DNA of 64,000 bases from Eledone cirrhosa (lineage: Eukaryota). Of this stretch, positions 1 to 64,000 are shown piece after piece; the first letter of the stretch is position 1, and the number at the start of each line of letters is the position of its first letter. The notes beneath the pieces are model-generated. The model had not been told where the DNA came from, did not search any database, and saw nothing but the letters and a program-made list of their open reading frames with translations. The stretch lies in contig OZ024743.1 in the NCBI GenBank assembly GCA_964016885.1, forward strand, positions 68,820,001-68,884,000. The letters are read 5' to 3'. Position numbers and translations under genes: made by a program.

Positions 1-147
1 ATATATGTGTCTCTGTATGTGTGCCGGTTTCTCTATCTCTCATATATATAATTATATATATATATAGAGAGAGAGATATCACACACCATTTCTGCCAATT
101 CACCGTTTTAGAATCCTATATAATTCAGGCTCTTCAATATCTCTGCC

Positions 148-210
148 ACTATACTAATACAACAAATACTACTACTACTAGCACTACTACTACTACCATC
201 ACTACTACTG

Positions 211-293
<83 letters not shown>

Positions 294-297
294 GCTG

Positions 298-334
<37 letters not shown>

Positions 335-1847
335 CCAATACCAGTAACAAAACCAACACTACCACCACTACATCCACCACTACCACCACCATTACCACCA
401 CCACCACCACCACTACCACTGCCACTACCACCACCACTACTACCACCATTACCACCAATACCGCCACCACTACTACCACAACTACCACCATCACCACCAC
501 CACTACCACTACCACCACCACCACTACCACCACCACTACTACCACAGCTACCATCACTACCACTACCACAACTACCACCACCGCTAATACTGCCACCACT
601 ACCACCACTACAACCACCACTACTACCACAACTACCACCACTACCACTACGACAGCTACCACCACTACCACTACCTCCACTACAACCACGACCACTACTA
701 CCACCACTACCACCATTACAACCACCTCTACCACCACCACTACCACCTCCACCACCACCACTACTACCACAACTACCACCACTACCACCACCACTACTAC
801 CATAACTACTACCACTACCACCTCCACCACCACCACTACCACCAACGCTACTACCACAACTACCATAACTACCACTACCACTAACACTACCACCACCACT
901 ATCACCACTTCTACCACCACTAATACCACCACCACTACCACCACCACCAATACCACTACCACCACTAATACCACTACCACTACCACTAATACACCACCAC
1001 TACCACCACCACTACAACGACTACCACTACTACCACTACCACTACCACTACCACCACCAACAATACCACCACTACCACTACCACTATCACCACCACTACC
1101 GCTACCACCACCATTGCCACTGCGACTACCACTCCCACTACCACCACCAATACCACCACCACCACCACCACCACTACCTCCACTACAACCACTACTACCA
1201 CCACCACTGCCACCACTACCGCCACCACCACCACTACCACCACCACCACTACCACTACCACCATCACCACAACCTCCACTACAACCACCACTACCACCAC
1301 TACAACCACCATTACCACCACCACCACAACAACAACACTAGCACCAACACCACCACCGCTACCACCACCACCACCACCACCTTACCACCACTACAACCAT
1401 CAATACAACCACCACTACCACCACTACAACCACCACTACCACCACCACTACCACCACACCACCACCACCACCACCACTGTCACCACTATAACCACCACTA
1501 CCACCAATACCACCACCACCACCACCACTACCACCACCACCACTACTACTACAACCACCACTACAACCACCACTACCACCACTACCACCACTACAACCAC
1601 CATTACCAACACCACCACCACTACCACCACCACCACCACCACCACTACCACCACTACAACCATCACTACCACCAACACTACCACCACTACAACCACCACT
1701 ACCACCACCACTACCACCACTACACCACCACCACCACCACCACTGTCACCACTATAACCACCACTACCACCAATACCTCCACCAATACCACCACCACTGC
1801 CACCACTATTACAACCACTACCACCAACACCTCCACCTCCACTACTA
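148..1847. repeat. (ACT)n/(ACC)n trinucleotide field
   Basis: Pure (ACT)n at about 165-333 grading into mixed ACC/ACT/ACA triplets. Confidence 0.95.
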
Positions 1848-2199
1848 CACACTTCTCTCCTACACATATTGGCCTCACATCTAAGTTTAACAAATAAAAA
1901 AATCAATATCTAACCTCGGACAATAAGTTTTCCTTGTTCGATTTCCAGTTCAATTTATATTAAATTCCTTTCATTCTTTCCACTCAGTTCATTCCTTTTT
2001 CTTTTCATCACTTTTCTTTCTTCCTTTCATTTTTTCTTTCTTTCAATGTTCTTTTTTTTTTCTCCAGATTCCTTTTATTTATTTATTCATTTATTGTTTA
2101 GGTTTTTTTTTTTTGTGATTTTTTTGTGATGTTTTTTTCTGTTCTTATTTTTCATTTCTTTTCCGTCTTGGAATGTTATTCTCTTCATGTTGGTTTTCT

Positions 2200-2449
<250 letters not shown>

Positions 2450-2544
2450 TTTACGTTCCTTTATATATTTATTTATTTATATTTTCCTTCTTCATTCCAC
2501 ATCGTCGAACATCACTTTCCATCAAACATACTCTAATTATATTA

Positions 2545-3075
2545 TATTCATCATCACCATCATCATCATCATCGTCATCATGGTCATCAACATCGCCGTC
2601 ATCGTCATCATCACCACTACCATCATCGTCACATCGTGATCATCATCACCATCGTCATCATCATCATCATCCTCATCATCATCATCGTCATCATCATCAT
2701 CATCATTACCACTGTCATCCTCCTTTCAATAATCGTTATCATAAACGCTCCCCCACCACCATCTTTGGCATCATCATCACCATCATTATCACCGCCACCA
2801 TCATCACTACCATCTTTGGCATTATCATCACCACCACCAGCATCACTCACATCATCATCATCATCATCATCACCTTCGTACACTCAGCAGCACCGCCATC
2901 ATCATCGTCAAAATCAGTTTCACCGTTATTTTCGTTACATCACAATTATCATGATCATCGCCATACACTTCAATCTTCTCACCATTATCGCCCCCTTTGC
3001 CAGCATCAACATTATCCTCCTCCTCATCACCATTACCATCATCTTCATCATCATCTTCGTCACATCCACTATCTG
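2545..3075. repeat. degenerate (ATC)n trinucleotide field
   Basis: catcatcat runs with substitutions. Confidence 0.85.
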
Positions 3076-4027
3076 AATCACGACAACCACCAACAACTAT
3101 CATCTTGTTTAAGCTTATTGATATTTTCGCTTTAACCAAATTTATTATACATTCGATATGAAGAGTTTGCTGGGAACTCTTCAAATGTTTCGCTTGTGGT
3201 ATTTAGGAATTACGTTAGAGCTCTCAGGCGAAGATGCTTCAAGGATATGTCTAGCGTTCCCCAGACAAACCTTCCTACAACACTGAAAACTAGTCACGTT
3301 GTTGTTCTCACTATTTCATAAGCTAACATGTCGCAATAAATTCCAGGATGTATAAATTTAACTGAACATTGTTGTGAAAGCAGGTACACCCGCTGCACAT
3401 TCTCAGACTATTTGTTTGAAACAGTCTCTCTACTCTTGGTCAATTACAAGGTTTAGGCCTGTTTTCCGTGGCCCAGGGCGAGTGGTTTGGAACACTTAGA
3501 TATACAATTAAGCGTGATAATCCGATACGCCATTGTTAGTCGATGCATACAAGAGATAGAAAGTAATTTCAGAAGATTTGTTACTGTTCATGCCCATACC
3601 TAGGCATGAATGTTCTGTGTTCTTGAGATATGTGTGAACCTTCAAGAATGATGCAGACATTGTTTAGGAGAAGCCAACTGGAGAAGCAACAGAAATTGTT
3701 CATAAATCTCATCAAGCGGTTTCAATTTCTGTACCATAGGATTTCCGCATTGATTAAAGCGGACTCGAAATCTCTCCGCAGCATTTCACCCAAGGCGTAA
3801 TTTGAGTGTTCATGAGTTTATACGATATAACTAATAATGTAAGTTGTCCACAACTTAAAATAGCTGGCTACACAAACCAAAATGTCGATATATGTACTGT
3901 GAATTAAGGTCATAATTATAAAACAGGTTCCGGATATTTAAAATTAATATATCATTTGCTGTAATGGAAGATGTCAGTGACTTGAATAACGCATTAATTA
4001 AGAAGGAATTGACTGATGCAATTAATA

Positions 4028-4240
4028 ATTATTTCTAGCATTGGCACAATCCCAGTTATTTAGCCGATGGGAAAGTCGATTATGTCCAACTAAGTACTAA
4101 CTATTACTTTATTATTTTATCAAACACCGAGAGATGAAAGTCAAAATTGGCTTACGTGAGACTTATACTCATAACGTAGAAATTCATAACTAGATATTTT
4201 GTCCGACATGATATCAACATTGCCATTGTACCGCCCCACT
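4028..4240 (-). mobile_element. degenerate copy of the tRNA-derived SINE family
   Basis: Reverse complement shows remnants of tttcatc...gataaaata...agta and the tgtgcc..tagaaataat tail. Confidence 0.55.
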
Positions 4241-4570
4241 GGCACAATTAATAATAATTGTTGTTGCTTCACATTAGACAGTAAAATTCAATGCAGAATC
4301 TGTCAGAGGGTGACACAGATGTAACAATAAAGAAGAGCTTCTTAGAACTATCCCTACCACAATCAATAGATTAATAAGGGCGAACAAAATATGAGGTTCT
4401 TGCTTTGACAGTGGACTTTGAGCTCTTTATCAACACACAACAGGAGGAAGCTGTGATTGTCCCAAGTAAGGTAAACTTATGTGGAATTTGAAGTCGTTTG
4501 ACTGACAGGAATAGAAGAGGCACAGCAACATACGGACGCCAGAGCCTGGACTTTGAGGAAACCCAACATG

Positions 4571-4950
4571 TCTATCTATCTAAGGAGGGTAACATTCGCG
4601 AGATCCATGGACGAGTTCACTCCAGCGGTCTCTGTCCCTCATTATGGCCGCCATGTCCTGCGTCTACAAGAGACCAGTGTCTGTCCTTAGGGCATCAACA
4701 TATGTTAACATCAGTTTTCCTCTTCGAGTGTGTCCATGCACGGGATCCCACAGGAGCACTGAGTGCAGTGTCAACTCTTGATGTCGGTGAGCATGTCCAT
4801 CTAATCTCAGTCTCCACTGTGTCACTTTCGAGCTGACTTTTAGGAGGCTCCCGTACAGCTCTGAGACTTGGACACTGACCAAGAAAGTCACTCAGATGGT
4901 GGATGGGTGCAACACGCGAATGCTGAGGATGGCTCTGAACATTAATCAGT
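4571..4950 (-). mobile_element. RTE-clade LINE 3' fragment with 5' inversion
   Basis: Minus strand 4590-4862 encodes ELYGSLLKVS..RLRLDGHAHRH..VLLWDP.HG..RRG..TYVD..DTG..MRDRDRW with a (TAGA)n tail; plus strand 4853-4950 encodes the upstream part YSSETWTLTK..VDGCNTRMLRMALN. Confidence 0.8.
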
Positions 4951-5515
4951 ATACACCCAACATGTATACTTGCTTATTTCATGCAGAATTGTGTGGTTAT
5001 CCAGCAGCATTTTGCTACAATTTGCTAAAGAACAAGGATCTGTACAGGGTTATATTCCATATCTATTTTGTTGTTCTGTCAATACATATGGCCGAAGATA
5101 GATGGTGCAATGTGAAATGTGGCAGCCTGATGCGTAAACCTTTTTACGTACATACATATTTCTGAAAGTGTACCTATAAATACACATTATATATATAATT
5201 TATGTATAAATATACGTATATTTAATATGTTTATACATATTTATAAACAAACGTATCCATTTGCCCACACACTCACAACGCCATGCCTGACAAAGGCGCC
5301 TCATTCGGTTATTTTCCAAGTCCTGGGACATTATGACCTGATATTTTCAATGATTGTTTATAGTGGTGGATTAATGTCATGTTCTTTCGCATTGGGTTGC
5401 ATACATTTCAGTATATGGGTGTGTTTGTATATATGAGGCTAATCGGCCCACCTAAATAAGCTAAAAATCAATATAGTTTTGCCTGTTTCAAGTTCCAGCA
5501 AAGAGCAGAGGAAGC

Positions 5516-5559
5516 ACTGTCCTGATGAGCGCCAGAAACACGAAGTGTGCGTAGACAGT
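5516..5559 (+). ncRNA. type I hammerhead ribozyme motif
   Basis: actgtc-CTGATGA-gcgcca-GAAAC..GTA-gacagt; stem I 6 bp inside a longer outer stem (about 5495-5582); stem II very short. Confidence 0.6.
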
Positions 5560-5690
5560 TGTCCTACTCTGCTTCTGCTGGAATCCACTAGACGACGCTG
5601 GCTGTCAGCATTTCAGTATTTATAGGGCTTTCAAAATGTTTATTTATGAAGCATACCGTATATCTTTACATATATGATATCAACTATGTA

Positions 5691-5727
<37 letters not shown>

Positions 5728-6392
5728 CAACAAAATGACTAAAAACAAACGCGTTTTTCGTCAAAACATTTTTCTCTTCCTTCCTCGTTTGCCTCCTATC
5801 TTTCTATTTGATCTATATTTATCATTCTCTCTTCTAATGAAAGAATATCGTCTGAAACCTAATGAGTCAAGCGTTAAGCTAATATATTTCTTCATTGTAC
5901 TGTGTCGTTTGCTTTGTTATTTCCCTTTACTGAGTGCATATATATATATATGTGTGTGTGTGTGTATCAGCTTCTGTTGCATTCGGACGTCGGTGTCAAC
6001 ATTGAATTCCTTCTGTGTAAGTGTGTGTAACTGTGTGTAACTGTGTGTGTAACCGTGTATTCACTCTTTTAATATCTCACCATCTCTTTTTACTTGTCTC
6101 CGTCACTTTCTCATATATTTCTGTATGACAATTCTCCTCTTTACTTCAAATTAATTATATAATTACACATTCTCGTCTAGACAACTACAAACAGTGAATA
6201 TATTAATCACAATAGAAGATTTAATGACGATATCATTCTTACTGTGAGAAATTCACAAATCTCTGGCGCCACACTGGAAACTTCCTTTAATATATTATTG
6301 CTTTGTGTCCTATTTTATTTCCGCCTCTGCTCTTTGGCTTACAGCTTGACAATGGAATGATCATCATTGTTATTGGTGATGGAATTGAGCAT

Positions 6393-6720
6393 GGTGGATT
6401 GGCAACATTCTCACAGTGGCCGACACATTCTTTGCAGTATATATTCCGGCGTTTTATATTCTGATTTTCAATCTCGTCGAGGTCAAATGTGTACTTCTTC
6501 CTTCCAGAATCGATAAAATAAAGTACCAGACATGTACCTGAATCAAAAACTTCTGTCCTTGTTTCTATGTTAAAAACGATTGAGTTCAAATCCCACCAAG
6601 GTCAACATTGCCTTCCATCATTCCAAAATCGGTGAGATGAAATATGATTAAAGTAGTGCAGTGGAATTTATATAATTTGCATTTCCCTTATATCTGTTAT
6701 CGTCGGGCCTTAATTAGAAA
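6393..6720. mobile_element. rearranged fragments of the tRNA-derived SINE
   Basis: ggtggattggca head, tcgataaaataaagtaccag core and gagttcaaatccc B-box pieces. Confidence 0.55.
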
Positions 6721-6899
6721 TCATTTTGTTGGGCGTTATTAAAAATCAGGAACCACTGTTATAATTATTCTCGTGACATTTTTACCATCCCGGTTACGCG
6801 TCATAAATAATGTCCAAAGGTCCTTTGGGAATTTTCTCCCAGTTCAATTTTTGGAAATCTTCCTTAGTTTCGTTTTGGTTCTTAATAATGAGTCTTTCT

Positions 6900-7550
6900 A
6901 TGAGAAATCTGTTAACATTTCGATTTTTAACTTCTTTTTTTTAACTTCTCCAGCTAAGATTTCATTTTCTACGAGGTTTTACCAAAAGTGCTCACTACAA
7001 CTAGCACGAATTAAACTTGTGTCATACTCTCATGCAATTTCTCTTCTGAGATATTGGTATTTATTTGATCTTTTCTTGTTCTTTATCGTTCTTTTATCGC
7101 CTGGAGATGTTATACCTATTCTACTACGTCTTTTCAGTCTCTTTTTTTTTACGATAACAATGTCCGGTTTCTAACACAAATCATTTGATTATATTGGATG
7201 TTGCAATTTCAAACCAATTTTATTTCGTCATTTTCTTCCACTGCATTAGATTTTTGCTTGTACGACCAATCAGCTCAGTCCAAATTATATTTTACATACA
7301 ATTCCCAATGAACAATGCATGCAATGCTGTCGTGCCACTTATATTATATTTATACTAGTGTAGTATATTTTCTCATTATCTCATCATTTTAGCCCAAAAA
7401 TCTACATAGTGATTCTACGTTCTTATCAATGAGACATTTCCCATTGTATGTTTGAAGTGCTTGATCTTGTACTGAATAAATTAATGCCTCAGTTTCTCCA
7501 TTTACATTTGATTTTCCTATCCATCCCATGTCATTTGCTTATCCGCAGCA
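6900..7550 (-). pseudogene. decayed R4/Dong-clade LINE C-terminal (RLE) fragment
   Basis: Minus strand reads ETEALIYSVQDQALQT..CR.., KPDIVIVKK, EKINKYQYLRREI with stops and frameshifts; same motifs as the 17.8-18.9 kb copy. Confidence 0.7.
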
Positions 7551-7570
7551 TTAATCATATCTCACGTGAA

Positions 7571-7670
7571 GGCGCGTCACTTAGTAGTTAGCCTGTTCAT
7601 CTGATAAACTTAAGCCGTGAGTTCGATTCCTGGCAAGGCCTTGTGTCCTTTTGCAAAACACTATTTCTAT
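7571..7670 (+). mobile_element. tRNA-derived SINE head (second family)
   Basis: A-box-like gtcacttagtagtta and B box gagttcgattcc followed by ttgtgtcctt. Confidence 0.55.
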
Positions 7671-8090
7671 ATCGCTTACTGCTATCCTCTTTCTCCCTGC
7701 TCCTTCTCTCTCCTTCTCCCTCTTACTTTCACTCAATCCCTCTGCTAGTCACGCTCTCTCGGCTAGCCTCTTCCTCGCACTTTCACTCACTCACACTCTG
7801 CTACTCACCCTCTCTCTCAGTTCCTCCATCGCCCCACACCGTACGAGATCCTTTTCCTCGCTCACATCGATAAGGTTAAGATGTGTCTTTACCTTCTCGT
7901 CAAAATTCGCCCGTTCTTATGTTCGAATTGAATTATTGACTTGAATTTTTCATTTTTTCCTCTCTTTACGTTGCCTCACCATTCGTGTTTGTTTACCTGT
8001 CTCTCTTTCTCCACCCAACTTTTTTTATCCAAGTATATATATATATATATATATATATAATTAGAAAGTGAATAACACAATATATAAATA

Positions 8091-8152
8091 CTCCATTAGC
8101 AAAGGTTTCTGGATCCTAGACAATATATGTCTGGATGGTTCATCAGACAGAG
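8091..8152 (-). ncRNA. type I hammerhead ribozyme motif
   Basis: Reverse complement ctctgt-CTGATGA-accatccagaca..tgtctaggatcca-GAAA-cctttgc-TA-atggag; one stem III mismatch; lies between (TA)n tracts. Confidence 0.65.
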
Positions 8153-8299
8153 ATAGTATCTAATTAAATAGCTCTGTTTTATACATAGAGCACTCTTTTT
8201 TCCTTTGCCTTTTCTTCGGAATTACCTAACACACACACAGAGACACACACACACACACATATATATATATTTATATATATATATATATATAAACATATA

Positions 8300-8336
<37 letters not shown>

Positions 8337-8608
8337 CAAATTATTTTACATATATATTTCGCATTATATTCATCTAGAAAAGAAAGATGTAATGTATTGA
8401 AGAAAAGATGTGAATAGCTGAAGGAGGAGTCCAAATTACATCGCTGCTGTTTAGGTGCTACATCCTGGTTGTCCCAAAAGGTGATTAATAAAATGCTACG
8501 GAGGACAGCGAGGGATCTACGTGGGATGGTCCACTCAACCTACTTTGTATAAACTACTTCAATAGAAATGTCAATCTATCTTCTTGTTTTCTTAACCAAA
8601 ATAATAAT

Positions 8609-8781
8609 TGTTTCTACTTTTAGGCACAAGACCAGTGCATTACTGGTACTTTATTTAATCGACCCCGTAAGGATGAAAGGCAAAGTGAACCTCGGCGGGA
8701 TTTGAACTCAGAACGTAAAGGGCCATAACTATGCTGGAAAGCATGGCGTCCGACCCTCTACCGATACTGCCAATCCACCCA
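8609..8781 (-). mobile_element. tRNA-derived SINE with 17-bp TSD
   Basis: A box tggcagtatcgg, B box gagttcaaatccc, core ctttgcctttcatccttacggggtcga; TSD ttaaccaaaataataat at 8592-8608 and 8782-8798. Confidence 0.9.
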
Positions 8782-8859
8782 TTAACCAAAATAATAATAT
8801 TTGTCATCAACGACTGTATATGTCTGATTTATTGAACAGTAAATATGGATTGTTTATTG

Positions 8860-9080
8860 GGTTGTGTGTTCGACTCTAAGGTCAGCTTTGTTACACACTC
8901 TGCTATGCTGAATCTCCCTGAGAGCAATATCAAGCCTAGACTTTTCTGTCGAATGCTCAGCCACTTGCATGTTAATGCCGATGATTTCTTCAAGCAGGCT
9001 GTTCCGATGTTCCAGCAACTCTAACTTCCCTCTGAAACCGACGGAGGTCCAACAGTCACATCCATACTTTATTGAACAGG
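8860..9080 (-). mobile_element. probable RTE-related fragment
   Basis: KYGCDCWT resembles the RTE motif LYGCE.WT; otherwise decayed. Confidence 0.35.
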
Positions 9081-9094
9081 TGTGTGAGTGTGTT

Positions 9095-9187
9095 AGAGTG
9101 AGAGAGAGAGAGAGAGAAAGAGGGGGGGTGAGAAAGAAAGAGAGAGATAAAAAAGAGAGAAATGGAGAGAGAGAGAAAGAGAAAAGG

Positions 9188-9228
<41 letters not shown>

Positions 9229-9580
9229 GAGAAAGAAAGTGAGAGAGATATATAAGAGAGAGAGACACATAGAAAAGGAGAGAGAGAAAAAGAAAAGGGG
9301 AGAGAGAGAAAGAGAAAAAGGGGAGAGAGAGAGAGAGATAGAGAAAGAAAGTGAGAGAGATATATAAAAGAGAGAGAGAGAGAAAGAGAAAAGGAGAGAG
9401 AGAAAGAGAAAAGGGGAGAGAGAGAGAGAAAAATAGAGAAAGAAAGTGAGAGAGATATATAAGAGAGAAAGAGAGAGAAAGAGAAAAGGGGAGAGAGAGA
9501 GAGAAATAGAGAAAGAAAGTGAGAGAGATATATAAGAGAGAGAGAGAAAGAGAAATAAAGAGAGTGAGAAAGAGAGTTGG
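9095..9580. repeat. (GA)n-rich polypurine tract with internal higher-order repeats
   Basis: gagagaga runs with recurring agaaagtgagagagatatataagagag. Confidence 0.9.
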
Positions 9581-10519
9581 AGGGGGGAGGTAAGACAACA
9601 AGTCAAAAGTTCTATCAATGGTACTCTTGAAACAATATGGAATACTTTACTAAGATTTCTCTGCTACATTGAACAAGTCCAACATTGAACAAGAATAATT
9701 TTATTTATTTTACTTTTAATGACAAGGAGGAGGAGGTGCTGGATGGGGTAGGGTGGAGGTATTTCCTGTTCCTTTTAAAACTCGCAGCTGTTATTGTTAT
9801 TGCAATTTGTTGTTGCTGTTGTTGTTGTTGTTGCTGTTGTTGTAGTTGTTGCTGTTGTTGTTGCTGTTGTTATTTTTATTGTTGTTGCTGTTATTACATC
9901 TCGTGTTGCTGTTGTTGTTATTGTTGTTATTGTTGCTGCTGTTGTTGTTGTTGCAGTTGCTGTTGCTGCAGTTGCAGTTGTTGTTGCAGTTGTTGTTGTT
10001 GCTGTTGCAGTTGTTGCTGTTGTTGTTTCAGTTGCTGTTGTTGTTGTTGGTGTGGTTGTTGTTGTTGTTGTTGTTGATGCTGTTATTGTTGTTGTTGTTT
10101 ATGTGGTTGTTGCGGCAGCTATCTTTGTTGTTGCTGTTGTTATTGTTGCTGTTGTTATTGTTGCTGTTATTGATGTTGTTGTTGTTGTTATTGTTGTTGT
10201 TGCTGTTGCTGTTATTGTTGTTGAAGTTGTTGTTCCTGTGGCATTTGTGACTGTTGCTGCAGTTATTGTTATGGTAGTTGGCGTTCAAGCTGCTGCTGAT
10301 ATTGTTGTTGTTGTTGCTGCTGTTATTGCTGTTATTGTTGTTGCTATTGATATTTTTGCTGATGTGGTGTTACTGTTGCAGTTGCTGTTATTATTATTGT
10401 ATACACTGGGATAATTGCTGGCCTTGTGCCAAAAGTAGAAACAATTATTGTATTTGCAGCTGTGATGTTGTTGTTGTTGCTGTTGTTGTTGTTATCATCG
10501 TTGCTGCTGTTGTTATATT

Positions 10520-11200
10520 TGCTCATGTGGTGCAACTGTTACTGTTGTTATTATTGTCGCTGCTGTTGTTATATTAGCTGATGTGGTGCAACTGTTTTTG
10601 TTGTTATTATTGTTGCTGTTGTTATATTTGCTGATGTGGTGCAACTGTTTTTGTTGTTATTATTGTTGCTGTTGTTGTTATATTTGCTGATGTGGTGCAA
10701 CAGTTGTTGTTGTTATTATTGTTGCTGCTGTTTTATATTAGCTGATGTGGTGCAACTATTGCTGTTGTTATTATTGTTGCTGTTGTTGTTATATTTGCTG
10801 ATGTGGTGCAACTGTTTTTGTTGTTATTATTGTTGCTGTTGTTGTTATATTTGCTGATGTGGTGCAACTGTTGCTGTTGTTATTATTGTTGCTGCTGTTG
10901 TTATATTAGCTGATGTGGTGCAACTGTAGCTGGTGTTATTATTGTTGCTGCTGTTGTTATATTAGCTGATGTGGTGCAAATGCTGTTGTTGTTATTATTG
11001 CTTCCGTGTTATTATTGCTGCTGAGGTGCAACTGTTGTTGTTGTTATTGTTGTTGCTGCTGTTGTTATATTTTCTGATGTGGTGTTATTGTTACTGTTGT
11101 TATTATTGTTGCTGTTGTTGTTATATTTGCGGATGTGGTGCAACAGTTGTTGTTATTATTGCTGCTGTTGTTGTTATTATTGTTGCTGATTTTGTTGATG
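10520..11200. repeat. ~55-bp minisatellite
   Basis: gctgatgtggtgcaa recurs at 10577, 10630, 10686, 10741, 10797 and onward. Confidence 0.9.
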
Positions 11201-13465
11201 ATATTGTGTTGTTACTTTGTTGTTATTATTGTTGTTGATTTTGCTGATGTTGCTGTGGTGCTGTTTCTGTTGTTATTGTTCTTGCTGTTATTGTAGCTGA
11301 AGTCGTTGTTGTTGTTGCTGTGGTTACTGCTGTGGCTATTGTTGTTTTCGATGCTGTTGTTATTGTTTTTGTTATCGCTGCTGTTGTTGTCATTTTAATT
11401 GCTCTTACTGTTGCTGTTGTTTCTGCTGCTGGTATTGCTCTTACTGTTGCTGTGTTTGTTGCTGTTACTGTTCCTGTTGCTGTTGTTTGTTTGTTGGTGC
11501 TGTTGTGTTGTTGGTGGTGTTGTTGGTGGTGCTGTTGGTGTTGTTGGTGGTGTTGGTGGTGTTGCTGTTGGTGTTCCTGTTGCTGTTGTTTGTGTTGTTG
11601 GTGCTGTTGTTTTGTTGGTGGTGTTGTTGGTGGTGTTGTTGGTGGTGTTGGTGGTGTTGGTGTTGGTGTTGCTGTTGTTGGTGTTGTTGGTTCTGTTGGT
11701 GTTGTTGGTGCTGTTGCTGTTGTTGATGGTGTTGGTGATGTTGGGGATGGCGTTGTTGATGTTGCTGTTGTTGCTGTTGTCGGTGGTGTTGTTGGTGGTG
11801 TTGTTGGTGGTGTTGTTGGTGTTGTTGGTGGTGGTGTTGTTGGTGTTGTTGTTGGTGGTGTTGGTGTTGTTGTTGGTGTTGTTGCTGTTGCTGTTGTTGG
11901 TGTTGTCGGTGGTGTTGTCGGTGGTGTTGTTGGTGGTGTTGTTGGTGTTGGTGGTGTTGTTGTTGGTGGTGTTCGTGTTGTTGGTGCTGTTGTTGGTGTT
12001 GTTGGTGGTGTTGGTGTTGTTGGTGGTGTTGTTGGTGGTGTTGTTGGTGTTGTTGGTGTTGTTGGTGGTGTTGTTGGTGGTGTTGGTGTTGTTGTTGGTG
12101 GTGTTGGTGGTGTTGTTGTTGGTGGTGTTGGTGGTGTTGGTGCTGTTGTTGGTGTTGTTGTTGGTGGTGTTGGTGTTGTTGGTGCTGTTGTTGGTGTTGT
12201 TGTTGGTGGTGTTGGTAGTGTTGGTGCTTTTGTTGGTGTTGTTGTTGGTGGTGTTGGTGTTGTTGGTGCTGTTGCTGTTGCTGTTGTTGTTGGTGTTGTT
12301 GTTTTTGTTGTTGTTGTTGGTGGTGGTGGTGGTGATATCATTGACAATATATTTGCTGATTTTGATATAACTAATGATGCTATTATTGTTGTTGTTACTG
12401 TTGTTGTTACTGTTGTTGTTACTGTTGTTGTTACTGTTGTTGTTACTGTTGATGCTACTGTTGTTGTTATTGTTGCTGTTGTTGTTATTACTGTTGTTAT
12501 TGTTTTTGTTGTTGTTATTACTGTTGTTGTTACTGTTGTTGTTATTACTGTTGTTATTATTGCTGTTGTTGTTATAACTGATGTTGTTGTTGCTGTTGTT
12601 GTTATTACTGTTGTTATTGTTGCTGTTGTTGTTATAACTGTTGTTATTGTTGCTGTTGTTGTTATAACTGATGTTGTTGTTGTTGTTGTTGCTGGTGTTG
12701 TTATTACTGTTGTTATTATTGATGTTGTTGTTATAACTGATGTTGTTGTTATAACTGTTGCTATTGTTGTTGTTGCTGTTAAATTTGTTGTTATAACTGT
12801 TGTTATTGTTGTTGTTGTTGTTGTTAATATTGTTGTTATAAATGTTGTTATTGTTGTTGTTGTTGTTAATATTGTTGTTATAAATGTTGTTATTGTTGTT
12901 GTTGTTAATAGTGTTGTTATAACTGTTGTTGTTGTTGTTATTACTGTTGTTATTATTGCTATTGTTGTTATAACTGTTGTTGTTGTTATTACTGTTGTTA
13001 TTGTTGCCGTTGTTGTTATAACTGTTGTTGTTGCTGTTATTGTTGCTGTTGCTGTTATTATTGTTGTTATTGTTGCTGTTGAGTGCTTTCTGAAGTTATA
13101 GTTGTTGTTGTTATTATTGTTGTTAATGTTGTTATTACTGTTTTTATTACTGATCTTATTGTTGTTGTTGTTATTACTGACCTTATTGTTGTTGTTGTTA
13201 TTACTGATCTTATTGTTGTTGTTGTTATTACCAAGTTATTGGTGTACTTGTCACTGTTGTTGATATTTCTCTCGTTTGTGCTCTTGTAACTATTACTGTT
13301 TTTATTACTGAAGTTCTTGTTTCTGATGTTGTTGTTACTGTTGTTGTTATTACTGAGAATGTTTGTGCAGTTTATGTTACTGTTGATAATCCTGAAGTTA
13401 ACGGTGCTGTTGTTGTCATTACTGTTGTTATTAATCCTTGTGGCCAATAAATGAAATCATTAATT

Positions 13466-13650
13466 GATTGGCAGTATCGGTAGAGAGTCGGACAACATGC
13501 TTTGAAGCAAAGAGTTACGTCCCTTTATGATCTGAGTTCAAATCCCGCCGAGGTTAACTTTGCCTTTCATCCTTACGGGGTCGATAAAATAAAGTACCAG
13601 TAATGTACTGGGTATTTGCTGGCCTTGTGCCTAAAATAGAAACAATTAAT
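13466..13650 (+). mobile_element. tRNA-derived SINE
   Basis: gattggcagtatcggtaga...gagttcaaatcccgccgagg...cggggtcgataaaataaagtaccag...ggccttgtgcctaaaatagaaacaatt. Confidence 0.9.
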
Positions 13651-14574
13651 GAAAGTATGCTTGCTGTTGTTGTTACTGTTATTGGTATTACTAAAGTTAT
13701 TGGTGTTTCTCTTGTTTCTGTTGTTGATATTACTATCGTATGTGATGTTGTTGTTACTGTGGTTGTTACTGTGGTTGTTACTGCTGTTGTTACTGTTGTT
13801 GTTACTTTTGTTGTTACTGTGGTTGTTACTGTTGTTGTTACTGCTGTTGTTACTGTTGTTGTTACTGTTGTTACTTTTGCCGTAGTTATTATTATCGACG
13901 TTATTGCTCTTGTTGTTGTTACTGTTGTTATTACTTAAGCCATTGTTGTTGTTGCTACTGTTGTTGTTACTGCTGTTGTAGTTATTATTATCGACGTTAT
14001 TGCTCTTGTTGTTGTTACTGTTGTTATTACTTAAGCCATTATTGCTGTTGTTGTTGTTACTGTTGTTATTACTTAAGCCATTATTGTTGTTGCTACTGTT
14101 GTTGTTACTGCTGCTGTAGTTATTATTATCGACGTTATTGTTGTTGTTGTTGATGTTGTCGTTACTGTTGATGTTACTGTTGTTGTTACTGTTTCAGTAG
14201 TTATTATTGCCGATGTTATTGATGCTGTGGTTGTTACTGTTGTTGTTATTGTTGATTTTGTTGTTACTTTTGCTGTAGTTATTATTATCGACGTTATTGT
14301 TGTTGTTGTTGTTGTTGTTAGTGTTGTTGTTACTGTTGTTGTTACTGTTGCTGTAGTTATTATTGCCGTTGTTGTTGTTACTGCTGTTGAGGTCATCTTT
14401 GCCTTTCACCCTGCCTTCTGAGAATGAAGAAATATAATACCAGTGATCTACTAGGGACAAATAAAATTGAATTAATCTTCTCCACAAATTACGTGTCTTG
14501 AGCATAAATTTGAAATCACTATTATTGATATTAATGGCGATGTTGATATTGGTGCTATTATTGTTGTTATTGAT

Positions 14575-14594
14575 GTTATCTTCTGTGCTGCTGA

Positions 14595-14625
<31 letters not shown>

Positions 14626-15810
14626 ACTACTATTTGTTGTTATTGATGTCATCCTCTGTGCTGCTGCTGTTGTTGTTGTTATTGTTATTGTTGCTACTAT
14701 TTGTTGTTATTATTGTTATCATTTGTGCCGCTGTTGTTGTTGTTATTGTTATTGTTGCTACTATTTGTTGTTATTATTGTTATCATTTGTGCTGCTGTTG
14801 TTGTTGTTATTGTTATTGTTGCTACTATTTGTTGTTATTGTTGTTATCGTTTGTGCTGCTGATGTAGTTGTTATTGTTATTGTTGCTACTATTTGTTGTT
14901 ATTGTTATCATTTGTGCCGCTGTTGTTGTTGTTATTGTTATTGTTGCTACTATTTGTTGTTATTGTTGTTATCATTTGTGCTGCTGATATTGTTGTTATT
15001 GTTATTGTTGCTACTATTTGTTGTTATTGTTATCATTTGTGCCGCTGTTGTTGTTGTTATTGTTATTGTTGCTACTATTTGTTGTTATTGTTATCATTTG
15101 TGCCGCTGTTGTTGTTGTTATTGTTATTGTTGCTACTATTTGTTGTTATTGTTGTTATCGTTTGTGCCGATGTTGTTGTTGTTATTGTTATTGTTGCTAC
15201 TATTTGTTGTTATTGTTGTTATCGTTTGTGCTGCTGATGTTGTTGTTATTGTTATTGTTGCTACTATTTGTTGTTATTGTTGTTATCGTTTGTGCTGCTG
15301 TTGTTGTTGTTATTGTTATTGTTGCTACTATTTGTTGTTATTGTTATCATTTGTGCCGCTGTTGTTGTTGTTATTGTTATTGTTGCTACTATTTGTTGTT
15401 ATTGTTGTTATCGTTTGTGCCGCTGTTGTTGTTGTTATTGTTATTGTTGCTACTATTTGTTGTTATTGTTGTTATCGTTTGTGCTGCTGATGTTGTTGTT
15501 ATTGTTATTGTTGCTACTATTTGTTGTTATTGTTATCATTTGTGCCGCTGTTGTTGTTGTTATTGTTATTGTTGCTACTATTTGTTGTTATTGTTGTTAT
15601 CATTTGTGCTGCTGTTGTTGTTGTTGTTGTTATTGTTGCTACTATTTGTTGTTATTGTTGTTATCATTTGTGCTGCTGTTGTTGTTGTTATTGTTATTGT
15701 TGCTACTATTTGTTGTTATTGTTGTTATCATTTGTGCTGCTGATATTGTTGTTATTGTTATTGTTGCTACTATTTGTTGTTATTGTTGTTATCATTTGGG
15801 CTGCTGATGT
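14575..15810. repeat. ~61-64-bp minisatellite (about 19 units)
   Basis: Unit ttgctactatttgttgttattgttgttatcatttgtgctgctgttgttgttgttattgttattg; 14691 to 14755 = 64 bp. Confidence 0.92.
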
Positions 15811-16071
15811 TGTTGTAATATTGGTGTTGTCATTGTCGTTGTCATTTGAGTTGTTGTTGTTGTTATAGTTGTTGCTATTGGTGCTAACATTGTTGTTATT
15901 GCTGTCGTCACTTGAGCTGCTGCTGTTGCTGTTGCTATTAGTGCCAATAATGTTGTTATTTTTGCTGTCATCTGTGCAGTTGTTGCTATTGTTATGGTTG
16001 ATATTTATTGTCATTTTTACTGTTGTCAGTTATGACAAGTTTTTGTTATAATTAATGCATTATTATGATTA

Positions 16072-17750
16072 CTGCGGAAGCTGGAGCTGTTGCATGGCAT
16101 CCCACTCGAACCGGGACGTGGAATGTCGGTGTCGGATTATGCGGACGACATCACCCTGCTGGTGTCGGAGATCTCAGAAATCGAGGTGATCGGCAACTTA
16201 TTGAAGGATTATACAAGGTTGACAGGAACCAAACTTAACCCGAAAAAGTCGGTGGGCTTGCAGCTGGGAACCTGGAGAGGCAAGCCCATAACGTCCAACA
16301 GCGTCGTGGGGCGCTGGACGGACGGACCGGTAAAGTTGCTCGGGGTTTGGTTCGGGCCAGACCTCCAGCTGTATAAGAATTGGGATAAGGTAACGAGCAG
16401 AGTAGCCAGTCTCACCCAAATTTGGGCTGGGAGGAATCTATCACTGAAAGGTGGCGAATGCGTACATCGCGTCTGTCATCTACTACCGCCTCACCGTCGT
16501 GCCTTGCCCCCGTCCGCGGCTCGTCAAGTTGTAAGGGCTCCTCTTCAAACTCTTGTGGAGGGGCGGCATCCTCTACATGGAGGGCTGTGCATGTCATGGA
16601 TAATGATGCGCAGACATGCGCTGTGGCTGAGATATATCGAGATATTCTGCCTAAAAGGTGAACAGGTGTGGTCGCCGTTTATCAGACGGGCCTTTCCGCA
16701 GCTCGTTTCTTTGACTGAGCTGCAGTCCTGGGTCAAGAAGAGACCGATACTGGGTGACTGGCACCTGGAATTTTGCCAGGCACTCACTTCCCTCTACCAA
16801 GAGGGCAATGCGATCAGTGGAACTTCCACACTCGAGTTCTATAGAGGATTAGTGGTGGGCAAGTGCGATGACGCACTCGGAGAAGCTTTGGGCCTCGACC
16901 AAGTCGAACTGGCCAGTTTGTACAGGAGGACTTTAGAGTCGGGGACGATGAACAATTTCCAGAAGTCTCTCGCTTGGCAGTGCTACCGGGGGGCACTGCC
17001 AGTTCGGGATAAACTCTACAGGCACGGAGGTGCTGTCAGACGGACCTGCCCAAGAGGCGCACAGAACGACGAAACCGTTCTGCACGCACTTGTCCAATGT
17101 CCGTGCATTACTGACTTGTGGAGTTCTGTCGAACAGCTACTGTCACGTGTGGAACGGATCCGGCTATCGGCCGAGTACATAGTGAAGATCGACCCGCCAC
17201 CTTCCTTAGGTCAGGAAGAGCAGGCAATTTTCCGCTGTCTGGTGGCCGTTGCGAAAGAGGTTATATGGTGGACCAGGCTGAAAGGTTTGAAGACAAACAC
17301 TTTTCTCTTCGGCCAATTCCTCATCAACTTCTTCATGTTTCACCTGAAAAGGAGGTGAGGGTGAAGAGAGAAGTGCTGCCCCCCAGTACATTTGCTAAAG
17401 GGTGCATGAATGTGGCGAGAATGGCCCGTGTGAATGGGCCTACTCTGACCATGCGCCTATAGGCTAGCTAACCTGAGGAGAGGGTTGCGCTCCCTGGGTG
17501 CCCTAGAAGCGCAGGGTGGTTCAGGTTTGGTGGGGCACCTGAGTTACCCTGGGTCGTCCACCTCCTATAGGGGAATGTATTTTGTTATATTAACGCATAG
17601 TTTATTTTATATTTTGTATATCTTCATTGTTGAATTGGTCTTGCCATTGTGCAATTTTACTCGACCTTTTTGTAAACCCCCACTGTCCCTGTCTTTGTAT
17701 TGTCCCCTACATGTAGGCCCTTGTGGCCAATAAATGAAATCATCATCATT
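16072..17750 (+). mobile_element. 5'-truncated Tx1/L1-clade LINE (RT C-terminus + zf-RVT-type Cys domain + 3' UTR)
   Basis: SDYADDITLL, KLNPKKS, VKLLGVWFG, W..RNLSLKG, SLAWQCYRGALPVRDKL, CPR..NDETVLHAL.QCP; AATAAA then (ATC)/(ATT) tail; internal frameshifts. Confidence 0.85.
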
Positions 17751-17789
17751 ATTATTATTATTATTATTATTATAATTGTTATTGTTATT

Positions 17790-18868
17790 CCTTGAATCTC
17801 AGTCATTGATGTTGGTTAACTGGAAAGTCCGTTGGATTGAATATCAAGCCACTACCTGCAGCCTCAGATATTCAGGACGTATCGGAGGGTTCTTGCTGTT
17901 CCAAGCAAGCATGCCTTTTGAAGCGTTCCAAAAAGCGTGAAGGGGCCGATTTTCTTTAACCATCCCTGGAAACTTTTGGAGATAGTCCCCATTGCGCCTA
18001 TGACAATCGGGATCACTTTGACTTCATGGCAGTTCCAAATCCTTTTCACCTCCCACTTTAGGTCCTGGTATCGGTTAATTTTCTCCCTCTCCTTCTCTTG
18101 CACTCTCGTGTCGAACGGGCAGGCCACATCCACAATCAGGCACGATCTTTTTTCTTTGTCCACAACCACCAGGTCAGGTCTATTGTGTTCCAGTTTTTTG
18201 TCCGTCTGTATCCTAAAATCCCACAGCACCTTCACCTGATTGTTCTCCATCACCGCCTCTGGCCTATGCTCATACCATTTCTCAGAATGTGGTAGATTGT
18301 TTACTTTGCACAGGTGCCAGTGGATCACCCTGCCCATCACATCGTGTCTCCAGCCCTTATAGTTGGTCTGGGCTAGGTGTTTACACTCGGACACAATGTG
18401 AGCCACAGTCTCCTCTCTCTCTCCACAGATCCTGCACAGTGGGCTGGCCTCCTCCTTGTAGATATGGTGCTTCAACCACTTCGTTTTGAGGGCCTGCTCC
18501 TGCGCAGCCATTAGCATTCCTTCTGTAGCCTTTTTGAGGTCTCCTCTTCTCAACCAGTTCCATGTCTGTGGATCTCTAAATTCAGTTTTCTCAAAGAAGG
18601 TACTATGAAGGGGTTTTCCCTTAAGGCTGCTCTTCCTCCTTGATGTTATTTCCTCCCTGGACATCCCCTGGCCTACTGTCCCCTCCTTCAGTACAGCTCT
18701 GAGCATTGGCTCCTTACTATAGGTCACGTATTTGTATAGGTTGTTTTTCTCCATCTGAACACAGTCCTCTATGCTGATAAGACCTCTTCCACCCTCAGAT
18801 CTCCTTAGGTAGAGTCTATCGACATCACTCCTCTTGTGGAACATGTGGTAGATAGTCAATAGCTTCCT
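17790..18868 (-). mobile_element. 5'-truncated R4/Dong-clade LINE (RT end, CCHC, restriction-like endonuclease)
   Basis: Open frame 18868 to 17864: DRLYLRRSEGGRGL, MAAQEQAL, CRICGEREETVAHIVSEC, RHD, HNRPDLVVVD..IVDVACPFD, KINRYQDL; (TAA)n on both sides. Confidence 0.9.
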
Positions 18869-18869
18869 A

Positions 18870-18943
<74 letters not shown>

Positions 18944-18944
18944 G

Positions 18945-19195
18945 CGTTCAAATCCACCGAGGTTAACTTTGCCTTTCATCCTTACGGGGTCGATGAAATA
19001 AAGTACCAGTAATGCACTGGTTAATTGCTGGTCTTGTGCCAAAAGTAGAAATAATAATAATAATAATAATTATTATTATTATTATTATTAGTATTAGTTG
19101 ACTTTGTCTTTCATCCTTACGGGGTCGATAAAATAAAGTACCAGTGATGCACTGGGTAATTGCTGGCCTTGTGCCTAAAGTAGAAACAATTATTA
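18945..19195 (+). mobile_element. two 5'-truncated SINE copies in tandem with (AAT/ATT)n tails
   Basis: Core ctttcatccttacggggtcga and tail ggccttgtgcc..agtagaaa occur twice. Confidence 0.85.
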
Positions 19196-19205
19196 TTATT
19201 ATTAC

Positions 19206-19312
<107 letters not shown>

Positions 19313-19329
19313 CAAATAATACTAGTAGT

Positions 19330-20522
19330 AGCCTCAGCCGGAATAGACTCAGCAATTGATCTCCACGTAGGTCTGTCGTTCATTGCCGTTGTCAAGTTCT
19401 GGATTTCAATACCAGAATCATTGGACATGACATCGGGATAGGAGAGCTTGCAACCCCTGTTACTAGGGATTGCTTGTGGTTTCCAAAGCACTAATGGGCA
19501 CATAGTCTCTGAGGTTGCCCAATGACAGTGTCCAGCAAATCTTACTCTCCGCTTACGTACCTCGACAGATATGCGTTGGTGACCGTCATATATTTCTTAC
19601 AAAGTCAGATGTCGCCAGCTTATGTTCTGAATGTGTCGAAGTAGTTGAGTGTAGGTGCCATCAAGGCGCTTTTGTTGGCAGGATTGGTTGAATCGTTACT
19701 TGGAGGAGTCTGATTTTGGTGCGTTTGTAAAGATTTGAGCGCCAGATATGATCCATCTTGTTGCAAACTGACGATGCTTCGGCCTTTCTGGTGGAAAAAT
19801 CCTTCTCAGAGTCCATGATCCACGACCCAAGATACTTGAAATCTCCGACTTGCTTGAGATCACTGCCGCTGATTGCTTTGATGCTGTTGCCTGTATAGGT
19901 TGATATGTACTCTGTTTTACCCTCGTTGAGATGAAGGCCAGCGAGAGCGGCTGCTTCCTGGAGAGTTGTCAAAATTTGTTGCGCACATTCTAGGAAATCT
20001 GCAAGAAGTGCAATGACATCTTCAAAGTCAAGATGTTTAGAGGGATACCTAGAGTTCATGCGGAGTTTGATGGTTGTATCTTTGTTAATCATTTTCTCAA
20101 TTGAGAGTCTCAGGCCGTAGTCTAGTTCAATGATAGAGAGGAATAGGTCAAGAGTGTCACCCTGGAGCACTCCTGCTGAGATGTCAAAGAACTCGGTTGG
20201 GCCATCAGGGATAATGATAGTGGCACTTGTGTTGAGATATAGAGCCTTAATTGCTTCCACAAGTCTTCCTGGGATGCCATACATGGGTAGAATTTCAAAC
20301 AGTATGCGGTCAAAAGCTTTTCTAAAGTCAACAAAATCTAAATTCATTTCTGTTAGAGTTTCTCATCTCTTCCACTACTCTTCTCAAGGCCGTAATATGT
20401 GAAAGTGTTGATCTACCACACCTAAAACCGTTTTGGTTCATATGAAGGATTGAATCAACATACGAAACTATACGGTTGCGGATTAGCTTATTGTACATCT
20501 TGGCAGCAATGGGCATAATTGA
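19330..20522 (-). pseudogene. RTE-clade LINE reverse transcriptase remnant to 3' end
   Basis: AAKMYNK..NQNGFR.GRST, FVDFRKAFD, GVLQGDTL, FKYLGS, AMNDRPTWR; frameshifts; bounded by (AGT)n on both sides. Confidence 0.88.
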
Positions 20523-20523
20523 T

Positions 20524-20629
<106 letters not shown>

Positions 20630-20724
20630 AAGTAGTAGTAGTAGTTTCTGTTATTTTCTTCTCTTCCATAACAATTAACTACACAGTTTATTTCCAGATC
20701 CCGACAGCTGATTGAATTATATTC

Positions 20725-21600
20725 TTCAATGTTGTTGTTGCTGTTGTTGCTGTTGTTGCTGTTGTTGTTGTTGTATCTGCAGTAAATGCTGTTGTTCTTG
20801 TAAAACTGTGTTTTTGTTGTCATTATATTTGTTGTGATTGTCATTGTTTTTTTGTTGTTTGACATGTTATTTTATTGTTTTTATGGCTGATGATATTGTT
20901 GTTGTATTTGCAGTAAACATTGTTGTTCTTGTAAACTTGTTTTTATTATCATTATATCTTTTGATATTATTGTTATTGTTTTTATATCTGATATTGTTAT
21001 TGTTGTTATTATTGAAGTGTATTTGTATCAGCTGTCATCACTGTCAACACTTTTTTGTAGATATTTAATCAGCTGCCATGTTTGTTTGATGCTCTGGTTG
21101 TTATTGTTGTTGTTGTTGCTTCTGTAATTGCAATAGCAATAGTTGTTGTTACTTTAATGGATGTAGTAATAGTGGTTATTGTTGTTGTTGTGGATACAGT
21201 AATTGCTGTAGTAATAGTGGTTATTGTTGTTGTTGTTTTTGCTATTGCGACTGTTGCAGATGTTGCTAATGTTGCTGTAAATGCAGTTGTTGATGTTGTT
21301 GCTCTTGTGCATGTCGATGACTTCGTTGCTGCTGCAGTTTTTCTTGCATCAATTTATATTGCTGTTGTTCTTTATGTTGCAGTTGTGACTGATGCAGTTG
21401 TTACATTAATTTATGCTGCTGTTGTTCCTTTTTTTTCCTGCTGCTGCTGTTGCTGTTGTTGCTGTTGCAGATACTGCTGCTCATTTTGCTGCTGTTGTTG
21501 TTGCAGATACTGCCGTTGCTGATGTTGCTGCTGAAGATGCTGCTGCTGTCGTTGCTAATTTTCTTGTTGTTTCTAATCCAGCTTCAAATATTGTCTTTAT
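20725..21600. repeat. degenerate (GTT/GCT)n field
   Basis: Triplet-periodic low-complexity sequence. Confidence 0.8.
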
Positions 21601-21897
21601 AGTTGATATTGGTTCTTTCACACCTAATTAGCTCTATCTTACGATGACAGACCTTCTGGACATGACCACCGCATATACATCATGTTATACATTCCCACAA
21701 CACATTCTGGACTAATTAAATATGTTCGACCTTTTTTTAAGTTGTAGGATGTCACATGTGGGATGTATGGCTACTTCTTCTAGCAGGGCTTGTGACAATG
21801 TGATGACAACCCTCAGGTGTACCGATCTCTGCTACTCACTGTTTTCATTAGAATTGTTATTGTTGTTATTATTTTGGTGGATTGTCAGTATCGGTAT

Positions 21898-22900
21898 ATA
21901 AAAAACATCCTCACACAAGCCAAAATCCAACCAACCCTCACAATGAACCCTACAGTAAAAAAATGTGGAAGACCCAACTGTGGCATGTGCATAAATCTAA
22001 TAGAAGGTTCAACATTCCATTTTAAACAAGGACAACATTTCACAGTTAAACACAACATTACATGTGCATCTGAAAACCTAATCTATGTTTTGACCTGCTT
22101 AGGTTGTAAAGAGCACTACATAGGACAGACTAAAAACAGCCTCCGACAACGTATGACCGTCCACAGATCACAAATCAAAATACAGGAATACAGAAAGATT
22201 GCTTTTAGTGAACATATCGCCAATTGTACACCTAACCAACACCCAAACTTTAAATTGTTCCCATACGTACTTCATTAACAAATTCCAACCTCTACTTAAT
22301 GGACTAAACTTCGGACTAAACGAAAACTGGAACGAACAATGAACCAAAACCAAATCCCTATGTTCTCTAAAGAGATACCTCCCTGACACCCTACCTAATC
22401 CTTTTTCTTATATAATTGAAATACCCCCTCTCCTTTCTCTCTCCCCTACCTGACCACCCTGAAATACCTTCCCCTTCATATTAACACTCTAAAAAGGGAA
22501 ATCATATCAAACCCCAGACTACCATTTGCCTCCATCATGGATCAACTAAGCATTCTTGCCATAATAACACATTTCGAACTGCTTATCTTCAAGAACTATG
22601 CCTGTAAATAATATTATGTTTTCTTTCCCATTACCTTATTATGTTCAACATTAGCCCCACCCCGCACTTTTTCTTTTTTCTTTTCACTTGAAAAACCTTG
22701 TTTGTAAATAACATTATTCTTTCTTCACCATTTCCTTAACATGTTCAACATCACCATTTTACACCAATACATATTCCTCCCTTTGATAATGCATAAATGG
22801 TGAAACCGGTAATAGACAATTATTAAATATATAAATAAATAAATAAATGGCATTGTTAATTAATAAATAAATTAACTAATACCTTAACACTTCACACAAA
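21898..22900 (+). mobile_element. 5'-truncated Penelope-like element (Neptune-like): Zn linker + GIY-YIG endonuclease + 3' pLTR
   Basis: CGRPNCGMC linker, NLIYVLTCLGC..HYIGQT..LRQRMTVH; decayed HHR ttgataa...GAAACCGGTA at about 22783-22812 followed by AATAAA. Confidence 0.8.
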
Positions 22901-23626
22901 TTAAAATATTTTGTTTTAAACATTTCCTAACCCAGAAAAAAAGAGAAAAAATAAAAAGGAAAAGAATATCTTTCTCTCCCTAATAATCGTCCTTTTCTCC
23001 CTATTTTCATATATATATATGAATGTATTTGAGTGAGTGTAAGATATATATATATATATGAATGTATTTGTGTGTGTGTGATATATATATTGTAGTAGAT
23101 ATATATACATTTTGAGATATATATCTTTCTTTTACAAACCACGAGCGTATGTATGTGGTGTTAATAATTAGACGCATTTCCAAGCACAATAAAGAGAAAT
23201 ATTTTATTTAACAACTGCTTCTTCCGTTATATTCCATATGGAAGATTCCAATGAGAATACTTTACTATGTGCAATTCTCATCACAGAAATAATTCTTCAA
23301 AGTTATATATAAAGATCAAATGTTTTAATGTAAAAACATAGCCACCTGCTTTCAAGACTGCCCACATGATTACGCACATATACATAGATATATATACGTA
23401 CACACATATATATTGATCCATTCTCCGATATATGCCTTTCATTACATACATATACTTATATATATACATATATAAATACATACTTGAACGCATATATATA
23501 TTAAACCAGACAGACACACACACACATATATAACATATACAGTGGTAGAGCACTCATAACGTAGTGGTAGAGCACTCATTCCATGGAACGAGTTAGGTAG
23601 AAGTGATTACACAACAGTTAGTTCAC

Positions 23627-23674
23627 CATACAGAGAACAATTTTTCCACCTTAGCGGATCCTCAGTTCGTAATG
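23627..23674 (-). ncRNA. degenerate hammerhead motif in inverted pLTR
   Basis: CTGAGGA-tccgctaaggt-GGAAA-aattgtt. Confidence 0.5.
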
Positions 23675-24165
23675 GATATGGTTATACGGTACAGGAATAC
23701 AACCGTACGAACGCGCATGCCCAGAAACGATCACTTAACACAGGCAATACTAAATTGCGTGCGAGAGGTGTAAGGGAGATAACTGGGAAAGTCCGAAAGT
23801 TTCTAGTTGATAAGAAAATTAGGATTTTGTTGTAATTCAATCCGGAGTTATGTAGTTATCTAAGAGGTGTTTCCAGACGTGTGGACAACGTGTGAAGAAT
23901 TCATTCCTCGTGTTTAGGCAATCAGTATTGCGTAATCTCTTTAGAATATTTATTCGTTCATCAATACATCGTCCACACGACGGATTGCCCCTTGCGTATG
24001 GCTTGGACTTAGTGATGGCTTTCCATTGAATGGAGTAGTCTATACTTGAATCCTTGAGGGACCATACGCTCGCGAGTTTCGTGGATGAACGTCTGTCTGG
24101 GTATCTAAAGGTCGACTGTTGGTTCAGGAAGCGTCTACACAAATTTGCGTCTTATCAACGTCAGT

Positions 24166-26200
24166 ATGGATTTATACGAACTGGATTACTCCCTGAACAA
24201 CATTCCTACTCCCTCCAACCATGTTTACCAAAAGCTTCTCCGACAAAAAGCGGAAGATGTCGTCAGACGTTTAAGATGGTGCGCCCTAGCTTTTGACGGC
24301 AAAATTACAGGCGGCCATAACACCTTCAACCTGAAATCGAGATTCTACCCTCCTAAGGTAACTGAACTTGGTCCTTACGAGGTGGATCTTCTTGACTTAG
24401 TCGATAACATTTCCTTTTGCAAACACCCTAACACCTTTCAAACTAAATTTAGGTCTTCTAATAACACTTCCGTTCTTTCCGACAAAAGTAATAATATTTA
24501 CGAAGTCGACAACACCACTTTCCGCCACTTGGCCCATAACTCTATTACTTCCAAATATAAGAAATCTAACCCTATGGCCTACCACGACATTAATACAGAA
24601 GCCAAAGAACATGCCGCCGCCCTTAATGTAGATAAGAAGCTACAATCTCTAGCTAAGCGGGAGGCGTTCCTCGCCCTGAAAGATCACAAGGTAGACTTTA
24701 CTTCTAACTCCACATGAAGACTAATAAACCCGGCACGCACAGATATGGGACTAGTCGGTAAGGCCATACTTAGAAACATAGTTAAGACCATTAGGACCAA
24801 GTCCAACCTGTCCCAGTGGGAGAACAGCGACTCCGTAATTGAGTGCTTTAACTCCTTCAAATCTAAAAAAGCGAAGTTCACACAGTTTGACATTGTTGAT
24901 TTTTACCCGACGATCTCAAAGACCCTGTTAAAGAAACCGTTGGACGTCGCTACCACTTACACTACCGTCAATGGTTTAGACAGGGAAACCATCGCTCACT
25001 GCCGGAAAACCCTTTTCTTCAACAACGGAGTAGCCAGGGCAAATAAGTCAACAACTTCAGACCTATTCGACTTCTCCATGGAATCGTTTGACAGTGATGA
25101 CGTATGCAACTTGGTTGGTCTATTTATTTTAGACATATTACGTGTTAGATCCCCGGACTTCCATACGGGAATAAACTGCGACGATGGACTGACCTTATCG
25201 AGCCATAAAAGTGGTCACGACCTCGACCGGTTTAAAAAAGATTTAGCTTCTACTTTCAATGAGTTAGGACTTAGGATAACAGTAGCTACCAACCTCTCTA
25301 GCATAGATTTCTTAGACATTAATTTGGACCTTCGCACACACACCTACAGACCCTTCCATAAGCGAAACGAAAAACTCAATTACATTCACAAGGACTCATG
25401 CCACCCTCCCACTGTTTTTAGAAACTTCGTAAATAATATCAGTACTAGAATCTCAAACTCTCCTCTAATAAGGCTATCTTTGACAGGCATCCTACTATAA
25501 CACGGCGTTAGCTAACAACGGCTTCACGCAACCTATCACTTACACTCCCACTAACAACAACAGCAATAAGAAAAGAAAGCGTAACAATAGACAAATTATC
25601 TGGTTCTCTCTTCCCTTCTCACTCAACGTTAAAACCAATGAAGGCAAAACATTTCTAGCCCTCTTAGATAGACACTTTCACATAGGTCATAAATACCTCT
25701 CCATCTTTAACCGACACAAAGTAAAATTAGGATACTCTTGCGCTAAGAACATGAAGGCCCACATCACCAACAGCTCTAAGAGCATCACCCCACCAGGGTG
25801 CTCTTGCCGTAAGCCTTAAGCTTGTCCCCTTAAACAGCAATGCAACACACCCGCTGTAGTTTATGAAGCTGTGGTCACTTCCAACCGACCAAATCAACCA
25901 CAGGAGGTCAAATCCTATGTGGGTATGGCGGTGGACCGATTTAACGAATGCTTTCTGAACCACCAGTCGACCTTTAAGTACCCGGACAGACGTTCATCCA
26001 TGAAACTCGCGAGCAACGTATGGTCCCTCAAGGACTCAAGTATAGACTACGCCATTCAATGGAAAGCCATCACTTGGTCCAAGCCATAAGCATATCCTAA
26101 AGAGATTACGCAATAGTGATTGCCTAAACATGAGATATGAATTGTTCACACGTTGCCACACGTCTGGAAAAACCTCTTACATAACTACATATCTCCGAAT
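24166..26200 (+). pseudogene. PLE RT + C-terminal GIY-YIG polyprotein, disrupted
   Basis: YSLNNIP, SDKSNNIY, LKDHK, RLINP, QFDIVDFYPTIS, CDDGL, DFLDINLDL..YRPFHK, GCSCR..CPL, VVY..SYVG; stops and frameshifts. Confidence 0.88.
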
Positions 26201-26362
26201 TGAAATACAACATCCTAATTTTTTTATCAACTAGAAACTTTCGGACTTTCGCAGTTATCTCCCTTATACCTCTCGCACGCAATTTAGTATTGCCTGTGTG
26301 AAGTAATCGTTTCTACGCATGCGCGTTCGTACGGTTGTTATCCTGTTCCGTATAACCATGTA

Positions 26363-26410
26363 CATTACGAGCTGAGGATCCGCTAAGGTAAAACAATTGT
26401 TCTCGGTATG
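26363..26410 (+). ncRNA. degenerate hammerhead motif in pLTR
   Basis: cgag-CTGAGGA-tccgctaaggt-AAAAC-aattGTT-ctcg; the GAAA box has G changed to A. Confidence 0.55.
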
Positions 26411-26442
26411 GTGAACTAACTGTTGTGCAATCAATTCTATAT

Positions 26443-26474
<32 letters not shown>

Positions 26475-26513
26475 CAGTCACGAAACATAAGTCAATTGTA
26501 TGAACTCGTATTT

Positions 26514-26569
26514 ACCGCTATATATATTTCGATAATAGCCATAGTGTGGCTATGACCTCATCAGGCAGT
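26514..26569 (-). ncRNA. type I hammerhead ribozyme
   Basis: actgc-CTGATGA-ggtcatagcc..ggctattatc-GAAA-tatata-TA-gcggt. Confidence 0.8.
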
Positions 26570-28243
26570 TAGCAATTTCTTAGATATGCCAGCTCTGGGA
26601 TTTTGGTGTCGAAGGTTTTAGAGCCTTGGGACATATGAGCGTGTTAGGGATAATTTAATGTTGTCAGCAGGAATAATCTTAATTCTCATTGGTCAAAGAG
26701 GCAGGTGGTGTTGTGAAGTTCAAACCGTCCGGCAAAATGGCAATAGTTCCACATGACTGATTTTCACAAAAAGCATTGAGGAATTTAAGTTGGGTGGTAA
26801 AACTGAAAATTATAGTTAGAGTCAAATACTTGAAAAGTTTACATATAAAAGGACCTATGTTGGTTGACTTGTGCATACACTCACACCCACCCCCACAGAC
26901 ACACACACACACATCTACTCACGCAAATCCATGCAGATGTGTATATATATGTATGTACACAAAGGTGCGTATGTATATACAAACGAGGCCCTCATATTCA
27001 AGTATATGGCAGACTTAAAATGAGATGGGTGTTATTTTTAAAGAAAAGTAAACTGGGTGTTTGCAAAAAAGAAAAATTAAAAAGGAAAAATTATTGTCCC
27101 GTAGCTCCTCACATACTGGGCAAGCTCTAATGAACTAGCGAGATACATGAAATTGGCAGCCCCCCCCCTCCTCTGTAGTGGTCCCTATACTCCGTACCAA
27201 TGACCAATGGGCAACAACACCCACCCATAGTTTGTGGTCCCCAAAGTGGATTGTCCACCACATCCTCTACTGGTTAGGAGTCAGCAAAACCACGTTTTTT
27301 TAACCCACACAACACGAGCGATTATCCTAAGGTACTAACCCTATACGCATGAATGCGTGCCCGCAATCGTGCGTTATGTGTGTATACCGGGATTAGGTGA
27401 ATGTGCGCACTTATGTGAACGCAATGAAATACTAATACCCCAGGTTGCATTTGAAAAATGTTCAAGTGTATGCTTAAGAGTATATTTGTGTATGCTCTCT
27501 TGTATGAATGCACTTGTATATATAGACATACACATGCATCCAGAGGTATACAAGTGTTGGTGGGTGCGTGTACCTGTATATGTCTGTACTAAGCGAATCA
27601 CCTAAGCTGCAAAGCCCCTAAGCTATTGCTGTGAAGATATATATCACACCCCACTTTTGTCTAGTCTAAACAATAATTTTTTACTTTTTTATTTTTCCTT
27701 TTTTTCAAACACCCAGTTTACTTTTCTTTAAAAATAACACCCACCTCATTTTATGTCTGCCATATACGTGATACGCATCTGTATGGATTTGTGTGTGTAG
27801 ATGTGTGTGTCTGTGTCGGTGGGGGTGAGTGTATGTACAAGTCAACCAACATATGTCCTTTTATATGAAAACCTTCTAAGTATTTGACTCTAACCGTTAT
27901 TTTCAGTTTTACCACCCCACTTATATTCCTCAATTTAAGAATGCCCTGTACTATCGAATTTCATACTATAAACCTCAATTGAATATATATCTGACCAGGA
28001 ATGCTTTTTGTGAAAATCAGTCATATGGAACTATTGTCATCTTGCCGGACGGTTTGAACTTTACGAAACCACCTGCCTCTTTGAGGTAAAATAACAATCC
28101 TACTAGCTTCTAAAAACTGACCAATGAGAATTAAGATTATTCCTGCCGACAACATTAAATAATCCCTAACAAGCTCATATGTCCCATGGCTCTAAAACCA
28201 TCAACACCAAAAACCCAGAGCTGTCATATCTAAGAACTCTCTA

Positions 28244-28299
28244 ACTGCCTGATGAGGTCATAGCCATACAATGGCTATCATCGAAATATATATAGCGGT
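28244..28299 (+). ncRNA. type I hammerhead ribozyme
   Basis: actgc-CTGATGA-ggtcatagccatacaatggctatcatc-GAAA-tatata-TA-gcggt, then AATAAA. Confidence 0.8.
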
Positions 28300-28430
28300 A
28301 AATAAAGGATTATGAGATCATACAATTTACTTATGTTTCGACACTATTATAACTCCGGAATCTATATCTTCGGTGAGTGATCCCTATCCGCATAGGAAGT
28401 ACTGGATTTTACCAACACTTTTTTGTTTAT

Positions 28431-28464
<34 letters not shown>

Positions 28465-28477
28465 GCACATATATATG

Positions 28478-28544
<67 letters not shown>

Positions 28545-28757
28545 AAAGTTATATTTAAATTGTTGGGTTACAACTAGTAAATATTTATAACTGATATAAA
28601 AGCACTCGACAAGTATTTGGAGTATATTTACGATATTAAATAAATGGAAACTATATTTATAAAACCATATTTATTTCACTGCCAATTCAACTTTTCAAAT
28701 ACAAGTCGATGTTGTACGGTATGTCAAATCTATTTATCTATAAAACTGTTTATATTG

Positions 28758-28823
28758 TATTTTGTCTGAGGAAGGCATAGCATATTGTTAATATGATATC
28801 CCTGAAATATATATAATGAAATA
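28758..28823 (+). ncRNA. type I hammerhead ribozyme
   Basis: tattttgt-CTGAGGA-agg..catatt/aatatg..cct-GAAA-tatata-TA-atgaaata. Confidence 0.7.
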
Positions 28824-28863
28824 AATATGGTTTTATAAATATAGTTTCCATTTATTTAATATC

Positions 28864-28950
<87 letters not shown>

Positions 28951-28953
<3 letters not shown>

Positions 28954-29068
28954 ATCTGGCTGATTCTACTTCTGTGAGTTCTTTCAGACACGGGTGATAA
29001 AATTTGCTTGCTCCAGACGAAACACCCGTGTCTGAAAGAACCCGCAAGAGTAGTATCAGCCAGATCCA
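28951..29068. repeat. inverted repeat overlapping a decayed long-stem-II hammerhead (about 29027-29117, +)
   Basis: tggatctggctga..cagacacgggtg / cacccgtgtctg..tcagccagatcca; cgtgt-CTGAAAGA...GACA-caattg-TA-gcacg. Confidence 0.7.
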
Positions 29069-29360
29069 TACAAGGACCATGTCTCGAGCTACCTGCCGGC
29101 GACACAATTGTAGCACGCAATAAATTAAGTCCAGATGCATCACTGATTTTTCGTTTTCTTTATACTATCTACACTCTACTCTACTCTGAATATCGAGTGC
29201 TAATTTTGGCATACCGCCTATGGAAACACCATATCTATCATTATACACAACTATATATATATATATATGTGTGTAGAAGTACTATTTAAATTGTTGTGAT
29301 ACAACAAGCAAATATTTTTATAACTGATATAAAGCACTCAACAATTTATTGGAGTAAAAA

Positions 29361-29583
29361 TATGATATATTAACAAATGGAAACTATATTTATAAAACCA
29401 TATTTATTCCATTATACATATTTCAAGGACACCAAGTTAAATTATGGTGTGCTTTTATCAGATAAAATATATTATATTTTATCTGATGAAAGCACACCAT
29501 AATTTAACTTGGTGTCCTTGAAATATGTATAATGAAATAAATATGGTTTTATAAATATAGTTTCCATTTGTTAATATATCGTA
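29361..29583. repeat. near-perfect ~220-bp palindrome carrying back-to-back hammerheads
   Basis: Arms mirror around about 29472; the minus arm has a CTGATAA core. Confidence 0.9.
29475..29539 (+). ncRNA. type I hammerhead ribozyme
   Basis: tattttat-CTGATGA-aagcacacca..tggtgtcctt-GAAA-tatgta-TA-atgaaata. Confidence 0.75.
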
Positions 29584-29620
29584 TATTTATATATATATAT
29601 TTAATAAATAAATAAATATA

Positions 29621-29729
<109 letters not shown>

Positions 29730-29750
29730 ATATATATATGTATGTATACG

Positions 29751-29788
<38 letters not shown>

Positions 29789-30255
29789 CATATGCATATA
29801 CATATATATGCCTATATATATATACATTACTATACACACACTCACACACACACATATATATATATATTTCCATATTTATATACATTTACCTGACATACAT
29901 ATATATGTGTGTACTTGTGTGTGTGTGTGTAACTGTGTGTGTGTGTATGTGTGCTTCATTGTGCTCGAACATATAAAGATATAACACACTGACACATACT
30001 TACATACAAGAATGCATAACATATACAAGTACTTCTAGACACATCCATGTAGAAATATATTAAAAGAACAAAACAACAACAGCAGAAACTACAAATAATA
30101 CAAATTTCTCAGAAAATGTCAACCAATTTCAACCACTCTTATAATATTTCTTTCACAACAAGTATTTTTCTTTTTTTTGTAATAACTTATTATGCACATT
30201 TCATTTTCTAACAATTGGTTAGGAAATATACATATATATGCAAACAGAAAAAAAT

Positions 30256-30289
<34 letters not shown>

Positions 30290-30329
30290 TATAGATAGGT
30301 AAATATACACGGGTGTGTATGATTGTGTA

Positions 30330-31574
30330 TAAAAGATTATATTAATAAGAGGAATTCCAACTTTGTCTGATTTACTCGTTTTATTTACAATCCTTTAAAA
30401 TATATATAATATGGTATTATAATGAAATAGTATGATAGAATATTAAATTCTAAGTGTTAATTGAACAAGTACTTTCATGCTTTCGCAATCTTCAGGTTCA
30501 TGATATGTGGTGACAGTCGAGTTTGCAATTTTCAACTGTAATGAGATGGGTAAATTTACTACCTTTTATACATTTTATACAGAGAAAAGTGGCTCCAGAA
30601 TGCAAAGCCCTGTAAACTGTATTTCGACCAATCAGTGTGTAGTTTCACTGAATTACTACAGCTGATTGGTTTAAACGTCACGGCTGGTTGAGCATGCTAA
30701 CGACCAATAGTCATACCCAACGTATCAATTGTTTTGCTTTTTGAAATGATGAAAATAGCATTTTCTATTAATAATCACCATCAACATCACTTTTATTATT
30801 ATTATTATTGTTGTTGTTGTTAGTGGTCGTGGTCATAGTGGTAGTAGAAGTAATACCCCTAGGCGTTATTATTGTTCATTTAGCTTGGGTTTGAATTTAT
30901 CAATAAAATTCTTTTCTTTGATTTTTCTCTTGATTTCACTTGGGTTGTGTAATTTGAAGAATGGGAATATTATAAATATTCCCTGACCACATGTTGCCAG
31001 GTGGCCGCTTAGGGGTATCTGACGGACATTTGGGTCTCTGATTTGTTGACGGTGTACCCGTGCACGTTCCGATAGTGCATTTCCAGTTTGACCGACATAT
31101 AGTTCTTCACAATTCGGGCATTTAATGCAGTAAATTAGATTTCTGCTTTTGCAGTTCATATTTGCGTTTGGGAATATTTTTCCAGTTTTTGTTTTCATAT
31201 ATTGACCGGCGTGTATGGATTGACATGTGCCGCATCGATTATCATTGCATTTAGATACAGTGAATGATTGGTCTTTGTTGTTAAGGTCAAACTTTGCTTT
31301 TGTTAGCAATTGCTTCAAATTTTTTGGCTGTCTTTTACTAAGAGTCAAAGATCGATCTGTGATTAAGCCTTTTAATTCATTACTTTGAGCAATGATCGGT
31401 AGGTTTGCTTTGGCAGTGTTGAATATATTCATGTGACATGGGTTGTGTGTCATTATAAATGGTATGACCAGTTCTTGGTTTCTTCTTCCTTGGGTTGTTC
31501 TAAGTTGTTGTATAGGTATTTTTATAGCCCGCTGTATGCCATTTTCTATAAGTAGAGATGGGTATTTTTGTTTG
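30330..31574 (-). mobile_element. 5'-truncated Penelope-like element (Neptune-like) with GIY-YIG endonuclease
   Basis: KRQPKNLKQLLTKAK, CNDNRCGTC, NLIYCIKCPNCEELYVGQTG, E..FIDKFKPKLN; HHR in the 3' region. Confidence 0.88.
30462..30500 (-). ncRNA. minimal type I hammerhead ribozyme
   Basis: tgaac-CTGAAGA-ttgcgaaagcat-GAAA-gtac-TT-gttca. Confidence 0.8.
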
Positions 31575-31618
31575 CTCAAACAAAAATACCCATCTCTACT
31601 TATAGAAAATGGCATACA
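31533..31618. repeat. perfect hairpin (42-bp arms, 2-nt loop) at the PLE 5' truncation point
   Basis: tgtatgcc...tttg-ct-caaa...ggcataca. Confidence 0.92.
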
Positions 31619-31941
31619 AGAAACAGCAGTCAGAACATTCCGAAAAAACTCAACAAAATGTATGGAGTTCAGCATATAGCAATATTATCGCGGTTTAAAA
31701 AAAAAAAGACCGGGATAGTCACAAATAATTTTAAGCAATCTAGGAAAAATTCCGAGTATAAATATAAATGAAAATAGAGAAATTAATGTGAGCAACAAAC
31801 CAACAGTATTTAATAATATATAAGTGACTATAACGTCAAGATGGAAAATATTTAACTTAAGATATGGGAAAATAATTCAAACTGAATTAAAAAGAGGTCA
31901 AGACAGAAATTTGATCCACATATATATACATACACACACAC

Positions 31942-32091
<150 letters not shown>

Positions 32092-32108
32092 ATGTATATA
32101 TATATATA

Positions 32109-32815
<707 letters not shown>

Positions 32816-32817
32816 TG

Positions 32818-32858
<41 letters not shown>

Positions 32859-33395
32859 GCACATGTACACATATGCATACTGATACGAGCAGATATATAT
32901 ATATATATGCACATATCCATACACACACACACACACACACGCATATATATATATATATATACAAATATATACACACAGAAACATATACATATATATATAT
33001 GTGTGTGTGTGTGTGTGTTTGTCTGCGTATGTGTGTGTTTATTTACGTATATTCATTTAGCATTGAGCAATCACACAGAAACATACACACACACATACAT
33101 ATATGTTACTTTTTATCTTTCCAAATAGTAATATACTGTATTTCTCGTTATTGTGAAATACTTCTTCGATATCCTATATTTTTTTCTCTTCTGCAATTGT
33201 AATACAAAGCTGTTACAACATGCTCTGTCTTCTCAGCTCGTTTGTTTCATCATTCTCTCTAAATACATGTCATATGTTAAGTTATTGTCCTGTTTGTTGA
33301 AGTAGCCTTTCCTTGCAACCATCTTTCTCCAGCTTTGTCCTCGCCGCTATGCTGCGATTTGCCTAAAATATTGGTAGTCAGAAGCTAGGCCTAAC

Positions 33396-33427
<32 letters not shown>

Positions 33428-33519
33428 TTCGTTTCTGAATTGTTTAGCAATATTCTTTATCTGAAAACATGTGTGAAACCGATATTGTTATGCTTTGGGT
33501 TGGTCATGTTGCCAATAAG

Positions 33520-33607
<88 letters not shown>

Positions 33608-33760
33608 GTATATATATATATACATATATATACTTATATTAATATTCGAAAAACTCGGATTGCATATATTGTCATGCAGAGCGAAATTTGTTTTCTTATT
33701 TGAATGTGGCAAACCGGCCATTTATCGCTCCTATACAGGAAACTGACTGGCCAGTCTGCT

Positions 33761-33840
33761 GATATGCAAATTTGGCTAATCAGTGGATCTGCTAATATGC
33801 AGATCTGACTTATCAGCCAGCCTGCTAATATGCAAATCAG
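33761..33840 (+). promoter_or_regulatory. three 33-bp-spaced octamer (ATGCAAAT-like) motifs
   Basis: ATGCAAAT at 33764, ATGCAGAT at 33797, ATGCAAAT at 33830; function inferred only. Confidence 0.4.
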
Positions 33841-33913
33841 GCCGATCAGTCACTGTGTGTTTTTGAAAATAGCAGATATTTTCACTAGCTCTGACAGTTG
33901 GCATGTGAACAGT

Positions 33914-33963
33914 GAACTGTACTGATGAAGGGTGATACCCAGAAAGATTAATCCCTGCAGTTC
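33914..33963 (+). ncRNA. type I hammerhead motif with mutated cleavage triplet
   Basis: gaactgta-CTGATGA-agggtgataccca-GAAA-gattaatc-CC-tgcagttc. Confidence 0.7.
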
Positions 33964-34218
33964 TGTTTACATGCCAACACAAGGGCAAGAATGAAGGGTT
34001 CATTCTACTGACATGGAGTTAAAATTGAGGCTTGTTTGCATATTTGTTATTATTAATATTCGAAAAACTCAGATTACATTTATATGTATATAATTGGTGT
34101 GGGATGCTTGAAGCGTCCGTAAGCAGTAGGCTGTTTGAGCACTCGATGCTCTTACAGAGCAGAGTATGATATCACACAAGAAACGTAGAATCCGTGTTGC
34201 GACCAATACAATTTATTA

Positions 34219-34313
34219 GACATATTACAATCATTTCTCTGGTGACCAGCTCGAGGCACGATCGATGTAATGATCGAACCTGACTCTGAAATCGCAAGGT
34301 CCTCAGATACGTC
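34219..34313 (-). ncRNA. hammerhead with long stem II
   Basis: gacgtat-CTGAGGA-(~62 nt)-GAAA-tgattg-TA-atatgtc. Confidence 0.6.
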
Positions 34314-34346
34314 TTGATTCTACAAAACTCTGCTTCGTAGAATCGA

Positions 34347-34441
34347 GTCGTATCTGAGGAGCTTGCGATTTTAGAGTCAGGTTCGACCATAACATCGATC
34401 GTACGCCGAGCTGGTTGCCAGAGAAACGATTGTAATATGTC
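34347..34441 (+). ncRNA. hammerhead with long stem II
   Basis: gtcgtat-CTGAGGA-(~62 nt)-GAAA-cgattg-TA-atatgtc. Confidence 0.6.
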
Positions 34442-34509
34442 TAATAATTGTTAATCGTCGCAACACTGATTCCCCGTTTCATATGTGATATATATATATA
34501 TATATATAT

Positions 34510-34611
<102 letters not shown>

Positions 34612-35203
34612 CATACATATATATGCAAAGAATGATGCACAAAGTTGCTATGAAATAGCTTATAAAATACGGTGAATCGAAGGGGAAAAGAAGTTGCCAT
34701 CGGGCGCTATGAGGGTTTGAACTATATATCTCCCACATCCGGGCTATGTTGTAGCATCTATTCACTTCTGCACATCATTTTTTAAAAATTTAACTTCATA
34801 TCCTCAACGATTAAAAAGGCCGAGAGATCATTATGTATATATTCTATTAAGTTATTTTAATCAGTTTATTGTAGAACTGCTACGGTATTTCTGGTAGGCA
34901 ATGGTGATGCAACGTATTTTCAATGTACTCAACATTACGGATATCATCCGTCGTGGTTGGCGCAGTAAACGGAGTAACATACTTAAAACGGCGAGAGAAT
35001 GCCGTACTGGGAGATATGTTGTAAATCCTAATTCCGTGAAATAACTATACATATTTAAATGGTTCAGCTCCATCATACAGTTCTGATGCAAGACAGGCCA
35101 TTCTCATCAGATAATGTCTACAGATTTACAGAAACACTGTTACTAATTTTGTGGAATTAGAATTTACAACATATCTCCCAGTACGGTATTTCTGTTGTCG
35201 TTT

Positions 35204-35266
<63 letters not shown>

Positions 35267-35547
35267 TAAATCATGTCTTTAGAATTATTAGATAAAATAT
35301 ATACCGTTTCTTCTTCCAATTAGCATAATTAACCATATAAAAAATCAATTAGACCAAGCTATAAGAAGAAAGGCTCTTATGAAGAAATCTTCGACAAATA
35401 ACCGAAAGTGGCCTCTTCGCGGTGGCCCCAATATAGTATATTTATCCAACATTTCGACAGCATGTGGAAACTGACTAAATATATCATCAACCATACACAA
35501 TTAGGTGTAAAATTAAACTTAGAAGAAATGTGTACATACCGTAATTA

Positions 35548-35626
35548 TATCTCTACCATGGTTTCATCCGTATTTTTAGACATCCAATTAATAGGAATGT
35601 CCTGAGTTAGGATTCATCAGGAGACA
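35548..35626 (-). ncRNA. type I hammerhead ribozyme
   Basis: tgtctc-CTGATGA-atcc...ggat-GAAA-ccatgg-TA-gagata. Confidence 0.8.
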
Positions 35627-35825
35627 AACTCAAAATCAGACATCTAGTTTTTCAACCTGATCGCACCGAAATTAGATTTTAAAATGGCTAAGAATCGCTA
35701 TGTGGCTGTGGTCAAGCTAGAAAGAATGTGATTGGCTGCTTACGGCGGGTAGGCTTGTTGCTAGAAAGCGCAGCCAAATATCGCTAAATTTAATCTCAAC
35801 CTAACGGGAGATTATTAAATGTAAA

Positions 35826-36230
35826 ATTTTACATATACATAAAGTTATAGATATATATGTTGCAACCGGTCACTTTTAAGCTCCATGAAGAATTAATAAA
35901 TTAAATAATCAGAGCAATATATCATAAATCATGTCTTTAGAATTATTAGATAAAATATATACCATTTCTTCTTCCAATTAGCATAATTAACGGTTATTTG
36001 TCGAAGATTTCTTCATAAGTGCCTTTCTTCTTATAGCTTGGTCTAATTGATTTTTATATGGTTAATTATGCTAATTGGAAGAAGAAACGGTATATATTTT
36101 ATCTAATAATTCTAAAGACATGATTTATAATATATTGCTCTGATTGTTTAACTTATTAATTCTTCATAGAGCTTAAAAGTGACCGGTTGCAACATATATA
36201 TCTATAACTTTATGTATATGTAAAACTTTA
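35826..36230. repeat. inverted duplication with a third partial copy at 35264-35403
   Basis: Arms about 35826-35990 and 36062-36230 are reverse complements; the spacer is the reverse complement of part of 35264-35403. Confidence 0.85.
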
Positions 36231-36249
36231 TATTATATATATTTATATA

Positions 36250-36710
36250 TTTATTAAAATAACAGATTAAAGTTTAAGCAAAGAATCGGGAAAACTTAAC
36301 GGGATTTTCTGAAACTAACAAAGTCAATCTGTAAAGCAGAAGTGGATATTTCAAAAAACGTTGCCACCGGGGGAAGACAAGAAGACGATACTTTGGTTCG
36401 TGGAAACGTTCCCTGGCAAAGAACGGGAAAAAACGAATATAATACGTCATTAATAGGAGCGGTGAAAAACAATTACGCGCAAAGACAGAACCACAGTTAT
36501 GGTATTCTTAGGTGGTTCATAGAGACGTTCTCTGGCCAGGGAACGTTTCCACGAACCAAATTATCGTCTTCCTGTCTTCCTCCGGATGCAATTTTTTTTT
36601 AAATATCCATTCTGCGTTTACAGATTGACTTTGTTAGTTTCAGAAGATCCCGTTAAGGGTGAAAGCAGTGATTCTTTGCTTAAATTTTAATCTGTTATTT
36701 TAATAAATAT
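36250..36710. repeat. inverted duplication (arms ~175 bp) with decayed HHR at 36636-36686 (+)
   Basis: agttt-CAGAAGA-tcccgttaagggt-GAAA-gca..tgc-TT-aaatt; same family as 43759. Confidence 0.85.
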
Positions 36711-36839
36711 TTGCTCTACAGTTCTTATATATTTGATATATATTTATCCTTATCGAGCCCTCTTTGGATTTTAGTCTTCAAATTTATTATTATTACTATA
36801 TATATATATATATTGTTATACTTGGGGAGGGTCATATAT

Positions 36840-36945
36840 ATATAGGAACGAGTAAGACCCCGACGGCTGAGCTCAAGAGGTCTCGACGGCTAAGAGAATT
36901 AGCCGTCGAAACGGGTTGAGCCCAGCCGTCGGGGTCCTACTCGTT

Positions 36946-36983
<38 letters not shown>

Positions 36984-37072
36984 AACGAGTTGGACCCCGA
37001 CGGCTGGGATCAACCCGTTTCGACGGCTAATTCTCTTAGCCGTCGAAACCCGTCGGGGTCCTACTCGTTCCC
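36840..37072. repeat. two GC-rich nested hairpins flanking a (TA)n tract
   Basis: ggaacgagt..gaccccgacgg ... ccgtcggggtcctactcgttcc occurs twice, with inner gacggctaa/ttagccgtc. Confidence 0.85.
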
Positions 37073-38114
37073 ATTACCCACTCTACTACCCTAAGTATTG
37101 AGTACTTTGGTGCGTTTTTGTCCATCTGGTTCCTTACCACATTTCCTTCGTTATATATATGTATATATAGATATATATATATATATTCGGGTTTGAAGGT
37201 TCGCAGCTGGTCAATTCCGTATGGTCAATCTTAATTGTTTTTTGACCGCCATATAGTACCTTTAAATTGTAGACATAATCATAACTATTAGATGTATCAC
37301 GCCTCCCTCTACTTAAACAAATCCCCCTCCTGGTTAAATTAATAGTACTGGTTTGGTACAAGGATGGCCTAACGATGAGGGCTGACTTCCCACTGGCGCA
37401 CATGAAGCCTGTTATACATTCCTAGAGTGCTTGGAAAAATTGATTTCCATATCTTTCGCTAGGCGATCTCACTCGGAAGGGCTGACACGCGGTTAGGATG
37501 GGCCGACGGAGCTTAACATTTTTAAACTGTTTAATTTTTAATTTTCTAATTTTTTAATTTTATAATATTAATATTAAATAATAAATTTTTGTAACTTCAT
37601 CCTATAAATCTAAACAAAAATTTAACGTTCCAATCTTCTGCTCACACATTATAACATGCAGACCCCACTATATTTACCTCTGTTATAATATAAACCTCTG
37701 TCAAGATACGGGTCCTTTAGAATACATTTTTTTCGCATTCCTGGCCTGACTAGCTTGACATTAGTACGGACTTTTCTTCCTCTTTCTTTCTGTCTTTCTT
37801 CTTGTAGCTCGACATTAACGTTGACTTTTCTTCTTCTTCCTTTTCTTTCCCCCTCTTTCTGTCTTTTTTAGTGTAGCATGATATTAACGGTGACTTATCT
37901 TCCTCTCCCCTTCTGTTTTTCTTCTATTTGACCGGGAGGGTAGTAGCACACTATAAGCTTTACACCCCCTCACCAGATAGCCTCAAATAGACCGAATAGC
38001 CAGCACTTGCGGGCCACCGGCTAAAGTGAAAGATGCTAGATGGTCGGTCATCCTCAGGACTTTGATTTTCAGCCCCATGGATTTTATCTATTACATTCAT
38101 TTATTATATTTCGA

Positions 38115-38172
38115 ATACCTGATGATATCACCGGATTCATACGGAACCCGGTCACTGAAATGATCATAGTAT
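38115..38172 (+). ncRNA. type I hammerhead ribozyme
   Basis: atac-CTGATGA-..accggattc..gaacccggt..-GAAA-tgatca-TA-gtat, then AATAAA. Confidence 0.72.
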
Positions 38173-38514
38173 AATAAACCTTTCAAGGATTTACTCTAGT
38201 CCAGCCTCCTGACATTTTATTATAATATATATATAATATATATATAATATTATATATAAATATTATATATATTTAATATATAATATATTATAATATATAA
38301 TAAATATAAGTATGTACACGTACATACATATATGTATACAGACGTACAGTAGTATGTATATATATATACATACATGCACACATATATATATATGTACGTA
38401 TGGATTCACCGAACATTTATTATAAGGCTCGGTGTGTTTGTAAACAAACATCCCGTATTAAGCCGTAGTGTCTCGCAACCATCGTTGCTCGTTTGGTCAA
38501 CACTGACAAAGGAA

Positions 38515-38555
38515 CGATGTACTAGTTTCAAGCTTATTAGCTATCGTCAGCAACG
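38515..38555 (-). ncRNA. minimal type I hammerhead ribozyme
   Basis: cgttg-CTGACGA-tagctaataagctt-GAAA-ctag-TA-catcg. Confidence 0.8.
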
Positions 38556-38938
38556 TATACCTTCCTGCCAGATTGTTGAACGTATATACTTACCTTATGC
38601 ATATTAACGGCTGAGTAGCCCAATTTGCATATCGAGTGGGTTAATCGGCCGGGTGCACCGAAAACGATAAACGGTAAAAATGAAACGAAATTTCATTTCC
38701 CACTCTTAGTACGGCTGTTACTTAAATATAAGTATGTACACGTACATACATATATGTATACAGACGTACAGTAGTATGTATATATATACATGCATGCACA
38801 CATATATATATATATATGTACGTATGGATTCACCGAACATTTATTATAACGCTCGTTGTGTTTGTAAACAAACATCCCGTATTAAGCCGTAGTGTCTAGC
38901 AACCATCGGTGCTCGTTTGTTCAACTCTGACAAAGGAA

Positions 38939-38979
38939 CGCTGTACTAGTTTCAAGCTTATTAGCTATCGTCAGCAACG
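38939..38979 (-). ncRNA. minimal type I hammerhead ribozyme
   Basis: cgttg-CTGACGA-tagctaataagctt-GAAA-ctag-TA-cagcg. Confidence 0.85.
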
Positions 38980-39399
38980 TATACCTTCCTGCCAGATTGT
39001 TGAACGTATATACTTACCTTATGCATATTAACGGCTGAGTAGCCTAATTTGCATATCGAGTGGGTTAATCGGCCGGGTGCACCGAAGACGATAAACGGAA
39101 AAAATGAAATGAAATTTCATTTCCCACTCTTAGTACGGCTGTTACTTAAATATAAGTATGTACACGTACATACATATATGTATACAGACGCACAGTAGTA
39201 TGTATATATATATACATACATGCACACATATATATATGTACGTATGAATTCACCGAACATTTATTATAACGCTCGGTGTGTTTGTAAACAAACATCCCGT
39301 ATTAAGCCGTAGTGTCTAACAACCATCGTTGCTCGTTTGTTCAACACTGACAAAGGATAATATATAATATTGATATATTTATTATAATATATATATATT

Positions 39400-40820
39400 C
39401 TGAATTGATCTGGAAGCTCAAACATGAAAAGACACCGCACTCTCTGGTCTGGTCCGTGGTTAGAAAGGTTCCCCCAGACAGAGGCGGGTCTGGTATTTGC
39501 AACCTCTGTCTTAGTGAGACACTCGAGATACTTCATGGCGGAACCAAGCTATTAAACAGAAGCGCCGACTTATTCGGTGCCTGCAGACACCTAAGGACGG
39601 GATCTTTCCTCAAGCTATATGGATAAACCCCGGTTAAGCCTCGAACAACGCCCCGCCCCCGCCCTCTGTAGGTCACCTACGATGGTCCACCGCATCCTCT
39701 AGTGGTTAGGCGTCATCAAAACCATGTTTTATTGAACTTGAGGAAAATAGAGCGGCCCACACAGGAAGAACAATTATCCCAAGGTACTAACCCTATACGC
39801 ATGAATGAATGCCCACAACCGTGCATTGTGTGTGTATACTGATACTGCATGAATGTACACACTCATGTGAAAGCAACGTAGTACTAATACCCCAGGTTGT
39901 ATTGATAAATGTGTTCGAGTGTATGCTTAAGAGTATATTTGTATATACTCTCTTGTATGAGTGCACATGTGTATATAGACATACACTCGCATCCAGAAGT
40001 ATAAAATTGTGGGTGGGTATATATATCTGTACTAAGGGATTCGCCTAAGCTCCAAAGCCCCCAAGCTATTGTTGTAAAGATATATATCACACTCTACCTT
40101 TGTCTAGTCTAAACAATAACTTTTCCGAACACCCACTTTACTTTTCTTTAAAAATAACACGCCACCTAGTTTTATATCTGCCTTATACTTGGACATGGGT
40201 GCCTCTGTTGTATATATATATGCACTTGTGCGTATATATATATATATATATACATACACACCTGTATGGATTTGTGTGTCTAGATGTGTGTGTGTCTGAG
40301 GGGTAGGTTTGAGTGTATGTACAAGTCAACCAACATATGTCTTTTTATTTGTAAATTTTCTACTGTAACCATAATTTTCAGTAGCACCATTCCACATAAA
40401 TTCCTCAATTTAAGAATGACCTGTAGTATCTATTTCATACTATAAACCTTAATTGAATATATATCTGACCAGGAATGCTTTTTGTGAAAATCAGTCATAT
40501 GGAACTATTGTCATCTTGCCTGACGGTTTGAACTTTACAAGACCACCTGCCTCTGTGAGGTCAAATACCAACCCTACTAGCATCTACAAAGTGACCAATG
40601 ATAATTAAGACTATTCCTGCTGACAACATTAAATTATTCCTAACAAGCTCATATGTCCCAAGGCCCTTTACCATCAACACTATAAACACAGAGCTGGCAT
40701 ATCTAAAAACTGACTAACTGCCTGATGATGTCATAGCCATTCAATGGCTATCATCGAAATATATATAGCAGTAAATAAAGGATTATGAGTTCATGCAATT
40801 GACTTATGTTTCTTCACTAT
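39400..40820 (+). mobile_element. PLE 3' fragment: endonuclease C-terminus + ~1.2-kb pLTR
   Basis: IWKLK..VWSVVRK..CNLCLSE..LLNRS..GACRH, then sequence homologous to about 27170-28345. Confidence 0.85.
40717..40772 (+). ncRNA. type I hammerhead ribozyme
   Basis: actgc-CTGATGA-tgtcatagcca..tggctatcatc-GAAA-tatata-TA-gcagt. Confidence 0.78.
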
Positions 40821-41616
40821 ATATATATATGATTTTGATGATAACTTCACCTTAAATTCGATGTGCCTCTCATTCCTGGGATGTCGTTATGAGGAAGACA
40901 CCAATATGACAAGTGCAAAACATCTATGCTCTGAAAGACTTCAACATAGAACGGAGCAGCATCAGTGGCCAAAGGAGTGCCACTGTTTCCTCGTTTAATA
41001 TACTTTGTGAACAACGCAATTACGGAAGTTGTTATATCACATCATTGCACATGCACGTGATATTCGATCTTAGTAACGTCTCTTTTTGTCTCTAAGAAGA
41101 CCATTCTTTATCTTGTACTCTAAATTACCTTCAGATCAGCTTTTATATGGACAAACGCTTGTGTGCCACGAGTGTTATTTTCTAAATGTTTGGTGCTAAT
41201 TTTTAAAAATTTTAATTGAGAGAAAATGTAGGGGAGGTAACTTATAATTATCTAAGTTGTTCATAGCACTTTAAATTATTAGCTACAAGTAAAAATGGGG
41301 CTAGATGACTAAGTTGGTTCAAATATTGTCTCCCAATTAAAAAATTAAAAAATTAGCACTTAACTATAAACACCCACAATTTTTAATCTCTCGAGGAGTT
41401 ACTTCCCCTGAAACCACCCTCTAATTAGTAAGGTAAATACGTCCTTTGGCAGCCATCTTGTTACCCATAGGCAGATCTCACACAATGCAGCCTCGGCAGA
41501 TGAATACTGCTTGATTATGGCTGACAACTGATGCAACCAAGACACCATAGTAAAAAACCAATACATGGAACATTATATTATGTAACATTCATTATTTTAA
41601 TTTATATTCCTTTGAA

Positions 41617-41732
41617 GTTCCGATGAGCCGCTCTGTCTATATAATATGTTAATTATTTTCAACTGAACCACATCAATTATGTTATATAGTCATCTGATCA
41701 AGACTATATGGAGTAGCGAAAAAATTGTAAAC
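41617..41732 (+). ncRNA. degenerate hammerhead with long stem II
   Basis: gtt-CCGATGA-gccgctc...gagtagc-GAAA-aaattg-TA-aac. Confidence 0.4.
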
Positions 41733-41969
41733 GGACATTATTATTATTATTAATATTATTATTATTATTCTCTATATTCCTTACATCAAACTAAAATATG
41801 TTGACAATCTTTTAATAATGTCTTCTTCGTGAAATGTGTGGTCTTGTTTTGTTTAACTAATGAATATTTCCAGCTGTGCGCACCTAACTTCTGCATGAAC
41901 CCAGCCACCTAGCTGCTTTCTACTGCATATTGCACATTGAGCACATGCCTTTACGCTTTGGCTTCTAAC

Positions 41970-42612
41970 TAATTCACCAATCAAATCAACGACAAGAAGT
42001 TTAACCGATCAAATCAACGACAAGAAGTTAAATTCTATGTAGGTATGGCGGAGGGCCGGCTTAAGGAACGCTTCCTGAATAATCAGCCGACCTTCAGATA
42101 CCCGGTCAAACGATCGACCACGAAAATCGTGAGACATGTATGGTCCCTCAAGGATACAGACGCAGATTACTCCATCCAATGGAAGGTTATCACGAAGTCT
42201 AAGTCATACGTAAAGAGGAATCCGTTTTGTGGGCTATGCATTGAAGAAGGTTTTTTTTATATCCTGAGAACATTACGTAATAGCGCTTCTCTAAATTCAA
42301 GCAATAAACTTTTTTCACGTGGTCCACGTCTGGAGACACCTATTACATAATTACAAAGCACCAGATTGACTAACATGAACAATCTATAATATTCTTAATA
42401 ACATGAATAATTTATTCCAAGTATCCACAGTTATCTCCCCGGCATCGATCTATTGTGGGTTTACTTCCCCCGGGAGAAGTGACTATTTCTGAACATACGT
42501 ATCCGTACAGTTGTTTTTCCTTTTCCGTACAACCTCATTTAAAACACGCTGATTTCGAATAAGGTGAAACAGTTGTTCTCGGTAGTGGTGAACTAACTTT
42601 TGTAGAACTACT
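41970..42612 (+). mobile_element. PLE endonuclease fragment + pLTR related to the 24-26 kb element
   Basis: VKFYVGMAEGRLKERFLN..TFRYP..VWSLKD..IQWKVI..CGLC; pLTR with aaggtGAAACagttGTTctcgg. Confidence 0.85.
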
Positions 42613-43347
42613 TCTATATATATATATATATATATATATAATAAAATATAGAGAAAAATACTGCAGGTAGCACATGGATAACATGTAATAAAATGAGTCC
42701 CTCATCAGTGATTTGCCGACGATCATCGATATTTCATTGCATTAAAAATCATATACCTCACGTCGGTGCAATAATAACCAAAATAAGTTATTAGGACAAT
42801 TGAAACGCGTAAAGCGAGTGAGACAGGAGAACAACACAGAGTATAGCTAACCGTAGGGGAAAGAAACAAGCTTCAAAATTATTCTGTTTAGCATAAGCTA
42901 GGTGAATATATGAGCTTTTAGAAAACAGGCCTGACACGATATATATATATAGGGAGTGTAACTTGGAGTTACTGTAGGTTCACCCGGGTGAGCACTCATT
43001 GTTTAGGTTCACTTATGTGTCTAGGTGTAGAGCTATACAGAGTGTATTATATAGAAAAGATAACAAGGTTTTGACGGTCTCAGGTTGAGATGGGCCGCGA
43101 TGTTGGGGGGGGGGGGGAATTGTCGGTAGACAGATTGGTGTGTATTTGTGACTGATTATTGTGTGTGATGCGGGTATGGTGTTGTTGTTTATGGTAATTG
43201 TGTTTATGGTGGTGTGGTGGATGTGTTGGTGGTGTCAAATACAATGGGGAGATACATACATAGACACACTTAGTCTGACAATAACGTTGTATACATACAT
43301 ATGCGTATGTACACACTGACATATATACACATACACACACACACATG

Positions 43348-43444
<97 letters not shown>

Positions 43445-43627
43445 AGATATATATATATATTGACATGTGTGTGTGTGTATATAGAGAGAGGTGAGAGTGT
43501 CAGTGGGGATGGCATAGTACATAGATAGAGGGAGGGGGAGAGCCAATGGAGATGGCGTTGTACATATAAATATACACATGTACATATACACACACATATA
43601 CATATACATATACATATACACATACAC

Positions 43628-43677
<50 letters not shown>

Positions 43678-43758
43678 CAATTAGAAGACTAAAATCCAAA
43701 GAGCGCTCGATAAAGATAAATATATATCAATTATATAAGAACCGTAGAGCAAATATTT

Positions 43759-43809
43759 AGTGTCTGAAGATCTCGTTAAGGGTGAAAGCAGCGAATCTTT
43801 GCTTAAACT
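43759..43809 (+). ncRNA. type I hammerhead ribozyme
   Basis: agtgt-CTGAAGA-tctcgttaagggt-GAAA-gca..tgc-TT-aaact. Confidence 0.7.
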
Positions 43810-43875
43810 TTAATTTGTTATTTTAATAAATATATATATATATATTATCAAATGATTATATGGGCATACTTTATA

Positions 43876-43934
<59 letters not shown>

Positions 43935-43986
43935 TGTAATGTATGTTTGTTTTTAATATCCAACGCCAATAAATACACCAGGATTT

Positions 43987-44047
43987 TTTCATTCTGATGA
44001 TTGAAAGCACATTTTTTTTGCTTTTAAGAAACCACTGGTAAATGAAA
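43987..44047 (+). ncRNA. type I hammerhead ribozyme
   Basis: tttcatt-CTGATGA-ttgaaagca..tgcttttaa-GAAA-ccactgg-TA-aatgaaa; all three stems pair. Confidence 0.88.
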
Positions 44048-44145
44048 TAATTGCCTTATGTTGTTTATTACATAACTATTAACCTCGGTTACCTACATAG
44101 AGCACTCTTTTTTCCTGGACTTTTCCGACGTAATTACTTCACATA

Positions 44146-44205
<60 letters not shown>

Positions 44206-44229
44206 CACACAGACACACACACTTGCGTT

Positions 44230-44980
44230 GTTTAGGAAGGGAAAGTATGTGTTGGCGATTTTAATAATAGTTGGAGTATGGAGATGTGCCTTGTGGTGGC
44301 GGTGTTGGTGTTGTGAGCGACAAAATATATACAGGATCGAATTATACGAAGGGTTACATTTTAAAAAGTGACATAGGGAACACGGGGAAAACAAGGTTGT
44401 GAACATATAGCGGTGGTGGCGATGGTGTGATATATTCAACAATATATTTACATGATCAGATGTTACGGTGGTTTACAAGGTAAAGCTGACAGGGAGGGCA
44501 GATATAACCGAGTGGTTCCAGAAGCGAGCGGTGATATGTGTTGTATCTAGTGGTATATGACGGTGGTGTAGGCGACAGTATATTTACAGGATCGAGTTTA
44601 CGAAGGATTGTAGGTTAAAACAGACAGCGGGAACAGGGGGGAACAAGGTTGTGGGTGTGGAATGGTGCACATATATCGATGTGTGCGGTGTTGGTGGTGG
44701 TGGTGGTGGCTATGGGGTGATATGATCGACATTATATTTACAGAATCGGATGCTACAATGGATTACATGATAAAACCTGACGGAGAGGAGAGATAGAGCA
44801 CAATGGTGCTAATATGAGGGGTGTATGGCGATGTGTCTTTTGGTGGGGGTGATGTATGCGGCATCATATATACAACATTTGAACTTACAAGGGGTTACAT
44901 GTTATAAAACAAATGCACTGAGATGAGGGACGGTGAGACAGGGCAAAGGTGGTTAATATCATGTTGGGTCATGGTTAGTG
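44230..44980. repeat. diverged ~120-150-bp tandem subrepeats downstream of the PLE ORF
   Basis: ac..tatatttaca.gatcg/ag core at about 44319, 44437, 44574, 44727 and 44862. Confidence 0.65.
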
Positions 44981-44988
44981 TGCGGCCC

Positions 44989-47280
44989 TCAGCCGAATGT
45001 TTGTGCAGAAAAGGTGTTCAACCTGGAGTGTCTGCAATTGATAATTATGACCGACCTATAGTTTATGACAGATTTTAATGTAATTATCTCAGCCGCTTCG
45101 GCCAGGCATAACCTGCAGTGGCTTCTGTCACTGGGGAGTTGGGCCACGTGTCTTTTGACGGACCATGTGATCTGGAATTCGATGTTCCTGACTTTGAGGT
45201 CCCAGATCAAGTCGGCTAGTTTAGTTTGGGATCGTTTCAGCCTACGTTTAAAGGAGCATCTATGGTTATACCAGCGCTCCTTAAATGTAGTGGAGGTCGC
45301 ACCTATGTATGAGTACTCCTTACTGCCAGCTGTGACATCGCATCGGCAAACAATGTTTTTAACGAGGCACTCCCCGTTTAGTGGGCATTCGCCCGTTTTT
45401 TGCAGTTGCAATTGGGTGTTACCGGTTAGTGGTATGCTGTGTGGAGCTGGCATGTGAGTTGTTGTGTTGTGTATGTGGTTTCGTTGTGGGTTGTGGTAGT
45501 GGATTGTTGTGGGGCAACCATGTGTTTGCGTATTTTTGTCCTATTAGTGTGTGCTATTCTGTGGCCTAGATTTGGTGCTATGGAGAAAGAGAATTTTACA
45601 GCGTGTCTGTTGATGAGCTTGCGGTATGCACTTCTGTGTGTGTGGAAAATATTGTTCAAGGGCCCTGCAGAAGGTTCCCGGTATGTTGGTGGCAACGTGT
45701 ATAGAATATATCCTAAATCACGGCTCTTAAATCACGTTGTACCACGTGACAGGTCTGCTTCGGGCTTTACGGTGTTTGGTGAGGTTTTTGAGGTTAGATG
45801 GTAGTGTGGGTACGTTTTGGTCATGCGTATATGTCATAGGCGTTCCTAGTAATCTTTTGGCCTTTTGACTCTATTTCTACGTAAACGCGTGCAATAGTCG
45901 GAGTCCTTATTGAGGTTGGAGAGTATAGCTTTATCTCCTTGGCAGTTGTGTGTGACGCTGTCTGCCCTGCCGTCTAAGGAGGGTCTTAGTTTATTATTTG
46001 TTCTAGGTGTGGTGTCCTCGTCTATGTTCGTTTCTAAGGGTCTAATTATGTTTAGCGGCGTTACGGTTCTAGTTGGGTCATTGTAAGAAATCTTCTCAAT
46101 GTAACCAGCCTTTTCAAGTGCGGAGTTGTAGTATTCCGCGTGCTGGTTGAAGATAGTTCTATTTGCCGACAGGGTGAACATTCTATAGGAAATGCTTGTA
46201 ACTATTGAGTTAATTATGCTCCTAGGGTGATTGGAGTGTCTGTTGACGTATTTAAGATTTTCATTGGGTTTGTGGTATGGACGGTAGAGACCTGTGTCTA
46301 ATTCCAGAGTGACATCTAAAACGTTTACTGTCCTACTGTTGGGTTCAATTTCTACTGCTAATCCTTGGGTCATAAAGATATAACTAAGTCGTTTGTGTAG
46401 TCTATCTAATTGGCTATTATTGAGTCCACGGGTCATGAGTAGGGCATCGTCACGGTATAAGCCACCGTCCAAGGAGGGGATCTCGTCTGTTAATATATTC
46501 AGGAGGTATAGGCCTACTATATCCGTAACCTGCGCGGAGTCAGTCGTTCCCATAGTAATGTCGAAGCTATCTGGTCTATTCTGTCGCTCCTATAATCTAC
46601 CGTCAAATTCTAGTAATGTTTTCCTAGCTACTAGTATGATGTCCACTTCCTTTCTAGTGAGGCTAGATATGTTCATGGCTGAGATCAGTGCCTTGTTAAG
46701 GATGATTGGCGATATAATGGCGTAGTAGTTCGTAATGTCCAATTGGACTAATCGAACATTCGACTTAGTTTCAATGCCACAAAACCAGTCGATTACTTCC
46801 TTTGTACATGACCATAGGAATAGTTTAGTTCTATTTCTAAGTTCAGGTATAATCCGGTCAATGATATATTTGCTAAGTCTACCTAGGTCCGATTTAGAGG
46901 GGGCTATGTGTCTGACCGGCAGTTTTGACTGAAAGTCCGGTTTATGGTCTTTAATAGATAGCCTCCGTTTCCTGGGGTTGTAGGGTTGAGTCCTGTCATC
47001 AATGCTCAGTTCCGTCATTATTGTTTTCACCTGTTTGTTTATGTGTGCTATGTTTTCCTGTGTTGATGTTTTGTATATTTTAGTAATTTCATTTGTAATG
47101 CATTTGTTATGAGTTTTGATCTCCATATTGTAGTTGTTTCCTGTTTTATCGGCTGCTACGATGATGCCAGGGCTATTACTGATCTTTTTTACAGTAGATG
47201 CGAGTCAAAACAGGAATGCACTTCTGTCAGGGTTTCGCGGTAGTTTCCTGAATCTAATGGTCCGGACCATGCTAATGATC
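44989..47280 (-). pseudogene. Penelope-like RT + GIY-YIG remnant
   Basis: ADKTGN, IKDHKPDF, APSKSDLGRLSK, QLDITNYY, MGTTDSAQVTDIVGLYLL, GLYRDDAL, CPLNGECL..YIGATSTTFKER..H, CRLCLAE, CRH. Confidence 0.9.
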
Positions 47281-47396
47281 CACCAATCAAAACAAGCCTT
47301 ATTGACCAACATATGAACTTCTGACTTTACCATATAGCATGTATTCATTTTCTACTAGCATTTTAAGGGGTCCGTCGACCTGCGGATTATTGAGTC

Positions 47397-47454
47397 GGGT
47401 AAGATCGATACAGATCGAACCACGAGCTGATCAGTGGCGAAACGTGCGTCACCT
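47397..47454 (+). ncRNA. degenerate hammerhead (CTG apparently deleted)
   Basis: gggt-[ctg]AAGA-..ccac..gtggc-GAAA-cgtgcg-TC-acct, then AATAAA. Confidence 0.45.
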
Positions 47455-47656
47455 ACCAATAAATGTAATGAAGGAGTAACCAATCGTCCTTGTTATCTTT
47501 TCAATATATATATATATATATATCAAATAGCGTGTGATAAATTCCAGGTTGACCATAATCCACCAGAGTACTCGGTATTGGGGAACTAGAGTCGGTAATA
47601 TGAAAAGATTCAGACACCGACGGCTGAGCTCCGGCCATTCCGACAGCTTGATCCAA

Positions 47657-47689
<33 letters not shown>

Positions 47690-47693
<4 letters not shown>

Positions 47694-48585
47694 ATAAATT
47701 ATCGAGATTCGCATTTCGGCCCACGAAATAACGAAAAACAACCTCCGAAATGTGCGACAAGTGATCAATGATTCAGATGAACCAGAGCTATAACAAATGT
47801 TAAAGGCCAAACACACTGAGACGATGGTTAAACAATCATTCGCATAGCCAATAAAACGATCAAGTAATTCGGGTATTGAAAATTTACCTGGACCCCTGGA
47901 AGGTTGGTAAACTCCACTATATGGGTTTCTGCGGCTCCTAAATCAGGTACCGTCCGCTTACATAAACAATGTCAGGCTTCTGGTAAAATGATTGAACAAG
48001 TAAGCCACTTTCTCAACAGGTTTTAGTTCAATGTTAATACAAGGACTGACTATTGCTGACCCCACGTGGAGATCGGCAAGGGAGGCAACCCCTATATCAG
48101 CTGAATGAATTCAGTTGTGTATATTTTTCCAAGAAAGCAAAGACATCACAAATCGAATAGAGTTCTCAGCAGAAGGGTTAACATTAACATAAGCTATTCA
48201 TCAGTCAATAGAATCAACTATAAAATCAAGAAAATTAACTGGTCAATAGCTAGAGTCTGGAGAATAATACAAACATAAATTATCGAGATTCGCATTTCGG
48301 CCCACGAAATAACGAAAAACAACCTCCGAGATGTGCGGCAAGTGCTCAATGATTCAGATGAACCAGAGCTATAACAAACGTTAAAGGCCAAACACACTGA
48401 GACGATGGTTAAACAATCATTCGCATAGCCAAAAAAACCGATCAAGTAATTCGGGTAATGAAAATTTACCCGGAACCCTAGAAGGTTGGTAAAATCCAGT
48501 ATATGGGTTTCTGCGGCTCCTAAATCAATTACCGTCCGCTTACATAAATAATGTCAGGCTTCTGGTAAGATGATTGAACAAGGAA

Positions 48586-48590
<5 letters not shown>
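47690..48590. repeat. partial tandem duplication, 581-bp period
   Basis: aaacataaattatcgagattcgc at 47690 and 48271; about 320 bp duplicated. Confidence 0.9.
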
Positions 48591-48681
<91 letters not shown>

Positions 48682-48725
48682 GCTTCCTTGTTCAATCATC
48701 TTACCAGAAGCCTGACATTATTTAT
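48545..48725. repeat. inverted repeat (~46-bp arms) enclosing (TA)n
   Basis: ataaataatgtcagg...ggaagccat (TA)n atggcttcc...cctgacattatttat. Confidence 0.9.
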
Positions 48726-48734
48726 ATATATATA

Positions 48735-50640
48735 TAAGCAAAATAATTAATGAAAGAGTTACAAGACGTTAAAACATCTTTATAAAGCTCTTACACATGT
48801 TTCGCCCAATGGGGCTCGCCTGAGGCAGATATTAAAGGCAAAGTTTTTAATTATAGACCCTAATAGGGTAAAATAATAGTTTTACGTCGCTGTGCATATT
48901 AAATTTAAATGTTAAAGGTATAAACACGGTGAAAGGAGAATAGTATGCTAAGGGAGGTAATTACGGTGCAGGTATAAAGTCTACTCTCTAACTTATGACC
49001 AGTACCAGCTATGTAAAACAAATGTTTATTATTTAAAGGGAATTAACATAAGCAGGGTTGGTCAACTCAGTATAAATGAAGCCGTGTTAAGGTGTGAATA
49101 TGATAGTTTATTGGTAAAGTGATTAAAGACTACACACAGGTTTAACTAATGCAAGGAGGCACATAAGGTGCGAATTTGAAGGCCTACAAAAATAATGTCA
49201 ATTTGCATGGAAGTTGCATATTCATATGATCAATTGTCTAAGAAGTTATTCGGGTATAGGCAGCAGGTTCGTAAGATTACCAAAAATCCAGTCTGGCCAA
49301 GAGGAAGAACATAGCGGGGTAGGCCCGACTGAATATACGCTGTGCAGCTTCCTGGTGGGAAAACAGTGCGTGGATGATGCTGTTATTCCACGTTTTTTAA
49401 TGGTAAGTCTACCGCCGGTAAGTCAGGCCGGGGTGCGGTGCTGAGAGCATCAGGTATTATAGTGGTTATTCAGTTGTTGGGGTCCATCTGCAGAAAGATT
49501 GTTGTAGTCCATGGCCGGAATTGATGACAGTTTCGGCCCGACTATTTATGAGTTCCCGGGGTGCTTGCACTTTATAAAACAGTTCCATTCGGCAGCGTTG
49601 TGAAATTATATGGTGTTGCTTGGTTCACAATTTCCCAATGTGTGGTGTAGCTAATGGTAGAGTCAGTTAATTGGGTAATATAATTAGCGAGGGGAGTAGA
49701 GTATCTAAGCTTCCTAATCTTAAAAGAGTGGAGATGCGCTCGAAACCTAGTCTTGAACGCCCCAGAAGTAGCTCCTATGTAAGACTGAACACTATTAAAA
49801 CTAGCAACCGTGCATCTATAGATAACGTTTCTAGTCAAACAGTAGCATTGGAGTGGACAGGGTTACGACAGCTGCAATGTTTTTTGTTGTCACCTCTCAG
49901 GTGGTGAGGGCTGGTGTTAATCCTATTTCTATTATTATCACCATCACCATAGCTGCCATTATTGTCGTTGGCGTTATTATAGCTACAAACACGCGAAATG
50001 GTGCTATGCCCATTTCTCGTGTTATAGCGTCTTCTACAGCCGTTGTAATAGCTGCTATGGTTTCTAACCCTGTCGTCTGTCACACTACTGGTGCTGCAGT
50101 TAGTTTCTAATGTGGCATTATTGTGTATGATACTGCTAATACCTGTCCTGGTTACTAATATCGTTATCGTGCAGGGCGACAGAATTGTTAAGGTTGACCG
50201 AGGTGTCATATTCTCTAAAATTCTCATTACAAGCATGTTGTATTCTAATGAGCTTACTGTGGTTGCTTATTGCTATGAGGTCGGCTAGATTAGGTGTAGT
50301 AGAATAAGAATTTTTGACGTTACTCTTATTGAGGATTTTTCGGTATCTGTGGTTAGGTGGGAAGCTAGAGTAGGGGGGATGGAACCATAGGACATTACGG
50401 CGGCGTTTACGCGTTGTTCTGGGGTTACTGCGGAGGGTATTGCCGTGGTGGGTGTCCCTATCAAGGCAATAGGGGTGTTGGATAATGTGTGCTCTGTTAG
50501 CATTATGTCTATGTGTACAGCCACCCCCAGCACGGCGGTTCTGGGTTACCTATGCCAGTTAGTGGGTGTTGTTAATAAACTGTCTCCTCCATTAAGCTTG
50601 TATGCGGGGAATAATTCGAGTAGGCTGCAGTTACTAGGTT
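48735..50640 (-). mobile_element. PLE 3' fragment: linker + GIY-YIG endonuclease + pLTR
   Basis: CSCRNP, RNVIYRCTV..SYIGATSGAFKTRFRAH..HWEIV..PY; decayed HHR CAGGCGA-gccc..gggc-GAAAcatgtgTA at about 48788-48826. Confidence 0.8.
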
Positions 50641-51430
50641 GAAAAAAATACTAATTTAAAACAATATGGTTTGCCTGACTCGATTTAAAGTAATGAATCA
50701 ATAAAAATAACAAACCTATACCCGGACAGACTAAAATCTGTTTCGCAAGAATTATTAAGTGAAATCCAGTATTTTTTTAACCTAGCTAACTTGGTCATTT
50801 GCAATTGGAACACATGAATACTTATATCTGTGTTCACCCCTCTCATATATCCAATTATATTACACGGCTCGGAAAGATTCCCTTTTTTGAGCTACGTAAT
50901 TGTAAGAGACTATTTTGAGTTTAAAACTCAATCTATGATATTCTCGGCTCCGTATGTAGAGCTGACCTTAGTCTCGTAAACCCAGCTGCTATTTTTCGCA
51001 GTATGAGTATGAGACGCGCTAGGCGCTGCGACATGTTTATATTAGCATATCGTTCAGTTTTCTTAGATCCTTTGAAGTGAAAGCTACGAAATTTCCTGGA
51101 TACCCGCAGATAAGCACGGGAATTCTGGCTTTCACCTACTAATTCTTGCGAAACAGATTTTAGTCTGTTCGGGTATCAAAGGCTATTGGCCGATATAGAT
51201 TTGTTATTTTTATTGATTTATTACTTTAAATCGAGTCAGGAAACCATATTGTTTTAAATTAGTACTTTTTCAACCTAGCTAACTTGGTCATTTGCAATTG
51301 GAACACATGTATACTTATATCTGTCTTCATCCCTCTCTTATATCCAATTATATTACACGGCTCGGAAAGATTCCCTTCTTTGAGCTACTTAATTGTAAAA
51401 GACCATTTTGAGTTTATAACTCAATCTTTG
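50640..51430. repeat. inverted plus direct duplication around a decayed hammerhead (51099-51177, +)
   Basis: gatacccg-CAGATAA-gca..tgc-GAAA-cagat..gtctg-TT-cgggtatc; 50645-50755 inverted versus 51141-51270; 50770-50935 direct versus 51266-51430. Confidence 0.8.
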
Positions 51431-51972
51431 ATATATATATATATATATTTCGTTTCTGAATTTATTTAGCAAGATTCTTTATCTGAAAACGTGTGTTGAA
51501 ACCGATATTGTTATACTTTGGGAGGGTGATGTTGCCAATAAGAAACACACGCACCAGTTGCTTTCACTTCAATTTATTATAATAAATTTATAAATTTAGG
51601 AATTTATAAATTTCCGGTTGGTTGGTTCCACAACCAGATGGTTGTTTATATATTGTCAAAAGTCTTTCGTCACACATGTTGTGACCACTTCAGTGACTGG
51701 GGATTCTTTTCTTTGTTTTTGTGCCTCTCCTTTGTTCTGTCCTACGCCATCTTGTTTCTGTGTGTGTGTATTGTATATATATATATATATATACAATACA
51801 TACATAGGGTGGCAACAATAGCAATATAAACTGTAACAACAACTATTTCAATAATTCACAAGGCTAAAATGAACATTCGTCAATCACACATATTACCTCA
51901 ACCCTCCTCTTTTAACTCCTCCTCCCTAAACTATCCCTACTCTTCCTGCTACTCTACATTATATTCCTCATA

Positions 51973-52151
51973 GGGTGGTGGATTGGCAGTATCGGTAGAA
52001 GGTCAGACACCATGCTTTGCAGCAAAGAGTTACAGCCCTTTATGGTCTGCGTTCAAATCACGCCGAAGTTAACTCTGCTTTTCATCCTTACGGGTTCGAT
52101 GAAATAAAGTACACTCGGATTATTGCTGGCCTTGTGCCAAAAGTTGAAATT
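51973..52151 (+). mobile_element. tRNA-derived SINE with 15-bp TSD
   Basis: A and B boxes, core and tail; TSD attatattcctcata at 51958-51972 and 52152-52166. Confidence 0.9.
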
Positions 52152-52269
52152 ATTATATTCCTCATATTTCTCGTTGTTCTATTCAAAAACGCTCTATTGT
52201 GTGACACTGCTCAGTTCCCTCCGCCTACACACGTCTAAACTTCTATCTTACTGTAGTTCACATAGTTCA

Positions 52270-52470
52270 AACACTACCCAACACCGCCACTTCTATCATT
52301 ACAATTAACACTACCACCACCATCACCACTTCAACTATTTCTTCTACTATCACCAACACCTTTACTGCATCTATTACTATCATTACAACTACTACTATCA
52401 TCACTATCACCATTGCCAATAACTTTTCCACTACTATTAATCCTATCATTTCCACTACTACTAGCGCAAT

Positions 52471-52543
<73 letters not shown>

Positions 52544-52545
52544 AG
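52270..52545. repeat. (ACT)n field
   Basis: Degenerate then pure ACT triplets. Confidence 0.85.
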
Positions 52546-52922
52546 TAAATAGGATGTTGTATTTACGGATATTTTCTGGCCATGTGTAATAATAATACAG
52601 ATAAATATATACTATAACCAAAGGAATACCTAAAAGGAATCAACGTGACAAATTCGGTTAATTTAATTAAAGGATGATGTTCTGAAGGGCGTACGTAATA
52701 AATTCTTAATTAATAGAATTTTCCCTTTCAGCTAGAGATAGAAAAGCTAAACCTAGTGGTAATTGTTATTGTTTCTCAAATAAAATATGAGATAAATTTG
52801 AGAGATTAGAACAAAAATGTTCTCAAATTAAATTATGCGCTTAGGGAAAGGTGAGCTAAAATTATCCATAACACTTTTTGTAACAATCTATTTAGAAATC
52901 TGCAGGTTCTGTTAATCTGTAT

Positions 52923-52962
52923 TTAGCTGACGAGGTCAAGCATACCGAAACAAGAGTCTCCT
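52923..52962 (+). ncRNA. hammerhead core with poor stem I
   Basis: CTGACGA-ggt..acc-GAAAC-aaga-GTC; flanks pair poorly. Confidence 0.4.
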
Positions 52963-53520
52963 ACTTCTTTTTTTTCTTCACCGTTGAGTAATAAAGCGAA
53001 TCTTTTTTTAACAAAATTTATAAAATGATGAAAACAGATGAATACAAAATTAAGAAATGAAAAAAGGGGGAAAAGGGGGATGGGGAAAAGAGAAAGAGAC
53101 GATCTAACTGTATAGACAATTAAAGGAAAGGATTATAAATGCCATAAATGAGAGGAAAAGGGGCGAAGGAAAAGGGCTATTAGGCATCGGAAGAAAGAAA
53201 GGGGTAATTTATTTGCCCCTTCCACTCTAAAATAAAAGGAAAAAGAACAATAGTTTGTTCTTGTTCTGAGCATGTAAATTCATTTCTGAAATATATTGTA
53301 AATGTCTAGATATTCTTTTTCTTATAAGAGTCTCAAAGATCCCATTCCTGAAGTTCGTTTTGATATTTCTTTTTCATATTTATGTAATTATCAATGGTTT
53401 TAAAGCCAACTTTATGAGTTTCTTTTGAATACAATTTCAAGAAGGGAAAAAATAAATTAAATAATATTACCGGTATGTTATTTTTATTGGACAGCAGTTA
53501 ACAGGGAGAGACATTATTAT

Positions 53521-53970
53521 GGCGGTCGATTCGGGGTGCTGAATTGGCAGTATCGGTAGAGAGTCGGACATACTTTCCAGCATAGTTACACCCCTTTACG
53601 GTCTGAGTTCAAATCCAGCCGAGGTTAACTTTGCTTTTCATCCTTAACTGGTCGATAAATTAAAGAACCAGTGATGTACTGGTTAATTGCTGGCCTTGTG
53701 CCAAATGTAGAAACAATTATTTCTTTCTTGCTCATAGACCTGGACATGCTCATAGACCCTGGCGGTCGATTATGGTGGTGGATTGGCAGAATCGGTAGAG
53801 AGTCGGACACCGTGCTTTGCAGCATAGGTTAACGGCCTTTTACGTTCTGAGTTCAAATCCCGCTAATGTTATCTTTGTCTTTCATACCAGTAATGCACTG
53901 GGGTTGATTTAATCGAATTTCCTCTCCCCTAAAATTGTTGGCCTTGTGCCTATAGTAGAAAACATTATTA
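53521..53970 (+). mobile_element. two tandem tRNA-derived SINE copies
   Basis: Both start ggcggtcgatt (53521, 53761) and have A/B boxes and a ggccttgtgcc..gtagaaa tail. Confidence 0.85.
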
Positions 53971-55226
53971 TGCCGTCCGATTAATATTCTTTTCTATTTG
54001 TTCCGGTAAATTGCGCTTTGAGATCAAATCTCACTCTGGTCAAGTTACTGTTTCATCCTACCAGGGTTGATGTAAAACCATATCAGTTTCAGTGTGAAAC
54101 TGTTAAACATCCGGGTGTTCTCACACCCAGCTCTGCATGTTTTGAGTTCAAATTCCATCTACCCCTTGTTAGGAATTGTCACAGATAGTTTCAGCAATAG
54201 GAAAATCAATGGAAACATATTGTACGTTGTTCGATCTGACGATCGGACATCAGGTCGTCCTCTGCTTTGTACTTTTTTTTATTTTCGATTCCCAACACAA
54301 AGGGGAATTTCAATTAATTACGAATGAAATTGGTGCGGGAATCAATACATTACTGTGTAAATAAATTAGTCAAATAGGTGACTTTTCCCAATATCATTAA
54401 GTGAAATTGTGTGGACAGCTACTGTATGGAAGCCCGTGGGATAGATTGTAGCTGTAATTCATAGAGGTAGCTTTGCCAATTCCTGTCACATCAATTCTAA
54501 TTCAAAATTTCTTTAAGAGTAAGATGTCTCTATGGAATAGTCAGTAAATTTACACGCTAATTAAATGAGTAATTCGTTCAAATGATCAAATAACTATACA
54601 CTTATACGCCGAACATATTCGGTTTTGTACAACATCATCCTCATCATCTCTATAGATTATCATCATCATCATCATCATCATTATCATAATGAATTGAAGA
54701 AAAAAATGATTGGTTACCGGTGGCCGTATAAATAGCTGTCCACGCTCTTACCCAATCAAAATTATATTAAATTTAATATGTGTGTATATGTGTCTATATG
54801 TGTCTGTGTGTCAGCGTGGACGAATGCATGTGTATTTGCATGTGTATGTGTATGCTTGCACGTGAGTGAGTGTGTTTACGGGCGTGTGCCAATACGTGTC
54901 TGTGTGCGTGTCTTCATATCCTTACGAGCTATTTTCAATCTAAATTATGTTAAATATGTATGTGTCTGTATGTGTTTAGCATGTGGTAACTGCCAGCTAT
55001 TTGATTTAACTCTGGATTACCAATGGTTTCATAAACTTGTAGAAATAAGTCATCTAACGCGTGTGATAAGTTAGACGTATATGTAAGCGTCAATGAAACC
55101 AATAGTAAAGCAGGAATAATTCAAACTGATAAAACATAAATACTATATTGATGGCTATTTTTGTTTATATATATAGAACATCCGGCTACATATATATATA
55201 TATATATATATATAAATATATAAATA

Positions 55227-55272
<46 letters not shown>

Positions 55273-55299
55273 TGTTAACACCATATATATATATATATA

Positions 55300-55348
<49 letters not shown>

Positions 55349-55416
55349 ATATATATGTTTGTATAAATGTATATATATATATATGTATGTATATAGGTAT
55401 ATATATACATATATAT

Positions 55417-55577
55417 CAGCACTGTGTGTCAATAATTGTCACAGGTGTAGTGTTTGTACCAGAGTGTTCAAGTCGCTGGCTGGACTAAATAGACACACTC
55501 ATTCAGCGCATCGGTAGGGGTTCTCCTACATGGATATAAAGTAGTGGCCGTACTCGAAAACGAGTTGGCAGCCACCA
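55417..55577 (+). mobile_element. 5'-truncated copy of the ~530-bp retroposon
   Basis: Matches the 3' 160 bp of 32109-32639. Confidence 0.85.
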
Positions 55578-55621
55578 TATATATATATATATATGTATAT
55601 AGGTATATATATATATATATA

Positions 55622-56162
55622 TTGGCATCTAAACTGGCAACCCCACCAAGATTTCTTGATGAGGATGGTGACTTTGGACATCCTGCAGGACTAAACACAA
55701 AACCTGTCAAAGGGCAAAGGAGCTCTTAAGTCAATGGCCATCCAAAATCACCGGGAGAGATGACTCCTTAGCCTTTGTCAAGGCAGAATTCTAGGAGAAG
55801 GAAAACTCTTATATAACACCTGCAACCCTGATGGTATCCAATGATGTTGACTTGTTCTTATTTTTGGTAAATATCATCTTGTTTAAGAGAGTGGGACTGC
55901 CTTTGTGCAGTGCCTTTGCTCACTATAAAAGCTTCACGGCAAAGGCATTGCTTTATATCTGGAGATCTCTCTGCACTTGTCGTCACATGGTACCATGGAC
56001 CCAGCACTACGTGTCAATATGTGTCACAGGTGTTGTGTTTGTACCAGAGTTTTCAAGTCGCTGGCTGGACTAAAAAGTCACACTCGTTCAGTGCATCGGT
56101 AGGGGTTCTCCTACATGGATATAAAGTAGTGGCCGTACTCGAAAACGAGTTGGCAGCCACCA
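55622..56162 (+). mobile_element. ~540-bp non-autonomous retroposon in (TA)n
   Basis: Second full copy of 32109-32639. Confidence 0.85.
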
Positions 56163-56482
56163 TATATATATATACAGAGAGAGAGAGAGAGAGAGAGAAA
56201 AAGAGAGAGAGATGTTTACACCATATGTATATATTCGATCATCGCGTCGATCGTACCCCGAGCTGGTCGCCAAAGAAACGTATGTAATATGTCTAATAAA
56301 TTCTAATTCGTCACACCACTGATTCTCCATTTCTTATGTAATATATATATATATATATACTATAGTGACACAACTTCGAGTGATTAGCGGCCTTTCGACA
56401 CACCTGATCAATGAAACAATTGTTAGTACTGTAAATAAAACCCTTTTTGTACAGCCGACCATGTTATTCTTCAATCTTTAAC

Positions 56483-56548
<66 letters not shown>

Positions 56549-56616
56549 GTAGCTAAGATGCTTCCCTAGGCGGTATGCCGGTTGAGCACTCTATGCTCCT
56601 ACGGAGCAGAGTATGG

Positions 56617-56835
56617 TAGAATGGAAAACGAAAAATCAGTGATGCGTTTGAACTCATTTTATGGCTTGTTACAATTGTTTCCCCGGCGAACAGCTCTAGG
56701 TGCGATCTGTGTATGGATCGACCTGACTCTGGATTCATAGGTTCCTTGGACAAGCCAATTGATTTCGCCAGGGTAACAATTGTAACACGCAATAAATTGA
56801 GTTCCGATGCATCACTGATTTTTCGTTCTCCATTC

Positions 56836-56838
<3 letters not shown>
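56617..56838. repeat. tail-outward inverted pair with decayed long-stem-II hammerhead (56663-56756, -)
   Basis: ggcttgt-CCAAGGA-...-GAAA-caattg-TA-acaagcc; related to the 29.0, 34.3 and 56.25 kb copies. Confidence 0.7.
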
Positions 56839-56869
<31 letters not shown>

Positions 56870-57125
56870 TGGTGTAAACAAAGTTTCATATTATTAAAAT
56901 CTATGTGCTACCAATGGTGTCCAGTCATGGCCACCACTGTATAATGGTCCCATGTACGTAAATTATCATCCTTTTTCCAATCTGGAGTTTTTTTATAACT
57001 CCAACTATTAGGCTAATTTAATCAGTCAAAAATACGAAGGAAGGTCTATTTCACTTTCTGATTTTTCAAATTCTCCCCTGAATAATACATTTAGAAGGCC
57101 ATTCACTATGAGATTTTCATTAAAT

Positions 57126-57505
57126 ATACAGTATATTGCTAAAAATACTATACATACATTCATGTATATCGCTATTTCAGAGCACCAATACTACTACCTA
57201 ATTTTGGCTGGACCTGCAATCGCTCTGTTTAATCGGCTCCTGGTTATTTCTGAAATTCTATAAGAATCCAGCTCCTATAATTATCGGCAAAGGCAGCGCA
57301 GTGTGTGGTCTTGATAAACGCTAACAAGCGAGAAACAGATGGCCACTCTCTGTTACTTGTGCCGAGATTAAGTAAGTGACATAGTCACTACTTTAAAACT
57401 CATAGTGATTGGTCTTCTAAATGTTTTTAGTTAAACATACAGTATATTGCCAAATATACTATACATACATTCATGCATACATCGCTATTTCAGAGCAATA
57501 ATACT
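57126..57505. repeat. ~311-bp unit with ~70-bp terminal direct repeat
   Basis: atacagtatattgc..tatttcagagca at 57126 and 57437; weak HHR-like remnant at 57305-57346. Confidence 0.7.
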
Positions 57506-57949
57506 AATCCTATATATATATATATATATATAAAATCAAGGGAAAGCAAATAAAGTAAAAATTTCAAAATTATTTTTTTTAAATTCCCTGTTCTTACTAT
57601 ATGTGCTTTCACCGCAATTTCAAATCCCAAACGAATAGATAATCCAGGCGGATTTACATTGAGAAAGAGATTATCGTCAGAAGGCATTTCTCTCTCAGAG
57701 AATATAAAATTTCCGAGTTAAACATTTTAAACTGGCGCGCGCCAGTGAATTTTAACAAATTTATTTTGAAATTTTTGCTATATTTGCTTTCCGTTAATTT
57801 TATATAATCTGGCTTGTTAATTTATTAACTTGCCATTGAACCACACTGGCATATGGTCGGACTATACTTGTATCCCTGTGTGTATTAATTACATGTAGGA
57901 ACACATACTTTTATTATATATATATATATGAATTTGGATGTAATAGTAT

Positions 57950-58420
57950 CTGCATTCTTGGTCCTGTCTTCCCACTTTATCTTGTAGGTCGACTTGGGCC
58001 TGTCAGTTTCCTGGGCTCTTTTGGATTTAGGTAGTCTCAAGCTGCAGGTAACTAGATGGTGATCAATTGACAGCTCATTATCTCTTTTAAGATGAACATC
58101 CAGCACAAAATCGAAGAGATCAGAGCCAATAACAAATCAATTATTCATCTTTGCCCCTGGACCTCCTTAAACCATGTATATTTATGGCTGTCTCTGTGCT
58201 GCAAGAACGTGTTCATAATTGACAGTCCATTGCTGGAACAGACATCTATTAAGGCCTGTCCACTTGTATATGAATGTTAGAAATTCCCAGCAAAGAATCG
58301 CTAGACAAATTTTATGGGCAAACTGAAACAGCAGGAGACCCAGGGGTAGACACGGAGCCAGAGGTTTGGATTAAATTTGGTCCCAAACATGAAAAGGAAA
58401 AGAAATTACGAAGCTGAACA
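57950..58420 (-). pseudogene. LINE apurinic-endonuclease domain remnant
   Basis: LSIMNTFLQH..HKYTW, VLDV..ELSIDHHLV. Confidence 0.7.
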
Positions 58421-58642
58421 TTTATGGTTGGAATACATTGGCTCCTTGTTTTCCACGACATCAGAAAATTCTCAACAACAAAAGTATATATAACAGTAAT
58501 TAAATCCTTTAGTATTTACAAACTCCAATTATAAGAACAACAAATTTAACCCCAAAACCGTTACCAGAACTACAATCCACCGCAATCATCACGACCACAA
58601 CCACCACCACGACTCCTACTGCTGCTGCTGCTGCTGCTGCTG

Positions 58643-58729
<87 letters not shown>

Positions 58730-58972
58730 ACAACACCACCATTAAAAACACTGTCACCAACACCACTCTGCCCGCCACCACTACCTTTACTATCACTGTC
58801 AATTGCACCAATATCACCACCACCACCACCACCATTACTAATATTGTCTCAGCACCACCGCCATTCTCATAACGACATTCCAAAACAACTACAACAATAA
58901 GTACTACTACTACTACTACTACGACTACCCCTACTCCTACTACTCCTACTCCTCCTCTTCCTCCTCCTCCTC

Positions 58973-59020
<48 letters not shown>

Positions 59021-59199
59021 GAATGACACGAAACCTTATCACAATAAATTATCATTAAAAGTTCAACTGCTACATGCACTATTACGACTATTGCTATTTT
59101 TACCACTACATGCACCACATTCACCGCCACCAAAAAACAGTAACCCCAGCAACCAACATAATCACATCTGCAACTACCACCACTACCACTACTACCACC

Positions 59200-60110
59200 A
59201 CCACCATTATTATCAACATTACAATTGCCATTACCACCAGCACGACCATTATTATCAACACTACAATTGCCATTATCACCAAAACCACCACCACCATTAA
59301 TATCAACACAACAATTGACATTACCACCACCACCACCACCATTAATATCAACACAACAATTGACATTACCACCACCACCACCATTATTATCAACACAACA
59401 ATTGCTATTATCACCACCACCACCACCACCACCACCACCACCACCAATATTATCAACACAACAATTGCCATTATCACCACCACCACCACCACCACCACCA
59501 CCACCACCACCATTATTATCAACACTACAATTGTCATTATCACCACACCACCACCACCATCACCACTACCACCATTAATATCAACACAACAATTGACATT
59601 ACCACCACCACCACCATTAATATCAACACAACAATTGACATTACCACCACCACCACCATTAATATCAACACAACAATTGACATTACCACCACCACCACCA
59701 TTAATATCAACACAACAATTGACATTACCACCACCACCACCATTAATATCAACACAACAATTGACATTACCACCACCACCACCATTAATATCAACACAAC
59801 AATTGACATTACCACCACCACCACCATTAATATCAACACAACAATTGACATTACCACCACCACCACCATTAATATCAACACAACAATTGACATTACAACC
59901 ACCACCACCATTATTATCAACACAACAATTGACATTACCACCACCACCACCATTATTATCAACACAACTATTGCCATTATCACCACCACCACCACCACCA
60001 CTACCACCACCATTATTATCAACACTACAATTGTCATTATCACCACACCACCACCACCATCACCACTACCACCATTATTATCAACACTACAATTGCCATT
60101 ATCACCAAAA
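59200..60110. repeat. 42-bp minisatellite
   Basis: tcaacacaacaattgacattaccaccaccaccaccattaata; 59581 to 59623 = 42 bp. Confidence 0.92.
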
Positions 60111-60151
60111 CCTGGGGCTAAATAATGACAAGAGCTACATATACGTTAGAC

Positions 60152-60341
60152 TGGTGGTTTTCAACCTTTTTTTGTTAACGGCACACCTTGGAACACATGA
60201 AAACATAGCGGCATACCTGGATAATATATACGAAAATTATTTGAATTTTACAAAATAAAAATAGGACATACGTAGTATTTCCGCATCTTCTTAGTGTGTG
60301 TGTCGTTGAAAATGTCGCGGCAGATTGGTTGAGAATCAGAG
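60152..60341. mobile_element. hAT-type MITE (190 bp)
   Basis: Imperfect TIRs tggtggttttcaacc / ggttgagaatcagag; 8-bp TSD cgttagac at 60144-60151 and 60342-60349. Confidence 0.75.
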
Positions 60342-60399
60342 CGTTAGACTGTATATATTCTACCTAATATAGAAAGACGAGATATTAGAGGGAGGAAGA

Positions 60400-60463
<64 letters not shown>

Positions 60464-60965
60464 GGTGGTGGTGGTGGTGGTGGTGGTGGTTTTAGTGGTG
60501 GTCGTTGTGGTGGTGTTACTGGTGGTGGTGGTCGTCGTTGTTGTGATGGTGGTTGTGGTGGTGGGGGTAGTAGTAGGAATGGTGGTGGTAGTGGTAGTGG
60601 TAGTAGTATTAGTAGTAGAACTATAGGTTTTTACCATCTCCACCGCCACTACTCCTATACCACAACCATTACTACTATATACACCACCACACCCTTTATT
60701 ATTAACAAAGTCACAAAGAATACCACAACCAGTACTACTACAGCTACTACTACTACTAACATCACCAGCAAAACCTTTACTCTTTCAAAGGTAACGAAGA
60801 GCAATGCCACCACAACCACCACCACCACCACCACCATCAGCACTATAACTACAAAGAACATCAATGCCGTTATCACTACCACCACTACTACAATATCACA
60901 CACTTTACTACTACCAAAGTCACAGGAAATATCACCATCACTACTACTACTACTACTACTACTAT

Positions 60966-61003
<38 letters not shown>

Positions 61004-62187
61004 ACCCTACCGCAACATGGCCACAACCTTTACTGCCACCAAAGTCACCATGCATTCATGTAACAAATAAACACCGTCACAAAGCACACAATTGATACAC
61101 CACCCCAACACCAATAACACACCACAACCACGAGGACCGTCTCCATTTCCACCATTATCACAGACAATACCACCAGCACCATTACTATCACTAACACTAC
61201 CACCACTGATACCACACCCAACAACATCACCTTTACCACCAAAGCCATCAGCACCACCACCACCATTACCGCCACCAACAACACCAACTACCACAATAAC
61301 ACCAACACCATCAGCATCACCATCACAACAGTGACTACCACCACCAACAACAACAACAACACTACCAAAACCCTCACCACCACCAAGAAGAACCACAATA
61401 AGACCAACACTACCAAACCCATCACCACCACCCTCAACAACAACAACAACCATAATAACACCAACACTATCACCACCAACAACATTATATTACCACTACA
61501 ACCGGGGCTACTACCACCACCATGACCAACAACAGCAACAACAACATCAACAGAAACCACAATAACATCAACAAACTCACCACCAGCGCCACCAACACTA
61601 TTACCACTACAACCAGCACCATCACCCCCGTCACCACCATCACCACCAGCAACACCAACAACAACAAACTCAATAACACCAACACCAACACTATCATCAC
61701 CACCAACACTATTACCTCTACAACCAGCACCAACCAACACCACTGCCAACAACAACAATCTCAATAACACCAACACCAACACTATCACCACCACCATCAC
61801 AACAACAACAACAACAAACACAATAACACCAACACTATCACCACCACCAACTCAATTAAATCTACAACCAGCACAACCACCACCACCGCCAACAAAAACA
61901 AGAACAACCTCAATAACACCAACGCCAACACTATCACCACCACCACCAACACCACCACCACTACCACCACCCCACCACCAGCAATATAAACAGCAACAAC
62001 AACCTTAATAACATTAACAGCACCTCTAACACTACTAGCAGTAGCTCGTGTGTTGAGTTAAATCCGAAGACTCTGACATTAAGAAATGGTGACCTTTCTG
62101 AAGTTTGTACATAACAACACAGCAAGATAGCACCAGCTTTTGGGGGTTAGTAAAAAAAATATGGAATGATGAGAATAATAGTAGTGA

Positions 62188-62762
62188 CTAGCAGATTTAC
62201 CCGGCGTTGCTCGGGGTTTAGAATTATGCTAAGAATATACAGCTAGGAAGTAAAAGAAGAACATTATTTGTCCCCAACCTGTCAAAATAAGCAGAAGACT
62301 TCAATAATGAATGCAAACGAATATTTAGTGCAATCTTTGTACACATAAAATTATGCTTATAATAAAGGAAAACACTGAACAGGATGTAGTTATACAAATG
62401 ATTAAAGACAAAACACGTTGCACATCTGTAAAAAAAACAGACAGTTTTGCTAAAGTACAAAAAGTTGTTCAAATGAATGTGATGTTTATATTTCTGAAAA
62501 GTTGGTTATCTCCCTGTTATTATAAGGATTGTCAATAAAGTTTGTTTTCTCCCTTACATCAATTTTTCTACCGATAATTTTGATATCGATTTTTTATTGC
62601 TCAACGTGGGTCGATTTGAAAAATGTTTGTGATGTGACAATCTTAGCGACCTCTGCAAGGTGCACACAAAAGTTGGTCAAGTTCAGTTGGTAATTGTAAA
62701 AGCCTTATGTATGCAAAGTTGTACACAGACACACATAAATCCTCGCTTTTATATATACAAAG
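62188..62762 (-). mobile_element. non-autonomous Helitron-like element
   Basis: Minus-strand 3' end: hairpin cccgagcaacgccggg, 8 nt, CTAG, then T; 5' boundary approximate. Confidence 0.55.
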
Positions 62763-62764
62763 GC

Positions 62765-62940
62765 AATAATAATGGTGATAATAATAGTGGTGATAATAAT
62801 AGTGGTGATAGTAATAGTGGTGACAATAATAGTGATAATGGTAATAGTGATAATAATAAGAATTATAATAATTGTTTCTACTTTTGGCACAAGTAGTAGT
62901 TGTAGTAGTGGTGATAGTGGTAGTGGTTGTGGTGTAAGTT

Positions 62941-62986
<46 letters not shown>

Positions 62987-63099
62987 GGCGGGTGATAGTG
63001 TTTGTGGTGGTTTTGGTAGTTGTGGTTGCAGTAGTTGTAGTGGAAGATGTATAGTAGTGGTGGTCTGATAGCAGTAGTATTAATAGTGTGGTGGTGGTC

Positions 63100-63192
<93 letters not shown>
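62765..63192. repeat. (AGT)/(AAT) trinucleotide field with SINE tail remnant
   Basis: Pure (AGT)n at 63106-63191; ttgtttctacttttggcacaa at about 62872-62892. Confidence 0.85.
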
Positions 63193-64000
63193 AGGTAACT
63201 GAAGTACTGAATGTGAGATGGGAGGTGGGAGATCGGAGATGGAGAGAGTGGATAAATGAGGAGCAGAATGTTAGAGAGTGGGGGGAAGAGAAAGTAAAAG
63301 CGTGTAAGTATAAGGACTGAAAGAGTTGGCATGAATGGGGGAGGAATGATTTAGAGACGGTGGCAGAGGAGAGGGGAGTTAAGAAGGAGGTCGGAGACGC
63401 AGGTTGTAGATGAGAGAGGGAGATAGAGAGAGTGCATAAGAAGGGGAACAATAGATAGATTATGAGGAGTAGGATATAGAGGAGTAGGATTATATGAGAT
63501 AGGCAAAGGGAAAGATAGAGACAGAGGTAGAGAAGGGGTGGAGAGAAATAGAGAGAAAAAGATATAGGGTTTCGAATATGGAGGATAGAAGTGAGTGTAA
63601 GATAAAGGGGAAAAAGTTGAGAGAGTTAATTGGAGTAGAATTGTGGGGTCATGTGTGTGGTGTCGTATAGGTGGCCAATTGGCAGAGTCGCTAGAACGTC
63701 GCCATTCCAGGTCGATAAATGAAACTACCGATCTAGTACTGGGATCGATTATTCTTGTATATCCTATTTTCATTTACATTCTCTGATTCTATATCGTTAT
63801 TTCAAATAATTATGTTGTATTTGGACCCGGAGAGGAATGGGCAATGCCAGGTTTTAAAAAGACATTCAGAGGTCGTTAAAGTTAATAGTCACTACTAAAG
63901 CGTGATTTTGTTACTCGGAGATTTATCCATCTGTATCGTAGAGGCCTCCAAACGCGATCATTTTTCATATTGCACAATGCTTCAAGCAAGCTACAACACT

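Follow-up and report, generated by a model that had tools for sequence, protein, structure and literature searches.

The tandem repeat that begins near position 38,300 of a 64,000-nt stretch of the Eledone cirrhosa genome (contig OZ024743.1; hereafter the window) raises the questions of what kind of element it represents and how it came to lie there. A preliminary description, made from the letters of the window, had proposed 2.5 head-to-tail units of ~423 bp, lacking open reading frames (ORFs) and set in TA-rich DNA, with one hammerhead ribozyme per full unit. The layout and the non-coding character are borne out: TRF returns a period of 424 over 38301-39357 (2.5 copies, 94% matches), AT-only tracts lie on both sides, and no ATG-started frame of the array exceeds 77 aa. 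Units start at 38301, 38723 and 39147 and have a GC content of 37.5%; unit 1 and the partial unit are 95.8% and 93% identical to unit 2, respectively. We consider it probable that the array is a single copy from a dispersed family of non-coding, non-LTR retrozymes, and that it was likely written into a (TA)n tract by the machinery of a Penelope-like element (PLE) via a 424-nt circle. The insertion and its immediate surroundings are as follows.

38301..39357, minus strand: probable retrozyme-family insertion, single-armed, 2.5 units (TRF, unit alignment and comparison of ends)
38221..38300, no strand: target tract, AT-only, at the short 3' end (sequence and TRF)
38064..38231, plus strand: host site, outside the element; 3' fragment of another repeat, 91% identity (PLE locus comparison)

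The window copy stops at 38301, the 'short' one of two fixed 3' ends described below, and is truncated at its 5' end (39357) 6 nt before the next cleavage site. The host-site fragment at 38064..38231 has a hammerhead of its own at 38119 and ends in the same AT tract as the window copy, and elsewhere the repeat from which it derives follows the ORF of a Neptune-type PLE.

Both full units (2/2) carry a type I hammerhead core in minus-strand orientation, at 38974 and 38550. Each comprises CUGACGA, a 4-bp helix II with a U.U at its base, GAAA, an ACUAGU palindrome and a UA cleavage site; helix I has 6 bp and is extended by two further stems, and RNA folding recovers this extended helix I together with helix II. 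The distance between the two predicted cuts is exactly 424 nt, delimiting a predicted monomer.

38927..38995, minus strand: hammerhead of unit 2, type I, extended helix I; predicted cut between 38944 and 38943
38503..38571, minus strand: hammerhead of unit 1, type I, core intact; predicted cut between 38520 and 38519
38520..38943, minus strand: predicted monomer, 424 nt, strongly self-paired; the span between the two predicted cuts

The core and helices of the unit 2 hammerhead agree with the family majority, and the hammerhead of unit 1 carries one private U.U mismatch in helix I (38517). The earlier claim of an intact minimal type I hammerhead in each unit thus holds for type, strand and presence in both units, and fails for unit 1 at this helix I pair; 'minimal' is also the wrong word, as a helix III is present and helix I is long, an arrangement closer to the axolotl retrozyme hammerheads. 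Among these, HHR_Amex1 shares the palindromic helix III and HHR_Amex2 the U.U at the base of helix II; the latter cleaves, and does so better as a dimer (PMC7229834). Of predicted frog retrozyme dimers, 1/9 cleaved in vitro (10.64898/2026.07.22.740005).

The core-plus-helix-I motif arises 0.03 times per shuffled window (30 shuffles). Folded alone, the 74-nt hammerheads gain modestly over shuffled sequences (z -2.2 and -1.1), and an Rfam search of the array at E<=1 returned no hammerhead family, only TA-driven microRNA noise. The predicted 424-nt monomer folds with a z of -6.3 (0/100 shuffles as good), to which its TA-rich part contributes, and the circular fold of a unit-2 permutation is 68% paired. 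Across family members, one helix I position is occupied by three pair types (U-G 170, A-U 26, G-U 19; n=236), and the U.U at the base of helix II recurs in 195/197 sampled hammerheads. In that census of 197 the core is intact in 159 and the whole hammerhead in 122, the latter an inflated proportion, since the hammerhead had served to select many of the sampled loci.

Thousands of dispersed young copies of the hammerhead repeat are present in the genome. An exact hammerhead 24-mer occurs 12,306 times and exact 77-nt junctions between (TA)n and the 'long' 3' end occur 723 times genome-wide, with 0 occurrences of either control; a 327-bp query gave 497 candidates, and the 40 scored were full-length matches at 94-98%. 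Main-subfamily copies differ from the family majority by a mean of 2.9% (n=127), and older subfamilies extend down to 70-86% identity. Dimers and multimers are both present, so that the genome search yields the dispersed multimeric copies foreseen in the preliminary description and contradicts the single-locus duplication that it had allowed as a counter-explanation. At the DNA level the family accordingly displays each trait by which retrozymes are recognised, namely short tandem units, a GC content under 45%, absence of an ORF, a hammerhead in consecutive units, and dispersal. Contigs of four runs, whose kind is unrecorded, were compared with 311 bases of unit 2; 3/4 runs had cover there, which is uninformative on RNA ends or level.

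The mode of insertion was read from two samples: a first sample of 121 insertions from 111 loci, with duplicates and edge-cut cases removed, and a fresh sample consisting of the first 100 of the 723 exact long-end junctions, of which 95 were kept after removal of 2 already in the first sample, 2 unparsed and 1 duplicate. In the first sample, 151/179 outer 3' ends (in the hammerhead sense) lie at two fixed sites separated by 56 nt, with TA-rich DNA beyond 128 of these 151. The fixed ends correspond to unit positions 1 and 369, and the cleavage site to position 222. The 'long' end of other insertions, equivalent to 39091 in the window and ~10 nt past a T5-6 run, differs from the short end by a one-sided segment:

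39091..39146, minus strand: 'tail' segment, 56 nt (comparison with other insertions)

Two arms joined at their 5' ends make up 58/121 insertions, and where both ends lie at fixed sites, a long end is paired with a short end in 36/38. The fresh sample was picked by its long end only, and its second arm ended at the short site in 31 cases, at the long site in 0 and elsewhere in 4 (the others being 52 single-armed insertions and 8 complex or edge-cut cases that were set aside); simple two-armed cases with fixed ends are therefore long plus short in 31/31. One complex locus among the 8 set aside (L336) has two long ends.

The same pairing in (TA)n is seen in 6/6 copies with both ends visible, among 25 loci, of a young coding PLE of the same genome, which encodes a reverse transcriptase (RT), a Hydra-type CxCx5C linker and a GIY-YIG domain and has its own hammerhead. 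An inverted 5'-truncated copy and a one-sided tail belong to the described PLE layout, and a (TA)n bias is reported for Hydra and Naiad PLEs (Craig et al. 2021, 10.1101/2021.04.23.441226). The retrozyme family shows hallmarks of PLE-type insertion: an inverted 5'-truncated second arm, a tail at one end only, and a microsatellite target. From this end geometry, a PLE enzyme is the likely mover of the hammerhead repeat. The preliminary description had suggested copying by the RT of neighbouring PLEs; the link to PLEs is upheld by the insertion anatomy, but none of the PLE pieces within the window is intact, and the enzyme would have to be supplied by unbroken relatives at other loci; RT+GIY-YIG frames of 844-1096 aa are found in the genome. 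Bystander insertions apart, no partner PLE sharing sequence with the unit came to light in the window or in 68 PLE loci.

Granting PLE machinery, the template could be a circle or a line. Neither fixed 3' end coincides with the cleavage site, which rules out terminal priming on a linear monomer as the mode of copying. A linear, uncleaved multimer copied by the same machinery, with a hammerhead that is weak or dispensable and a circle that is unneeded, is a different matter, and we regard it as unlikely. It would fit the weak helix III and the helix II U.U, which predict slow cleavage (PMC7229834), and Naiad PLEs, which give the same layouts without a hammerhead (10.1101/2021.04.23.441226). Such a template would, however, be expected to leave a pile-up of 5' ends at the start or cut site, or source flanks, and neither was found. 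The 5' ends are evenly spread along the unit, with no excess at the cleavage site in the first sample (5 versus 3.4) or the fresh sample (4 versus 4.8); an excess at unit positions 241-260, near the predicted transcription start, in the first sample (12 versus 5.2) was gone in a pre-set test on the fresh sample (5 versus 4.0). Long arms of the fresh sample cross the cleavage site in 65/95 cases and the predicted start in 55/95, and 48/114 arms of that sample are longer than one unit, a figure that overstates the length of RT runs because long arrays have also undergone duplication at the DNA level. Unit copies within an insertion differ by 3.8% in the same arm and by 3.8% in opposite arms, compared with 5.1% between loci. 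Among 25 two-armed insertions, 20 variants are common to all copies, and those common to both arms show no same-pass excess (5 versus 8), which speaks against a linear template; young source arrays would likewise yield homogeneous templates on that reading. Covariation of helix I between subfamilies also argues against a dispensable hammerhead. These observations fit one homogeneous template, and a circle is favoured over a young uncleaved multimer, since arms continue past both the cleavage site and the predicted start without a pile-up. Circular templates had been proposed earlier for PLEs (PMC4209133). A-to-I editing scars were also sought in the copies, and there was no clear A>G excess (5 versus 2; 12 versus 7).

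Two further explanations dispense with an independent retrozyme. The unit might be the pLTR of an unfound autonomous PLE, the insertions being its 5'-truncated copies; end geometry and hammerhead type are as in PLEs, frog retrozymes are related to pLTRs (10.64898/2026.07.22.740005), and 3/59 single arms (L004, L079, L137) join PLE coding DNA directly. Yet the three joins differ in PLE family and in unit position, direct joins number 0/52 among the fresh single arms, and arms continue into further units and never into a shared ORF 3' end. No element-specific sequence is common to the 5' junctions of 62 + 52 single arms, where common DNA is confined to loci that were duplicated and to additional pieces of the unit itself, and the unit was not the 3' repeat of a PLE in the sampled 24 other L004-family copies, 30 GIY-YIG loci and 14 long-ORF loci. 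The constant attachment to a PLE ORF that the preliminary description had named as fatal to its proposal is hence not seen, as the sampled single arms have no recurrent ORF junction, and we hold the pLTR explanation to be decidedly improbable. The other explanation, a satellite spreading at the DNA level by unequal crossover or extrachromosomal circles with the hammerhead as a relic, has in its favour the amplification in long arrays on C28 (L128, L140) and duplicated units (L016, L081), which attest to later DNA-level growth. It leaves the two fixed 3' ends, the random 5' ends, the pairing of long with short and the (TA)n targeting unexplained; it is largely refuted for the dispersed copies, and as an account of the family we give it almost no credence.

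Several loci merit a description of their own. The L128 and L140 arrays (G000:C28, about 110 Mb) are satellite-like, with at least 13 units and mosaic shared variants. Four units in exact A-B-A-B order occur at L081, an alternation that could stem from a dimer duplicated at a later time, from a template that was itself dimeric, or from an artefact of the assembly. One insertion at G000:C3:89.5-90.2 Mb is present as segmental duplicates (L007, L014, L015, L137) with either 2.5 or 3.5 units, so that the number of units changes once an insertion is in place; its 5' end adjoins PLE RT coding DNA. At L004 / L191-L192 (G000:C1:152.39 Mb), a retrozyme arm directly abuts the endonuclease region of a Hydra-type PLE that is young and has its other arm facing outward; the join is either a template switch or a nested insertion with a deletion. 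Such retrozyme-PLE chimeras were considered as proof of a shared enzyme and set aside: L004 breaks the pairing rule with two short ends, and flanks often contain PLE coding DNA.

A separate question is how such a repeat would be transcribed. Ahead of the hammerhead, both full units contain a promoter-like block resembling those of the host's snRNA genes.

39007..39069, minus strand: promoter-like block of unit 2, with ATTAA, U6-like box, TCAG and TATATA (word and matrix match to host snRNA genes)
38583..38645, minus strand: the same promoter-like block in unit 1 (sequence comparison)

Three host U6 loci and one U6atac locus have in common a 13-nt box at -77 to -79 and a TATA at -30, and host U1, U2, U4 and U12 have in common ATTAA, TCAG and TATA-like words at about -89, -57 and -30. 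The U6-type box of the unit (octamer at 39054-39047 in unit 2) lies 80 nt upstream of the hammerhead core, and the predicted transcription start falls at about 38977-38981, within the 5' arm of helix I. With a matrix from four genes that was built after the match had been noticed, the U6-type 13-mer scores 17.5 bits in unit 2 (0/150 shuffles, 0/228 window tiles) and 14.7 bits in the family majority (2/500 shuffles), and the host genes themselves score 11.5-13.5 bits in leave-one-out comparisons. The distance from the U6-like box to the TATA word is 43 nt in the unit, as opposed to 47-49 in host genes. Under a three-box Pol II model the unit reaches 13 bits, compared with 21-27 for the host genes of the training set, and 1/150 shuffles and 5/228 window tiles do as well; the Pol II-type spacings of 31 and 26 match the host and the words are weak. 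The host's distal promoter word is missing from the sense strand of the unit, and the octamer of the U6-like box doubles as a hairpin arm in the predicted fold. Judged by sequence resemblance, the block may represent a putative internal promoter of snRNA type ahead of the ribozyme. In the host snRNA and RNase P genes, an A(C/T)(C/T)TCCC(T/C)T word stands at -255 to -286 in most U1, U2, U6, U12 and RNase P loci (L051-L077, L097-L105).

These features can be assembled into a conditional life cycle. The internal snRNA-like promoter would start transcription just upstream of the ribozyme and give rise to multimers, from which two hammerheads, probably paired via the ACUAGU palindrome, would release the monomer, and a host ligase would close this 424-nt RNA into a circle. 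A PLE enzyme would then open (TA)n DNA, cDNA would be primed from both break ends at two UA-rich unpaired RNA sites, and the RT would copy round the circle and stop at random, leaving two back-to-back arms; some arrays would lengthen later by duplication of units at the DNA level, and the window copy would be a one-armed outcome of circle copying. In its full form, a self-promoted circular retroelement that combines a host U6-like box, its own hammerhead-processed circle and PLE priming on that circle at two fixed UA-rich sites, this scheme is tentative, and we judge it possible.

The window contains other features of related interest. Further hammerhead-like cores are located at 5522, 8146, 26564, 28249, 28766, 29483, 30495, 33922, 35620, 38119 and 40722; several have a palindromic helix III, and those at 30495 and 38119 have matching motifs that elsewhere follow long PLE ORFs. 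On the plus strand at 33740-33960 lies another element, in which repeated octamer-type boxes, together with TCAG words, precede a degenerate hammerhead (33922); this element resembles the promoter-like block of the retrozyme unit over ~40 nt and is possibly a second retrozyme-like family. A near-perfect 27-bp inverted repeat surrounds a (TA)n core at 36921-37008, and LINE-type RT and zf-RVT fragments occupy both strands of 16069-20362.

In its general design the family agrees with the metazoan non-LTR retrozymes (Cervera and de la Pena 2020, PMC7229834), which have short AT-rich tandem units without an ORF, one type I hammerhead per unit, thousands of copies and a self-paired monomer, and which include a mollusc example, the mussel. 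The unit of 424 nt compares with about 170-400 nt in those retrozymes, for which circles have been demonstrated; in the family described here the circle is a prediction from DNA. Mobilisation by PLEs was proposed there as well, in the portions of the paper relied on here without the two-armed, long-plus-short (TA)n footprint. The non-LTR retrozymes that Li, Clavereau and Pollet (2026, 10.64898/2026.07.22.740005) treat as non-autonomous PLE derivatives likewise depend on PLEs, form monomers, dimers and multimers, and undergo local satellite amplification; the evidence there is co-occurrence and pLTR homology, and the latter was not found here. As far as the consulted parts of that work extend, it samples no mollusc and has no analysis of insertion ends or promoters. 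The Hydra, Neptune and Naiad PLEs share with the family partial tandems, an inverted 5'-truncated second copy, a one-sided tail and (TA)n targeting, and Hydra and Neptune also have a hammerhead in their terminal repeats; their tail is 30-40 bp rather than 56 nt, and the retrozyme family differs in that it has no ORF and the whole element is the repeat unit (10.1101/2021.04.23.441226). Tandem hammerhead units with an internal promoter before the ribozyme are described for newt satellite 2 (snRNA-type; Coats et al. 1994, as cited in PMC2220036) and for schistosome hammerhead repeats (Pol III; reviewed in PMC6765202), while the putative promoter here is a resemblance in sequence, with a U6-type box and weaker words at Pol II-type spacing.

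The class itself is known, also from a mollusc, and what is new, relative to the parts of the literature consulted, is the insertion footprint that links a retrozyme to PLE machinery. Our literature search found no cephalopod retrozyme, with the proviso that the supplement of PMC7229834 may list further invertebrates, cephalopods included, and the main text of a 2026 octopus repeat annotation (PMC13282606) does not contain the words 'hammerhead', 'ribozyme' or 'retrozyme'; the family would add a retrozyme to a lineage for which that search listed none. In the sources consulted, the copying of retrozyme circles into DNA by PLEs is proposed and not shown. The family offers thousands of young insertions whose ends obey the rule of a coding PLE in the same genome, together with two exact candidate priming sites and a 424-nt RNA usable for an in vitro assay. 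If the self-promoted circle is real, the two-end footprint would constitute a direct genomic read-out of the use of circular RNA by a PLE RT.
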